A DNA stretch of 63,404 nucleotides, filler included, from Neolecta irregularis DAH-3 (taxonomy: Eukaryota), in the NCBI GenBank assembly GCA_001929475.1. It is 11 parts of 11 records of this genome, joined end to end, with 100 filler letters (N's around TTAATTAATTAA, not from the genome) between each part and the next. Parts side by side here need not be neighbours in the genome. Positions count along the whole stretch, not along the records: positions 54,952 to 60,392 come from LXFE01001098.1; 10 more parts are not named here. One strand, written 5' to 3'. Position 1 is the stretch's first letter; every line of letters starts with the position of its first letter. The notes beneath the pieces were generated by a model, which did not search any database, was not told where the DNA came from, and saw nothing but the letters and a program-made list of their open reading frames with translations. Of the stretch, positions 1 to 63,404 are shown piece after piece. Both the position numbers and the translations under genes were made by a program.

Positions 1-216
1 CCCAGTCGGGCCGGTCACAAGCATCGCCACCCTGCAAGGCAACAGAAAGGCGGGCAGGCAGATGACAGTAGCAGCACTTGTGCCGAATCTGCTGGACTAG
101 CTGGCTAGGCTTTCACCTGATATTCAATATACGTAGTTACTCTTACTCATAGTATCTACGTCGGCATATCCAACCTAAGTCCACATCAGCACCCAACCCC
201 AGGTTGTGTGCTGGCA
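1..216. mobile_element. Dispersed LTR-like repeat, copy A (truncated by window start)
   Basis: Shares long blocks (ccggtcacaagcat.gccaccctgcaa; aggctttcacctgata; atacgtagtta.tcttactcatag; aagtccacatcagcacccaaccccaggtt) with 45731-46044 and, inverted, with 50217-50521. Ends in gtgtgctggCA. Confidence 0.7.
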
Positions 217-552
217 ATGATGATGTATATGATTTACATGCCATTTTTGACCACATCTACCTTGACTATGAGAGAAAGTCCCAACATCATGTCTTCTATT
301 AGAACATAACCAGGTGTTATCCAATGAATTCACTTCAGAATCTCTTGCTTGGATTCAAAAAGTGGTGGCTGTGCTGAATCCTGCCAGTGTTGCGGATGGG
401 ACGCGCCACTGGCTTAGAAAGGCAGTGTGTCCAGGTCAGTTACCAACCTGCCTGCCTGCAGATGGTCGATTCAGGCCCATGGGAGCTAAGCCAAAGCCAG
501 TGACGCGGCCCTTTCGTAGTGGTGGGTACGCAGAGCAATCTTTTGCTCATTT

Positions 553-707
553 GTAATACGAGCGGCGTTTCATATAACGAATTTTGGATTAATCTAACGA
601 CTTCGTGTAAGGTTTAAATTCATTAAACCCCATACGAATTAAAGAGTTGGATTCGTTATCAGGGGGAATTCGTTATATGGAGGTCCCAATAGCCAGGTTA
701 GACTGTA
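553..707. mobile_element. MITE-like relic with internal inverted repeat (pogo/Tc1-mariner-like end)
   Basis: catataacgaatt (571-583) is the reverse complement of aattcgttatatg (667-679). The right end ggttagactgTA resembles a CAGT-type TIR followed by a TA target site. Confidence 0.4.
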
Positions 708-1272
708 TTGTGTAGCATATCCACCCCTAGTACTCAGAAAGCGGCTAATTTTTTTCTATCCATAAAAAATGTCTTTGGCCCCCCGCACGTGTTCCACAGC
801 CTTATCGATGACGCTGCTTGCCTGGAGGAGATCAGCGGATACCCTGTCTGGATGTCACTGCAAAATGTAAGGGACAGTCAGCAAACTGCTCCAATACCCC
901 ATACTGGTTCGGAATATCACTGCCTACTCCTTGTTATACACTTACCATGCCGCCAGTGCCTGGATTCACAATAGAGCCGGTCTGAATGTCGCCCATAGTT
1001 GTGTTTCCCTTGCCATAGGGCGTCTTGTAGTAGTTCAGCTGTGGAAAGCACAATGCAGATATATATTTGCTAGATTTCCCTTCTCAACAGTTGCTAGTGA
1101 TGATGTAGACATAGTTGTTTGAGCGGGAAGTGGCGGGAGCTGGTTTCATTTTGTACTGGTGCAGGAATAGCCATTATGTCACCGCGGAGTTATAAGAGGG
1201 GTCGGCTGTTGAAACCGCCGACCTCCTGATTCCGTTTGTGAACCCGCCTCAACAACTATCCAAGATATTTTC

Positions 1273-2030
1273 ATGGTCAACGAGTCTGATCCTGCTGCAT
1301 CCACAGCTGTTACTATCGTCGTCCGCTTTACATCTGCTCTTCCAGATCTCACCCTGAACTTTCCAAATTCTCTTGTTCCTGCCCGCGAAATCAAAGAAAG
1401 AATTAACAAAGTCCACCCACATACATCGAACCGTCGACTAAGGCTCATCTATTCTGGGCGCTTGCTACCAGACCACGGACCATTAAACCAGCTAATCCAT
1501 ACAGACCACGCCTTTGTTCATTGTTCGGTAGGTGACGTGTTGAGTGACGTTGAGTCGGAAGAGGTCCTATCGATAAGCCTATTCTTTTTTCTCTAATTTT
1601 TCAGACTTTGCAGGTTCAAGCAACCACGCCGGTGCCCGTCGGCTTTGACAGGTTCCGATCAGCTGGATTCTCTGATGATGATATCTCGGCGCTGAGAGCC
1701 CATTTCCAGGCTGTCAATGAGGATGGTAATATAGAAGATGAGGAAAGATGGATCGACGATAATTCGTCTGACTGTACTTTCTCCAGCTGAACTCTATTCC
1801 TGACGAGCCAGCACCAGAGGTAAACTATAAAGAGATGTTGGTTGGATTATGCGTTGGCTTCTTTGCCGGGTACGTGCTGTTTGCATTCCGATTGTTGACC
1901 GAACAGTCTTTTGGCTCTTGTATTCGTGTGGGAAACCAGCCTGATGACCAAACGACAAAGAATGGCCGTTATGGCAGGTTTGTTGGTTAATCTTTCCTTT
2001 GGAGTTTTGAGAGTTTGTTTCTTCCATTGA
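1273..2030 (+). CDS. DSC3: DSC E3 ubiquitin ligase complex subunit 3 (UBL domain plus C-terminal TM helices), 4 exons
   Basis: Ubiquitin-like RLRLIYSGRLL...FVHCSVGD; GFDRFRSAGFSDDDISALRAHF; EERWID; hydrophobic C-terminus RQRMAVMAGLLVNLSFGVLR; canonical introns join the frames. Confidence 0.85.
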
Positions 2031-2928
2031 TCTTTTGACAATTATAGGTATACTATTAATTCTGGATGTTGGTTGGCGCATGTTAGAGTTGCTTCATATA
2101 ATAATGGATACATATTCACAAGAGGCTCTTTTTCTAAACTCTAATATGTTGGCTCGGGCACGAGGAGAGGGTGGTGACTGTGTGCCAGCCACCGATTTAA
2201 CAAATCTCATCCGAGATCTGTGTATAGAGTGTCTCTTTGGATATTCAAAACAAAGAGTTCACTGTACTAGTTGGTATTACTTGTGCCGATTCATTCCGTT
2301 TAAAAGAATAGTTGACATGACAAACATTTTATCTGCAACTTGCCATCTCAACCGATCAGAGTAAAAGCAGATTTTGGATCATATCAATGCGAAGTCTTTG
2401 CCAGCAGTTAATATTAATTTCTTCTTGAAAGGGGAATCTTTTCTTGTCATTCGTGGATCGATTGGCGATATTCATTCAAATATTATAAATATTGGAGCGC
2501 CTACTTGGAGTCGACGGTGTCAACCAGTCCCCTGACTCATCAGTGTTCTAAGCGAAACAAGTAATCGAAATTAGTGCATTCTGCAATAAACAGGTATTTC
2601 GAATGTACAAGAACAAAGTTTTAGGAAATAATATGTTTCTAATTGTATCTTGCCCGATATTACTCTTGGATTCTAGTTTGTAGCTTGCATACACGAGAAA
2701 TTGTATTTTCCCGATATTTTCCAATTTGAGATGATATATATATGAATAGGAGGGCATCGGNNNNNNNNNNNNNNNNNNNNNNNNNNNNNNNNNNNNNNNN
2801 NNNNTTAATTAATTAANNNNNNNNNNNNNNNNNNNNNNNNNNNNNNNNNNNNNNNNNNNNAAGGTCGTGGCAGTTACTTGGTGCAGATATATTACACTAC
2901 TATTTTGACTCTAGTCGTGGAGTACAGA

Positions 2929-3558
2929 TTATCTCAAGACATCTTCACATGTAGCCCGTAGATTCTAACATCAGATCAATAATAAAAGAAATACCTCCAG
3001 CTCTTCCCTCGTGTCTTGTTCCAGATTGTCAAGTTTCCCATACCGTAAATCGCTCATGTCGTCAATAGTACTGCATGTTAGGAGGTTCTTGCGCAGTGTT
3101 ACGATCGCATCGCGGCCAACTTTTCTCGACATGACGTATCTAATTCTTCTAAAACGATTTGCTGCTTGTCAATTGCAACTTGCATACATTCGAGCACGTC
3201 GTTCAAAGACACCTGATATCTATCGAAATTGCCAAAAGTCTATCGTGTCAATTGATTGGAAACGGCAAACCTGCTGCTCGATTAATTCCTGCCGAGTCAA
3301 CAATCTCGATTTATTTCTCGCCGCTTTGGCTTTGGCTATTGTCCGAACACCCAATCGACATTCCAATTCGATATTCTTGGCGAGCCCGGCGCACAGGTCG
3401 GCGTGACTAGCTTGTATCGTCCGATGTAGACGCTTCACCTGGGGATTCTGCCGGTGCTGCGAGGGGAAAAGAGCAGTGAATTCGGGTAAAGAGATGACGG
3501 ATTGGTGTCTTTGTAATAGAAATGCATTGAGAATGGCTGATTCCGACGGAGGACTCAT
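2929..3558 (-). CDS. NKP2: Kinetochore protein Cnl2/Nkp2 family, 4 exons
   Basis: [15 protein letters not shown]...[11 protein letters not shown]...PQVKRLH at the N-terminus; [11 protein letters not shown] in exon 3. Confidence 0.75.
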
Positions 3559-3594
3559 CGATCCAGGTGGTTGGTAGATCACTACTCTTTCTCT

Positions 3595-4731
3595 ATGCAG
3601 ACCGATCCAGCAACTTACAAGCCAAATGAACGCGTCTTGTGCTTCCATGGCCCAATGTTGTATGAGGCAAAAATAGTAAAGACGCCAGACGAATATACCG
3701 AAGAGGAAAAATCAAATGTCGACGATGATCGTACCAGTAACGAAGCCCAAGATACCGTGAGCCTGTCAGAGCCGCCATATTTCGTCCACTACAAAGGCTG
3801 GAAGCAGACGTACTCTTTTTACCAGCCGGCAGCTTACTTCTAGCTGGGACGAATGGGTTCCTGTCGGCAGAATACTCAAATGGACAGAAGAGAACCTCAA
3901 AACACAGAAAGAACTCAAGAATGCCGTTTTGGCATCTTCAAAAAAACCACCAAAGCATTCGGACAAGAAGTTGGGTAATATTAAACATGAAGGCCGAGAA
4001 ACTACTCCAACCTCTGCTGCACGGGGCCAAAAACGAGCTCGTGAAGTTGAACTGGACAAGGCAGCAGGTTTCAAAGTATGGGGTTTCTAATCGATAGGAA
4101 GAAGAGTACGCAAGGAGACCCTTGGTCAAGATCAACATCCCTGATTCGCTCAAAGCACAATTGGTCGATGACTGGGAGAACATCACCAAGAATCAACAGG
4201 TATTCGTTCAAGTTCACCTACTCACTCCAAGCTTGTCACTCTACCCAGGGATCCTGATATCCAGACGCTACTCTCACAATACTGCGCCAGCACAAATCCA
4301 AAGAAATCAGGCACTGCCGAAGCAGACATCTTTGAAGAAGTCATCGTTGGTATTAAAACGTACTTTGAGCGGTCTCTTGGGAATATCCTGCTATACCGTT
4401 TTGAACGGCAGCAATACGTCGATATACGCAGATCCCACGAAAATAAACCTCTGATAGAAATATACGGCGCTGAACACCTCTTGCGACTATTCGGTACGCC
4501 CTTGTTGATTCGATCTTACAAGTAGTTTCTCTCCCCGAGTTGATTGCTCAGACAAACATGGATATACAGAGCGTCCAAGTCCTCAGAGAACACATTGAAG
4601 ATCTGCTAAAGTACTTTATTCCCACTTCATTTTTAATCTACAGATTCATGGCTAAAAATCAAAAGCAGTTCTTTCTCAGAGAATATTGCAATGCGTCACC
4701 AAGTTACCAATCTATGGTCAAAAACAACTAG
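3595..4731 (+). CDS. EAF3: MRG-family chromodomain protein (Eaf3/Alp13)
   Basis: [69 protein letters not shown]. Confidence 0.95.
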
Positions 4732-4748
4732 TTAACGTAACAAGAAGA

Positions 4749-5646
4749 TTATCTCGTCAAGGAAAAGTTTCGTCTAGAGTTAGCTGTTGCGTATACTTGT
4801 AGATCCCACATATTTATTATAGTCCCTTTGATACTGCGAATCTCATTCTTGACTTGAGTGGCCTTGTCGGGTTTACCGGTACTCCCTGGATACAGTGTAT
4901 ACGAACTGAAATTGAAGTTGGGCGGGTACATGAGGCCGTTCAAGTAGTTTTTGAATTCGTCCGCTGCGAATGAGAGTTCGTTGAGTACATATGTAGGAGG
5001 AGATTGCCGGATATCAGAGATTTTACAAGTTATTTGAGAGAGAAGTTGGGCTGTGTTCGAATCTGCGACGACGGCTGTATCTTGTGTTTTCAGTTCAGTA
5101 GGCGTCTGTACAGTAGCCGTCTTTTCAGTAGCCGTCTTTAGTTGTTCAATGAAGCATCCAATCCGCTTCAAAGTATGCTGATGTAGATCTCGACGAGCAG
5201 CAGTCAACTGGACGAGCATCGGTGCAAAAATCCACTATCGTCACCCATGCAACGCCCGGAATATACCTGTACAGCAGCGTATACCACAGCAGCCGTCCCA
5301 GCAGAGAGATACAATGCGAAAAGAACATTGCGGAAAGACAGACGCCGATTGGGGGGTTGGGGAGGAGGATGTTCAGGGTATGCAATCAGAGGTGCCGTTG
5401 GCTTCGTATCTTGCGATCCGGCCGGCTCACAGCTTTGGGTCTATTGTTATATGCACTGCGTTGACATACTCTTACAGATTCAGGGTTCAACTCTTTTAAA
5501 ACCATCTCGATTTCGGCGCTAGAAAGACCTTTAGACGCCAAGAATGACGTTTTCTGTTCAAGCGGCGCATCCTTTATAGCTGTATCTGCCAAAAAGTCGC
5601 GCGCTCTCTTTAAAAGTGCGTCTTTAGATTCTGGATGGGTCATCAA
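4749..5646 (-). CDS. Peroxin with Pex14 N-terminal domain, Pex14/17 (Pex33)-type
   Basis: ARDFLAD.AIKDAPLEQK.SFL.SKGL..AEI (Pex14_N), a YPE-Pro-rich segment, a TM segment, and C-terminal KNEIRSIKG...RNF. Confidence 0.7.
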
Positions 5647-5663
5647 GTTGAAAGTGGAACGTC

Positions 5664-5759
5664 AAAGTACTCCATTCTCTCGGCTTCTCCCGCGTAGGAT
5701 TCCGAAAGTACTCCATTCTATTCACCAATTTACTAGTCGGCTCCCGCGTAGGATTCCGA
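5664..5759. repeat. Imperfect local duplication (aaagtactccattct...cccgcgtaggattccga, two copies)
   Basis: Two copies visible just before an assembly gap. Confidence 0.6.
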
Positions 5760-6018
5760 CATTGTAATATNNNNNNNNNNNNNNNNNNNNNNNNNNNNNN
5801 NNNNNNNNNNNNNNTTAATTAATTAANNNNNNNNNNNNNNNNNNNNNNNNNNNNNNNNNNNNNNNNNNNNGAGTCGGTAAGGCAGCAGAGATTTATGCTG
5901 AATTAATTTCAACCATCACAGTGAATTAGATCATCATAAGTATATATGAGATAGATAGACTAAATTAAGATAGTGAAAATAACTGCAGACCTTGAAAAGC
6001 AACTCGGAGTTGTGGCAG

Positions 6019-6971
6019 TTATCTTTGACGTAGGACAATTTCAAGGAACTGTTCAAAACCAATAGTTATAAAGCCGTCCTAACAATGAGTAACTGGGGCA
6101 GGCTGTTTACTTGCCCTGTCTTCATCGTATTTTTTGAAAACCTCTGTAAGGGTTTTGAGTCTACGATGATCAGTGAGATATCTGAATAGTAAGAGTTACG
6201 TGACGCAACTTTGAATGAACATATCAAATGTTACAGCGCCATTTCCTGGTTTGATTAGCCTGTCTCAACTCCGCCTAGTATATGAAATACCAGGCATCAC
6301 GATAGATGTACCTCGCTTGTCGTAGTTGTGGAACAAAATATTCACAAATTCAGGGCTTAGCCGATAGCCGAACCTGTGAATTACTGGCTGAGTTTGTGCC
6401 GGCGATTCTTACGCTCTGAGAGCTTCGGAGAACTCGTAGATATCGATAGAGCCTGATCCATCTTTGTCGAACCGAACAAATAGTTCCTAATAATTTGCCC
6501 CTACAACGATTTGCAATTGAATACCTTCCACTGCTTTAGATAATTCCAGAGGCTTTTGAATTCTTGGAAATTGATGGTTCCACTCATGTCTTTATCAAAG
6601 AGCTCGAATTTCAGAATACACTTGACTACTTTTGCACCTTGATCATCAACCGCGTGGTAGCCGGATGGAACCTAGGGTGGATTAGTCAAACAGGGATGCC
6701 GAGGAGTATACTCGGTCCAGTCTCCATTTACCAGGGCCCTGCGCAGTTCGATTTCACTGATGCTGCCGGACCCGTCCTGGTCTACTGCTCTGAACAAACC
6801 CAATAATTGGGCTTCGTGCGAGTTCTCATGAGGCGGGCGAATTGGGGAATGCGCAGATTGACGTGCTGGTGGCCGCCCAGGATAGGACGGCTGCCGCTGG
6901 CCTGGATACTGCGAATATTGACCTGCATGTAAAGAGGAAGGCGGAGGCGAGTGTGGATAGTTTCCAGACAT
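6019..6971 (-). CDS. PEF1: Penta-EF-hand calcium-binding protein (peflin/ALG-2-like)
   Basis: P/Y/Q-rich N-terminus; EF hands DQDGSGSISEIEL, DKDMSGTINFQEF, DKDGSGSIDIYE; ALVNGDWT motif. Confidence 0.9.
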
Positions 6972-7093
6972 TGTTGAATTGCATAACGGCGGTCAGTCTG
7001 TGCTTATATAGACTACCAAGACCGGTGACGTTGATTTGTCAACGTGCAGCTGCCAAGAACTGCTGCTAAAAACAGGTTCTTGCTCTAAATCAC

Positions 7094-7910
7094 ATGGGCC
7101 GTAGCCATGAGAAACAAACTTGGATATTTGGATATGGATCTTTGATCTGGAAGTATATAAATGCGATTTGAGCAGCAGAACTGACTACTACGACCGCCGC
7201 CGCACACAGTCGAGTCATTTCCCGGCTTCATCAAAGGGTTTGTCAGGCGGTTTTGGCAGGCAAGCGAAGACCATCGTGGAACCAAGGAATCACCGGGCAG
7301 AGTGGCCACTCTGATTTCCAGGGAGGAATGGCAAGGCTTGGACGATCCTGTAAGACGCATTTATAAATTTATTAATCCTCTCTACAGCATCACAGCGACG
7401 AAGCTGATGTTACTTGGGGTATCTTCCCTATAATGCAACATGGAACTGAATCAGGAATGGCGTATCGCATTGATCCAAATCATGCCCTAGAAGTTCAGGA
7501 ATATCTTGCCCATCGAGAGAAGGCATTCGGCATTCTCCTCCCGCACCTCTAACGTGTCTAGAACGGATACTCTATCAGTACAGTTCCGGTTTGGCGACAC
7601 TTGGCAGACTGCAGTCCCGTAGTGTCCGAAGCAACTTTGTATATTGGTACCACGCGCAATCCGCAATTTGTCGGTCCCCAGGATGTGGATGAACTTGCTG
7701 CGCATATATTCAAGTCCCGTGGTCCTTCTGGTAAGCTCAAAATCACAATCTCGCGCTCAGAATGAAGGCGAGAACAAGGAATATCTACTCAATCTCGACA
7801 CAGCGTTGTCCCATCTGGACCCAGAAACGCGCGATGAACATGTGAGAGACCTGAGTTGCAAAGTACGTCAGTTGGAAAATAAAAGCCCTTGTACTGTGGA
7901 TGATAAGTAG
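7094..7910 (+). CDS. GCG1: ChaC-family glutathione-specific gamma-glutamylcyclotransferase
   Basis: [27 protein letters not shown]...PGRVATL, REKNGY, GPSGENKEYL. Needs one GC-AG and one GT-CG intron. Confidence 0.9.
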
Positions 7911-8029
7911 AAACCTACATCAACAATGAGCAGAGATAAAATACATGGATGTGGACGTCATGACGTGATATTCAATTAAAACCCTAACTGCAACATCCCA
8001 AGTTGCTTTCCTTAGTCACCAAAAATACC

Positions 8030-8390
8030 ATGCCGTATCCAAAAGTATCTATTCAGTATTGTACGCAGGTGAGTTCGTTTGCCAATGCCCCCTGACTCGT
8101 AGTGCAAATGGATGCTTAGAGCAGCCTGGATAGCTCAAGAACTCCTGAGTACATTTTCAACATCCATTGGCGAGGTTTCGTTAGTACCCTCAAAAGGAGG
8201 GACATTTATTGTGACGCTCTCCACAGAGACACAAAAGGAAGTAATCCTTTGGGACAGGAAAAAACAGGACGGGTTTCCAGAAGCTAAAGAACTGAAAAGA
8301 CGGGTGCGTGACATCCTTGAGCCAGAGCGAAATCTAGGGCACGTAGATGGAAATAAAGCAGTTAAGGAGCTCTGTGAAAGCTGCAAGTAA
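8030..8390 (+). CDS. Rdx-family (SelT/SelW/SelH-like) thioredoxin-fold protein with CxxC
   Basis: MPYPKVSIQYCTQ|CKWMLRAAWIAQELLSTF...WDRK..DGFPEAKELKRRVRD. Confidence 0.9.
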
Positions 8391-8602
8391 TGGATGCGAC
8401 GGGAAACAATTACTGTATAAGACGCATCTGAAAACAAAAGACCGGAGAAAACAGGCAATCACAATAGCCCTCCGCCAAAGTTCAACTATCCATTCTGCTG
8501 CATCATGCCTGGTGGCAATCAAAAGCACAAGCACAAGGATGAGAGTTTGAGATTGCCTGAGCCAACAGCATAGACAAATCGAAAGATACAGCAGAGCCTT
8601 GT

Positions 8603-9737
8603 TCATTTAGCATTCTTTGACTTTTGCTTCCGCGGGGGCGTGACAGGCCTTCCAGTACCCATCCCTCCGTATACGTATTTCTGTTTCTTTTCTGCGGGCT
8701 TCAAAATCTAGCATGGTATTAGAGAGGTCTTGAAGACTCGCATACCTGAAAACTACATAGAAGGCTTTCGTCAACACTCATCATAGCACCAGCGTTATCA
8801 AACTCTCCACAGTAGTTGGGGGCGCTGAACAACGTGACCAGCTGTCGTTTCGAAAAGAATTCATATCCGTCTTCAACGACTTGATGTGCTCGACAGATAA
8901 GATCCATGTCATGCTTCGCAAGGAATCTTGAAACAACATCTGGTCCGAAGGTAAATGATACACCTCGATCGTTTTCACTCCATCCGGTTATCTCCTTGTC
9001 CGGGTCAGACCACAGAAGGTCACACAACAGCCCAGTATCCGGAACATCAGTAGGCCGCATCACTCGTCGAATCTGTTCCATTGAGTTTAAATCGGGAGAA
9101 AGACCACCATGCATCGTAAAGATCTTTTCATCGATGATGGCAGCAATCGGTAGGCAGTTGAAACAATCTGTAAATGTCTTCCATAGCTTGATATTGTATC
9201 GTCGTTTACCTGCCACATAAGTATCAAGAAACCCAGGAATGATACATTCATCGTAAAACCCATAGATTCGATTGATACTGGCACACTCATGATTGCCGCG
9301 GAGAATGAAAAAGTTTTCGGGGTATTTTATCTTATATGCCAAGAGTAAACAGATTGTTTCCAATGACTGTTTGCCTCGGTCGACATAATCGCCAAGAAAA
9401 AGATAATTGGCTTCGGGTGGAAACCCGCCATATTCAAAGAGACGTAACAAATCATAGTACTGGCCGTGAATATCACCTGAATGTGTGAGATTGCGTTGTC
9501 TTGCACAGTCTTACCACAAATCTACAAGATCAGAATGAGTAGTACAAAGGAAGATACTTTAATGGGGGCCTCTAGCTCCAGCAGAATAGGCTGATTGATG
9601 AAAATCTCTCTGGCTTTGGTGCAGAGATAGCGAATTTCATACTCTCCAAGAGTTACCTGCTTCCCGGGTCGATTGCCTCGCACTTCGAGTAATCTTTCAA
9701 TAATGTTATCGAGATCAATCTCATTTTGATCGGCCAT
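8603..9737 (-). CDS. GLC7: Serine/threonine protein phosphatase PP1 catalytic subunit
   Basis: [31 protein letters not shown]-terminal GRPVTPPRK. Confidence 0.98.
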
Positions 9738-10247
9738 GGATTAGGAGTTGTGAACGAGAGACAATGCAGTGTGGGATGAATTCAGGTTTCTTAAGTGTCA
9801 ATGATCATGGAGAAGTAGGGAAAGAGCAAAGGTCATACCTAACAGAAAAGGGACGATAGATGGTTTCGCAGGTCGCGGTGGGAGGCGACTTTGAAGAGTA
9901 TGAGGCAGACGGAAGGGATCTGCAGCGCACTTAGCAACAACCAGCAACGAATTTGCGTACGGAACAGGTAGCAACGGCAATTCTAGTTCGCCGTTTAGAG
10001 TACAAATTCCTGTACAGGGTTTGGGCAGGCTAATGGATGGTTTTAATTGTTTTCCGGTCTTGCGGCAGAAAAAACAAGCACAACAGATGGCGATGGTTGG
10101 AGGTTGACACTCTTCGTCCTTTGCCTTTTGGTGGAGAGAAGTACCCGGCCACTGTACAGGAAGATTCAATCTCTAATACATGTTTATAATTAGAAATAGA
10201 TACCCCAAAACCATTTGAATAAAACCTCATGTCCAGTGACTGCGCTA

Positions 10248-13200
10248 TTATAAAGTCAAGAACTTGAGAGTAACCTCCTTTGCCAAAGGACCACTACCGC
10301 TTGTCATGTATATCAAAGATAAATGATACGCCGTCTCTGACGCCAGATCTTGTCTACCAATCCCTACGCTTTCAAAAGCAGCGTTGTGTAACTCATGTGA
10401 CAGAGCTAGTACCCTTTCGTAATACGGTATCGCCAAATGCATCAAACCTGATAATGAGAAGATTTCTTTTCATAGAGCAAGTACCGAGCTGATGGAAAGC
10501 GCGGCCGACGTTGAACTCAGCTTCCTGGCGTTCACAAAGGCCCTGTTTAATACGCCATTCATAGTAATGAAAAAGAAATATTAAACCTTGAAGGATCTGA
10601 TGCTGTCGATTAGATGTTTGTCGTTGCATCGCTCGATGAAGATGTGCTATCGCGATGCTTAAATTGATTAAAGGGTCAGTGGGAACAAGTGAGAACGCTC
10701 GAGTATAATAGTCTAAGGTCAGTTGAGCAAAGGAAAAGTCAAATTACTCAAGGCATGAATATGACTTCTTGCAGCTGCCAATCCATGGCCATATAACATG
10801 AGAAGAGAGACATTATAAGAATTCGGTTTCACTGGATCGCCTTGAGAATCCTTTCGACTCAACGTGGCAGATCCAGGAAGCGTATCCCCCGTCATAGCAC
10901 CATCTATCGCCTTAATTTGACGTAAAAGATACTTTGTAGAAGGATTTGCAACGAGAGCATTTGTATCACTCACTCGATTCCAAAATCGATATCCGTCAGA
11001 CATGAATCGGAAAGTGTTGGTAAACCAGCGACATGTATTTTGAGCTTCTTCAAAATCCATCGCCTGAAAAGCACATGCTAAAAGTTTAGGAGGGAAACAT
11101 AAAACATTGGTGTACCCATATTCACGACATAGGTTAGGAGGTTCCGTTTAGAATTCTGATAAAAGACGTTTACCATTTGTGCAGACTTGATAATCTCATA
11201 AGCTTCCCGAATATCACCCTCGCAAGTCAACAAGATCGCATACTATATGTAAGTTGAAAAAAGTTTAGATGAAAAGAACCTGGAGAAAGATATCAAGCCA
11301 ACGATCAAATGAAAGACCTCGAAATTCAGTTTCCTCCGCATCATGCGGATTGACATCGCCATCCCCGAGGTCTAACATGAGCTTGAAACTAAATCAATCG
11401 CACCAATTGAGGTTTGCAGCCGAGTTGCCATTCCCTTGAGGCTTTTGTCTAGATCAACTTTTTTCGAGCGATTTGTCAATGAACGTAATCCGGTAAACTT
11501 TGTACTCCTTTCAGAAGGGTAGAAAGCACTGACATGACGAAAATCGTCAATCAACTCGGCAGCAGTCTCCATCCATTCTTTAATGACAAAAGACTGGCCT
11601 TTATCGAGGTCCTTCTCTAGCATTTCAAGCTTGCGGTTACGAAAGATAATTTGTTCACATCTTTCTTTCTCCGCTGCAAGTCTTTCTTCAAGGGTAGAGC
11701 GACAGCCTGGTTTTCTGGAGCGTGTGGTGCCTGGAACTTGTGATTCAATCAGAGCTGCATTGTCCTCGACTGATCTTGCGACATTTCCACCCTCAATTTC
11801 AGGAGGGGTATGTTGCTCCTTTCGCAAACGTAAAACTATCAAGCTGAGTGAATGATGATAGTGTATGAGTGTACCTTCATTGACCAAAGTCAATGCTTCC
11901 TCGCGGCGTTCCATACTTTCATAAAACTCGGCAAGCTGTATCCTCGAATCTATATCTTTGGGCAGCGTAGCTATAACCGCTCGATAACATTCTTCAGCAT
12001 CTTCCATATCTCCGAGGCCCTTGTAACACTTGGCCATTGCAGACCAGAGGCTAGGTCCATTGGTCTCCAGGTTAGCATCATTGATTTACTTTCAAATATA
12101 CTGCTTCGAGTTCGATCAGTGGTGCGAAAAATTCAAGAGCTTCTTCAAAGTAGCCTTCTTGGCAGAGACTCTCTCCAACATCGAATAACGCATCAGCGAA
12201 ATTACTGGGATCGTGGTTCATCAGCAAATCAAATTGTCTCTGTTTCTAAGTGCCATAAGATAGAACAAGGATTACCATACTCTCATCAAGTATGCCGAGC
12301 CTTAGTCGGCACAATCCCAATTTGACTCGAATGTCTATAGGCAGGGAGTAATCTTGATGATCGTTAGAATTGAACTTTTTGCAAGCTTTGCGACGATCAT
12401 CATCAATATCGAACTCTCGATCGTCCTCAAATTCGTCCCAGTATGATTCAGATCTCCTCCCATTGAGCCACCGAGCACAGATCTTTATGAGGTTAATGCA
12501 TTGAGCCCACCGCTTGCCCAGCATATACAGCTCAGACATCATATTCAATTCAGACCAACCAAAATCTCCAGATGCGTCGATTCTTGTTTTGCGATTTTGA
12601 TAAGATGCCAACGCAGATTCGTAGAGCTGGACTGCATCTGATATGCGATTTTGGTCGATGTATGTCCGTGAAAGTTCGCGAATGATGTTCATATCGTTTG
12701 GGACCAGGTTTAAAAGTAATTTGAAGCCTTCAATTACCTGTATATAAGATAATGAGAACCAAGATCAAGACCTTTGCAGTATTCTTGAGACTTTTGTATA
12801 AAAGGGTCCTTTCCCAGATCACCGATACATTGGTCGGCTGATGTCTAATCGCGCGGTTTAGACAGTAGATAGCTTGACTGTAGTGTTGCGAGTTTTGGCT
12901 CATTCTGGCACAATCTATCCAGAGGTCTGCCTCTTTTGGTCTCAGATGTGCTGCCGTGATCCATGCCAGTAGACATTTTTCTTCGTTGCCGCGTTCCTTG
13001 TGCACCAGTCCGAGGGTTTGCCAGGCGGAGAAGACATTAAAGTCGATCCGAATGATCTCTTTGAGATGCTTCAGCGCTTCGTCGAGGTCGCCGGTTGCAT
13101 ACGCTTGATTCGCTCTTCCCATGAGTCCCTTTACTTCGTGCGAGGGTTCCAGGTCAACCATAGCACGTCTCCCGCCCTTGCGACTGAGAGAAGGTATGTG

Positions 13201-13516
13201 AAAGAGGATATACCCTGCGATCTCTGTGAACTTTTTTAAACCCGGCGACTGCCTTCAAGTCGTTGTGGAAATCCGACATCTCACCGTTGGTATCGACCAA
13301 GTCAAAGTTGCTCCCGACGCCTGCGACGCCCTTCAAGACATTTTCAAAGTCCTCGTTAATGTAGTCGCTGTCGTCGCTGTCGTCCTGTTCAAAGGCGGCG
13401 AACTTGTCAAATTCTTCGATTTCGACAAAATCGCCTTCGTCGGACAGTCGCCCCGCCGAGTATGCAGTGTTTGCGGTCTCGTAATGCAGATCGTCGCTGG
13501 GATCACCATAGTCCAT
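10248..13516 (-). CDS. TFC4: RNA polymerase III transcription factor TFIIIC TPR subunit (tau131/Sfc4)
   Basis: Acidic N-terminus; TPR arrays (AWQTLGLVHKE...AAHLRPK); LPIDIRVKLG; RQTSNRQHQILQG; QEAEFNVGRAFHQLG. Confidence 0.9.
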
Positions 13517-13802
13517 TATGGGTTCAGGGTTGGATTTGGATTGCTGTAACGCGGGTGTTTCATAAAAGAGGCGGCGGTGGATTGCATAAACCAACCTCCA
13601 ACTAGACGCTCCCCCGACTGCGCTCTGCCGTTGCCTTTCTCCTGCTTCTTTTTCGTTTTCTTCTGCGCGTACTAATTCCTGCCTGGATGTTTTCCTTGCT
13701 TTGCTGATCTGTGCCAGGATCCTTTGAGGACGGCCAGCCCGCAGGAATCCCGCCCTTTGTTCTTTCCGTGCTCCCCCGCATCCCCCGTTCGCCGTAATAC
13801 GA

Positions 13803-15552
13803 ATGGCTGCAAATCTGCCTGCAGCCGAGCCTGCATTCAGCAGTCCGCCTACTGCGATTTCGTCTGGCGCGAACTCGACTCTGCGCCCGCCACGCGCGCA
13901 GGGCCATCTTTCGTCGCGGACTGCGTGTGACATCTACTCGCCCCTCGGCGGCAGCAGACACCGCCCGACGTCTGAGGTTTTTGCACAGGCGCCGTTCAAG
14001 GCGAACACGCCCGAAGGCAACAGTCTCGCGCGATCCGGGGTCTGACGGGTGTAGCCGACGTCATGGACAAGTTTCTGCAGGAGCTCACCCGCTTCGAGGC
14101 GACGCTCGAGGAGATGGCGGCTGCGTCGCTCGACCAGAACTTCAAAGAAGAGCTCAGCGCCATCGAGCAGTGGTTCCGGGTGCTGTCCGAGGCAGAACGC
14201 ACCGCCGCGCTCTATTCGCTGCTCCAGCAGACCAGCCAGGTCCAGATCCGCTTCTTCATCACGGTTCTGCAGCAGATGGCCAAGAGCGATCCCATGGGCG
14301 CGATCCTCTCGCCGGCAAACTTCGAGAGAGGTGTGTCTGGCGCTGGCCAAGCTGATCCGCCCAGATGCAATGCAAACCCACCTCTCGCAGGCGATGAGCC
14401 AGGCCAGTACCGACCACAAAACACCGCCCGCCCGCCCGCCGCCCTCTCCAGCATTCATGCGCGGGCCGGGTCTGGATCCCGATACCATCAGCCAGATGTT
14501 TCCCGATGCCGCTGCGGCGCTGGAGAAGCAGCGCGCCCGACTCAAGGCCAACGGCGGCATGTTTGGCGATGCCGCAAACCCGCGGCAGAGCCCAAACATG
14601 GCCCGAGACCTTCCCGCATCTCCAAAGGTCTGGAGCGTGCCTTTGGATCCAACTCGGCCGAAATCGGCCGATATCCAGCAGTGGCATCCGCCTCAGTCGG
14701 CCACTTTCCCGCCCCGCCATGGTTATGACACCGAACCTTCGCCTTTCACTCAACCAGGTGCAAGCTGGGCTTCTATGGTTAACACTCCAATGGTTCCAAT
14801 GTTTGGTACTAGTCTGAACAATTCTCCACATCCAACCGATTTTGCAAATGCAACCTCGACAAAGCTGGCCGCGTGGTCGACCGGCGGGACCCCCCAACAA
14901 CGCGTGGTTCTCGAGTCGGATGTTAAAAAATTTAGAAGGGGCAAGAGCCCTATCACAACCCCTAATCCACATGGACACGGTAACGGTAATTACACCTCTT
15001 CCCCCACTATGGTCATGTATGACGAGAACGGCAACTTTGTTCAGGTCGGGAGTCAGTATGCTCAGGTTTCTACTCCTTTGCGCAAGCCCAGTCCTGGAAC
15101 AAGCAGTCCTTTCCAGCCGTCCTATGGTGGAGCGCCCGGCTGGTGTATGCCGTCTCTCTCGTCGCCGCAGCCTAATGCATATCTCGTTGCTTCTCCTGTC
15201 CTTGAGGGATACTTGTCCGATCAGTCGTCGTCGGGAGGTCGACGAAATGCGAATCGTCGTGGAAGCACCAAGACCATCGAAGACCCTACCGATGTCAATT
15301 TGCTCGCAGACATTCCTGCTTGGCTCCGAAGCTTGAGGCTGCACAAGTACACGGATATCTTCAAAGATATGAATTGGAAAGATCTTGTTCAGCTAACCGA
15401 CACCGATCTGGAGAATAAAGGCGTTGCGGCTCTGGGCGCTCGCAGAAAGATGCTCAAGGTAAATCTGCAATTCTCAATTTGGTTGTTAATATATATTCTA
15501 GGTCTTTGAACAAGTCAAGGAAGCGCAAACCGCTGGGAAGCTTGACAAGTAG
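13803..15552 (+). CDS. VTS1: SAM-domain RNA-binding protein Vts1 (Smaug homolog)
   Basis: [26 protein letters not shown] and SAM domain [14 protein letters not shown]...[13 protein letters not shown]. Start codon inferred. Confidence 0.93.
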
Positions 15553-15660
15553 TATCTATTTTTAAATGTATCGAGGCCGATTAACATTGTCTTGACGTCC
15601 CTTTTTTTATAATTTCAACCTGTTCTTGATTTCATATGACACGTTCTCCTGAAAGAGGCG

Positions 15661-15666
15661 ACGCGT
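15661..15666 (+). promoter_or_regulatory. MluI cell-cycle box (ACGCGT) upstream of PCNA
   Basis: ACGCGT lies ~85 bp before the PCNA ATG; PCNA is an established MBF target in yeasts. Confidence 0.5.
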
Positions 15667-15748
15667 CGGGCAGTCGAGACGAAAACTCCGCTCCTGAGTT
15701 TCTCCCTCTCGTGGGCTCTCGTGTTCATATCCAACCCATTTTGCCAAT

Positions 15749-16643
15749 ATGCTCGAAGCCAGACTTCCCCAGGCGCAAATCCTCAAAAAGGTCCTCGATG
15801 CTGTAAAAGGTGTGTTCAATTACTGCCAAAGGTTGTACCAACTTCCATTAGAACTCGTCAGCGACTGCAACTTTGATTGTAACGATGATGGACTAAGTTT
15901 ACAAGCTATGGACAATTCTCACGTTGCCCTTGTTGCGATGAAACTTGGCGCCGAAGGATTTGAACCGTACCGATGTGATCGAAACATTGCCCTCGGAATT
16001 AATCTCAACTCCCTTTCAAAAGTCCTCAAATGTGCCGCGAACGAGGATATAGTCACTTTGAAGGCCGAGGATACACCCGATAGTCTCAATCTGGTGTTTG
16101 AAGCACAAAATAACGATCGAATCAGTGAGTACGATGTAAAGCTCATGGATATCGACCAGGAACATCTCGGAATCCCGGACACAGATTACGATGCTACCAT
16201 TGAATTACAAAGCACAGAGTTTCAGAGGATCTGTCGAGATTTACTTGCGTTGAGCGAATCAGGTAAAACTTTTGACGTGCGTTATATCTAATCTTGTAGT
16301 TACGATTGATGCTACAAAAGAGGGAATAAAATTCTCTTGCAATGGGGATATCGGGAACGGCGCTATTACATTAAGGCAGCATCAAAACGTCGCAACCCCA
16401 GAGCAGGATACCACGATTGAATTGACTCAACCTGTCAATCTGACTTTCTCACTTAAATACCTGGTCAATTTCACCAAAGCTACACCATTGGCTACCCGAG
16501 TATCTTTAAAAATGTCTAGTGAAGTACCTCTTCTTGTCGAATACAAAATGGACGGTGGTTATTTGCAAGTGCTTTCGCCCAACCTATACTGACAATATAG
16601 ACGTTATTATCTTGCACCAAAGATCAATGAAGACATTGAATAG
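15749..16643 (+). CDS. POL30: Proliferating cell nuclear antigen
   Basis: [43 protein letters not shown]. The last intron is GC-AG (16565-16600). Confidence 0.98.
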
Positions 16644-16789
16644 GATATAAGGACAGATAAACAGATATAGTTATTAATATACTGCGAGTCACTATTCGAA
16701 TATCTTGCCATAGTCGTGAAATTCGGGATTACGCGTGACCTTTCAAATTATTAAGCTCAGCAGCGATTTAACCGACACAGTGCGATCGA

Positions 16790-17121
16790 GAGAGTCGTGT
16801 GACGGAGTCGAGACGGGAGAGCACGCGGGCGGGACAGGCAAGACGGGTGAGACAGGCAGGCAGGCACAGCGGGCGAGACAGGCTGGTGAAGCGGGCGAGA
16901 CGGGCATTCAGGGCTGGAGGGGCACACGAGGCATGCAAGGAGGGCGAGATGGGAGAGGCGGGTGAGGCAGATGGGGGTGGTGTGGATGAATATGAAATAA
17001 AATGATTGCTTCATACAGTCTAATATCACGTGATATGGCCCTTTTCCATAGTCCAGTCCATGGACTTTATCCAGGGACTTTAAATGGGCCGGGCAAAGTC
17101 CATGGTCTATCCGCAACACTG
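16790..17121. mobile_element. Non-autonomous element: purine-rich GGCAGG/GAGACAGGC tract, inverted repeat, CAACACTG end
   Basis: Inverted repeat ccatggacttt...aaagtccatgg. The end atccgcaacactg is the reverse complement of cagtgttgcggat at 385. Related tracts at 19277-19430, 50700-51311 and 52442-52550. Confidence 0.5.
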
Positions 17122-17326
17122 ACCAAGTACAATTACTTAGGTTAGAATATACCAGGTCTTATTCGTACTTTGGGCGGTCATTTACAAAAGGATTAGAATC
17201 GAGTTTTAGAGATACAGTATTGATTCCACCATTCTCAAGACATACTCTACATAATATCAAAATTAACTAGAAAGCACTCTCGATAAATATACAAATTGAA
17301 TCCTCATCTGCCTCCCATTTCTATTC

Positions 17327-18694
17327 TCAAGTACCATTGCTTGTTATAATGGTTATATCCATAGTCTTGGCGATATCTGTTCGGAATCGGCTTTTATCTA
17401 GTCGAGATTGAAAAACATCAGTCCGCTGGTTCTTCCCATTTACATCAGAGACCATGATTGCCATAAGATCTTGAAAGAATGGGAATGTATCTGTTCGTAC
17501 AACAAAATCATACTGGTCACCTGAACGAGGGTAAAGTAGTATGTCTGCCACCTTTAGAATAAGCTGTGTTGTCGACGTTTCCATATGTTTATGTAGGATA
17601 TTAACAGATTGTAAGACATTCTCGGAATTAATCTCATAATTGTGGCCCAACGGAATCATCAATTTTGAAAAGATGTCGTAATAAATTGAATGAATTTTAT
17701 TCTGGAGATCTCGGGTGTAATTTTCCGGATAGATTCCATATAAGCGTGCAAAATTGTCTTTATCATCTTCAGTTGGGCCGCCCCATATTATATAATATGC
17801 TCCGATGTTAGGGAAACCAACGAGTAGGTGCATATCTTCTTCTTCAAAAAATAAATAGCCATTTTCTTCATTGAAATGAGTGGTAACGCCCTTCCGAATA
17901 TTACCGCCGAATATTTGTAGAAAAGTCAAGGCCATAAAGTGAAAGCAATTTGGGGAAGAGCATCTTTGCGAAGGCACGGTCCATGAAGCTAGGTCGTTGA
18001 TAATCATTTGAGTAGCCGTTTTTCCTTCCAGATCTATTTCGATTTGCTCTCTATTCTCGGTGCGTCCCTTTTCTTGACCTTTGACAGTTGACAGAATCTT
18101 ATTCTCAAAATTTAATGCTTTTGGTGGGGTGGGATGCATCGCAATTTTCCAGCAAGTGAGTAAAAGTGGGATGTAGACTTCTCGTGTGTCCTCTCGAGAG
18201 AATACTGAATCTCCCCCATATTTTTCTAAAATATCCTTGACCCACTCTTCTCCTGGTTTAGTTCGCATACCGAGAGAAATATCTGCGAGAGAAATATCTG
18301 TTATTTGTTCACGAATACTAGAATATCAGACTTGCCATTCAATCGCAAGTGCTTACTTATATACTGCTGCCACCCTACCCGTATCGGATTGCTGTGTAAA
18401 AATCTCTGATGAAGAGGTGCCAAATTGCAGACATTCAAAGTTGCTTCCATCCGCGCTCCCTAATATGACGAATGACTTGCAGATATACCGACTTAAGTAG
18501 CATTGCTCTGCACATACGCTTATTACATCTTTGCAGGAGAGCCTCTTCGAATTCCATGATGGGCTTACTTCACCCTCAAAAAATAAATTTTGGGCGTCTG
18601 CAAAATCAATAGACGGAACGAAATGTTCGAGATAAGATGCACTGCAGAGAACGTTCGCATAAAGTACAATCAGCAAGAAGAGCTTTGTCAACAT
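17327..18694 (-). CDS. Unrecognised secreted protein with Cys-rich PAN/Apple-like N-terminal module, 2 exons
   Basis: Signal peptide MLTKLFLLIVLYANVLC; C..VISVCAEQC....YICKSF...C pattern; a GTAAGC...TTCTAG intron joins the 113-aa and 313-aa ORFs in frame. Confidence 0.6.
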
Positions 18695-19276
18695 AATATA
18701 AGTTAACCTGACTCGCTCGAGGGAAGAGTCGGGTTTCAGGTTGTCGTTTAAAAGCCTGCTTCCTGGCTACAGATCTGTTATTTAATAAGAAAAGAAAAGC
18801 TTTTTTTCTTCTGATTGCTTCGAGACATCCCGAGGCGCTTAGCGTTCCGGTGGCGGCGAAACGTTCATGAAAGGTTGACTCTTTTTCAACACGAATATTT
18901 CTGAATGTGGGCATTGTGGTTGGAAATGCTAGGCTGAATCTTAGGAAACTTCCTGATCCGAAAAGTGATTTGTCCGGACTGTTTCAAACAGCTTTTCATG
19001 ACGACAGCGAAGGTTTTACTTCTTCGTGTTACTTTTCCAACTCACTTCCGCTCTAGATTTCAACCTTTGACACAGCCCCAGGATACTCTAACGCCACTGA
19101 GCCGTCTGTTCATCTGCTCTGCCCAGTCCCAGTGCTCCCTCAATGGATGTTTTCTTGGAGGCATAGTTCAGATTACTTAGACTGAGAAGTAGCAGAGACA
19201 GGCTTGCAAATCAATCAAATGTTTCAATATATTGACTGAATTGAATTGATACTTGTCAATCAATTCAATCAGTCAG

Positions 19277-19430
19277 GCTGGATAGGCAGGCAAGGCTCGC
19301 AAGACGCGCGAGACGCTTGAGATTGGCGCGAGAGGCAGGAGAGGCGCAAGAGATGGGAGAGGCGGGCGAAACAGGCTAGTGAGGCAGGCAGGCAAGGCGG
19401 GTAGGATGGTGGATTGGAAGGGTTTCGGGG
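19277..19430. repeat. Purine-rich dispersed repeat related to 16790-16985
   Basis: gggcgaaacaggctagtgaggcaggcaggc resembles gggcgagacaggctggtgaagcggg. Confidence 0.5.
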
Positions 19431-19480
19431 GGTGTCGGTTTAATCGCCGCTGAGCTTACCGACCTTCATCCCACAAAGCT

Positions 19481-20558
<1,078 letters not shown>

Positions 20559-22505
20559 GCAAATAAATTGATAACAAATTCATTCTTTTCCTACAAAACT
20601 TCCCGCGAGTAGGCTCTTGTTGATACTTACCTGTATATAGCGCTATCACCTGTCCATTATATATAACGCTATCAATTCGGATTTGTTGGTAAGTTCTCCA
20701 GTGAAAATTACGGTTACTAGTCAAACGATTCTTGTCTCACTTGATTGAAATTTGAAATGATCTCACGGAAGTTAAAACCCTGCTTATGTCTCACAAAATA
20801 GTCATATCTAACATTTCAAATTACCAGATTTCGATATTCTATTCAGGATATCGACTCGAATGCCAACGCAAGGATTCTTGAACAAATTTAGAATCAGTAA
20901 TTATTTTGAGGGTGTTGCAAAACGCACCCTAAGAGTTAGATTAGGTATCTCTTGCCACCTTATATACTCACATTTGTCATAAAGAAATGCAAAACTGAGG
21001 ATTTTCGCCTAAAACAACACTATTCCAAGTCCTTACTGAAGCTCCTCCCCTCCCCAACCTCCACAATTTTTATCTTTGCCAATTCGACACCTCTAATTCG
21101 CTATCCTACCTACTTTGGCCCAGTCCTGCTTCCTACGTCGGTCCCTGTCTCCATGAGACTATCTTAGTACTGGGAGTATGGGGCGTGCTGACAGGTCACC
21201 GCATGTACATGGGCCTTAGTATAGCTTTTCCTTGTTTTTTACCTGTCTTTTGACCTTGGGACAAATCCTGTGCTACACATTTCTAAAGGTCCCAATATTA
21301 TTGCACACCACCTACAGTTTTGGTAAAGTATACCAAAGATATATCTTTACATGTAGGTGCTTGCTTGTTGGATCAGTAAGTAATGCTCTATTCATGCCAC
21401 AAAGTAATCTAACGATCTGTTTTCTCGGGTTTATCCAAGTCATCTGAGTCTGCAAAGCTCTACCACTGCAGCCTGCATTTTACAAGCAGAGGGGAGAGAA
21501 AAGCAGTTAAAGACAAAGATAGAAGGAAAATATTAGTGCAGAAAAAGAAGAGAAAGAGAAATGACCATTGGGTGCTTAATGCTTATCACACTGTCAAACA
21601 GACTCCGGTCGGGATTAGGTAATTCCTTCGGTTTTCTGGTAGGAAGGCTTTTCCAAATGATAGTTGTTGCAGGGGAGGAAAAAAGGGGTGAGTATGGTAG
21701 TTGATTGCGAGAGGGGTCCGAGAGTATGACCTTGGGAAAAAAGGAGGCAGAGTATTTGTTTTTTAGACCATGAGAGAGTGTGCAAAAGGAGGGGAAATGA
21801 AAAGCGATGACAAGCTGGAATGCTTGAGGGTACACAGGCTGAGGGAAATTATGGTAGTGAGTTAATAATGCGGTGAGGTGGATGAAGTTTTGGCTATTAT
21901 GATATTGTGTAAAAATGTGTCTCGTACCACACGCTCCTAATCGACAAGATCAAATCGACCGTCTAGACAATAGTGTGTTACAGACAGGTTGTAGTTGTAG
22001 AGCCTTTGAGGTTTTAGGATTCTGGAAACATAGAGGAAAAAGAGGAAAACTATTCTTTGATTCTTAGCGGGATGAATAGAGCATTATCCATCCGTCCTAC
22101 AAATGTGCAGATACAGGACTATACAAGTATGAGCCACGTCATTGTAGTAAACCAAGGAAAAGAAAACCCATCAGATAACCGCAAAATACCATGTGTACAA
22201 AATTTTCCTGTGACAAGTGTCAAGGTTTGAACAGACAGAGGCGATGGGGCAGTTTAGACCGACTAGACGAGGCGACGGGGCAGTCTAGAAAGACTAGCCC
22301 GCCTCTCGGTAGTCTTGATTGGCGATACTGCAATTTTCCCAGTGTTTAGGGATATACCTGATGAGTATGGCAAAAGTGACTTTTCTTGAGGCTATAGATG
22401 TCGAGNNNNNNNNNNNNNNNNNNNNNNNNNNNNNNNNNNNNNNNNNNNNTTAATTAATTAANNNNNNNNNNNNNNNNNNNNNNNNNNNNNNNNNNNNNNN
22501 NNNNN

Positions 22506-22620
22506 GTGAATACGAGCAAGTAGAGTGAGTGAGTATGAGAATGAGTGAATACGAGCAAGTAGAGTGAGTGATTATGAGTGACGAATGAGTGAGTGACTGA
22601 ATGAGTATGGGTAGATCAGT
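22506..22620. repeat. Tandem/GAGT-rich repeat (gtgaatacgagcaagtagagtgagtga, two copies)
   Basis: Direct repeat at a contig start. Confidence 0.6.
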
Positions 22621-23094
22621 ATGGCATGAATGAGTTGACTATTAATGACTGTTCAGGCTGACACATCCATCATACTCCAGATGAAAGATCATACTACAGC
22701 TGAGTATCACACTGCAGACGATATGTCATACTATAGAATCTATATACTGTACTATATTACAACTATACCACAACTAAAATAGCTATATAAAGCTATCGAG
22801 ATACATCGATACTCTCTTTGAGTTGATTATTTGTGCTGTTGAATCGAATCAGACTCCACCATTCATTCCCTCCACCACCATCCCACATCCCACTCACCAC
22901 CATCTCCTCTGCTCTCATCACTGCAGATCTGCTCGGCTGTCTGTTCTGTATTAGCAGTATTCTCTTATCGTGCTCGGCATCGTGCTCGGGTATCGTCTGC
23001 TACCCCACACTCCGTACTCAACGCCATCCACCACCCAAACATTCTATCATATACCGTACTCTATATGCTATATGCCTGTCTAACCACCAAGACA

Positions 23095-24560
23095 ATGGAC
23101 GCCTCCCCTTTAGCGGCCCTGCACTCTCCGCACCGCCGCAATCTGCCCCGGCTGCCAGCTGCCGTCTCCTGGCCCGCATTGCAGAGCCCTACCGCTTCCC
23201 TTGCCGCGGATCTTTCTGCAAATCTGCATATAGACTCGAGTCCTGTTGTTCCCACACCCCGCCGCTCGCTGCTGCCCTCACTTGCCCTGCGTCCGCCAGA
23301 TTCGATGGACATTGACTTTGATCTCTCGCCGTGCCACGCTTCCCTCGACCGGTTCCTGCGCTCGTCCACCGCCCACAACCGCAAACTCTCCCACCGCCCG
23401 TCTATGACTCGCCTCAAGGCAACCAGCTTTTTTGCGCCAACCAAACCGGCACCTGAAACACCCGCCGTCTTCCGCGCAGCCGCTTCTCGTCCTCAGCAGC
23501 TCCCTGCCTCGTTTCGATATCCGCCAGGAAAGGAAAACGCTCCAGTGCTCGCCCATCTTTATGGGGATTCATCCAGTGATTCGCCTTCTTCGTACTCGGC
23601 GCACCCAGATCCAAACGAATCGCCGCTCGCAAACATCAAACCAGACAAATCACTCTCTCGTTTCCGTCCGCCGCGCTTCAGACGTACCCAGAGCATGTTT
23701 CAGCGCCCCGGAGACATCGTTGCTGCAACACCCACACCAACAATCTCGCAGCCAGTCTCGTTTTCATCCCCAAAGATCGACGACAATCCAGACGGCACGA
23801 TTCTTCCCTGCTTCAATGTCAAAGAAGACCAATTGAAACGCATCGACCATAATACTGTGCGTCTTCAAATCTACGCTGACTCAAAATCTGACTCTGGCTC
23901 TAGTTTGTCGATGTCCTCAACGGCGTCTACTCGTCTTTCTACGACGAGCTCAAGGTTATTGATTGCCGCTTTCCATACGAATATGATGGTGGCCATGTTC
24001 AGGGGGCAATAAACATAAACACCCAAGATTCACTCGACGATGCTCTGCTTTCTCACCCAGCCAACCACAGAACTCTCCTCATCTTTCATTGCGAGTACAG
24101 CGCCCACCGTGCACCCCGCATGTATTCATTTCTTCCATATAACCAACTAAAAGTCAGGGCATTGCATCTGCGCAACAGAGACCGCCATGTCAATATGCAC
24201 CGCTATCCACGACTATTTTACCCGGAAATCTACGTCCTTGCTGGAGGTTATTCGCAATTCTTCACCCACCACAAATCCCGTTGCGAACCCCAAAACTATG
24301 TTGAAATGGGAGACCATTCCCATAAACAGACCTGTGCCAAAGAAATGCACGCCTTTAAAAAGAATCTCCGCTTCTTTAGAACAAACAGCTTCACTTTTGG
24401 TGCTGCTGACAAAAACTCGACACAAGAACAATCAGCCTGGAGTAATAAAAGACCCACTACTCCAGATCAAACACCCACAGCTCCTTCCAAATCTTCACAC
24501 TACCTTGATCCCCATCAACGACTCCGCGGCGAACACCCAAAACGAATGACTTCATATTGA
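23095..24560 (+). CDS. CDC25: M-phase inducer phosphatase Cdc25/Mih1
   Basis: IDCRFPYEYDGGHV, catalytic FHCEYSAHRAP, DRHVNMHRYPRLFYPEIYVLAGGY; S/P-rich N-terminus. Start at 23095 or 23065. Confidence 0.95.
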
Positions 24561-24788
24561 AACTCATTTCTTTTGTATAATCTTCTTTTCTCGCGCTTCT
24601 TTCAACCCCTGTCCTGGTCGTATCCGCGTTCACGGGCGTTCTTTTGGTCTATCATATCGTTCGTCGTGCGAGTTTTGCATTGTGTACAGCATCTCAGTAT
24701 TGATACGGCTTTATTTTGTAATTAGTAGTTTTTGGTAGTAACATGCATGGTATCAGTATCGATATAAAAACACTTTCAACCTCACCTT

Positions 24789-25832
24789 ATGGGAAACACT
24801 GAATCTGCGTCAACCGGCGAACACGGTATTTATTTCCACCAATTACACAGCTGATCCAGGCTTCCATGTACTTAAAGTACAACCCGGATCGCCTGCCGAT
24901 GATGTCGGAATACAAAGTTTCTTTGATTTTATAATTGCAATCGATGGCAAGCAGCTGGTACCTCTATTGTTTAAGCTGTTTAATATCCAGGATGGACATC
25001 ATCGCGCCTTGCAAGACCAAGTAGCTCAGACTAATCGTCCTGATATCCTCCTTACTCTCTGGAGTTCAAAAGGACAATCAATGCGAGGTTGTCCTCTTTA
25101 TCCTGTTACTTATTTATTTTTATAGACGTCTATGTACCACCATCACAATCATACGGCCTCGTTTTAAAATGGTGTTCAATTAATACCGCTGCATCAAATG
25201 TCTGGCATGTTCTTGATATCGCCCCTTTTAGTCCCGCGCAATTAGCGGGATTATGTCCGTTTCAAGATTATATTCTAGGAGCACCCATCGGTCTGGTTCA
25301 CAGCGAAACAGGTCTATCTGAATTAATCGAGGATTACCTCGATAAAGAACTCGAATTATGGGTATACAACCACGAACACAACATCACCCGTTCGGTATAT
25401 CTTTTGCTGTATCTGTAATATTTATAACAGGTCACGATTGTTCCTTCACGGCATTGGGGAGGTCAAGGTGCATTGGGAGCAGGTATCGGATACGGTTATT
25501 TACATCGAATACCACCCCCAATAAGCGAACCAATGCAAGCTCCCGGTGAAACAATGTTTCAAGTTTTTCCTCTCGCTCCTCAAACTCAAACTCAAACTCT
25601 CAATCCAACACAAATCCACAAAAAACAGGCAAAGAAACACAGGAGAACACGACGGACAAGTGATGCAGTTAATGAACTGTTGAATGAAGGTGAATTGAAA
25701 AGTCTCGAACTGGAACCACAGCCACGGGGTACTAGTACCGTAAATACGATACCTGCTCCACCAAAACATGGAAAAGTAGTTTATCAAGAATCAGATGAGG
25801 AAGGAGAGACCTCTACATTCATCAACGCGTAA
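24789..25832 (+). CDS. GRH1: Golgi reassembly-stacking protein (GRASP55/65 PDZ domains)
   Basis: MGNTES myristoylation-type start; GFHVLKV, SFFDFII, VWHVLDI...[27 protein letters not shown]. Confidence 0.93.
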
Positions 25833-25878
25833 ATAAATATACTCCAAAACATCACCATTGTGCAACAAACTATACTCG

Positions 25879-26642
25879 TTATTTTCCGCCCTTTTGATAA
25901 TAATCCCGTTTAAAGATCTCAGCGAAATCAGCTTCTGTAGTCTTTTTCATCTCAATTTCAATATTTACGCGTAAATGAGAGGCATGCCCAAAGTCTGTGG
26001 TACAAGCCAACACCGCATCCACCCTCTTCTCCCGTTCAATTTCCTCGGCCGTTTTATGAATTTGTGGCGAGGCATTCATTTCATTTTTTCCGCGATGGTA
26101 TCTATTTGGTGGTCGAGCTTGGGTTATACTATCCTGAGTATCTAATTTGAGCGACGATGACTGATGGCCTAGATCTACTTCATCTAAATGGCCCAGTGCC
26201 GTACTTGATTTCGAAATAGCCGGTGATAAAGGGAGATGGAGAACTGGCGTCGTGACAGTGGTTTCTTCCGGACTTGTATTTGACAATTTTTGTTCAATGT
26301 AAGCCAACCTGATCGTTTAAATCTTGCATTTTATAACACGTACATATGCCGGTCAAGATCGATTTGGTTAGTTTGTCTGGTAAACCGGGTATTTATCGAG
26401 GATTCTGTAATTGGGTGTACTGATACTTGGGAATTACTAGACAAAGATTTTGGACCATGGAGTAAACTCGAAGTATCAAGTCCCTGTTTTTTAATCCGTG
26501 TACGTCTGTTTGATTCGAATTGTGCAATATTCGTTGTTGATCCATCTTCATCGTCTGAACTAGATCGTTTACGTATATTTTTGCGTGATGGTCGTTTGGC
26601 GGTGGTTGACATTGAAGACCGTTTCTTAATTCTATCACACAT
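25879..26642 (-). CDS. C9orf78/Tls1-family (HCA59) splicing-related protein, 2 exons
   Basis: RFTRQTNQIDLDRHM|MAYIEQKL and LGHLDEVDLG motifs. Confidence 0.7.
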
Positions 26643-26758
26643 TACTAAAATGACTTTTTTTATTCAGTGCAAGAATGAGGAAAAAAATAATAAAGTTCCA
26701 AATGCTATCCTGTATGCTCCAGTACCCTTGAAAATTTGTGAAAAGAACTACTATGGCG

Positions 26759-27632
26759 TCAAAGCTCCATTTCGACATCTCCGGCAATTCCAATGATTGG
26801 CTGTGTATTAACATCAAATATCTCCCTTGTTTCATTCTTGGGTCGAAGAGCAACTTAGAAGAGTTAGTGGGGAAGAGTTGCGGGGCTTACATTTACCAAA
26901 TACATCGCATAGTTCAAGGGCACCTGCGTTATTAGCCAAATTTCGAATCAAGTGATGGTACCGGGAGACCTGTAGACAAACCGAAATTCTGTATCACCCA
27001 AAGTAGGGTCATATGCTACTTCGACTTTTTTCTTTAAGTGGACGCAATTTGAAGTTTTGACAGGACCGAGACTAATGTTAGTTCTCTTTTGCAAGGAACA
27101 GGAATACCCGCTTCTATGATTTAACCCCAGTTTCTTGGCCTGATGATCTAACACAACCGAACTCTTCCTCAATGAACTGTTCTTGTACGTTCCAAACGTT
27201 TCCAGTCCCAATACCCTACACGCTTTCAATTTTACAACTACTTGTCCTACTTCCGAGGTATCTTCTGTCGACGTGGAGATCTCATTTTCTAAGGTTGTTA
27301 CAGTGTACTTTATGAGGGGAAATACTGCAGTTCTGAAGAGAAGTAAACATCAATTGACGGTACTCTGTAGGTGAAACACGTTTGCTGTCAATAACCATAG
27401 ACATTCTCTCTCCGTACATCACCGGCCGCGTAAAACATACTCCGTCGAGAAAGATATGGGCGCTAATTGCATGATCTGTTGGTGGTTTGCGAATAGTTAT
27501 CGAGAACGGGGAAGATGCAGTTGGAGGATTTATATAAGTTGTATGAACGATCCCATACGTTTCCGAATCTTTTTCAGGGAGAACAGTGTCTCCGATACTC
27601 AAATGCACTGATATTCCATTATGAATGGCCAT
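26759..27632 (-). CDS. Fungal hypothetical protein, 4 exons
   Basis: ORFs join in frame through canonical short introns; HIFLDGV...FRFVYRS..ALEL pattern. Confidence 0.55.
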
Positions 27633-28125
27633 TCTGATTGGGGTTTGTTGGATTCTAAATTGGAGGGGGGNNNNNNNNNNNNNNNNNNNNNNNNNNNNNN
27701 NNNNNNNNNNNNNNTTAATTAATTAANNNNNNNNNNNNNNNNNNNNNNNNNNNNNNNNNNNNNNNNNNNNCGCCTACAAGCTTAGATTAAGGAAATATAA
27801 CCTGATCTTATTGTACTCGAGCTCCAACACTTACAATCTCCATTCTAATTGTATATTTGTCTTACAAATTTTCTAGTTTCAACAGATTATCCTCTCGTGA
27901 AGTGCATCACAATACTGAGGGAGCAGAGTTGTTGTAAATCTGTGAAACGTGATTCGGTAGGTACGTGTCTAATCAACATTCGCTCGCAATCAGTTCTTCC
28001 CCTCGAAGACTATTTTATTTAAACAGTCTTACCACAGTGGGTGTAAATCTTTTCAGAAAAAGGTATAGTTTTGGGGGACTACAATTGTATCTCGTGTATG
28101 TGCAAAAGAAAATTGATATGCGTAG

Positions 28126-28224
28126 GGGTCCGGCCGTGGTTCGAACACGGGGCCTCATCCATTGGTGAAGCCATTTTCAGACATCAAACCCTAAGGATGA
28201 ATCATACCACTAGACCACAGGACC
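28126..28224 (-). tRNA. tRNA-Pro(AGG) with a ~27-nt intron
   Basis: Minus strand: GGTCCTG TG GTCTAGTGGTATGAT T CATCC TT AGG G [intron] T GGATG AGGCC CCGTG TTCGAAC CACGG CCGGACC C; T-run downstream. Confidence 0.93.
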
Positions 28225-28574
28225 TGCACAATTCTGCTCGACTGTTGCGAAACAATGTGTTACATAAAGGTGTGCTTATTATGTCAAATTAGTCAACTAA
28301 ACTGATACCTTTTCCCATGACTGGTTTAATTCAACCGTTGAGGATGCTTGCAACAGGTGATAAGCACAAGAAAGAATTTCCAAAAGAGTAAGTTAAACCT
28401 ACAAAAGAAACAAACAAAGGTAGTGTTACGAAAAGAGTGTGAGAGAAGCCCAGGAAATTAGCTGAAGATATCTGAAGAAAGAACATCTAGATGTATTTAT
28501 GTATGTATAAGTAAGTACAATATGGTATTGTCTATGTCTTTGCAATCGTTATCGTTGAACAAGAATACATCGAA

Positions 28575-29780
28575 TTATGATGCAAGGACCTTGATTTCAC
28601 GGATCGCCCTTTGAAGATTCCCTCCATGCATTGCGCTGATTGGCACAACCTTCACACTCTCCTCGACTTTTGCCATCAACTGTTCCATACCCACCTGTGC
28701 ACCCTCTAAATCCGCCTTGTTTCCAACGATCAAACGTTTTCGTTTCAAAAGAGCAGAATCATAAGCGTCCAACTCGTTTTTCAAAATCTCGTATTGTAGA
28801 GCCGGATCTCTTGAGAGATCAATGACAAAACAAAGTCCACGTGCCCGTTCAATATGCTTCAGAAATGCATGGCCAAGGCCTTTATTCTCACTTGCACCCG
28901 CAATAAGTCCCGGGATATCAGCGATTAAAATCTCCCCAATTTTCCCAAGGTAAGGGTTCAACGTCGTAAATTCATAATCCGCAATTTCTGGTTTTGCGTT
29001 CGTGATTTTCGAGAGCAATGTTGATTTCCCTGCATTGGGTAGACCGATTAATCCAACATCAGCGATTGTTTTCAACTCCAGTTGCAATTTAATCGTTAAT
29101 CCTGAGAAACCTTTGGTTGCAAATCTTGGAGCGGGATTTGAATTCCACGCAAAACTGGGATTTCCAATCCCAGGCCTCCCTCCATGAGCAACGAGAACCA
29201 TCCTCCCAGGAACACAAAGATCGAGTTCAACCGTTTTTGAAAAGCCTGGATCGACAAGGGTTTGTTGTACTTTTTGAAATCGATCATCGGTTTCGTTGAT
29301 CGCCTCAAACCCAGGATAATGAATATATCCACACTGGTCCCCTCCAGATCTTGCGATCTCTTTAACAACTGTTCCGACGGGCACATCGATAAATATGTCG
29401 TTTCCCTTTTTGCCATGACATAAATCTCCTTTGCCGTGGGTCCCATTCGAAGCTTTATATAAGGACTGAAGAGCGTGAAGAGACGATATCGAAGTATCTG
29501 TTCTTAGATAGACATTGCCACCATGGCCACCATGACCTCCATTAGGGGGTCCACGAGGCAAGAATTTGGCTCGATGGAATGATACACAGCCGTTTCCTCC
29601 GGCGCCTGATATGATATTAATCTGAGTTGAATCGAGAAACCTGGGTGTTGAATAGAGTCGACGGTGAATGAGGTGGCAAAAAATATTGGATGGCTTTCTG
29701 AGGGAAATATTCGTAGGGCTGGCGCTGGATGACAAATTAGATTTCGTAAATATGGGAAGACTGTTATTGGTGAACACCAC
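28575..29780 (-). CDS. MTG2: Obg-family mitochondrial GTPase; start codon uncertain
   Basis: FLD...GAGGNGCVSF.R.KF..RGPPNGG.GG.GG; ELKTIADVGLIGLPNAGKSTLL; FTTL; DIPGL; NKAD. Confidence 0.93.
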   Translation of the reverse strand: MVFTNNSLPIFTKSNLSSSASPTNISLRKPSNIFCHLIHRRLYSTPRFLDSTQINIISGAGGNGCVSFHRAKFLPRGPPNGGHGGHGGNVYLRTDTSISSLHALQSLYKASNGTHGKGDLCHGKKGNDIFIDVPVGTVVKEIARSGGDQCGYIHYPGFEAINETDDRFQKVQQTLVDPGFSKTVELDLCVPGRMVLVAHGGRPGIGNPSFAWNSNPAPRFATKGFSGLTIKLQLELKTIADVGLIGLPNAGKSTLLSKITNAKPEIADYEFTTLNPYLGKIGEILIADIPGLIAGASENKGLGHAFLKHIERARGLCFVIDLSRDPALQYEILKNELDAYDSALLKRKRLIVGNKADLEGAQVGMEQLMAKVEESVKVVPISAMHGGNLQRAIREIKVLAS

Positions 29781-31618
29781 AAGCCCCTCTTACCTAAAAA
29801 CTTGCCAGTTCGATGTCTCAGATGCTAAAAACTCGAGATTTGTTTGTGCTCTGGCAGGCGGTTGGACACACTGTTTGTTTGCGTCTTAGATATTAACAAC
29901 TTTGGTTTTTAGAATGCGATAATAAGAGATTTTATCCGGAATTAGAGGAATCCTGTAGGACTTTCTAATAGCATCATTGGAAATAATGCATGATTATGGC
30001 GTAACGATGACCCATAGTATTTAAACTTGTTTGTTAAGAATATATAACTTTACTGTTCAGGTATGAAACTTGAACGGTCTATGCTCGTTGAAGTTGAACA
30101 ATTCGCTTTTCCAACGACAACATGTCCTTGCCTCTTCGTTCTGATATTGATCTTGCCATAGCTAGAAGCGCACAGCAGATACGAGAAAGAAATATTAAAA
30201 TGAGAAGGCATTTTTTGTCGTGGACTTCTATCTCATGTACACGAATTGTGTCTATCACATATGCATGATAATTCCAATTCACAATCCTGAAGGTGAAAAG
30301 GACTCCTGATCGATGGTCCAATTTCCAGAACGGCAAGTTCGTCTCTCCCTGCCCCATCTACGTCACAGTTTCCTATTTGTGGAATTCTACATATACAAGT
30401 ATTTTTGAATCCGATTCAAATTACAGAACAGGGTTGTAAATTGTAATGCATTGCAATAAACTCCTTTAGCCTAGAGTGTGTAAGATGCTTGCCAGATTTT
30501 AAAAGTGTTCTACGCAACCTTTTGTCGGTAAAGTTTCGCCTAGGTGTATAAGCGAATTTCACAGAGTAAGTTATGAAGGTCTAAGAACGTTCTGATCTGC
30601 AGTGAAGGATATTCAAAAACACGTCATCCTCCCTTTGTGAACCAATTTTTATCACACTTGTCGAATTATATTTCTGTCTATTCTTGAGTTTGGACTCTTT
30701 TCCAATGAACAATATTTGTTCATCCAATTAGACATGTTTAACTCGACGGACAATTTTAATTAGTTTTCATCTTCCAGCCTTAGCACTATTTTTAAAGTGA
30801 CGAAGACAAAGAATAGAAGAGAAATAAGGTAAGACTCGGGGAGGCCGCAGAGCAAGTTTTGAAGATCACTTTGTTCAAACAAGCCATTCATACAATTCAT
30901 TCTTTGTGGAAAACTATTTCTAGCACTACAACCCCCTAGCCTATCAAATTTGATGATCTTTCGATGATATTACTTCTTTCAGCTCATATTAATCTAGTGA
31001 GTCTTTTGGGAACTTTCGGAATATGTGAATTAGCCGGTGGGTCGCTTACGAAATGGCAAGTTAACTTTCTGCATACTTGCGCACAAATACACAGAAGACT
31101 GTGAAAACACTCAATGCAGATAAGCTGCATGCACCCACCAATAGGCGTTTACATGTTTCACATCTCGGCTCAGTTTCTCTACTATGAAACGATTCGTAGT
31201 TGATAAACCCAACCTCGGAGGCGTACCAATTGGGAGATCGACGGTGGAAGCATCTAGTATGTCTGTGGGAAACCCCGACTTTGGCCTCTAGCTGGAAACC
31301 CAATATTTCTTCATATAGACCGCTGACATCCATACCCTGATGACTCTCAGAGGCAAAACACAGGAATGTGCTTTCGTAATGCCGAATATCCAGCCCCGCC
31401 GCTTATGGAAAGTAGGCGCATGAACCAACGCGTATCTAAAATCCAGAAGAGTGCGAATAATATGTTAATTCTGACGATCAACGCTGATAAAGCCATCGCT
31501 GTCTCCGAGTACTAAACATTCCTAGGTACGTTCATAATTTATTTGGGATTTAACAACAAAGGACCACTGGAACTCGAATTTGCCTGGCTATAACCAGCCA
31601 TTGCAAGATAATACTCTA

Positions 31619-33189
31619 ATGGAAATTCCAGGGCCACTGCCGCAGCCGTACAACAATTTATATTCCTCGTCAGGCTTCGATTTGATTGGCGTTTTGTCAA
31701 GAGTGGTATCAAGACCAAACCCGGCAATTCAACTTGGTCCTATTGATTTATCATGTTCTTTTATTGTAGCAGATGCTCGCAGGCCAGATATCCCAATCGT
31801 TTATGTTTCTCCGACTTTCGAAAAGTTGACTGGGTTCCCAGCTTCCGAAATTGAAAATCGGAATTGTCGATTCTTGCAATCCCCTGAGGCAATGGTTATG
31901 CAGGCGGAAAACAGAAAGTATACCGATGGAAAGGCCGTTGGCAAACTGAAAGAGCATCAAGATAGACGCCTTGAGTGTCAAGTATCGTTGATCAATTATA
32001 GAAAGGGTGGTCAGGTATGATATCTCTCAAGTCAATTATTTGATTCATAATAAGCCCTTTGTTAATCTTATTACCGTCATACCAATAACGTGGGAGTCAG
32101 AGCAGGTTGCATTCTTTGTCGGCTTTCAGGTGGATCTAGTTGAGCAGCCGAATGCGATCTTAAAGCGGATGAAGAGTATGACATTATTTCATCGTTTTCA
32201 CACTGACAAAAGATGGGTCATATGCCATCAACTATCAGCTTACATACCCCCCTCAAGATCTCTCTCATTCAGCACCTCAAGTGGAGGATCTGATGGAAAT
32301 CATAGACTTGAACGACAGATCTGATAAAGAGTCTGCACAGCGATTATGGTCTCGTCATCTGATTGAGAATTCCGATGATCTCGTTCACATAATGACTTTA
32401 GAAGGTACTATCGTTTATAGTTCGCCTGCGAGTAGAGATATATTGGGTTATGAACCAGCAAGGTTGATGGGGAGCAATGTTAGGGACTTCTGTCATCCAT
32501 CCGATTTAGTTCCTACGATGCGGGAAATCCGAATCGCAAGTACAGGTGCAAGTAATACAATCAACCTGCTTTATCGGGTCCTTGGGAAGAGCGCAGGTTA
32601 TATCTGGCTCGAGATGTATGGCAAAATATACAGAGAGCCTGGAAAAGGGAAAAAATACTTGATTTTGATCGGACGAGAGAAGAAGATTCCTTATTTAAGC
32701 TCTGCGATGCTATCAACGCTTGGTCATCAAGAAAAAGATGTTTGGATGAAGGCAAGCCTTGAAGGAATTATACTTTTTGCCACTTCTAACTCGGACTACT
32801 GGATTGCGAAAACGATGTACGAAGTATCAAAAGACCCAGACCGAATAAAGGAAGCCATAAAGCACTGTCTAGAAGGCCAAGTGGTGTCTATCTCTCATCA
32901 GTTAAAGACATTGCAGAATGTCGTTTCTTGTTTCATTCCAGGACAGGGGCCTAATGTAGCTCCGTGGTTTCTTTTTGTTCGAACGAGATATTTGGAGGCT
33001 ACAGATACTCCTCCCGAAGACAGCTCTACTGCGTATATACATGATGGGGGTCTAAATTTATTCGAAATGCTGGAGTCTACGCGAAGCACAAGTTGGCAAT
33101 ATGAACTGAATCAACTCAAGATTACAAATAAGAAATTGAAAGAACAAATCGCTAAACTGACCGGAAAAAAGAGGGCAGAGGTTGAGTGA
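31619..33189 (+). CDS. White-collar-1-like blue-light photoreceptor (LOV plus PAS domains) without GATA zinc finger
   Basis: YSSSGFDLIGVL.RV..RPNP.IQLGPIDLSCSF; NCRFLQ; INYRKGGQ|PFVN; GFQVDLVEQPNAI; CHPSDLVP.MRE; STSWQYEL. 5' end uncertain. Confidence 0.9.
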
Positions 33190-34504
33190 GCCTTTCTTGC
33201 ATCTGTCTTTATATCATATTACTTTTTTGGATTTGCAGGATGGGAGTTTATCTACATCACAGTCTAGTTCAATGACATTTTAATCTTTTTTTTTTGACAG
33301 CGCCGAATGAAAATTAGACCCTACTTCTATTCAAACCTGTTGATCAACTCGAATGATTTGCGAATTTTAACTGAACACTGAAGTTTCATGGGCGACCAAT
33401 TTTAATTGAACCATCATAGTGAGTATAACCTTGAACAATGGCCATCATTTATTATTGAGATGCCCAGGAATGGGAAATTTTGTTTGCAAAAGGGCAGAAA
33501 GAAAGAGGTTATCATTGATATAATTGTAAGAAAAAGATTTCTAGATTTGTAAGTTGGGACTACCCGGTACAGGCTGTGGCAGGCCAAGCCACACTGCCAC
33601 TGGTTAGCAGTGCTGACGTGCAACTACAGGAGCCTCTTGCGGCAGACCGTCAGTTCCAGACCTACCAGCGGGAACCTTACAAGATTCGAGGAATGAGTTT
33701 GTAAGTCCGTACCTATATTGTTTTTATTCACCAATGGTTGATGTCAAGGCTTTTGAAAGAATTTCCAGCAATGTGACTCTAAGCATAAGTCGACCGAACT
33801 AGCCAACCTATCCATTTAAGATTCCCGAGTTTTAAACTGGCTAGCTTTCAAGGACTGGACTCACATTGATACCTACTTATTCGAAGACAGATCAAGGCAT
33901 TGCTCGTTACCTCGTGTCCTTTGTGTAAGATAAGGAAACACAGAGATGAGCGGCTAGTCTTGGAGACCCAATCTGATTATCTAATAAGAATGAGAGGGAA
34001 TCATAAGGTCACATAAAAGATTCTATATATACAGTGGATTTGTCAGGTCAGTTATTTTTAGTTTTCATCTGGGCCAAGGACCAGCTAATTATAAGACAAT
34101 ATAAGAAAGTCTAACCGTGCATCTTGATGCCAAGAGTACGGAGTTATTGGATTGATGCGAATTGGATAGGCACCAATCTGTGCTGGAAATGATTAGTGGT
34201 TATGCATCGTCATCCTGGGATGTGGATGAATTCGATCGCTACTACTCCGCGGACTACAAACGAGTCCAGAATAAAAACATACCACAAGCCATCTTTTTAA
34301 TATTCTGAAATAAATCAATTGTTTCTGGTGAATCAACTCGAATACTACTGACCAAAAGAAAAGGTTCGCGATAGAGTCCTCACCAGAGCTCTGGGGAATC
34401 TTCATAGTTTGGGAAAATACTGATTTGAATTCTCATGTGACTGACTGGGCGTTTCGCCACCCCAAGACCTACAAATATCGACGCGAAAGTATAACTATCC
34501 TCGA

Positions 34505-35509
34505 ATGCGCATTCTCTTGTATCTCTCTTTCCTTGGGGACATCGCACTCGCATCAGAAATACTATTCGTGCCCATCAACAGCAAGGTCAAGCAAGTTACT
34601 CTTGAACAGTATTTCCTATTCAAACAACTGTCAAAGTTCCAGGCTATTGCGTACTCATTATTCTGCTGCTTGAACTTACAGGTGGAAGATATTGTGCTCC
34701 GTATATAACTCCGAAATTCCAGTGTGCCTCCTATTGTTCAGATTACAAAAATGTATCGTTGGTAAAAACCTTCCAAACGGATCTAAATACCGATATTGCT
34801 GGTTATCTAGCTCGGGATGATAATGATAAACGCCTGGTACATTACATCGGGTTTCTTTTTGCTGACGTGGTAGTTACTTGTCTTTCGAGGATCATATTCC
34901 GTGGTGGACGTGATTGACGATCTCCGCTTGGCATCACAACCCTACGCAGTGTTCGGGTGTAGTAACTGTGCTATCCATGATGGATTTTACGCTGGTTTCT
35001 TAGCCGTCAAAGACCTGATAAACGATATTCTCCTCGAGTCTATTCATCAGTTTCCACACTACGACGTGTGGGTGTTGGGACATTCCCTTGGTGCTGCTGT
35101 TGCTGGGTTGTACGCCGTGGATCTCAAGAGCGAGGCAGGAATTCAAATCAAGGTTGTCACCTTTGGGGGACCAAGGATTGGAAATCAAGCTTTTGCAAAG
35201 TTCATGAATGATTTATTTTTGAATGATTATCTTCGGATCACACATTTGCACGACCAAGTGCCAGTACGTCATTCTATATTTAGTATGGGCTAATGATCAC
35301 AGAGACTTCCTCCGTCTTTACTTGGTTATTCTCATCAATCCTCAGAGTACTATCAATCTACATGGAAATGGAATCGCGAAGACATGATCATATGCAACGA
35401 AAGCGAGGATAAATGCAAACCCGAATATCCGGGTTTGATTAGTGATATGCTTACCGCTCATTTGTACTATTTCATGTCCTTTGGGCACTGTTTGTTACCA
35501 ATTCAGTAA
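34505..35509 (+). CDS. Secreted class 3 lipase
   Basis: Signal peptide; FRGS lid; IHDGF; GHSLGAA; TFGGPRIGN; HLHDQVP; terminal AHLYYF. Confidence 0.9.
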
Positions 35510-35742
35510 TATGGAGGTTAGGTGGAGGAGTAATGTCTTTTTTTGGTATCGCGATCAATGTTTACCTGGAGTTTATGGGAATCTGTGGTGTATCTACATA
35601 TCTAATGGGTTTATGGCCACAATGATGGTGACATATTTATATTTAACTAGTGCTAGCGGGTTGTATCTGGCAAGTATGAGATTCGCCGAAAAACAGACTT
35701 GAATAGATAAAAACTGCTACTTCAACATTTACTAGCTTTGCA

Positions 35743-36991
35743 TTACATGCTTACATACCTCTTTACAAAGGTTTCCATGAACTCGATAAGCCGATCCACA
35801 CCGTCTTCAGGCATCGCATTGTAAAAACTTGCTCGAATTCCTTGTGTGTCAATAATCGAATAAGCAAAAAGATATACCACCAACTGACCTATGTCCCTTC
35901 AACCCTTCAAATCCAAGATCTTTTGACTCTGAAATGAATTTTTCTTCCAAGTTTCCCATGCGAAATGTAACATTCATTCTACTTCGATATCCCTTGCCAG
36001 GTACAATCTCAAATACATCGGGATATTTCTCTAGCAGGGAGTACAATTTTTCAGCCTTTCGTTTGCTGATCCGCTCTTGAGCTGCAACTCCACCACTTTC
36101 CAAAAGATTTTCAAAGACGAGATTCGCAACCCGCACATTGAACATCGGTAAAGTGTTGTATAACGAGTTGCAGTCGGACGTTGTTTTGTAATCAAGGATA
36201 ACTGGAGTAATTGGAATGCCGAGTTTTGCGCAGTTAGGAGCATCGGCCCTTTCCAGAATATCATTTCTGACAATTATCATCGTGATACCGGCGATTCCAA
36301 AGTTTTTTTGAGCTCCAGCCTGAGGATCAGGATTTTGGAGAAGCTTGAATTTTAATCATACGTATATGACGGCATATTTAGAGACATCGAACTCTCTTGA
36401 TAAAATGTTTGAAGACATATCGCAGATTACAGGTACACCCTCCGGAAGACTTTTTGGAAATTCAGCGAATTCAACTCCGTCAACCGTCTCGTTATCGCAA
36501 TAATGGATGTAGGCAGGATTCTGGCTAAAGTTCCAAGTTGACTCATCTGGAATTCTACCATATTTGCCATCGATTTTCTTGGGGTCAGAAACGATGTTTA
36601 CCATTGCACCAAGCCTTTTGGCTTCATGAGCAGCTTTTAAACCCCAAGACCCTGTGACAATGTAGTCGCATTTCATATTGCTGACCGTCGATGGGTTTTT
36701 CGCAACTTGATAGGCCAAGAGATTGTACACCACAGCTGAGAACTGGGCTGTTCCTCCTCCCTGCATAAACAAAATAGAATAATTATCTGGGATTCCGAGT
36801 AATTTCCGAAGATTATTTTGGGTAGACTTTATGAGGTTGGAGCAAATCGAAGATCTATGGGATAATTCGGCCAAAGAAATCCCCGTCTCTGCATAATCAA
36901 TTAAATCTTTTGCTGCCTGTTCGAGAATTTTGGTGGGAAGACAGGCAGGTCCCGCTGAAAAATTGAGAATTTGAGACCTCTTAGCTGACAT
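35743..36991 (-). CDS. SER1: Phosphoserine aminotransferase
   Basis: NFSAGPA, ELSHRS, GGGTAQF, NETVDGVEF, DMSS, GAQKN.G.AG, LYNT, GHRSVGGIRAS.YNA. Confidence 0.97.
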
Positions 36992-37383
36992 GGCCGCTTT
37001 CACTCAAAATGACAACGAACGACGGATCGAATAATTTAGGGTCATTTGGTGCGCACCTAATTCCATGAAATGTGGCTGTTCTTAATTCAAAAACTTTCAG
37101 GCGCGCGTTTGGTGCGCGCCAAATTTCATAAAATGTGGCTTGTGGTAGAAAAACGGTACACGTAGTATTTTCTGGTTATCTGATGGGCTTTTCTATTATT
37201 ATACGCTTCCTTGGTTTTATAAGTAGTCATGTAGCTGCCTTTTTGTAAGGCGTTGGATAATGCTCTATCCATCCACGCAAAGANNNNNNNNNNNNNNNNN
37301 NNNNNNNNNNNNNNNNNNNNNNNNNNNTTAATTAATTAANNNNNNNNNNNNNNNNNNNNNNNNNNNNNNNNNNNNNNNNNNNN

Positions 37384-37583
37384 GGTGTGTCATGCAGAAT
37401 CATATGCACAAATACTAGCATTTGTGCGCAATGAGTATCTGGGACCGTTGAAGATCTCGATTGAATCAGCCGGAAAAATATCCGACTCGCATGGCACAGG
37501 AGACGTTTTACGGCGATTAAAACACAAAATCAAAGCACTACTTATCCGAGATCCGCCTTCTGACGCGATAGACTGACGTCATT
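37384..37583 (+). other. Near-identical 200-bp duplicate of the GCD1 segment at 41707-41906
   Basis: Same sequence apart from about two substitutions (ttgaag/ttaaag, cgatta/cgacta); flanked by N gaps. Confidence 0.85.
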
Positions 37584-38061
37584 NNNNNNNNNNGTGGCCC
37601 CGCCCGCCCTCCTTCCTACTCGGGCAAAAACACCCGCGCGCGGCTTGGCCCTTCTGGCTGCGGCGCTCCCCTGATCCAGGTCTCCCGGTCTCCGTCGGTG
37701 GCTTGACCATCCATCAGCACACGCCAGCCGCATCCGGCCACAAACAGATCGCCGCTGCGCTGTTCCTCTCCAGCAGCCAATCCCGTCCTCGGACACGGAC
37801 AGGGGTGATGATTATGCCATCGCCCGGTAGATCCCGCGCTCGTTGCACCGTCCCTGTCTGATGCTGCAACGGCCGAATACTCCGTCCCGATCTGACGTCT
37901 CCTGGCCCTGCTTGTCCTCGTGGAATCGAATCTTCCCTCAAAAGACTATACTACAGGTAGATGCTGCTGCTTATTGCCTTTGCGTCTGTTTGAAACATAT
38001 TTCTAGTTCCTTGGAAATTGATGTAAATAAACCGGCTGGACAAATACTCCCTCTGCAAAGC

Positions 38062-38250
38062 TTACCTTGATCGCTGTCATAATGTCATTCTCTTCAATAC
38101 TGCCACCAAAGTTACCTGATCGCTGTCATTCTCTTCAATACTGCCACCAAAGTTACCTGATCGCTGTCATTCTCTCAACACTGCTACCAAAGTTACCCTG
38201 ATCGCTGTCATTCTCTCAACACTGCCACCAAAGTTACCCTGATCGCTGCC
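38062..38250. repeat. Minisatellite, ~41-bp unit, about 4.5 copies
   Basis: ttacctgatcgctgtcattctc(t)tcaa(t/c)actgccaccaaag repeated. Confidence 0.9.
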
Positions 38251-38636
38251 ACTCAAACTTACATTGTTGCCATGTTTCCTTATCGTTCAGAAATACACAT
38301 CAGCTTGCAAGATTAGAAATATTTGCACATGACGTCAGTCTACCCCTGAACTCGGATTTAACTATATCAGTCCCGTCGCATGGGACGTACATCCCAAGAC
38401 CGGAAATAATCCCTAGACTAAAATTAGTATACAACTTATTCAGGATACTGTTAATGAGATGTTTACTTGAAAATGGGTGATATAGAAGACGATATCACAA
38501 GTGTATACCTTCTGATAAAAGTTCACAAGAGACTCGGTTGGAATGCCCATCAATACTATACAAATCCTCTCATAGACTACAAAAAGAAATCGTGCAACTC
38601 CGCAATATGAATGAAAGCAAGTATTTCATTTCCTCT

Positions 38637-41183
38637 CTAGCAAAATTTATCCCCATTGGTATATTCGACGCCATTCCACGGAAGCGAAGCCTCTGCAAAC
38701 GGTGATATCGTCTCTATAGCCCTTGTTAATGTATGCACTACTCGATCTTTTAACGGTCCGCTCAAACAGTCTACTTGTAATGTAGTAAGATCGATCTTTG
38801 CAATGGTCTCATCCACTTTAATGTCAACTCCGATATCTGTATATTCAATTTCTTCGCCAAACTGCGCTTCGAGAAACATCCTGATACGTTCAAGCCGTTC
38901 AGTTGGTGTAATGTGAGCGTGACGACACGGTTGGCTGGTTACTATTGTCAACAGGACTACTGGAAAAGCATACATATCACTGAAGCAGGACTGCTCTCAG
39001 CAGACATCACAATCGCGAGAACAGCATCGGCAATAGTATCATTCATCAAGTTACCGATCCATTCGATTCGTAAACGGTACTCTGAAACAAATGCAAGACT
39101 TATACAGTCCATTACCCGAAACGTCGGACGTTTCTCATCCGCAACAACCGTGTCGATGGCTCCAAACATAGATTCTAGATGATACCTTAATAACGCAGGA
39201 CTAGAATGAAACGCAACGGTCTGACGCTCCACGATCACCGTAGTATTTAGACCGCTAAATTCTTCAAGATCCTCCGGCGCCAAAATGCTCATTTGAAAAT
39301 CTTTTTGTAAAAGTATCCCGTCAATATGGTCACCTTCCTGTGGTTTGTATTTGGCTAATGTACCCATGACCTAACAAGTGAATATCACAAATAAAATCTT
39401 GTACCTTGGCTACTTTTTCTCCCTTAAATTCGAGCCGGATCATTTCACAGTTCCGAGGACTATGAATTTCGGTCTTTTCATTCTTATAATGACTTTTCAA
39501 TGCACTTTTCAGCCGAAGCATATTGTGAAACTCGCCGTGTACAAGAATCTAAAGTCAGCCTTTGTTTTAGTGCAACTTACAATATGCGTCGCCTCATTGG
39601 CATAAATAAATTCACTGTTTTGCGTGTAATCAACATGCGCAGCAAATGAAATTTCCTCAATTGTCATCCTACGAGGAAGCTTTTGACCAGACATTGTTTG
39701 AATTTCGGCGGGTTCTGTCAAAATATGCTGGTGCCCGTCAGCTTTGAAATAGCAAAAACGTACCTTTGCCATTGTTCCTTCGACGCAGTATCCCACGATA
39801 ATCAAACCATTACGAACATCGGTTACCCATTTCTCTAGCAAGTGCCGTGATATACCGTTCTAGAAATAAGTCGCCGGAAAATAGAATAGCATGCCTGTAA
39901 CATTCCGGGTGCTGCCATCACGACGCATGGACCCAGGTCTGCGAATTTATCCAACGATCGGAGATTTTCGACATATCGCAGCTCAAAGGGATTTCGTTCA
40001 GTCCCTCGTTTGCGAATATTATCGTTCATCATGTTGATATAAGTCGAATATACTGCCATACATTTCTTGGCAAGATTCGATGCATAGTATATAGGTACAC
40101 CGTGCAACTCGGGGTGATTATGCCAATATTCATCAAGTACCAAAACTAATTCTTGAACTTCTCCAAGCGCAAATACAGGCAACAGACAACGACCCCCTCT
40201 GCGAATGATAGAATGTATCAGACCTGAAGGAGTAAGATGGGGCTTTTAGGCGCTATACTTGTTAATCTAGTTTCCTTTTCAGGCCTAGGTTGCAACGTCG
40301 CTGTACCAAACGTGGATTCGGTAATGAGGATATCAGGGTTTACAGGAGGTATCTGTGCAGCCATCAAATGGCGATTTTCTTCCCTCGAATAGTCTCCAGT
40401 AAATAGAGTCTGCACTTAGCAAATAGGTCAATTAAAAATCAACCTTGACTCCCGCAATTTCAATTAGAAACATGGCAGCTCCTAAAACATGGCCAGCAGG
40501 GTAGGATGTGAATTTAATCCCCTCTACTTCAATTGTAGCATGATAATCAATGGCTTCGGCACGTTCTAATGAGGCTGAAACGTCTTTCTCGCTGAACAAC
40601 TGATCTTCGGTATCAACATTACTATTCAATATAAGTTTCCCCAAGTCATCGCAAAAACAATACCTTACTCTCACATAATCGGCCAACAGCCATTTCAGAA
40701 TTGCTTTTGTAGGATGTGTCATAAAAATGCGACCCCTGAAATTTGTCTGTGGTTTCAGAGATGATGATGATGCTTGATACCTTTTGCACGACATAAGGCA
40801 GCGATGCGGCATGGTCAAGATGAAAACTTGAGACGTGAGATATATGAAAGCTCAAAATTATCTTACTGGCTGATGAGCAAAAGATCCACTTCACTTAAAT
40901 CAAATTCATCATAGAAAGGCAGGGCAGCCATTCCATTCAAAGCGGGATGTACTCCAGCATCCAACTTTTACAGATTATTGGACGCAAAAGGACGGACTAG
41001 AGTACCATTACGGTCTTGCCTTTGTACTGGATAATGTGACACGATCTGCCCACTTCATTGCCGGCCCCAAGATTTGTAAATTCTAGAAAGTCATTCTACG
41101 AGAAAATTAGCGAGTGAAGAGGAGGGTCAGATTACATTCAAATCGCCAATAGAGCTTGATCCGGCTTTTCGCTTGGTAGCCAT
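38637..41183 (-). CDS. YSH1: CPSF 73-kDa endonuclease (metallo-beta-lactamase/beta-CASP)
   Basis: [53 protein letters not shown]. Confidence 0.97.
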
Positions 41184-41423
41184 CTGTAATTAATGAATGA
41201 AGATATCCTGTTTCGCAAGTAATTTTTATTACTCCTTTTACGTTCTTTCAGGTTCAGTCGATTTTTCCTCGGAGATTACAACATTGGGGAGGATTGCGGG
41301 TTATTGAAAATTGGAGACAAAGGTGAGGTTGATTTCAGCCTAGCTTGCATATTAAACCATCGTTCTAAATACACAAAACTCGATACTTTCCAGATTATAA
41401 CAAACCATCTGAAACTGTATGAT

Positions 41424-42687
41424 ATGCTTTTCGAGAGCAAAGAGACCTTGAAACCGCTTTCGACTGCCGTCGAATTTCAAACAATAATATTTGCCGGGTT
41501 TGGAAATAAGTATTGTGTTTTTTGTCGGAATACAATTTGCTGATTTGGCAGTCTGTATCCGCTTACCGAGGAAAGCAATTTGCCGAAAGCATTGCTACCG
41601 ATTGCGAATGAGCCTCTGATCACATATCCACTAAGATGGTGCGAACAAGCTGGATTGCAAGGTATACGACACTCTCTTGGATGCCGCTGAATTCAGCTTG
41701 TCTGGTGGTGTGTCATGCAGAATCATATGCACAAATACTAGCATTTGTGCGCAATGAGTATCTGGGACCGTTAAAGATCTCGATTGAATCAGCCGGAAAA
41801 ATATCCGACTCGCATGGCACAGGAGACGTTTTACGGCGACTAAAACACAAAATCAAAGCACTACTTATCCGAGATCCGCCTTCTGACGCGATAGACTGAC
41901 GTCATTATTTTAAGCTGCGATACCTATATGGATCTTCCTTCCCATACTATTATCGACTACCACCGTGCGGAAAATCCGTCCGTTACAACAATATTCTACG
42001 ACACGACCTCGGAAAAGTCTGTGACAATAGCAAAAGGCGAAGGTGTGCTTCAACTTGTATCCGCTCACAATCAGTGGAGAAATCTTTTGTTGGAATCGAT
42101 CGCAGCAATAATCGCCTGTTACTAGTCAAAGATGAGGATGACCTAGACGATGAGATCACCCTGAGGATGTCCCTTTTGTGGAAGTAGGCCTCTCGAAATC
42201 GTGTTTGACTCACTTAAGATTTCCCAGAGTAACGATATCAACAACATTACAAGATTCTTACATCTACATCATGAAACACTGGGTTGTTGACTATATCCTA
42301 AAGAACGAAAAAATATCCAGCATAAAAGAAGATTTATTACCCCAATTGGTGAAAATGCAATATCAGTCCATTTTATTGAGAAAAGAGGGAATTGAACAGT
42401 GTACCAAAACCTCTGATGTGAAACTAACAGGTTAGTGATGACAAAAGATAAGAATGACTTTTTCGAATTGAACGATGTCAAAACTTTACAGAAACCAAAA
42501 GTAAAAGTCAACGTTTTTACAGTTCCAAAAGATAAGACCTGTCTGCGCGCCAACAACATTTCTGCATATTCAGAACTGAACAGACTGGTAATATTTCAAA
42601 TTTCAAATACCATTAACAGTCAGGTATCCAAGGCTGCTCCTGAACCCAGGATATCACCATCTGCTGAAGTCTCCAGCAAAGCAGCTG
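41424..42687 (+). CDS. GCD1: eIF2B gamma subunit (3' partial, runs into gap)
   Basis: IIFAGFGN.LYPL...PKALLPIANEPL..YPL.W; ILSCD; LQDS.IY; SIKEDLLP.LVK.Q. Confidence 0.88.
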
Positions 42688-42787
42688 NNNNNNNNNNNNN
42701 NNNNNNNNNNNNNNNNNNNNNNNNNNNNNNNTTAATTAATTAANNNNNNNNNNNNNNNNNNNNNNNNNNNNNNNNNNNNNNNNNNNN

Positions 42788-43330
42788 CCTGGCCGAGTAG
42801 TAATAGCACGGGGACTAGCCAATTCCCAAAGTTTAATAGTCTTATCGAGACTTGCACTCAAAATATCCTTTCCGTCTGGAGAAAACGCAACGCTATAACC
42901 GAATCTTTGTGTCTCTCGAGTTTTTCAACACAAATACCGTATATTCAGCACGGAGAATTAGACCCTAATAATTTTATCTTGAGCTCCGGTTGCAAGTAAT
43001 GTCCCATCTGGACTAAAGCAGACGCTTCTAAGTATAAATGGCCGTCACGATCAAGACTGTTATCAAGTAATATAAAAGAATTAGACGGGGATTATGAAGA
43101 ACATGCCAAACTTTCTCTCCGGTTCTCACGTCAAAGATTTGAGCACTCCGGTTGCATAGCTACATACCCGTACTGAAACGTACGCAGACGACACTTTCAT
43201 GGACGAGGGTATGTTCAAGATATCAAGAACTTTGGGAAATCGTGGATTGAAAACAGCGAACCAGTCTCTTTCGATGTTTTGCAGAAAGTTTATCGGTCGC
43301 CGCCGATTGGAGTTTGTTTTTAGGAGGCGC
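42788..43330 (-). pseudogene. TUP1: Degenerate TUP1-like WD40 corepressor fragment
   Basis: Pieces [77 protein letters not shown] lie in different frames; middle WD repeats are missing. Confidence 0.75.
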
Positions 43331-43664
43331 GATATGACTGGTGGCTGAGACAAGTCGAGGTGTCAAGAATAGCAACTGATTAAAATACAACAATATGTTT
43401 ATATTTAAAGTGAATATGCGCAAATGGTATTTCGGGTGTTTGGCTTTTGTTGAATGGATTTATTATGGTGCGCAAATCTCTTTGGTATCGAATCTCTTTG
43501 GTACGCGAATCTCATTTAAATGTCATTATGCGCGGGCCTATTTATGTTTAATTCAAAGTACATGATTCTTGACTGTATGTAAAGGAATGATGGAATATAA
43601 AAGGACGTGGATCCAACCTGATCTCTCAGTCGACGTCAACCATCGTACGGTACCGCCTGTCTAT

Positions 43665-44402
43665 ATGGCGACAGCATCCAGCGAGACTATTCTCCGGCGG
43701 CAACTCAAGGTGAGTGTTTGACGCGAGTTGGAACGCAAGATGACATTCAGGAACTTTCGAAAAGTCCGATACAGGGCTTTTCTGCTGGTCTTGCGGACGA
43801 CAGGTTTGGAATTGTCTGGATGGGCTAAATCTAGCAATATTTACGAATGGGAAATTCTGATTATGGGGTACGATGAGCTTTGTGATATTCTTACGGTCTA
43901 GACCCGAGGATACGATTTATGAAGGTTTAAAGCTGGGGCGGGGTGGACTAATTTGAAGGGGGATTCTTCAAAGCAGCACTGTCTTTTCCAAAAGATTATC
44001 CGCTGATGCCGCCGACTATGAAAGTGAGAATGTGGATATGTGGGGCTAACGTTAGTTTATATCTGAGATGTGGCATCCGAATGTATATGCGAATGGGGTG
44101 GTATGTATATCTATACTGCATCCGCCGGAGGACGACAAGTATGGGTACGAGGATGCGGGAGAACGGTGGTAGGGTTCTGGAGGGAGTTTTTGCTGAGAGC
44201 AGGATGCCTGTGCATACAGTGGAGACGATACTGATTAGCGTGATTTCGATGCTTAGTTCGCCGAATGACGAGTCTGCGGCGAATATTGAAGCGGCGAGGC
44301 AATGGCGGGATGACTGTACGGGAACTGAGGAGCGAGCTGATGTTAGATGCGAGTTTCAAGAAGAGGGTTCGGCAGACGGTGAGGAAGAGCACGGAGGATT
44401 AG
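43665..44402 (+). CDS. Ubiquitin-conjugating enzyme E2, UBE2G/Ubc15/Cdc34-like with acidic loop, about 8 exons
   Basis: GFSAGL.D...[62 protein letters not shown]. Confidence 0.93.
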
Positions 44403-44464
44403 GAGTATTTTGGATGTTTGTGCTTCGGATCAATCAATATACATATACATATACAGCAGCAATG

Positions 44465-45254
44465 CTAAAACCAAAAACTGACGCTCAAGCTTACGGTTAG
44501 GCTGTGCAGGTAGTGCCACCAATTGAGGGGGATGTAGAGGGCGTCGCCTGGGCGGAGGATGCCGTCGACAAACTTTGCGTTGCGCAAGTCTGGAAAGGCA
44601 TCGTAGTCTGGATTTGCAATGTCGACCTAGAATGAGTGAGGAGGGAGAGAAGAGTGACCTAGAATGAGCGAGAGGGAGGAGAAGAGTGACCTAGAATGAG
44701 CGAGAGGGAGGAGAAGAGTGACCTAGAATGAGTGAGAGGGAGAGGGAAAGGGAGAGGGAGAGGAGGCGACCTGAGAAGTGTTGCCCATGTCGACGCCGCT
44801 TTCAGGGCTGCGCGGGTAGAGGCGGGAGGAGTACTGCGGGGCATAGAGGCGAAAGTACTTGTAGCCGAGGACCTGGCAGAGGATGTTGTGGTAGGGGTCT
44901 GTGTGCAGGGGGCTGGTAGTGGCGCGGGAGCCGAACCAGACGTTTGGGAGCGGGTCTGGGGGCGGCGAGGGGGTCTGGGGGCCGCAGAGGTCGGCGCGGG
45001 CGGAGCAGTAGTCTGGGCCGCAGATGCCGGCGCGGGCGAAGCAGTAGTCTGGGACGCAGACGTCGGCGCGGAGGGCGGGGATCTGGGCAAAGAGGTCGTG
45101 CTGCGCGAGGTATGCGGGCGGCGCGCGCGGGGCGAGGATGTGCGCCTCGAGGAAGCGCGCAAAGGGCATCCACTGCTGCGTCCACGCGGCCTGCGTGTAG
45201 TCGCCGCCGAGCTCGACGGGCACCAGCCTGCGCCCGCCCATCGTGGCCGCCAGC
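44465..45254 (-). CDS. JmjC/cupin-8 2-oxoglutarate oxygenase, JMJD5/KDM8-like (5' partial)
   Basis: YLAQHDLFAQIP.L..D, NVWFG...TSPLHTDPYHNILCQV.G.K, NTSQ|VD, LRPGDALYIP..WWHY. Confidence 0.9.
44627..44740 (-). repeat. 32-bp tandem repeat of the intron 3' splice site (four acceptor copies)
   Basis: gacctagaatgag recurs, with CTAG at 44627, 44659, 44691 and 44723. Confidence 0.9.
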
Positions 45255-45354
45255 NNNNNNNNNNNNNNNNNNNNNNNNNNNNNNNNNNNNNNNNNNNNTT
45301 AATTAATTAANNNNNNNNNNNNNNNNNNNNNNNNNNNNNNNNNNNNNNNNNNNN

Positions 45355-45663
45355 AGACGTAATATTAATGAACTCTTCTGTGAATGGCTCATCGTTGAAA
45401 AACACCCATGGGTAATGAAAGATCTTGTTGAATCGATCTTCCACCTGTCGGATCGAGTGAGCTAATTTATACAAATCCGAGTTTTGAGCGAGTGTAACGA
45501 AAGCAGCCTTTGCTCTACGCTTCGAACCAGCCTCCACTTTGACATTTATGACAGGGAATGTCCGAGGTGTCGGAGGAGGACGCAGGTGCACAAATATCAA
45601 AATGATAGAAGTAACTAAAAATAGAAAAAGAAAAAGATATCTCAGGCGATGCACTTGTAGCAT
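45355..45663 (-). CDS. KRE2/KTR-family (GT15) alpha-1,2-mannosyltransferase (3' partial)
   Basis: Type II TM anchor, then KAAFVTLA.NSDL....SIRQVEDRFN..FHYPWVF.NDEPF.EEF. Confidence 0.92.
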
Positions 45664-45730
45664 GTGCGAAACGTTTGGCCAGCCGATTGGATTATTAAGA
45701 GGACATTCGAGTTTCTTTGAGCAAAGATTG

Positions 45731-46044
45731 TGTAGTTTGGGTTAACCCCACCGTTGAAACTCCCACCAGCCCGCCACCGCCACCGCCCAATCGTCGGAAG
45801 GAGCACAGAGCGCAGCAAGGGTCGCAGCTCATCCCAGACAGACCGGTCACAAGCATTGCCACCCTGCAAAGCAATAGGAAGGCAGGCAGATACCGCAGCA
45901 GCCCATATGGCGAATTTGTATGTTAGCGCCCAGTGGCTGGCCAGGCTTTCACCTGATAGTCAATATTATACGTAGTTATTCTTACTCATAGCATCTACGT
46001 CGCCATAACCAATCCAAGTCCACATCAGCACCCAACCCCAGGTT
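45731..46044. mobile_element. Dispersed LTR-like repeat, copy B
   Basis: Starts TGTAG; aligns with 1-205 and, inverted, with 50217-50521. Confidence 0.7.
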
Positions 46045-46448
46045 TGAGAAAATATTAATTTTTGAAATTAATCCTGTCGAGGTTCATTTGAGGCAAATAC
46101 AACCTTGGAAAATGACCTCGCAATACATACGCTATACTATCTCAAGGTAGAATATGTAGAAAGAAATGAAACATTTTGAAGGAAGATAATTTATCTCTCT
46201 TCGTATGACTTGCCTCATCTTCTTACCTGGTTGTCAAAACTCTGCCCTCGCCTTCAACGAACCATTATTATCGTAATCTTTTTAGGAGGCTGGCATAAAT
46301 CGAGCTTGCAGTTCACGTTTGTCCTGCGGAGGATCATCAAATCGATCTTGATCATTAGACCTTGTACGATTTGATACAATGCATATGAAACACTAAAAAA
46401 CAATAGTAGTATTTAGAGGCATGATCAACAAGGGCTATTAAAACTCTT

Positions 46449-47711
46449 TTATCCCGGTGTTTTCGGCAAAATTCCAAGGACTAAGAGATAAACCATTTTT
46501 GTGAACCGCAAGACTGAGCATACCTTCCTCGAGCTCTTTTTGAAGTTGAGCTTCCCGTTCAGGATTATTTTCGATCACCACAGGTTTTTGGACAAGTTCT
46601 TTAGTGACGAACTTTGGGATCCCAGACTTCTTTACTTCTATCACGCGTTTCTCCATTGGTGTACGCGGGCTTTGAGGAATCTAAAATCAATTACAGCTGT
46701 AAAAATTGTTTATACCACTTGTGAAATATCTCTGAGTGCAGACGACTGGCGTCTCATCCATCTATCTGTCAGAGCATTCGCGTCTCTCTTCAATTTTTGG
46801 TTCTCCTTGGCCAATTGATCCAGCTGCCTCCTTAGATATTTGATAGTCTCATTTGGTTTTTCGTCACGTTGGGATAAAATATCTCTAATGGTACCGAGTT
46901 TGTCATTCATGAGATATTCCAATTTCTCTGGTTCATGAGGGACGTATTCCATTGGTCCTTGGTTGGGATCTCCACCACTCAAATATATAAGCTTCGACAA
47001 ACATGATTTAATGATCTCCCACAATTCTCGATGTTCTTTTGTGATATCTTCCAACTGACTCGAGATATAAGCACCGCTGTCTTCAGTGATACTTCGAATT
47101 GCTTCGGAAATTGCTGGAGTTCTACCTGCGATCGTAAGAGTCGCGATTCGTTTCCTATTATCGAGTGCTTTCTCCTGGAGACGCCCAATTTGACTATCAC
47201 GTTTTTTAATATCGTTGATGGATTGTGTGCGAAGATGGGTCAGAGTTGATTTTAGGCGTGATATTTCTGTGCGTAGTTGGGTGACAGAAGAAGTTGAGGA
47301 TTCCACAGATAAAGAAGAGGAACTTCAAGTCAGCTTTTAGGTTTCTTAACAGAGTCGATGCTGTAATTCTTTGATTAGTCGCGAATTCTCCTGGTTGATA
47401 CTTTCAATTTTAAGATTTAATCGTTCCTTCAATTAGTAGAGCCATAGTAATCCAAAGCACGATCTCTTTATCTTTATTAAATAACTCACTCTCATGGAGT
47501 TTTACGTCTTCAGCGTATCTTTTCTGGGTGGATACTTGTTCCTGCAGCCCCTGATCAGTTTCATTTCACGTTGACGGCGGCACAGTACATCATACACTCG
47601 TACTAAGCGGGTGACCAATTCAACTGTATCTTCTTCTCTTGAAAAATCAACAGGGTCCAGCACTAGACCGCGAGCTGCAAGGGAATTATTCAGGCTGAGA
47701 GGTGTTTCCAT
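46449..47711 (-). CDS. ADIP/Msd1/SSX2IP-like coiled-coil protein
   Basis: LNNSLAARGL N-terminus, long coiled coil, NDIKKRDSQIGRLQEK motif; multi-exon. Confidence 0.6.
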
Positions 47712-48521
47712 TGTTGGTGCTTAAAACTGACGTGAGAGCGCCCAAATTGATAAATTTGGACACGAGACAACCATCCACGACGCGTTACCACGAAGATTTT
47801 GCAACAATGGCAAAAAACATGGCAAATATTTATACCCCGAGGTATTCTAACACCTGTTATTACACGTCTATTCATCACGCTTGATTGTGTCTTTGGACTA
47901 TAGCAGATCAAATAGGAAATTGGATTCTTCCCAAGGGCAATTTCAAATACCAAAACTAACAGAAACGCTACTACGAGTGTGTCACATGGACATCCAGCTG
48001 AACACTCAAACCCTAGCCCAGGGAATTCAGTACCAATGAGTGTTTTCAGGCCACTTGCATTGGTTGCTAATATGATTCCCTGGCAAATTGAGATTGTGTC
48101 TAAAGAAACAGACCATGTAGTCAATGTTGAGCCCACTACGAGAATGCGAGAATCCAAAACGAACTCTGAATCTTCCCCGCGCCTAGAGATCTCTTGCTAT
48201 CACAAGAACACAGAAGTTGTCGAAATCTCCATAACACGCTTGCACCATCAATGAGACAGGGCCCCTTTTTAAAGCATAAACTAGATCTGAACTGGTCACT
48301 CAGTTTGATGTGGATGAATTTCACAATGTCGAACACGAGATCATTGGACTTGGGTTGGAAAACGCTATTGTTACCAGGGCTTCAATCAACTAATGATACT
48401 CCAATAATCTCATTAGACATTCAAAATGATTGACATATATCTCACCTCCTAAACACACTGATTTCTTCCGTGAACTACAGCTACCGGGAGCAGAAACGTT
48501 CGAGCATTTTTCTAATTCCCA

Positions 48522-49021
48522 TCAACAACAAGGAGTACCCGGATCTTTCTCTATTTGCACCGTATTCTGTCCAAAAATACCATATCCAACAAAGGCACCA
48601 AGAACAATCATAATGAGCATATAACCGTTGTAATACATTGCAATCAACATAACGAGATAGGCGCCTGCAAATTGTAAGGTATACAAGAAAGTTCGTAGAA
48701 AATGTTCGCCAAAGGTGGGAGTAGCCAGCATACCAGGCTTTGTAAATTTCCAAGCGATTTTGCGGTCCACTCGCCGCTGGATGTTTCGTATCATTTCAAT
48801 AAAAACGACAAGAAGAAAAACTGCAATACAAGAAAAGGCAAACTGGACTATGCTGTCAAGTTGAATTCAAGCAAAAGAATTTACCATTTGAATGCACATG
48901 CCATCCTCTGGAGAAGAAACAGGCATCAATGGTGGTCCAGTTCCACAACATCTGTAAAGTAAATTTGAGCTTAGCGCAGCAAACACACACTAATCTTGCA
49001 TGTATTTCTTGGAGGAGCCAT
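48522..49021 (-). CDS. Ctr-family copper transporter (Ctr3/Ctr5-like), 3 exons
   Basis: CKIS|MLWNWTTIDACF, MLIAM (MxxxM), YNGY, GAFVG, C-terminal CC. Confidence 0.92.
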
Positions 49022-49616
49022 ATTTATATTGGTGGAGTGGGTGTTTGCGTGATTTATCGAAGGTCAAGTTGAAGAAGTAAAATTTCACCGAGATATTGAG
49101 GCTTTTTGGTCCTTTAAGCCAAATATCTTAAAGTGAGACCAGTATGTAAAGGTAACAAATACCTCAAAATGACGGAATGGGTACTGATGAAAATACCTCG
49201 TTGGGAGGAGTGAACTCGTTTCTTATTGTCTTTGGCAGGCCCAGACCTGATGAGGAGGCCAGAATTTTGAAATACTACTCAGAATAGTATTTGCCGGAAG
49301 TAGACCCCATATGGAGGTGTCGTATATCCGGGTGCACGCATTGGGACTGGCCCCAAATTAGAGGCGTCGCGGTTGGATCACACCCGATTTTTTAAGAAAC
49401 TCCCCACCCAAAACCGGCATCCATTCTCCATCCCTGGAAGTGACTGATCTATCGAGCTTTAGTTTAAGGCATCATAACGAGGCACATGCTATAATATGAG
49501 TATGTAATCGAATTTCTTTTTCTCATACAAATCGTTTGCAACGATGTCATCAAGATAGGGACAACTTATAACCCCGGTTATATGATTAATTCCATCATAT
49601 AGATAGTAAACCTGTC

Positions 49617-49624
49617 TGAGCAAA
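49617..49624 (-). promoter_or_regulatory. Candidate copper-response element TTTGCTCA
   Basis: Matches the Mac1 CuRE consensus ~600 bp upstream of the Ctr ATG; single short motif. Confidence 0.3.
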
Positions 49625-50216
49625 CCCGAACTCGCGAATGAGACACCTGCATTTTTCATTTGAATTAAACTGATCTCTTAGAATCCTCAATCAGTCATCT
49701 CACCAAGTGTTGGACTTACGAAAAGTCGAAAGAATCAAAGGTTGGGGAAAAAAGATTCAAGTCAATTTCTGCTCAAGCCTAGAAGAAAAAAGAAACAGGG
49801 CTCCATATGTTGGCGGCCGCTTGTATATGTAATGAATATTGACGATATAATGATCTCTACTAGTCAGTTTTGAAAATCTTTGTCGCGCACGTGAAGCTGT
49901 TGGCCTACCACAATCCCATTTGTTCTGTCCCACCTGTGGAATCGTCCACCTGTGGAATCGTCCCGCCTCACCACCAAATCCACCATCCTCATCATACCCA
50001 CACTTATAAATCCACTAACCTTCTCAATTGCATCCTCCGTCATGTCTGTTACAGAGGACTATGATCCTTTGCAGCCACACAACCCAGTAGAGATATTTAC
50101 GGACTTCAATCCAGGCATTTCAGGTAGGTGATAAGAAGGTTTTAGGGGTCAACAAGTACCATGAGTTGAATAGAATAAGAAATATTGCCCTCGACAAATA
50201 TCAGCTTGATGAGCTC

Positions 50217-50521
50217 TGTCAGCACACGACCTGTGGTTGGGCGCTGATGTGGACTTAGGTTGGATATGCCGACGTAGATACTGGGAACAAGAGTAACTAC
50301 GTATATTGAATATCGGGTGAAAGCATAGCCAGCTAGTCCAGCTAGTCGCTACTTATATACAGATCCGGCTATGTGCTGCTACCTTCATCTGACCGTTTGC
50401 CTCCATATTGATCTGCTGGGTGGCGATGCCTGTGACAGGCCCGATTGGGATGACCGGTGGCCCTTGCTGCTCCTTGTGCTTGTTCCGATACTTTGGCGGT
50501 GGCGGTGGCAAGCTGGTGGGG
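50217..50521. mobile_element. Dispersed LTR-like repeat, copy C (inverted, truncated by gap)
   Basis: TGTCAGCACACG start; reverse complement of copies A and B. Confidence 0.7.
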
Positions 50522-50699
50522 NNNNNNNNNNNNNNNNNNNNNNNNNNNNNNNNNNNNNNNNNNNNTTAATTAATTAANNNNNNNNNNNNNNNNNNNNNNN
50601 NNNNNNNNNNNNNNNNNNNNNTAGATAGCTTAGCTTTTGTAGTATATTTTATATATATAATGATGTATCTTGGTCAGTATGGTACAAAACATTTTTCAC

Positions 50700-51311
50700 A
50701 CTTGCCAGCCTGTCTCGCTCTCCCATCTCACCTACCAGTATCACCAATCCCGCCTGGCTGTCTTGTCTGCCTGCCTCTCTCGCCCGCCTCTCTTTCCCTC
50801 TCGCCTCACTTTCCCGCCCGCCTCTCACCTCGCTTACCTGCCCGTCTATCCCTACCTCCTGCCTGCGCGCCTGTAGGCTGTCCCTCCCACCCTCACGCCC
50901 GCCTTTCCCTCCCTTCCGCCCGCACTCCTGTCCCTCCCACCCGCCTTTCCATCCCGTCCTCCTACCCGCCTTTCCCTCCCTCCTGCCTGCCCGCCTGTCC
51001 CTCCCGCCCTCCTGCCCGCCTTTCCCTCCCGCCCTCCTGCCCGCCTTTCCCCCTTCCCGCCCGCGCGCCTGTCCCCCTCCATCACGTCCCGCCCGCCTGT
51101 CCCTCCCTCCCGCCAGTGCGCCTATTCCCCTCCATTGCGCCTGTCCCTCACTCCCGCCCGCCTGCCTGTCCCTTCCACCTGCCTGTGTTCCCTACCAATA
51201 TTTAGATAAACATATAGAATCATTATATACATAATATAACAATTTATACTTGCTTTTTATATACTTAGGCTTTTTAAAAAACCCATGGGCTTTGGCCCAT
51301 CTCCAACACTG
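50700..51311. mobile_element. Pyrimidine-rich CCCGCCTGT tract with CAACACTG end (same family as 16790-17121)
   Basis: ccagcctgtctcgc is the reverse complement of gcgagacaggctgg; the end ccatctccaacactg resembles 17107-17121. Confidence 0.5.
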
Positions 51312-51735
51312 TAAATACATTTTACCTACTTCTATTTGCTCCAAATGATGGGCTTTATATTTTGATAGGTAGATTAGAGACATAGACCATTTAGACGTCA
51401 GTTGATGTTCTCACGATCAGACTCTGTACTGACATTCAGGGGCTAATGGGCTTGGTTGAGGGTCGTCTAAAACATAAGCAGGACATTGTACACAATAAAG
51501 CTATGATGTCGGACAAATCCCTCCATATATGATTATTCCAGTCCAGTTCCTTTTCACGATATCTGTAACCTAATTATTTCAGAGATTCAGAAACCCCCCT
51601 TTTGTTTAACCTCACCTCTTTTTGTGGACATATTCAGATAATCTTTTAGAGTTCATTGTGACACTAGTGATGTGGTTCCCTTAATTGACTTTCCAGCAGC
51701 CTTTGTTAGAAAAGAACAATTCTCGCATTCTTCTT

Positions 51736-52413
51736 CTACTCTTCTCTGATCCAAGTGGCCGTTCTATCGTTCCATGCGCACAAAGAATTCAAATATCTCA
51801 TAAGATTGGTCAAATCCAGTTCCACAGAACCTAAAAATCCATGTGCCAAGATATAATTCGAATCCCGAGATGTCGACATCATACTATTATCACAGAGCTT
51901 TGCGAGTTGGCACGATGTGTAACTCCTCGACGTGAATGTATCGGACGTGACACCGTCATATACGCGGTCAACTTTTGGTGTGGAGAGCAAGGCTGTATTG
52001 AAGTCAGAAAACATCGGAAAAGGTCGAGGTGCAATGTTCGATGTCGTGGACAAGAGGCTCTCTGGACTAAGTAATGTTATTCGCCGAGCGCTATATATTT
52101 CAGATGTGGGATATCATGATATGAGGTTGAGGGAGTCTTGATTATAAAAGCATCTGCGACGATATTAAGGGGTTCCGGGTATATGTTTCAATTTGAACTG
52201 GATATGTTTAGTGTGTCCAGCCATCGCATTTGGTATCAGGTCATTTCCTGCTGGGACTGCCAATGCTTTAACGATGTCCTGACTTGACTCAGTGGTACTG
52301 CCTGTTCCACTGAGGCTGCTTCGATCGGCGTCGCCTTCGGTCGGTCCTGAACCATTGGTGGAGTCATAGTCGCTTGTGCTGCTAGGCGCCAGTACGGTCG
52401 GATCGTGGGGCAT
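51736..52413 (-). pseudogene. Possible degenerate or unrecognised coding relic
   Basis: Two adjacent minus-strand ORFs separated by stops; no recognisable motif. Confidence 0.2.
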
Positions 52414-52441
52414 GATTATGTCCCCACAACCCAAGTACGAA

Positions 52442-52824
52442 CAGTGTTGGCAATACGCCCGTCTCCACCTCTCGCTCCTATCTCGCCTGCTTCTCCATTC
52501 TTACCCGCCCGTCTCTCCTGCCTCGCACACCTATCCCGCCTTGCGTGGCTGCTCACCACCAGACCGGTAAGGATCAGGTTCAACAACTTACGCTTGCCGT
52601 CCGTCCGATGCACCCGCCCACTGTCCTCCAGCTCCTCCTCCTCCAGCCGCTGCGGTGCTGCCCCTGCGCGCCGAGTACTTCCCCTTCTGCTACACCAACA
52701 CCAACCCCAAACCCGCTATGCCCACCTTATTCTATATACGCAGTTACTTCTCTTCTAAGTAACTACGCTAGTGTACCCGACCTGAGTCTCACCCAGCACC
52801 AAATCCAAAGTTCGTGTGCTGACA
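52442..52824. mobile_element. Composite repeat: CAGTGTTG start, pyrimidine tract, diverged LTR-like 3' end
   Basis: atatacgcagttact...ccgacctgagtc...cagcacc...tcgtgtgctgaCA parallels the end of copies A and C. Confidence 0.5.
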
Positions 52825-53431
52825 TAGTGTGGGGACTCAAGGGTCCCCACCGTCACCATCAGCGATCACGTAATACGAGTGCGATTCATTGAGAGGTAGT
52901 ACTGATTAGAAACTTATACCATTTTCGAATTTTCGATCCTCTGCTGTTAATACCCTCATGTGAATATCCCGTGGAGGTAAACTTTTCATAGAGCGGGCTG
53001 CCATAGCCACCGAATGACCTCGAAATTCAAGTAATGGACAAGTTTGAAAGTGGACCAGAAGAATAGTAATATATGAATGGTTTATAATATTATATTAATT
53101 CATTCATGTTACTATACCATGCATTCCTTTTGTCTTTATGTCTAAAGATCATTTCAAACAAGGAACAAGATCAGTTGTACATTTTAAAATATTCGTCATT
53201 GTTTTCTCAATGTTCGTGGGAAGGCTTTTGTTTGTCAATAGCCAACAACCAAAGACATGATTCATTTACAACCCAGTTGAATGAGAGAACCTAGCAAAAG
53301 AGCATGCGACGGAAGGTCATTTTAAATTTAATATCTATCCCACAAACTTTTCCGTTACGTCTACTATACATTTCTTTTCTTAATAAAACATTTTACAACC
53401 AGTGATAATATTCGAATGAACCATTAGCCAT

Positions 53432-54851
53432 TTAGAGAATAAGGCCAGCAAGCAAACCAACACCTACAAGATATGACATTTTGTTCCTAACCGAACCGGC
53501 AGTGAAACTAGGAATGGGACGCCTTAAGCTAGTAGGTGAAGTACGCTGTCCCATTGATGCAAGGCCAGTAGGGTGAGCAGTAGTCTTGAGTTGTCCAACT
53601 GATTCTAGATAGACATCCTGCAAGAAGGGATTCAAAGGTTTCTGGGTGACTACAGTCTCGGCATTGCCAGATTCAGGGAAGACTTGAACTTTGACTTCGC
53701 TAGAAGGTTCAGAGGCCGCTAGGACTTGTCCCTGGAAAGCAGATGCTTCGATCTTAGCATAGGCATCAGCATGAGCGTTTGCGCGAGCTTCATGAGAGTA
53801 TAGCCTGACTTGCATGCTTGAGAGAAATGGTTTTCCTTCGACAGCATTGAGCTCTACTATGGTCCCAACTGATGATTTTGTCTTAACTTGTGGTCCCATA
53901 ACAATTGGAGGCTTGTTGAATTGCCCAGTGGGGCTTTCGGTCCGTTGGGAGAACCTGTTTGAGGATAAATTGGTTTGACGAGATTTCCGAGTTTTTTCAG
54001 TCCGATGGGAGAAAGAGCGTGAGTGAATATTCGTTTGATGAAATTTGCGAGTTGCAGTCTGTTGGAAGAGAGGATAGGAGGGAAAATTCGTCTGCTGAAA
54101 TTTATGAGTTTCGGTCCGTTGGGAGAGAACATTTTTCTGATGAGACTTGCGAGTTTCGATATGTTGGGAGAGAAAATCTGTCTGATGAGATTTGCGAGTC
54201 TCGGTATGTGGGGAAAGAAAATTTGTCTGGTGAGATTTGTGAGCTTCGGTCCGTTGGGAGAGAAGATTTGTCTGATAGGATTTGTGAGTTTCGGTATGTT
54301 GGGAGACAAACTTTGCGTGACGAGATTTGTGAGCTTCGGTCCGTTGGGAGAGAAAATTTGTCTGATGAGATTTGTGAGTTTCGGTCTGTTGGGAGAGAAA
54401 ATATGTCTGATGAGATTTGCGAGTCTCAGTGTGTGGGGAAAGAAAATTTGTCTGATGAGATTTATGAGCTTCGGTCCGTTGGGAGAGAAGATTTGTCTGA
54501 TAGGATTTGCGGGTTTCGGTATGTTGCGAGGGAAAATTTGTCTGATGAGATTTGTGAGTTTCGGTCCGTTGGGAGAGATAATTTGTCCGATGAGATTTGT
54601 GAGTTTCGGGCCGTTGGGAGAGTGTGTGAGAGGGAAAAGTCATTTGACTAGATTTCAGAGTAATCGTAGTGACAGGCATGTCATCTTGGGAATTGTGATG
54701 TAGAGGTGTAGTATTGTGTTGAGAGAACTGAGTGACAGAAGGTGGGTCGAGGTCAACTTCCTCATCAGGTCTATAGAGATCATCAGATTCTGCGTCCTCA
54801 TCAGGTCTATAAAGATCATCAAATTCTGCGTCCTCATCAGATCTATAGAGA
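53432..54851 (-). CDS. Tandem-repeat cell-surface protein with probable GPI signal (5' partial)
   Basis: Frame is open from the gap: 12-aa repeats LYRPDEDAE.DD, then ~13-14 15-aa repeats SQRTETHKSHQTNFL, and a hydrophobic C-terminus MSYLVGVGLLAGLIL. Confidence 0.7.
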
Positions 54852-54951
54852 NNNNNNNNNNNNNNNNNNNNNNNNNNNNNNNNNNNNNNNNNNNNTTAAT
54901 TAATTAANNNNNNNNNNNNNNNNNNNNNNNNNNNNNNNNNNNNNNNNNNNN

Positions 54952-55017
54952 GTATATACAGATCGAGGTATATACAGATCGAGGTATATACAGATCGAGG
55001 TATATACAGATCGAGGT
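54952..55017. repeat. 16-bp tandem repeat gtatatacagatcgag, four copies
   Basis: Directly visible; adjacent to a gap and the SWC4 stop codon. Confidence 0.9.
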
Positions 55018-55024
55018 TATTGAA

Positions 55025-56482
55025 TTACCGATTTTTCGGTCTCTTTGAACTCTTTGATTCAGCTTCTGCTGGTCTCTTGAGTGCACTCTGTCCACCGTTC
55101 GTCAAAACTGCCTTTTGCACCCGGATATCATGTTGCAGCTTATCCACTTGTCTCTTCAAATCGAGCATCGTGACTACTGCTTGCTGCAGATTATCGTACA
55201 ATTGGCAGTTTCTCTGGGTCGGCATCGACAGTCGCTGTGAAAAGCCCAGCTCAGTCATACACGCGTTGACTCTTTGCTGGATCGTCTGCCGTAGTGTGGA
55301 GATCTTTTGCGACCGGATGAATACTCCCTGAACAAGTTTCTCGTGATAAGACACCCCGTATCTGTATCCTTGAATTAGCCTGCAGTGTATAATGACATAC
55401 TCTCCGTTTCGCCCAGTTCTCGAACTAGTCTCGTCTGCTGAACAGCAGCCCCCTTATCCGCCAGAATCACAGCCGGCGCCTCGCAGCCTTTACGTTTCCG
55501 ATTTTTCTCCGATGCCGCAAGACTCGCGACTAGAGCACCGATCCCGGCACTCGAAGAAAGGTCTGAACTTGTTCGAGTCGGTTGAGGGGTTTCAAGAAGC
55601 TGGATAATCTCTGCTCGTTCCGCAAGCATCTTTTTCTCCGCAGTTTCCATTCGCTTCATCTCGATATACAGCTGTTCTTCTTCCTGGATTTGCTCCCGCG
55701 TGCGTTGGGACAGTGTAATTAAATACTCTTTCCGAGCTATTTCCTTGCGCTTGTCGAAATTCATCTGCTGCAGCTGGGCCGTCAATTCGGGCGTAGACAC
55801 ACTGGCTCGACTCGAGAGAATCTTGCGGGTTACAGTGTAGTAGCGGTCTTTGAGGTCTTCCATTGACCGTGGCGAGATTTCATAGGCATCAGCAATTACA
55901 ATCCAGCGCAGGTCAAACGAGCTGCAGAGACTGAAGAGATAGTCCGTTTCGTGTTTCGTCCAGCCGGGGTCTAAGGTGGTTACTACACCGTATCTAATTT
56001 CATACCTTGCAAGAGGTTCTCATACTCTTCCTGGGTGTATTCGATGACGGTGACTGCATGTCGTTTCTGTTCCTGAACCGGTGCTATGGCGTCATTCTTC
56101 TATTCCATTCCTTGCGTACCATCCTCTGCCGTAGTCTTCTTGACCCAGTGGAATAGCCCCAGATTATCCGCCCGCGAGAAACTTGCCAGTTTGCAGAGTT
56201 CCCTGTAGATCAGCGACACTTCTCGGCTGGGCCACACCAGGGCGTCACCCTGTGGTTTAGTCGTGGCTTCTCCTTGAACTTGTTCTGGATGATTGCGACA
56301 GGCGGCGTGTTTTCACCCAGCAGATTATACAATTCTCGCGACATGCCATCTGCCCGTCAACACTCTCCAAACAGGCTCGCACCTGGCTTTTTCTCGGCAG
56401 GGAGCTTGAGTCTCCGCGGTGCGGGTGCTGCTGCCGCGTCCTTGGGCAGACTGAGCATATCGCGGATATCGGCACTGGTCAT
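55025..56482 (-). CDS. SWC4: SWR1/NuA4 subunit Swc4/Eaf2 (DMAP1 homolog)
   Basis: MTSADIRDML, GMSRELYNL, SANT WTKHETDYLFSLCSSFDLRWIVIAD, RSMEDLKDRYY, GVFIRS, MPT. Confidence 0.95.
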
Positions 56483-56912
56483 TATAGAGTCAAACGGCAC
56501 TGCGGAGCTTGAAGCAGCCGACCACGTCGCAGTCCATGTTCCGCGCCGAACAACGCATGGATGAGTAGAGAGCAAGCTGCCGCAAGTATTTTATTCCGGC
56601 AGGCTTTGCTTCTTTTGCTATGAATATCTATTCCTGATTTTTATCGAAGTCAGATTTTTTCTGTTCTCTCGTCATCTATACGGCTCCCACCATCCACTAA
56701 CAAAAAGTGCTTCCAACACCTGTGTTTGGCGGAGTGTGTGATCGGCATCATGTCTGCACTTGCAGCCCAACCCAGACAAGCAGGAATCGCAGAAAAACGG
56801 CGGAACGACGGCTCGCGCTACGGGCGCCCAGCAGCGGCCACGCTCTAGACACGCTGGGCAGCGAGAAAAAAAAGCGCTGATCGCTGGTCGCCTGCACCGC
56901 AGTGTTCCAGGG

Positions 56913-56943
56913 CCACGTCAGCACTGACGAACGCCCTATAAAG
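56913..56943 (+). promoter_or_regulatory. UPRE/CRE-like CCACGTCA and TATAAA box upstream of HAC1
   Basis: CCACGTCA (TGACGTGG on the other strand, an XBP1/Hac1-type site) at 56913-56920; TATAAA at ~56937; ATG at 57077. Confidence 0.5.
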
Positions 56944-57076
56944 ACCCCGGCGCCCGCTCCTCGTTTCCTCCAACCACCATCGCCGTGCTGGGTCCGCCGC
57001 TGCTATCCCACATACACTACGCATACACCACACATATATACCGCAAATACCCCCCGTAGCCCCTTTATTTTCACCC

Positions 57077-58182
57077 ATGGCGGCTCCAAGAAGGCCATCG
57101 CAGTCCTCTGTCGCATACAGCGACCATCTAGGCCCCTCTCTCTGGGCCTCTCCGCCTCCTTCTGTGCGCAGCCCCGCCTGTCGCCCTTGTAATCGTGCAC
57201 AGGTAAAGGCTGAGTCGCCCCGCCAGGATCAGTCTGCCGCCTTCTTGGTCTCGCCGCAGGATTTAGACACCAGCGCGGGTTCGCACCTCCACAACGCCCC
57301 CAGAAAACCTCGCAAAAAGGCCCGTACAGCAGAGGAAAAGGCACAGCGGCAACAGGAACGGTGCGTCTTTTCCCAAAACTCGTCTGACTAGACAGTATTC
57401 TGCGTAATAGGCTCGCTGCCCAGACCTCGCGCGAGAGAAAACGGAAATACATCGAGGATCTTGAAGGCATGCGTGATTCACTCCGCTCAGAAAACTCGCA
57501 GCTCGTCAAGCGAGTGCGGTCTCTCGAAGGCGAGAACAAAGAGCTAATGTCACGGTTGGAGAGCATGGCTGGACAGATTGAAGATCTGAAAGCAACCGTA
57601 TCATGCTACGATTCGCCGTATCAAAGGTCGACAGGTTATAGGCCTTTAACACCGCAGGCTCGTTCTCCGCCTCCTTCCCAACCACAATATCTCCCAGTCG
57701 CGTCAGTACAGCATCAACAGCCAATCCAATGGACCACCAGCCAGGCTTATATCCCAGATACAACGACCATACTCAACATGTCTCATCCTGCCGTGATGAG
57801 TGACCAGCAGAGTCTGTTGAGACCGGCTTGTATTTTGCGGATCAGCCCGGTGATCCCGATCTGGCTTCAGTATCTGACGACGATTCAATTTCTGATAATA
57901 ACGATCAAAACTCTCATGACGATAGCTATATGGACAACTTTCTCTGTTATGAACCCGAAAACATCCAGCATTCGGCTTACTTATCAAACTTGTGCGCAGA
58001 CGGCGGTTTTGAGCATCCAGGCTTCCCTTGGACGACTCCCGCGTCGCGATTTGTTTCATAGCTTGGCCGATAATTCTGGATCAAACGGGGGTAAAAGCGC
58101 TAGCCAAAGTTGGTTGAGGCTGTTGCGTGTGTTTCGGTCATGTCTTATATCATCCGACTCGGTGGGTTTTGTGGGCACTTGA
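57077..58182 (+). CDS. HAC1: bZIP unfolded-protein-response transcription factor Hac1/XBP1; unspliced form stops at 58182, IRE1-spliced form at 58061
   Basis: PRKKART.EEK.QR..ER|ILRNRLAAQTSRERKRKY...LE basic region, leucine zipper, HPA motif at the non-conventional intron. Confidence 0.93.
57791..57807 (+). other. Predicted 17-nt IRE1-type non-spliceosomal intron
   Basis: Two hairpins with 7-nt loops CUG|CCGU and CAG|CAGA. Confidence 0.85.
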
Positions 58183-58433
58183 CGAGCTTGTAGGATATAT
58201 ATCTGTTCTTTTTTTGTTATGACTTCGTTACGATCTTTGTTTTTCCGGCTTGTCTTTTTGTTGTGTTTGGTTATCGTCTTCATTCTTTGTTATAAAGTTT
58301 ACGTGGGAGATGGCTTGATGTCTATGTCTCTCGGTTGTATGTACGTCGCCAGGTGCACGGGATTAAATACATATTGTTCACGCCATCTCTGACTTTTAAC
58401 CACTGCTATTGTCCATGGTCTTTGCACTTTAGG

Positions 58434-60283
58434 ATGCCCAGAGAAGAACATAAAAGAGTCAAATGTGATGTCGGAAAAGTCTCAAAGTTGTCCTCCAATG
58501 CTGTTAAAGCATTTAAACTTGGTTCATACAAAACTGCAGCATTGCTGTTCACTCAAGTCTCACACTCTCGGTTACTCTGGCTAATATTGTAGGCAATCGC
58601 ACTCCAAACCGACCTCGATTTTCAGACCAAATTGAAGCTTTACGACCGCAGATCGGCCACCTTTGAGAAACTGGGCGATTTCTTAGCTGCATACAAAGAT
58701 GGGAAAAAGATGATTGAACTAGATCCACAGTGTGCAAAGGTATTGTCTCAGAGAACCTAATTCTTATTCCGAGGGGTATCTCAGAGCCGGCAACGTTGGT
58801 CAATTGGCGAATAAGGATACCAAGGCCTATGAAATTTATCAAATTGCTATCGCCCGTGTACCGGTTAATGATCCCCATTACAAGGTGTGATATACTAAAG
58901 TAGACTCATAATCACCATTTAGATTCTCGAGTCTCAATTGAGAGCTGTTGAAAAGCGCTTGAAAGAGACAAACCTTGTATGTCCAATATCTATACGGGCA
59001 TTGACATCAAGTTTCAATCAACGTGTGACATTACCAAGATCTTACCCTCAGAGATTGCCAATATTGTCTTTACCTACCTTTCATTCAATCAGATAATTTC
59101 CTGTCGTCGCGTCTGCAAGGCCTGGAATTCATATATCACAACTCAACCGCGGCTCTTTCGTGATCTGGATTTTGCTAGCCATGGCCGAAATATCGGTAGA
59201 CAACAAATCCAGAAATGTCTCCAATACAGCAAAAACAAATCCAAGAAATTGCTCGTCGATCTCAGACGACTGAAATCAGACAATGTACTTGACGAACTGG
59301 CAAAGTCATTACGAAGACTCACATCTCTTGCAATCTACAATATACAGGCAACACTCGCAATGACTTTTGCTCGCACAATCACAAGTATAACGTTACATGG
59401 TCCGCCAGTATTAAACATGATTTGGACAGTTTTGAACCAATTCACTGCCCTCGAATCCGCGAAATTTCTAGACTGCGATCCAAAAGTTACGCATATCTCG
59501 AATAGAGAACCGTTCGTGTATCTTCTCAAACACCTTGTTATCGTCGCAAAACAAAACACACCTTCGGCGCTCCCAGAATCTCTGCGAGCCGCAAAAGCAT
59601 ATGCATTTTTCCCGTCGTTGCAAAATCTACATATTTCTGGCTGGCGAGATGCATCAACTGGAATACCCACCGATTATCGGCCCTACGAACAATTGGAATC
59701 TTTGGTCCTGGATAAGGGCGCTATGTCAGAATTGCCGCTTTTAGGACCACGAATAACTTCGTTTTCATTCACGGATCAGTTTCTCGATCAACTCCAGCCT
59801 ACGCATGAGAATTTCCTCGTCCCGCCTTACCTCGAATGTTTGGATATATCGAATTGTAGTAGAATCAATGTTCAAACGTTCAATAAACTTACAGCGTCAT
59901 TGGAAAAGAACTTGCGGTCACTGGTCATGAATTATGTCCAGATACCTGTTTCTGTTATTCTACGAAACTGCTCCTTTCATACTCATCTCCAATATCTCAG
60001 TGTCTCGGGAAACGGAGATTTGTCTGATAACAATTTAAAGACCATAGCTGATACTTTCTCTGAGTTGGTCCAAGTCGACGTCAGCGATTGTTTTAATATC
60101 ACAGGGGTTTCTATTATCTACCTCGCCTATAATCGCAAGGCTACATTACGACGTATTGTAATGAATAATTGTGAACATGTAGGATATGATTCTGTTGAAT
60201 GGGTTCGTGGTAACGGTATTGCTGCTGAATGTAAACTTGCCAAGCCGTTGAAAGGCGGGAAGAAAGTATCTCTTGGATTCTGA
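58434..60283 (+). CDS. TPR/F-box/LRR protein (Pof3/Dia2-like)
   Basis: TPR YDRRSATFEKL..A.KDGKKMIELDP...|GYLRAG; F-box LPSEIANIVFTYL...RRVCKAWN; C-terminal LRRs. Confidence 0.85.
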
Positions 60284-60492
60284 CACGGTAAGTGGATTTT
60301 ATTAACCCTTGTAATCGAATTTATTTATTTCTAGTTTAAGGGTTGAACTTGATGATTCCAGGTGATGACCTCAATTACTCTTTGTCCCAAACNNNNNNNN
60401 NNNNNNNNNNNNNNNNNNNNNNNNNNNNNNNNNNNNTTAATTAATTAANNNNNNNNNNNNNNNNNNNNNNNNNNNNNNNNNNNNNNNNNNNN

Positions 60493-62233
60493 AATCGCCT
60501 GTCCAAGATGGTTTCCTGTGAAAGATAAATGATGGGAACGGGTGTATTGCCATACGCAGGTTTATCAACAGGTCTTTGAAGATCAAAGGATCTAGGTCCT
60601 CGAGGAGGATTATCCAAACTTACAGGTCGATCAATATCTGTAGGTGAAACAGCCATAGTCTTTCCAAATCCATGTCCTGAACAAGGACGCGAATTACGGC
60701 GGGTAGACTGATTTCCCCAGACAGACGGATCCCAAATAGCGGGATTCCAAGTAGTGTCGGCGGAAGTAGGTGCCCTGGCATGGTTGCCTTCATTTCCCCA
60801 CCAACCATCCCAAATCGAAGAATTTTGACCTTGAGGTATCTCTGCAGGTTTCAAATTTTTAGTTTCTATTTGGGGGATTGTGGTGGCAGGTGTAGCGTGA
60901 TGACCTGCATTCGCAATATCCTCCCGATCCAAAGACATCGTTCTATTCAAGCGATTAATTTGTTTATATTGCTGCATACTGAGACTCCTTCGACCTTGCC
61001 TTGGACCAGTAGGCGGGTTAAGCTTCACATCAGCTTTTGGAGTTTCTTTAGGAGGTTCCGTAATAGGCAGGGGCGCTACAGACAAGGGCTGCTGGTGTGG
61101 GGAAGGTAACTCGCGCAATATCCTCAAGTTTCCTGTGTTTTCTGCTCGATCAGATTCCGGGGATTGTGGGTGTAAAGTAGTGTTATCATCTTCATTAGCT
61201 GCTTTAGGTCTCTTTTTGAATGACGGTAATTGTGACAAACTGATTGTAGGATTTGGAAGGGACGATTTTACGGTAACACAGGGATCATGGTTATCTTGAG
61301 AGACCCTTCGTTTCTTTGCCACTGTGAAATTTCCAGGTCGTACCAACTCGACTGCAGAAAAATCCGGAGCGGGTTCTTTTTTTCTTTTACGAAAGAATCC
61401 TCTTTTGAATACATGTCGTTTGGTACGATGTTGCTGCCTGGTTGAAGGAGCAGGTGCTCTTGACTTTTGTAAGGACGATGCTGGGATTGAGATCTTTGGA
61501 GGAGAATGATGTCTTGCTGGTGGAACGAGTGGTTTAACTTTCATTGGACCAATAGCTCGATGGTGTTCCTACAGTTATTTTTAGCGCCAAAGGAAAAAGC
61601 AAACAGATGTGCTTTACCGCTCGCAGTTTTGAAAATGCTTTACTAGGTCTAGAAACTGATCGTGGTTCTGGACTTGTTAGACTAATTAGTTGTGATTTCT
61701 TGGCTTCCGAAGTTGTTAGAACATCCATTGGTTCACAATCACTATGACTGCCATCCTGTTCATCCGCCTTGTTTTGGTAATATTCTTCTTGACCCCTGTC
61801 AAATGTTTCAATATCAAAAGAAGGACTGGACCCGCGTTGGACGCGTTCTAAATGGCTCCTGTAATCATTCAGGAAATGATATGCTGTGGCGAGATTTTCT
61901 TCTGGTTCCCATGATGATTCGTAAAATGGATATCCATCCCATCGAACCAAGTAGTGGATTTTCCCATTTTTGTATCTGTGTGCTAGGATGCTTTCTGTAC
62001 TATTAGCTCGAAAAAATCCTTCAGTTTTAAAACTTGCCGACGTAGTATTCATTGTCATCTCCATGATGATGACTTACACCTTGGTCCTCTAAAGATGACT
62101 CGTCAATGTGGATATCGTGCCCTCTTTCTTCAGTCGACTGAGCGATTGGAGAGGTAGAGATTTCGTGCTGTTCGATTTGAATCGGAGATACCTTGCTCGA
62201 TTCGATATTCTGTGGACTAGACGATCTACTCAT
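60493..62233 (-). CDS. Chromodomain protein (3' partial, runs into gap)
   Basis: EYYV|ESILAHRYKNGKIHYLVRWDGYPFYESSWEPEENL joined by a GC-AG intron (61995-62037), followed by a long disordered region. Confidence 0.85.
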
Positions 62234-62878
62234 TGCCTTACTTGTAATCCTTGATGATTTGAAAAGTAGTGCGAGTAGGCTTTTTTATGTGGTGGAGAAT
62301 CAAAATCGCGTTGCAGTTACAGTTGGCGCATGTCCTACAAGCATGTCTTACTAGTTTGAGTTTGGCCAAACGCGTATTGTATTTTCTCTCTAGTCATGAT
62401 AGCCAAACTTCATTCTACGTGCCCTTATTATTTCCTCACTACGATAATTTCCCCGGGGCCTGTACCCTCGGTCATTCGAGCATGGGGCCGCTTAATAGAA
62501 ACAATTGCATCCCCCCTTGTGCTTTCTCTCACGGCCTAAAGGACAACAATCTTTTGCCTTGTGCGGGTGTTGTATCTATTTTTTCTTCTTTAAAGGATGA
62601 TTCTGTGTAATGGATGAGCTGTCTGCTGAACGATGGAAGGGGCTATATTAAAGGAATAGACTGGAGAGGAAACGGTTGGGAGGGCTTCAGCGAGGGTTGG
62701 GCTGAATTGTGTTTGGTTTCTGGGCAGGAGGCTTTCCAGTCGGGAGGGAAGCAGAGTAGCTAGCCTCCTCCGACGACCGTGTGGGGAAGACGGTGCTGTT
62801 CTGGGAGGGGGTGTCGCGGAAATGGGGCAGTTTCTATGCAATCCATAACAATAATGGGTGACGGCGGTGGGGGTGAGG

Positions 62879-63404
62879 ATGCGTTACCAGAGGGGAGGGC
62901 GCCGCGGACTGGCCTCGATGCAAGCACTCACTCGCGCACCCCCGCCCATGTTCCGCAGAGCAGTTGCCCGTCCTCTTGCGCACCCTGCCCGAGAGGGCAG
63001 CCGCAGTGCCAGTGCTGTGCACAAGAGTGGTATGGCGCTGTCGTTTCGCTGCTACTACCCAGCTGCTCCTGGTGCTGTTAGTATGGGTTCTGCTGGTGCT
63101 GGTATTGGTGCTGGTGCTGCTGCTGGTGCTGGTACTGCTGGTGCTGGTACTACTGCTGGTACTACTGCTGGTACTGCTGGTACTGCTGGTACAGCAACTG
63201 TTGCTGCTGCTACGATCGCTCCTGCTGCTGCTACGATCGCTCCTGCTGCTGCTATCGCTCCTGCGACCCCTCCGACTCCCACTCCTATGCCCACTCGGAC
63301 CCCCACCCCTACCACCACCACCCCTACCACAACCACCACCGCCGCAGTCTACTTTGACGAACACGACTTCGACGACGACTTCGACTTTGACCTCGCGCTC
63401 GCCG
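62879..63404 (+). CDS. Possible low-complexity protein N-terminus, open to the window end
   Basis: Frame open from ATG 62879/62918 through A/G/T/P-rich repeats to FDEHDFDDDFDFDLALA; no recognisable domain. Confidence 0.35.
   Translation, partial: MRYQRGGRRGLASMQALTRAPPPMFRRAVARPLAHPAREGSRSASAVHKSGMALSFRCYYPAAPGAVSMGSAGAGIGAGAAAGAGTAGAGTTAGTTAGTAGTAGTATVAAATIAPAAATIAPAAAIAPATPPTPTPMPTRTPTPTTTTPTTTTTAAVYFDEHDFDDDFDFDLALA

Follow-up and report, generated by a model that had tools for sequence, protein, structure and literature searches.

Introns that end in CG instead of AG have already been documented outside Neolecta irregularis, as have ACG 3' splice sites, and the first intron of the N. irregularis ChaC gene described here is a further case of this rare U2-type class. 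The excerpted text of a manually curated annotation of Ganoderma lingzhi counts 19 GT-CG introns among approximately 92,000 (0.02%), which, like the ChaC intron, combine a U2-type context and a GT donor with a CG 3' end and are rare (PMC11590231). In that excerpt they form a bulk listing without per-intron analysis (PMC11590231), whereas the CG in Neolecta serves a conserved enzyme gene as its sole productive acceptor, lies at the modal distance from the branch point and belongs to a set of introns of ~36 nt. For Saccharomyces cerevisiae, the available portion of the work of Roy et al. (2023, PMC10711555) gives 10 nt as the shortest natural spacing between the branch point and the 3' splice site and describes Prp18 as both a ruler and a fidelity factor. 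According to the same portion, without Prp18 (i) sites separated by fewer than 10 nt from the branch point and sites with a G that is not part of an AG (BG sites) are used, (ii) ACG, validated by RT-PCR, is among the most efficiently used, and (iii) non-AG and branch-proximal sites are aided by potential pairing with the first intron base (PMC10711555). The ChaC acceptor shares with these sites the ACG sequence, the retained last G, with which G-G pairing is possible, and a position fewer than 10 nt away from the branch adenosine. The BG sites of yeast are, as far as that text goes, low-level alternatives that are unmasked by deletion of a fidelity factor (PMC10711555), whereas in Neolecta the ACG is seen in a wild organism and at its normal spacing of ~8 nt, below the 10-nt minimum of yeast.

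In the yeast P complex, as presented in the part of the report of Wilkinson et al. that concerns this contact (bioRxiv 10.1101/212811), G(-1) forms a pair with G(+1), as does A(-2) with the branch A. With G as both its first and its last base, ChaC intron 1 could form the former pair; the Hoogsteen contact between A(-2) and the branch adenosine cannot form likewise with C at -2. Non-AG ends also occur in U12-type introns, which are removed by the minor spliceosome and carry an extended 5' motif and a conserved branch motif. ChaC intron 1 shares the non-AG 3' end with these introns and resembles its U2-type neighbours; a U12-type assignment was rejected on a by-eye comparison with the general consensus, since its GTATAT donor and ACTGAC branch are without minor-class motifs. 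A 3' site tethered to the branch point is found in Yarrowia lipolytica, where the spacing is fixed and very short, and in Giardia and Trichomonas, where the branch and 3' motifs are fused, the AG being kept. The 3' site of Neolecta is tethered as well, with a narrow spread of 5-12 nt and with the two motifs unfused.

In the window, that is, the whole stretch of N. irregularis DAH-3 DNA analysed here (63,404 nt), two public sequencing runs contain the part in question: X1, which is DNA-like, and X2, the library type of which is unrecorded and which is listed as "DNA?". ChaC lies on the plus strand. Exon 1 (7094..7152) runs from the ATG at 7094 to ...GYGSLIW, which contains the N-terminal YGSL motif of the ChaC family, and ends with AA, bases 1 and 2 of a Lys codon. 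It is followed by intron 1 (7153..7192; 40 nt), which opens with GTATAT, contains CTGAC at 7181-7185, in which 7184 is the branch A, and closes with ACG, and by exon 2 (7193..7349), which supplies the third base of the Lys codon, continues with PPPH... and is backed by the Pfam profile, homologs and the X2 contig. Intron 2 (7350..7387; 38 nt, GT..AG) coincides with a joint in the X2 contig; exon 3 (7388..7418; 31 nt) has X2 joints at both edges and keeps the frame; and intron 3 (7419..7454; 36 nt, GT..AG; X2 joint, cut +1) has a branch-like CTGAA just 5 nt before its end. Exon 4 (7455..7522), present in the X2 contig, ends in ...REK and precedes intron 4 (7523..7561; 39 nt, GC..AG), which has the unusual donor GCATTC, contains an in-frame TAA and is absent from the X2 contig. 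The corresponding X2 joint (7520->7560, 2 ambiguous letters) allows the cut to be placed as 7523-7561, and REK|NGY is unbroken in the Pfam profile (85->86) across this intron. Exon 5 (7562..7730) is again present in the X2 contig, intron 5 (7731..7767; 37 nt, GT..AG; X2 joint, cut +1) leaves unused an AG that lies 1 nt past its likely branch A (CTCAG), and exon 6 (7768..7910) includes the stop codon. The five introns of the gene include two unusual sites, one a CG acceptor and the other a GC donor, which might reflect control at the level of splicing or just drift.

Joined together, the six exons amount to 627 nt and encode 208 aa without an internal stop, and this spliced product aligns nearly end to end with all ten fetched fungal homologs (43-59% identity, E values of 5e-47 to 1e-78). 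In a piecewise scan with Pfam PF04752, the translated pieces matched the profile in order, at positions 1-12 (exon 1), 14-57 (exon 2; E = 6.8e-14), 58-85 (exon 4), 86-142 (exon 5; E = 2.1e-8 over 86-140) and 137-175 (exon 6) of 176. Scored singly, three pieces (52.7, 34.9-38.8 and 23.6 bits) exceeded the 21-bit cut-off; the match of exon 1, which involves residues 9-20 (E = 0.0013, 19.3 bits), taken alone falls below it. By its profile matches and its colinearity with the homologs, the predicted gene product is a ChaC protein and a putative glutathione-specific gamma-glutamylcyclotransferase.

The first-pass annotation had claimed that exons 1 and 2 lie in different frames, that the nearby AGs fail to restore the frame and that removal of 7153-7192 gives WKPPPH, and all of this held up on closer analysis. 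The frame of exon 1 stops at the TGA at 7169, and that of exon 2 (PPPH...) is open only past the TGA at 7182-7184. Splicing from 7153 to the AGs that end at 7172, 7175, 7178, 7209 and 7214 leads to early stops at aa 66, 65, 64, 72 and 52, respectively, and retention of the intron to a stop at aa 25; inspection of the sequence revealed no AG between 7179 and 7207. When all in-frame deletions starting within 7140-7171 and ending within 7182-7199 were enumerated, none ended in AG, the sole GT start was 7153, and WK|PPPH resulted from 7153-7192 alone (40 nt, with GT at 7153-7154 and CG at 7191-7192). The K of exon 1 is the last residue of Pfam positions 1-12 and the second residue of exon 2 is position 14, so the profile is continuous over the junction and no residue can be gained or lost; K is directly followed by PPP in each of the ten fungal homologs. 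As regards the features of U2-type introns, we found precise removal, a GT donor, a CTRAY-like branch and a length in keeping with the introns of this genome (40 nt, against 32-41 nt in the supported set described below), the AG end being the one feature that is absent. The donor GTATAT begins with GTA, the commonest donor start among the predicted introns of the window (72 of 118), and the branch motif ACTGAC (A at 7184), assigned by motif match, is consensus-like. Shifted boundaries for this intron were ruled out by the 0 ambiguous letters at the X2 joint.

At the level of the genomic base, the X1 contig (Logan assembly; 9958 letters at a word depth of 450) is identical to the window throughout 6892-8500 and carries the CG, and no alternative X1 contig was seen at this site. 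It excludes a consensus or assembly slip at 7191-7192. The first-pass annotation had advised confirming the bases near the CG in reads, and the re-assembled X1 contig has CG there and no AG; the assembly itself may have been made from X1, which does not count as a second specimen for the CG. By their run labels, X1 comes from sample S1 and organism A and X2 from sample S2 and organism B. In X2, a single contig (8269 letters, mean word depth 266.6) extends over 6500-8500 with 0 other letters relative to the window. This contig is continuous up to the end of exon 1 at 7152 and there joins 7152 to 7193, skipping 40 letters (GT..CG) with 157 letters on the shorter side and 0 ambiguous, so that the transcript junction 7152|7193 anticipated in the first-pass annotation is the one seen in this contig, X2 being taken as derived from RNA by inference. 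A template-switch artefact at 7152|7193 was rejected, as there are no shared letters and no microhomology at the joint.

Altogether, the X2 contig skips nine short segments, eight within 6500-8500 and the ninth via a loose end that matches 6456-6485. They are located at 6487-6524, 6603-6637 and 6672-6711 on the minus strand and at 7153-7192, 7350-7387, 7419-7454, 7523-7561, 7731-7767 and 8069-8102 on the plus strand. Seven are GT..AG, one is GC..AG and one is GT..CG, the ends match the strand of the host gene, and removal of every segment leaves the reading frame open; besides the CG intron, X2 is thus without eight introns of three genes, five on the plus and three on the minus strand. Since only splicing yields both strand-matched ends and open frames in nine removals, X2 was treated as transcript-derived, and we infer that its source was RNA. 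The share of sampled words present in X2 (0.74) is about what we estimated for the loss of eight introns and of the words that span their edges. No X2 contig that retains ChaC intron 1 or uses the AG at 7209 was seen, one contig being present over the 2 kb. Contigs hold no quantities and drop rare variants, so neither the efficiency of CG splicing nor an AG-25 product that is made and then degraded is readable from X2, and the CG may be spliced inefficiently, its product being just the sole stable mRNA. Over ~1.7 kb of shared sequence, including intergenic DNA, X2 shows 0 differences from the window, which argues for one genotype with X1, without proving it; the X2 contig is without intron 1, and an X2 individual that bears AG would give an identical junction.

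The X2 contig is unbroken over 6524-8500, a region that comprises three genes on both strands and intergenic DNA, and it spans the 122-nt gap between the divergent start codons of the EF-hand gene and ChaC. Such continuity over intergenic DNA suggests overlapping or read-through transcription in a compact genome, or slight carry-over of DNA.

To place the ChaC intron among its neighbours, we assembled 17 introns that are supported independently of a GT-AG assumption, nine of them from X2 and eight from the continuity of Pfam profiles, which fixes acceptors better than some donors. The latter are 1564-1604, 1774-1811, 1870-1906, 4200-4231 and 4494-4525, together with 9522-9557 and 9477-9514 in the PP1 gene and 16263-16299 in the PCNA gene. 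The supported introns are 32-41 nt long, and 16 of them end in AG and 1 in CG. A YTNAN branch motif was assignable in 16 of the 17, and half of these (8 of 16) have their last base 8 nt past the branch A, the range being 5-12; the first-pass statement that the CG lies 8 nt past the branch A, at a spacing used by other introns here, is in full agreement with this distribution. A chaining predictor with an intron model for GT/GC-AG introns, scored without a spacing preference, returned 118 introns in the 63-kb window versus 6 in reversed-sequence controls. The spacing histogram of the predicted introns has its peak at 8 (25 cases), followed by 6, 7, 9 and 10, and the median length among those of at most 48 nt is 36. 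Introns are dense, with about 90-118 predicted in 63 kb and exons as short as 31 nt (7388-7418), and the branch-like motifs in the window include CTCAC and CTCAG besides CTRAY. Intron 6487-6524 (minus strand), in the EF-hand (PEF1-like) gene, lacks a recognisable YTRAY close to its 3' end, and a TAG inside it goes unused.

Past the branch A, ChaC intron 1 reads C T A C T A C G, with the first G at spacing 8; beyond the CG, further Gs occur at 12, 15 and 18, and the first AG is found at 25. In the first-pass annotation, distance from the branch point was proposed to determine the 3' site, and this proposal stands in part only. The location of the CG at the modal spacing of 8 speaks for it, and several observations speak against it: (i) 16 of the 17 supported introns end in AG over spacings of 5-12; (ii) intron 6603-6637 bypasses a CG at spacing 6 and uses an AG at 8; (iii) in three supported introns, AGs at spacings of at most 4 are skipped; and (iv) the AG at 25 in ChaC intron 1 is unused by the X2 contig. 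As AG ends are found in 16 of 17 introns in spite of spacings that vary from 5 to 12, the AG is evidently read and not merely counted to. The data fit a choice made within a short reach of ~5-12 nt, in which an AG wins and, where there is none, the first G (here in the context ACG) is ligated.

On this evidence, it is highly probable that 7153-7192 is a genuine U2-type intron of N. irregularis ChaC with an ACG instead of a YAG 3' site. Its 5' site GUAUAU and its branch ACUGAC are, going by sequence, normal for this genome. With introns of ~32-41 nt and 3' sites 5-12 nt past the branch A, presumably few nucleotides can reach the active site; an AG inside this reach would be taken if present, and in ChaC intron 1, which has none, the first G, at spacing 8, would take its place. 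By analogy with the yeast P-complex structure, the last intron G may still pair with the first intron G, and the contact of -2 with the branch adenosine would be lost or weakened, -2 being C. Exon ligation at ACG would then give the only in-frame mRNA and the full-length 208-aa ChaC, in accordance with the observed junction and open reading frame, and mis-spliced or unspliced ChaC RNAs, carrying early stops, may be degraded.

A contrasting explanation regards the CG as peculiar to the DNA specimen, through a private mutation or an error: the true or ancestral site would be AG, altered by A->C at 7191 in the sequenced individual, and the RNA-like contig would derive from an AG individual; the CG genome would then mis-splice ChaC and carry a fresh loss-of-function allele. 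That X2 has 0 differences from the window, intergenic DNA included, fits the same or a clonal genotype and weakens this explanation, and so does the rest of the ChaC gene, which is intact and has no other defect; a read or consensus error in particular is very unlikely, given the X1 contig depth of 450 without an alternative branch at the CG. Some weight remains with the different sample and organism codes of X1 and X2, with the fact that the removed intron is unreadable in X2 and with the great rarity of GT-CG introns elsewhere (19 of approximately 92,000 in the excerpt of the curated Ganoderma annotation; PMC11590231); an AG at 7191-7192 would equally fall at the modal spacing of 8, and nothing can be decided from spacing here. 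On balance, we regard a private mutation or error as quite improbable.

It also appears unlikely that most transcripts are unspliced at intron 1 or spliced to the AG at 7209 and removed by nonsense-mediated decay, the CG junction being a minor by-product and a crippled 3' site holding ChaC at low output, possibly as a form of regulation. The stops at aa 25 in the unspliced form and at aa 72 in the AG-7209 form would suit such a scheme, as would the second weak site of the gene (the GC donor GCATTC), the inability of contigs to rank isoforms, rare or unstable ones being dropped, and the poor use of G-but-not-AG sites by wild-type yeast in the text cited above (PMC10711555); opposed to it are the lack of an X2 contig with intron 1 or with the AG-7209 junction, among one contig in all, and a ChaC protein that is otherwise fully conserved, as expected of a gene in use. 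The X2 depth of 266.6 is the same for ChaC and its neighbours, which share one contig, so depth cannot decide the matter. Scarcely credible is the view that X2 is not derived from RNA and that the intron-less form is DNA (a processed copy or a library or assembly artefact), because nine missing segments with strand-matched ends and restored frames are left only by splicing, and because the word share of 0.74 is close to our own estimate of the intron loss. This view can draw on the "DNA?" listing of the run, on its unrecorded library and on a contig that spans intergenic DNA and three genes; as to the last point, de Bruijn assemblers commonly merge overlapping transcripts of neighbouring genes in compact genomes, which counts against it.

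If, as we prefer, 7153-7192 is a genuine intron with an ACG end, it is conceivable, if rather doubtful, that the Neolecta spliceosome, working at a modal spacing of 8 nt and so below the 10-nt minimum ascribed to Prp18 in budding yeast, is naturally relaxed at -2, like that of prp18-deleted yeast, and that ACG or other non-AG G sites at ~+8 are regular and constitutive in many genes. Were this true, such genes would be systematically absent from GT-AG-only annotations, which seems to be the case for this ChaC. One intron does not show general relaxation. Out of a set of 15 supported introns, the predictor recovered 8; it missed the CG intron, and therefore its silence cannot exclude other non-AG introns. 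Allowed non-AG ends, it made three calls in the 63-kb window, two of which were rejected as bridges between separate genes (from a SAM-domain gene to PCNA and from a rhodanese gene to GRASP). The third, a predicted 44-nt GT...TG intron at 47545-47588 (minus strand) in an ADIP-like coiled-coil gene, has a CTGAT branch, an AG at spacing 4 and its end at 10; it may represent another non-AG site or be artefactual. Open-frame and regex intron scans performed no better than reversed or shuffled controls, and in a comparison of adjacent long open reading frames without a GT/GC..AG link, chance links solved almost every pair. Codon-bias scoring trained on long open reading frames was skewed by a GC-rich region and missed known introns. 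The region 12000-16000 has a G+C content of 0.52, compared with about 0.43 in the window, and contains long overlapping open reading frames on both strands, by which the codon model was skewed.

For comparison, exon 2 matched 20 loci in one metagenome scan, at no more than 77% identity over partial matches, and none of these was a close relative. Ten of the 20 loci were inspected: seven read through the position of the Neolecta junction without an intron, one (L002) has introns at other positions, and two further loci gave no clear reading.

The ChaC gene, with its CG acceptor and GC donor, was probably missed by annotation and is probably absent from the public gene set. In a collection of 5.8 billion proteins, no entry of 92 residues or more exceeded 73% identity to exon 2, and no entry of 99 residues or more matched exon 5 at E <= 1e-8, blank searches of this kind being weak evidence. 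The same collection does contain "GTPase Obg [Neolecta irregularis DAH-3]", to which the open reading frame at 28575-29789 (minus strand) is 100% identical over 73% of the query, a match that also assigns the window to N. irregularis, and it is the presence of this neighbouring Neolecta protein, with exons 2 and 5 unmatched, that makes ChaC a probable unannotated gene. One text supplement of PMC13263728 has no ChaC entry. Among the papers listed for Neolecta in connection with introns or splicing, none concerned its splice signals, and the main text of the Neolecta genome paper (PMC5309816) has 0 mentions of intron, splice, RNA-seq or transcriptome. Pipelines that force GT-AG lose such genes in intron-dense fungi. 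The ChaC intron offers a clean natural case: a conserved enzyme gene has a single productive mRNA, and making it requires a 3' site that lacks the A of AG. Neolecta, where introns are ultra-short and the spacing falls below the minimum of yeast, is also a natural test case for distance versus sequence in the choice of the 3' site, its intron geometry making the distance constraint unusually visible.

Two minor features of the window may be added. Blocks of N are located at 2761-2860, 5771-5870, 22406-22505 and eight more places, none of them near the CG intron, and consist of ten pairs of 44-base blocks 12 bases apart and a 10-base block at 37584-37593. In the PP1-type phosphatase gene (minus strand), introns of 36 and 38 nt, both recovered by the predictor (9477-9557), flank an apparent 7-nt micro-exon at 9515-9521, which we take to encode the conserved stretch right before the metal-binding DIHGQ motif.

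What the first reader, a model, noticed from the sequence alone, without database searches (positions are those of the whole stretch)
57772..58182. HAC1 with a predicted 17-nt IRE1 intron and dual-coded C-terminus
Seen: hairpin 1 ctcatc-[CTGCCGT]-gatgag (57782-57800), hairpin 2 gac-[CAGCAGA]-gtc (57802-57814), and a closing exon-exon stem ctcaaca/tgttgag (57772-57778/57815-57821). Both loops fit the IRE1 CNG|CNGN consensus. Cutting after the third G removes 17 nt (57791-57807) and shifts the frame from a hydrophobic tail (IPIWLQYLTTIQFLIITIKTLMTIAIW, stop 58182) to an acidic tail (HPAESVETGLYFADQPGDPDLASVSDDD..., stop 58061). Known: short HAC1/XBP1 introns are usually about 19-26 nt, and S. 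pombe has no Hac1. Inference: this is an unusually small IRE1 intron; if the host is Taphrinomycotina, it would support loss of Hac1 in fission yeast being lineage-specific.
Basis: partly seen in the sequence, partly recalled or inferred. Interest (0 to 1): 0.88.

Follow-up and report, generated by a model that had tools for sequence, protein, structure and literature searches.

The report
Neolecta HAC1 with 17-nt IRE1 intron
This is the stress-response gene HAC1 of the fungus Neolecta irregularis, carrying what looks like a real but unusually short (17-base) version of the special intron cut by the ER stress sensor IRE1; it is an ordinary system with a record-short intron, and the splicing itself has not yet been seen.

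Summary
The gene is the bZIP factor publicly named hacA of Neolecta irregularis DAH-3, a member of Taphrinomycotina.

Evidence that the site is real:
- A twin-hairpin scanner finds it once on the window's + strand. 100 simulated windows gave none of equal quality.
- A covariance model built only from 32 other fungal HAC1 sites hits 57767-57829 at 40.5 bits, E 3e-9. The loops align exactly, and 3 nt are missing from each arm of hairpin 1. That makes 17 nt instead of the usual 20.

Removing 57791-57807 gives an intact 297-aa frame with an acidic tail.

In RNA contigs of a ~95% identical relative, the only change near the site falls on a free loop position. Divergence jumps tenfold just after the acidic-frame stop.

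Those contigs are unspliced, so splicing remains inferred. They also read through the 41-nt GT-AG intron of the public gene model, which is therefore unsupported.

A second candidate 17-nt intron lies in environmental locus L057.

The parts
57077..57163 (+). HAC1 exon 1a, from the ATG
   Evidence: ATG at 57077. RNA contigs of the relative begin to match at 57076 and run to 57162/3.
57164..57202 (+). Conventional GT..AG intron, 39 nt, in frame. The public protein model translates through it.
   Evidence: All 4 RNA contigs skip it: joint 57162>57202, cut +1. Sequence printed. P0004 reads through it.
57203..57360 (+). Exon 1b, holding the start of the basic region
57361..57395 (+). Conventional GT..AG intron, 35 nt, inside the basic region
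   Evidence: Joint 57359>57395 (cut +1) in all 4 RNA contigs. It restores the conserved basic-region motif seen in alignment A1.
57396..57790 (+). Exon 2 up to the predicted 5' IRE1 cut. Holds the rest of the bZIP (about 57400-57594) and a linker.
   Evidence: Pfam bZIP_1 E 2.4e-11 on residues 2-43 of P0001. 9 of 11 differences in the relative are synonymous.
57772..57821 (+). Whole IRE1 substrate element: 7-bp exon-exon closing stem (57772-57778 with 57815-57821) enclosing two hairpins
   Evidence: R1 hit 57767-57829 at 40.5 bits, E 3e-9. Rfam RF04247 hit at 26.8 bits, below its threshold.
57782..57800 (+). Hairpin 1: 6-bp stem, loop CTGCCGT (57788-57794). Predicted cut after G57790.
   Evidence: It aligns to the 9-bp family stem with 3 nt missing in each arm.
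57802..57814 (+). Hairpin 2: 3-bp stem gac/gtc, loop CAGCAGA (57805-57811). Predicted cut after G57807.
   Evidence: The same 3-bp stem is in all 32 family sequences: G-C in 32, A-U or G-U, C-G in 32. The relative has A>C at 57806, a free loop position.
57791..57807 (+). Predicted non-conventional (IRE1) intron, 17 nt. Removing 57790-57806 gives the same product.
   Evidence: Not yet seen removed in RNA.
57808..58061 (+). Tail of the spliced form: acidic, 17 D+E against 1 K+R, stop at 58059-58061
   Evidence: Divergence in the relative is 1.6% here against 15.6% in the 64 nt after the stop.
57808..58182 (+). Tail of the unspliced form: 124 codons, hydrophobic, stop at 58180-58182. It overlaps the acidic tail in another frame.
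   Evidence: The highest Kyte-Doolittle mean over 19 residues is 1.79. Staying open is only mildly unusual: 11.8% and 12.5% of shuffles for the two halves.
57830..57870 (+). The 41-nt GT..AG 'intron' implied by the public protein model. Not supported.
   Evidence: P0004 jumps from 57829 to 57871. All 4 RNA contigs read straight through 57395-58157 or further, while removing the two real introns. The relative shows no difference in these 41 nt.

Best explanation
This is the HAC1/hacA gene of Neolecta irregularis.

Its mRNA is made with a 17-nt non-conventional intron (57791-57807) that lies between two 7-nt loops, each closed by a short stem. A 7-bp helix between the two exons holds the whole element together.

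Without ER stress, ribosomes read the unspliced frame. That gives a 343-aa bZIP protein with a hydrophobic tail.

Under ER stress, IRE1 is expected to cut after the G at loop position 3 in each hairpin (after 57790 and 57807), and tRNA ligase would join the exons. The 17-nt loss moves the reading frame. The product is a 297-aa bZIP protein with an acidic tail that looks like an activation domain and ends at 58061. This protein would switch on the unfolded-protein response.

The intron is 3 nt shorter than the 20-nt form common in other ascomycetes because hairpin 1 has 6 base pairs instead of 9.

Shown: gene identity, the structure, its homology to other sites, frame integrity, and the constraint on the acidic frame.

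Inferred: the cleavage, the ligation and their dependence on stress.
For: 1. Identity. bZIP_1 E 2.4e-11. 100% match to the public 'Transcriptional activator hacA [Neolecta irregularis DAH-3]'. Nearest relatives include proteins named HAC1 from Komagataella, Batrachochytrium and JGI records.

2. Structure beyond chance. One site on the + strand of the window and none of equal quality in 100 simulated windows.

3. Homology of the RNA element. R1 was built from 32 distinct environmental fungal sites that show covariation: 13 of 22 pairs with changes on both sides, 0 of 500 shuffles as high. R1 hits 57767-57829 at 40.5 bits, E 3e-9, the only significant hit in the window. Both loops are in register and there is a 3-nt gap in each arm of hairpin 1.

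4. Same position in the protein. The cut falls in the conserved H-P-A motif, as in Pezizomycotina and Saitoella.

5. Frame logic. The spliced CDS is 894 nt and the unspliced CDS 1032 nt, both intact.

6. Close relative (RNA contigs about 95% alike, 4 runs). Between 57742 and 57911 the only difference is 57806 A>C, at a free loop position. Divergence is 4 of 254 nt in the acidic-frame tail against 10 of 64 nt just after its stop (Fisher p 3e-5).

7. In the same contigs two conventional introns are removed but the 17 nt are kept, as expected for an intron that needs IRE1.

8. A second candidate 17-nt site in L057: R1 24.6 bits, E 1.3e-4, a 14-bp closing stem of unrelated sequence, and the same frame switch to an open tail.
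Against: - No spliced contig was found in the 4 runs laid. By contrast, 9 of the 80 environmental HAC1 loci from other fungi were already in spliced form. Contigs drop minor variants, so this is weak evidence.
- The Rfam family RF04247 scores 26.8 bits against a threshold of 41. However, 3 of 5 clear environmental sites also fall below 41.
- The twin hairpin is not the minimum-energy fold, and its pair probabilities are 0.18-0.41.
- In the passages I read, no IRE1 intron shorter than 19 nt is on record.
- The acidic tail has no significant similarity to the tails of L057 or of Pezizomycotina (E 0.33, 56 and 0.11).
- The presence of IRE1 and tRNA ligase in this genome could not be checked, because no genome is held.
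Confidence: 0.85

Rival explanations
1. The site is a relic. Neolecta keeps the hairpins by descent but no longer splices HAC1, as reported for Nakaseomyces glabratus, and only the unspliced protein is made.
For: Only unspliced contigs were found in 4 runs. Hairpin 1 is shortened. The fold is not the MFE. The review's Table 1 lists a yeast in which HAC1 exists but is not spliced (PMC13703316, passage read).
Against: Both loops are perfect consensus. The only change in a ~95% identical relative sits at a free loop position. The acidic frame is open for 84 codons, and constraint ends at its stop codon. A relic would decay.
Confidence: 0.08
2. The public gene model is right. A conventional 41-nt GT..AG intron (57830-57870) shifts the frame constitutively, and the hairpins are irrelevant.
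For: The public protein P0004 is built this way. The 41 nt begin GT, end AG and give the same phase as 17 nt.
Against: All 4 RNA contigs read through these 41 nt while removing two real introns of 39 and 35 nt. There are no differences in the 41 nt in the relative, where non-coding sequence nearby differs at 15.6%; the chance of none at that rate is 0.001. The model ignores a site that scores E 3e-9.
Confidence: 0.03
3. IRE1 does cut here, but at other bonds, so the excised piece is not 17 nt.
For: Cut sites are inferred from the consensus only. Loop 1 of the L057 site departs from the consensus, which shows some latitude.
Against: Nine environmental spliced contigs are joined exactly at the loop position-3 G of the homologous sites. 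No other CNGCNGN loop lies nearby. Only a length of 2 mod 3 opens the acidic frame.
Confidence: 0.03
4. The pairings are a chance occurrence in a coding sequence.
For: The CNGCNG hexamer is frequent in the window. The folding z-score is -0.36.
Against: and the site's location at the homologous codons of a Hac1 orthologue.
Confidence: 0.01

Closest known systems
hacA/hac1 of Pezizomycotina (Aspergillus, Trichoderma: 20-nt intron; Neurospora: 23 nt)
   Same: bZIP gene with a conventional intron as well. Two CNGCNGN loops. Hairpin 2 has the same 3-bp gac/gtc stem. The cut lies in the H-P-A codons. There is an exon-exon closing helix. The intron length is 2 mod 3. The unspliced tail is long and hydrophobic and the spliced tail is acidic (PMC13703316 section 7 read; PMC4488935 passages read).
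   Different: Hairpin 1 has 6 rather than 9-10 base pairs, so the intron is 17 rather than 20 nt. None of the 63 environmental loci in which the strict scanner found a site had 17: 55 had 20, 5 had 26, 1 had 23 and 2 had 44.
Candida albicans HAC1 (19-nt intron)
   Same: A very short IRE1 intron in an ascomycete. It is the shortest length named in the passages I read (PMC2606855).
   Different: Two nt longer. I did not see its sequence, so no structural comparison was made.
Metazoan XBP1 (26-nt intron)
   Same: Twin hairpins and a frame switch. The unspliced protein has a hydrophobic stretch. That this stretch brings the mRNA to the ER membrane is recalled from the XBP1 literature, not from any call.
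   Different: A longer intron and a different phylum. No sequence comparison was done here.
Schizosaccharomyces pombe Ire1 without HAC1
   Same: Same subphylum, Taphrinomycotina (PMC13703316 passage).
   Different: S. pombe has no HAC1 and uses Ire1 only for mRNA decay (passages). Neolecta and Saitoella keep a Hac1 orthologue.
Rfam RF04247 (bZIP non-canonical Hac1/Xbp1 intron)
   Same: The same three-helix consensus. The window aligns end to end, model positions 1-72.
   Different: Its score of 26.8 is below the threshold of 41, because of gaps in hairpin 1 and in the spacer.

Membership tests
HAC1/XBP1-type mRNA with an IRE1-cleaved non-conventional intron | Encodes a bZIP transcription factor orthologous to Hac1/HacA/XBP1 | tested here: met
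   Pfam bZIP_1 at 44 bits against a cut-off of 27.6. Public name hacA. Relatives named HAC1.
HAC1/XBP1-type mRNA with an IRE1-cleaved non-conventional intron | Two 7-nt loops of consensus CNGCNGN, each closed by a stem, downstream of the bZIP | tested here: met
   Loops at 57788-57794 and 57805-57811, with stems of 6 and 3 bp.
HAC1/XBP1-type mRNA with an IRE1-cleaved non-conventional intron | A helix that pairs the two exons around the hairpins | tested here: met
   7 bp, 57772-57778 with 57815-57821. Pair probability 0.41. The homologous helix covaries in the family, with 10 of 10 pairs changed on both sides.
HAC1/XBP1-type mRNA with an IRE1-cleaved non-conventional intron | Excision changes the reading frame to an open frame that encodes a different C-terminus | tested here: met
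   17 nt is 2 mod 3. The 297-aa frame is intact. Constraint ends at its stop codon.
HAC1/XBP1-type mRNA with an IRE1-cleaved non-conventional intron | The intron is seen removed in RNA, in dependence on ER stress and IRE1 | tested here: inconclusive
   Contigs of 4 RNA runs of a ~95% identical relative all keep the 17 nt. Contigs cannot show minor forms, and no stress condition was available.
HAC1/XBP1-type mRNA with an IRE1-cleaved non-conventional intron | IRE1 and an RNA ligase (Trl1) are present in the same genome | not testable with these tools
   No genome is held for this window.
Rfam RF04247 (bZIP) | Score at or above the curated gathering threshold of 41 bits | tested here: not met
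   26.8 bits, E 0.026 in 1.8 kb. For calibration, 20-nt sites score 47.8-50.3, while clear 26-nt and 23-nt sites score 32.4-40.
Short-intron class (19-26 nt) of fungal, animal and plant HAC1/XBP1 | Intron length within the reported range | tested here: not met
   17 nt, against 19, 20, 23 and 26 nt in PMC2606855, PMC4488935 and PMC13703316.

The most novel reading that the evidence does not exclude
Seventeen nucleotides is a working IRE1 intron and the shortest known. It occurs in at least two separate fungal lineages: Neolecta, and the unnamed fungus of locus L057. In both it arose the same way, by loss of 3 base pairs from hairpin 1. If so, the enzyme pair IRE1 and ligase tolerates hairpins set closer together than any studied so far. 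In addition, the hydrophobic tail of the unspliced protein, also seen in Saitoella, L057 and Pezizomycotina, would act like the hydrophobic region of animal XBP1u to bring the mRNA to the ER. That would make this targeting device ancestral to fungi and animals.
Probability: 0.2. Interest if true: 0.6.

Novelty: new member of a known kind. Interest (0 to 1): 0.4.

Why it matters
- It corrects a public gene model. The 41-nt intron is unsupported, a 39-nt intron was missed, and the true switch is non-conventional.
- It places a Hac1 orthologue with an intact IRE1 site in two classes of Taphrinomycotina (Neolectomycetes and Saitoellomycetes). The loss of HAC1 in fission yeast therefore happened inside that subphylum, not at its base.
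- If the splicing is confirmed, the lower limit of IRE1 intron length falls from 19 to 17 nt. That limit is a useful boundary for models of how the two cut sites are presented and how the exons are held for ligation.
- None of this changes how the pathway is understood.

Tried and rejected
- **Minimum-energy folding as a test.** The twin hairpin is not the MFE here, nor in any of 32 family members. I dropped it as a criterion.
- **Rfam at its threshold.** The hit is below threshold. I calibrated this and replaced it with a family-specific model.
- **Search for spliced RNA.** Four RNA runs were laid and showed only the unspliced form. Contigs cannot show absence.
- **Metagenome scan with the Neolecta protein alone.** 142 pattern matches, none a relative.
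- **Acidic tail against the protein collection** (longer proteins): only the Neolecta protein itself. Proteins of near or shorter length were not searched.
- **Acidic tail against the tails of L057, P0075 and P0036:** not significant.
- **Unspliced tail alone against Saitoella and L057:** E 17 and 11. The apparent tail alignment is only the extension of the bZIP match. No sequence conservation of the hydrophobic tail is shown, only shared character.
- **Openness of the unspliced frame:** 11.8% and 12.5% of shuffles stay open in the two halves, so the evidence for selection is only mild.
- **Synteny between L057 and the window:** none beyond HAC1.
- **Taxon of L057:** uninformative by the protein atlas, and no names in its cluster.
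- **Rfam on the 17 loci without a scanner hit:** nothing. Nine of them proved to be spliced transcripts.
- **Literature, searches that found nothing.** Neolecta with HAC1: 0 papers. 17-nt intron terms with Ire1: 0 papers. Hac1 with Pneumocystis, Saitoella, Taphrina or Protomyces: none of the 20 listed of 141 papers holds 'hac1'. Neolecta with 'unfolded protein response': 1 paper, listing only, which appears unrelated.
- **Literature, papers not available or irrelevant.** Hooks and Griffiths-Jones 2011 (PMC3225973), the main survey of these introns, is not held. It and the supplements of the Neolecta genome paper may bear on whether a 17-nt case or this gene was noted before. Two papers read by passages held nothing relevant.

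Full report
**What is there.**
Reading 56400-58800 confirms every coordinate of the finding:
- a 7-bp helix, 57772-57778 with 57815-57821;
- hairpin 1, 57782-57800, with a 6-bp stem and loop CTGCCGT;
- hairpin 2, 57802-57814, with a 3-bp stem and loop CAGCAGA.

Both loops fit CNGCNGN. Cutting after the third loop base removes 57791-57807, which is 17 nt. The unspliced frame runs on to a stop at 58180-58182. The frame reached by the shift is open to 58059-58061.

**The gene.**
The product carries a bZIP domain (PF00170, E 2.4e-11). It is 100% identical, where the two overlap, to the public protein 'Transcriptional activator hacA [Neolecta irregularis DAH-3]'. Neolecta is a member of Taphrinomycotina.

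A full HMMER search gave 925 relatives at E up to 0.001.
- The best is an unnamed-function protein of Saitoella complicata, also Taphrinomycotina.
- Others are Hac1 orthologues of Lipomyces, Komagataella (named HAC1), Mortierella-like fungi and chytrids.
- Around the site the proteins share an H-P-A motif.
- No other Taphrinomycotina genus was named among the rows I looked up. That is not evidence of absence.

**Gene model.**
RNA contigs from four root metatranscriptome runs (X1, X2, X3, X8) belong to a relative that differs at about 4-5% of positions. Each run has a contig of 1091-1325 nt covering the gene.
- They remove two conventional GT..AG introns, 57164-57202 (39 nt) and 57361-57395 (35 nt).
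- They then run unbroken from 57395 to 58157 or beyond.
- The public protein translates through the first intron. It reaches the acidic frame by skipping 57830-57870, a 41-nt GT..AG stretch.
- The contigs read straight through those 41 nt, so that intron is unsupported.

With the two real introns and the 17 nt removed, the CDS is 894 nt (297 aa). With the 17 nt kept it is 1032 nt (343 aa). Both are intact.

**Is the structure more than chance?**
The hexamer alone is not: 267 in the window against 159 expected.

A scanner for two such loops, each closed by at least 3 pairs and 12-32 nt apart, finds one site on the + strand (this one) and one weaker site on the - strand. 100 simulated windows gave a mean of 0.07 sites, and none with a closing helix of 7 or a stem of 6.

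Thermodynamics does not help. The proposed fold is -13.0 kcal/mol against an MFE of -16.1, with a z-score of -0.36. The canonical fold is also not the MFE in any of 32 homologous sites.

**Homology of the RNA element.**
A metagenome scan with an alignment of Hac1 proteins returned 80 loci.

The scanner found a twin-hairpin site in 63 of them, with these loop spacings:

| Spacing | Loci |
|---|---|
| 20 nt | 55 |
| 26 nt | 5 |
| 23 nt | 1 |
| 44 nt | 2 |

None had 17 nt. The other 17 loci break down as follows:

| Class | Loci |
|---|---|
| Transcripts already joined exactly at the predicted bonds | 9 |
| Cut off by the contig end | 1 |
| L057 | 1 |
| Nothing found | 6 |

The 32 distinct sites with spacing up to 30 nt were aligned. 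The three-helix structure covaries: 90.8% of cells are paired, 13 of 22 pairs have changes on both sides, and 0 of 500 shuffles reach this.

A covariance model was built from these 32 sites, without Neolecta or L057. Over 68.7 kb it gives the following:
- It hits the window once with significance, at 57767-57829 (40.5 bits, E 3e-9).
- The only other window match has E 1.1.
- The alignment puts both loops in register and shows 3 nt missing from each arm of hairpin 1.

That is exactly the difference between 20 and 17 nt. Hairpin 2, with its 3-bp gac/gtc stem, matches the family.

Rfam's own family RF04247 also aligns end to end but scores 26.8 bits against a threshold of 41. In a calibration, 20-nt sites scored 47.8-50.3, while clear 26-nt and 23-nt sites scored 32.4-40. 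Sub-threshold scores are therefore usual for length variants.

**Evidence from the close relative.**
Within the interior that all four contigs cover, the listed differences are these:
- 11 fall in 364 nt upstream of the site, and 9 of them are synonymous.
- One falls inside the element, 57806 A>C. It sits on the free second position of loop 2.
- 4 fall in the 254 nt of the acidic-frame tail, two synonymous in each frame.
- 10 fall in the 64 nt just after the acidic-frame stop.

The last contrast is significant: 1.6% against 15.6%, Fisher p 3e-5. Constraint thus ends where the shifted frame ends, not where the unspliced frame ends.

The tool lists only differences away from the ends of contig pieces, and it withheld 10 less-supported rows. 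This count therefore rests on its listing rules.

**The two tails.**
- The spliced tail has 17 acidic and 1 basic residue. It matches no Pfam family and no other tail significantly.
- The unspliced tail is 124 codons long and has a membrane-like segment, with a Kyte-Doolittle mean of 1.79 over 19 residues.
- Saitoella, L057 and Pezizomycotina also have hydrophobic unspliced tails. The Neolecta tail alone is not significantly similar to them.
- The frame staying open is only mildly unusual.
- A review notes that the unspliced tail is long and conserved in Aspergillus and may have a function (PMC13703316, section 7).

**A second 17-nt candidate.**
L057 is a 25.8-kb environmental contig of an unnamed fungus. 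It has the bZIP most like Neolecta's (51% identity) and a motif like Saitoella's that is one residue shorter.

Its site (2822-2882; R1 24.6 bits, E 1.3e-4) has these features:
- a 14-bp closing helix of unrelated sequence;
- the same 3-nt gaps in hairpin 1;
- 17 nt between the cut positions;
- a shift into an open 51-codon frame.

Its first loop has C where the consensus has G at position 6, and hairpin 2 has only 2 pairs. It is therefore a weaker case.

**Comparison with what is known.**
The passages I read give intron lengths of:
- 252 nt in S. cerevisiae;
- 26 nt in mammals;
- 23 nt in C. elegans, Neurospora and Myceliophthora;
- 20 nt in Aspergillus, Trichoderma and Trichophyton;
- 19 nt in C. 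albicans.

These come from PMC2606855, PMC4488935 and PMC13703316.

S. pombe lacks HAC1 and uses Ire1 for mRNA decay only. My searches found no paper joining Neolecta with HAC1, and none joining a 17-nt intron with Ire1. The main survey, Hooks and Griffiths-Jones 2011, is not held, so I cannot say that it lists no such case.

**Verdict.**
This is an orthologue of a textbook system that differs only by a 3-bp shorter hairpin.

Its value has three parts:
- a corrected gene model;
- a Hac1 site in two early-branching classes of Taphrinomycotina;
- a probable new lower limit for IRE1 intron length.

My scores are interest 0.4 and confidence 0.85.

Noticed in passing
window 57164-57202: An in-frame 39-nt GT..AG intron is removed in all four RNA contigs of the relative. 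The public protein model translates through it, so that model carries 13 extra residues.
   Followed up: partly
L057 2822-2882: An unnamed environmental fungus has a second candidate 17-nt IRE1 intron, with a 14-bp closing helix. Loop 1 has C instead of G at position 6, and hairpin 2 has only 2 pairs. The organism could not be placed.
   Followed up: partly
L009, L011, L024, L044, L047, L050, L060, L069, L067: Nine of the 80 environmental HAC1 loci are transcripts already joined exactly at the predicted IRE1 bonds. Assembled metatranscriptome contigs can therefore carry the spliced form.
   Followed up: partly
L077 539-631 and L080 about 603-654: Twin consensus loops lie 44 nt apart, with 4-bp stems (Rfam RF04247 at 23.4 bits for L077). 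This may be a longer-intron lineage of HAC1-like genes.
   Followed up: no
alignment A3 (32 environmental sites): The canonical twin-hairpin fold is never within 1 kcal of the minimum-energy fold (mean -19.5 against -27.0 kcal/mol). A competing pairing of the conserved TGACAC with GTGTCA seems to exist. Whether it has a role, for example after cleavage, was not examined.
   Followed up: no
window 22687-22740, minus strand: A weak look-alike of the twin-loop element: scanner spacing 15, stems 5 and 3, closing 3; R1 at 11.1 bits, E 1.1. It is most likely chance.
   Followed up: partly
window 57076-58377, runs X1, X2, X3, X8: A fungus about 95% identical to N. irregularis at this gene is transcriptionally active in four root metatranscriptome runs. 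Its 5' leader upstream of 57076 and its 3' UTR differ from the window.
   Followed up: partly
whole window: The hexamer CNGCNG is enriched: 267 matches against 159 expected, and none of 100 shuffles reaches that count. The cause was not examined. Possibilities are codon usage or CAG/CTG-rich coding.
   Followed up: no
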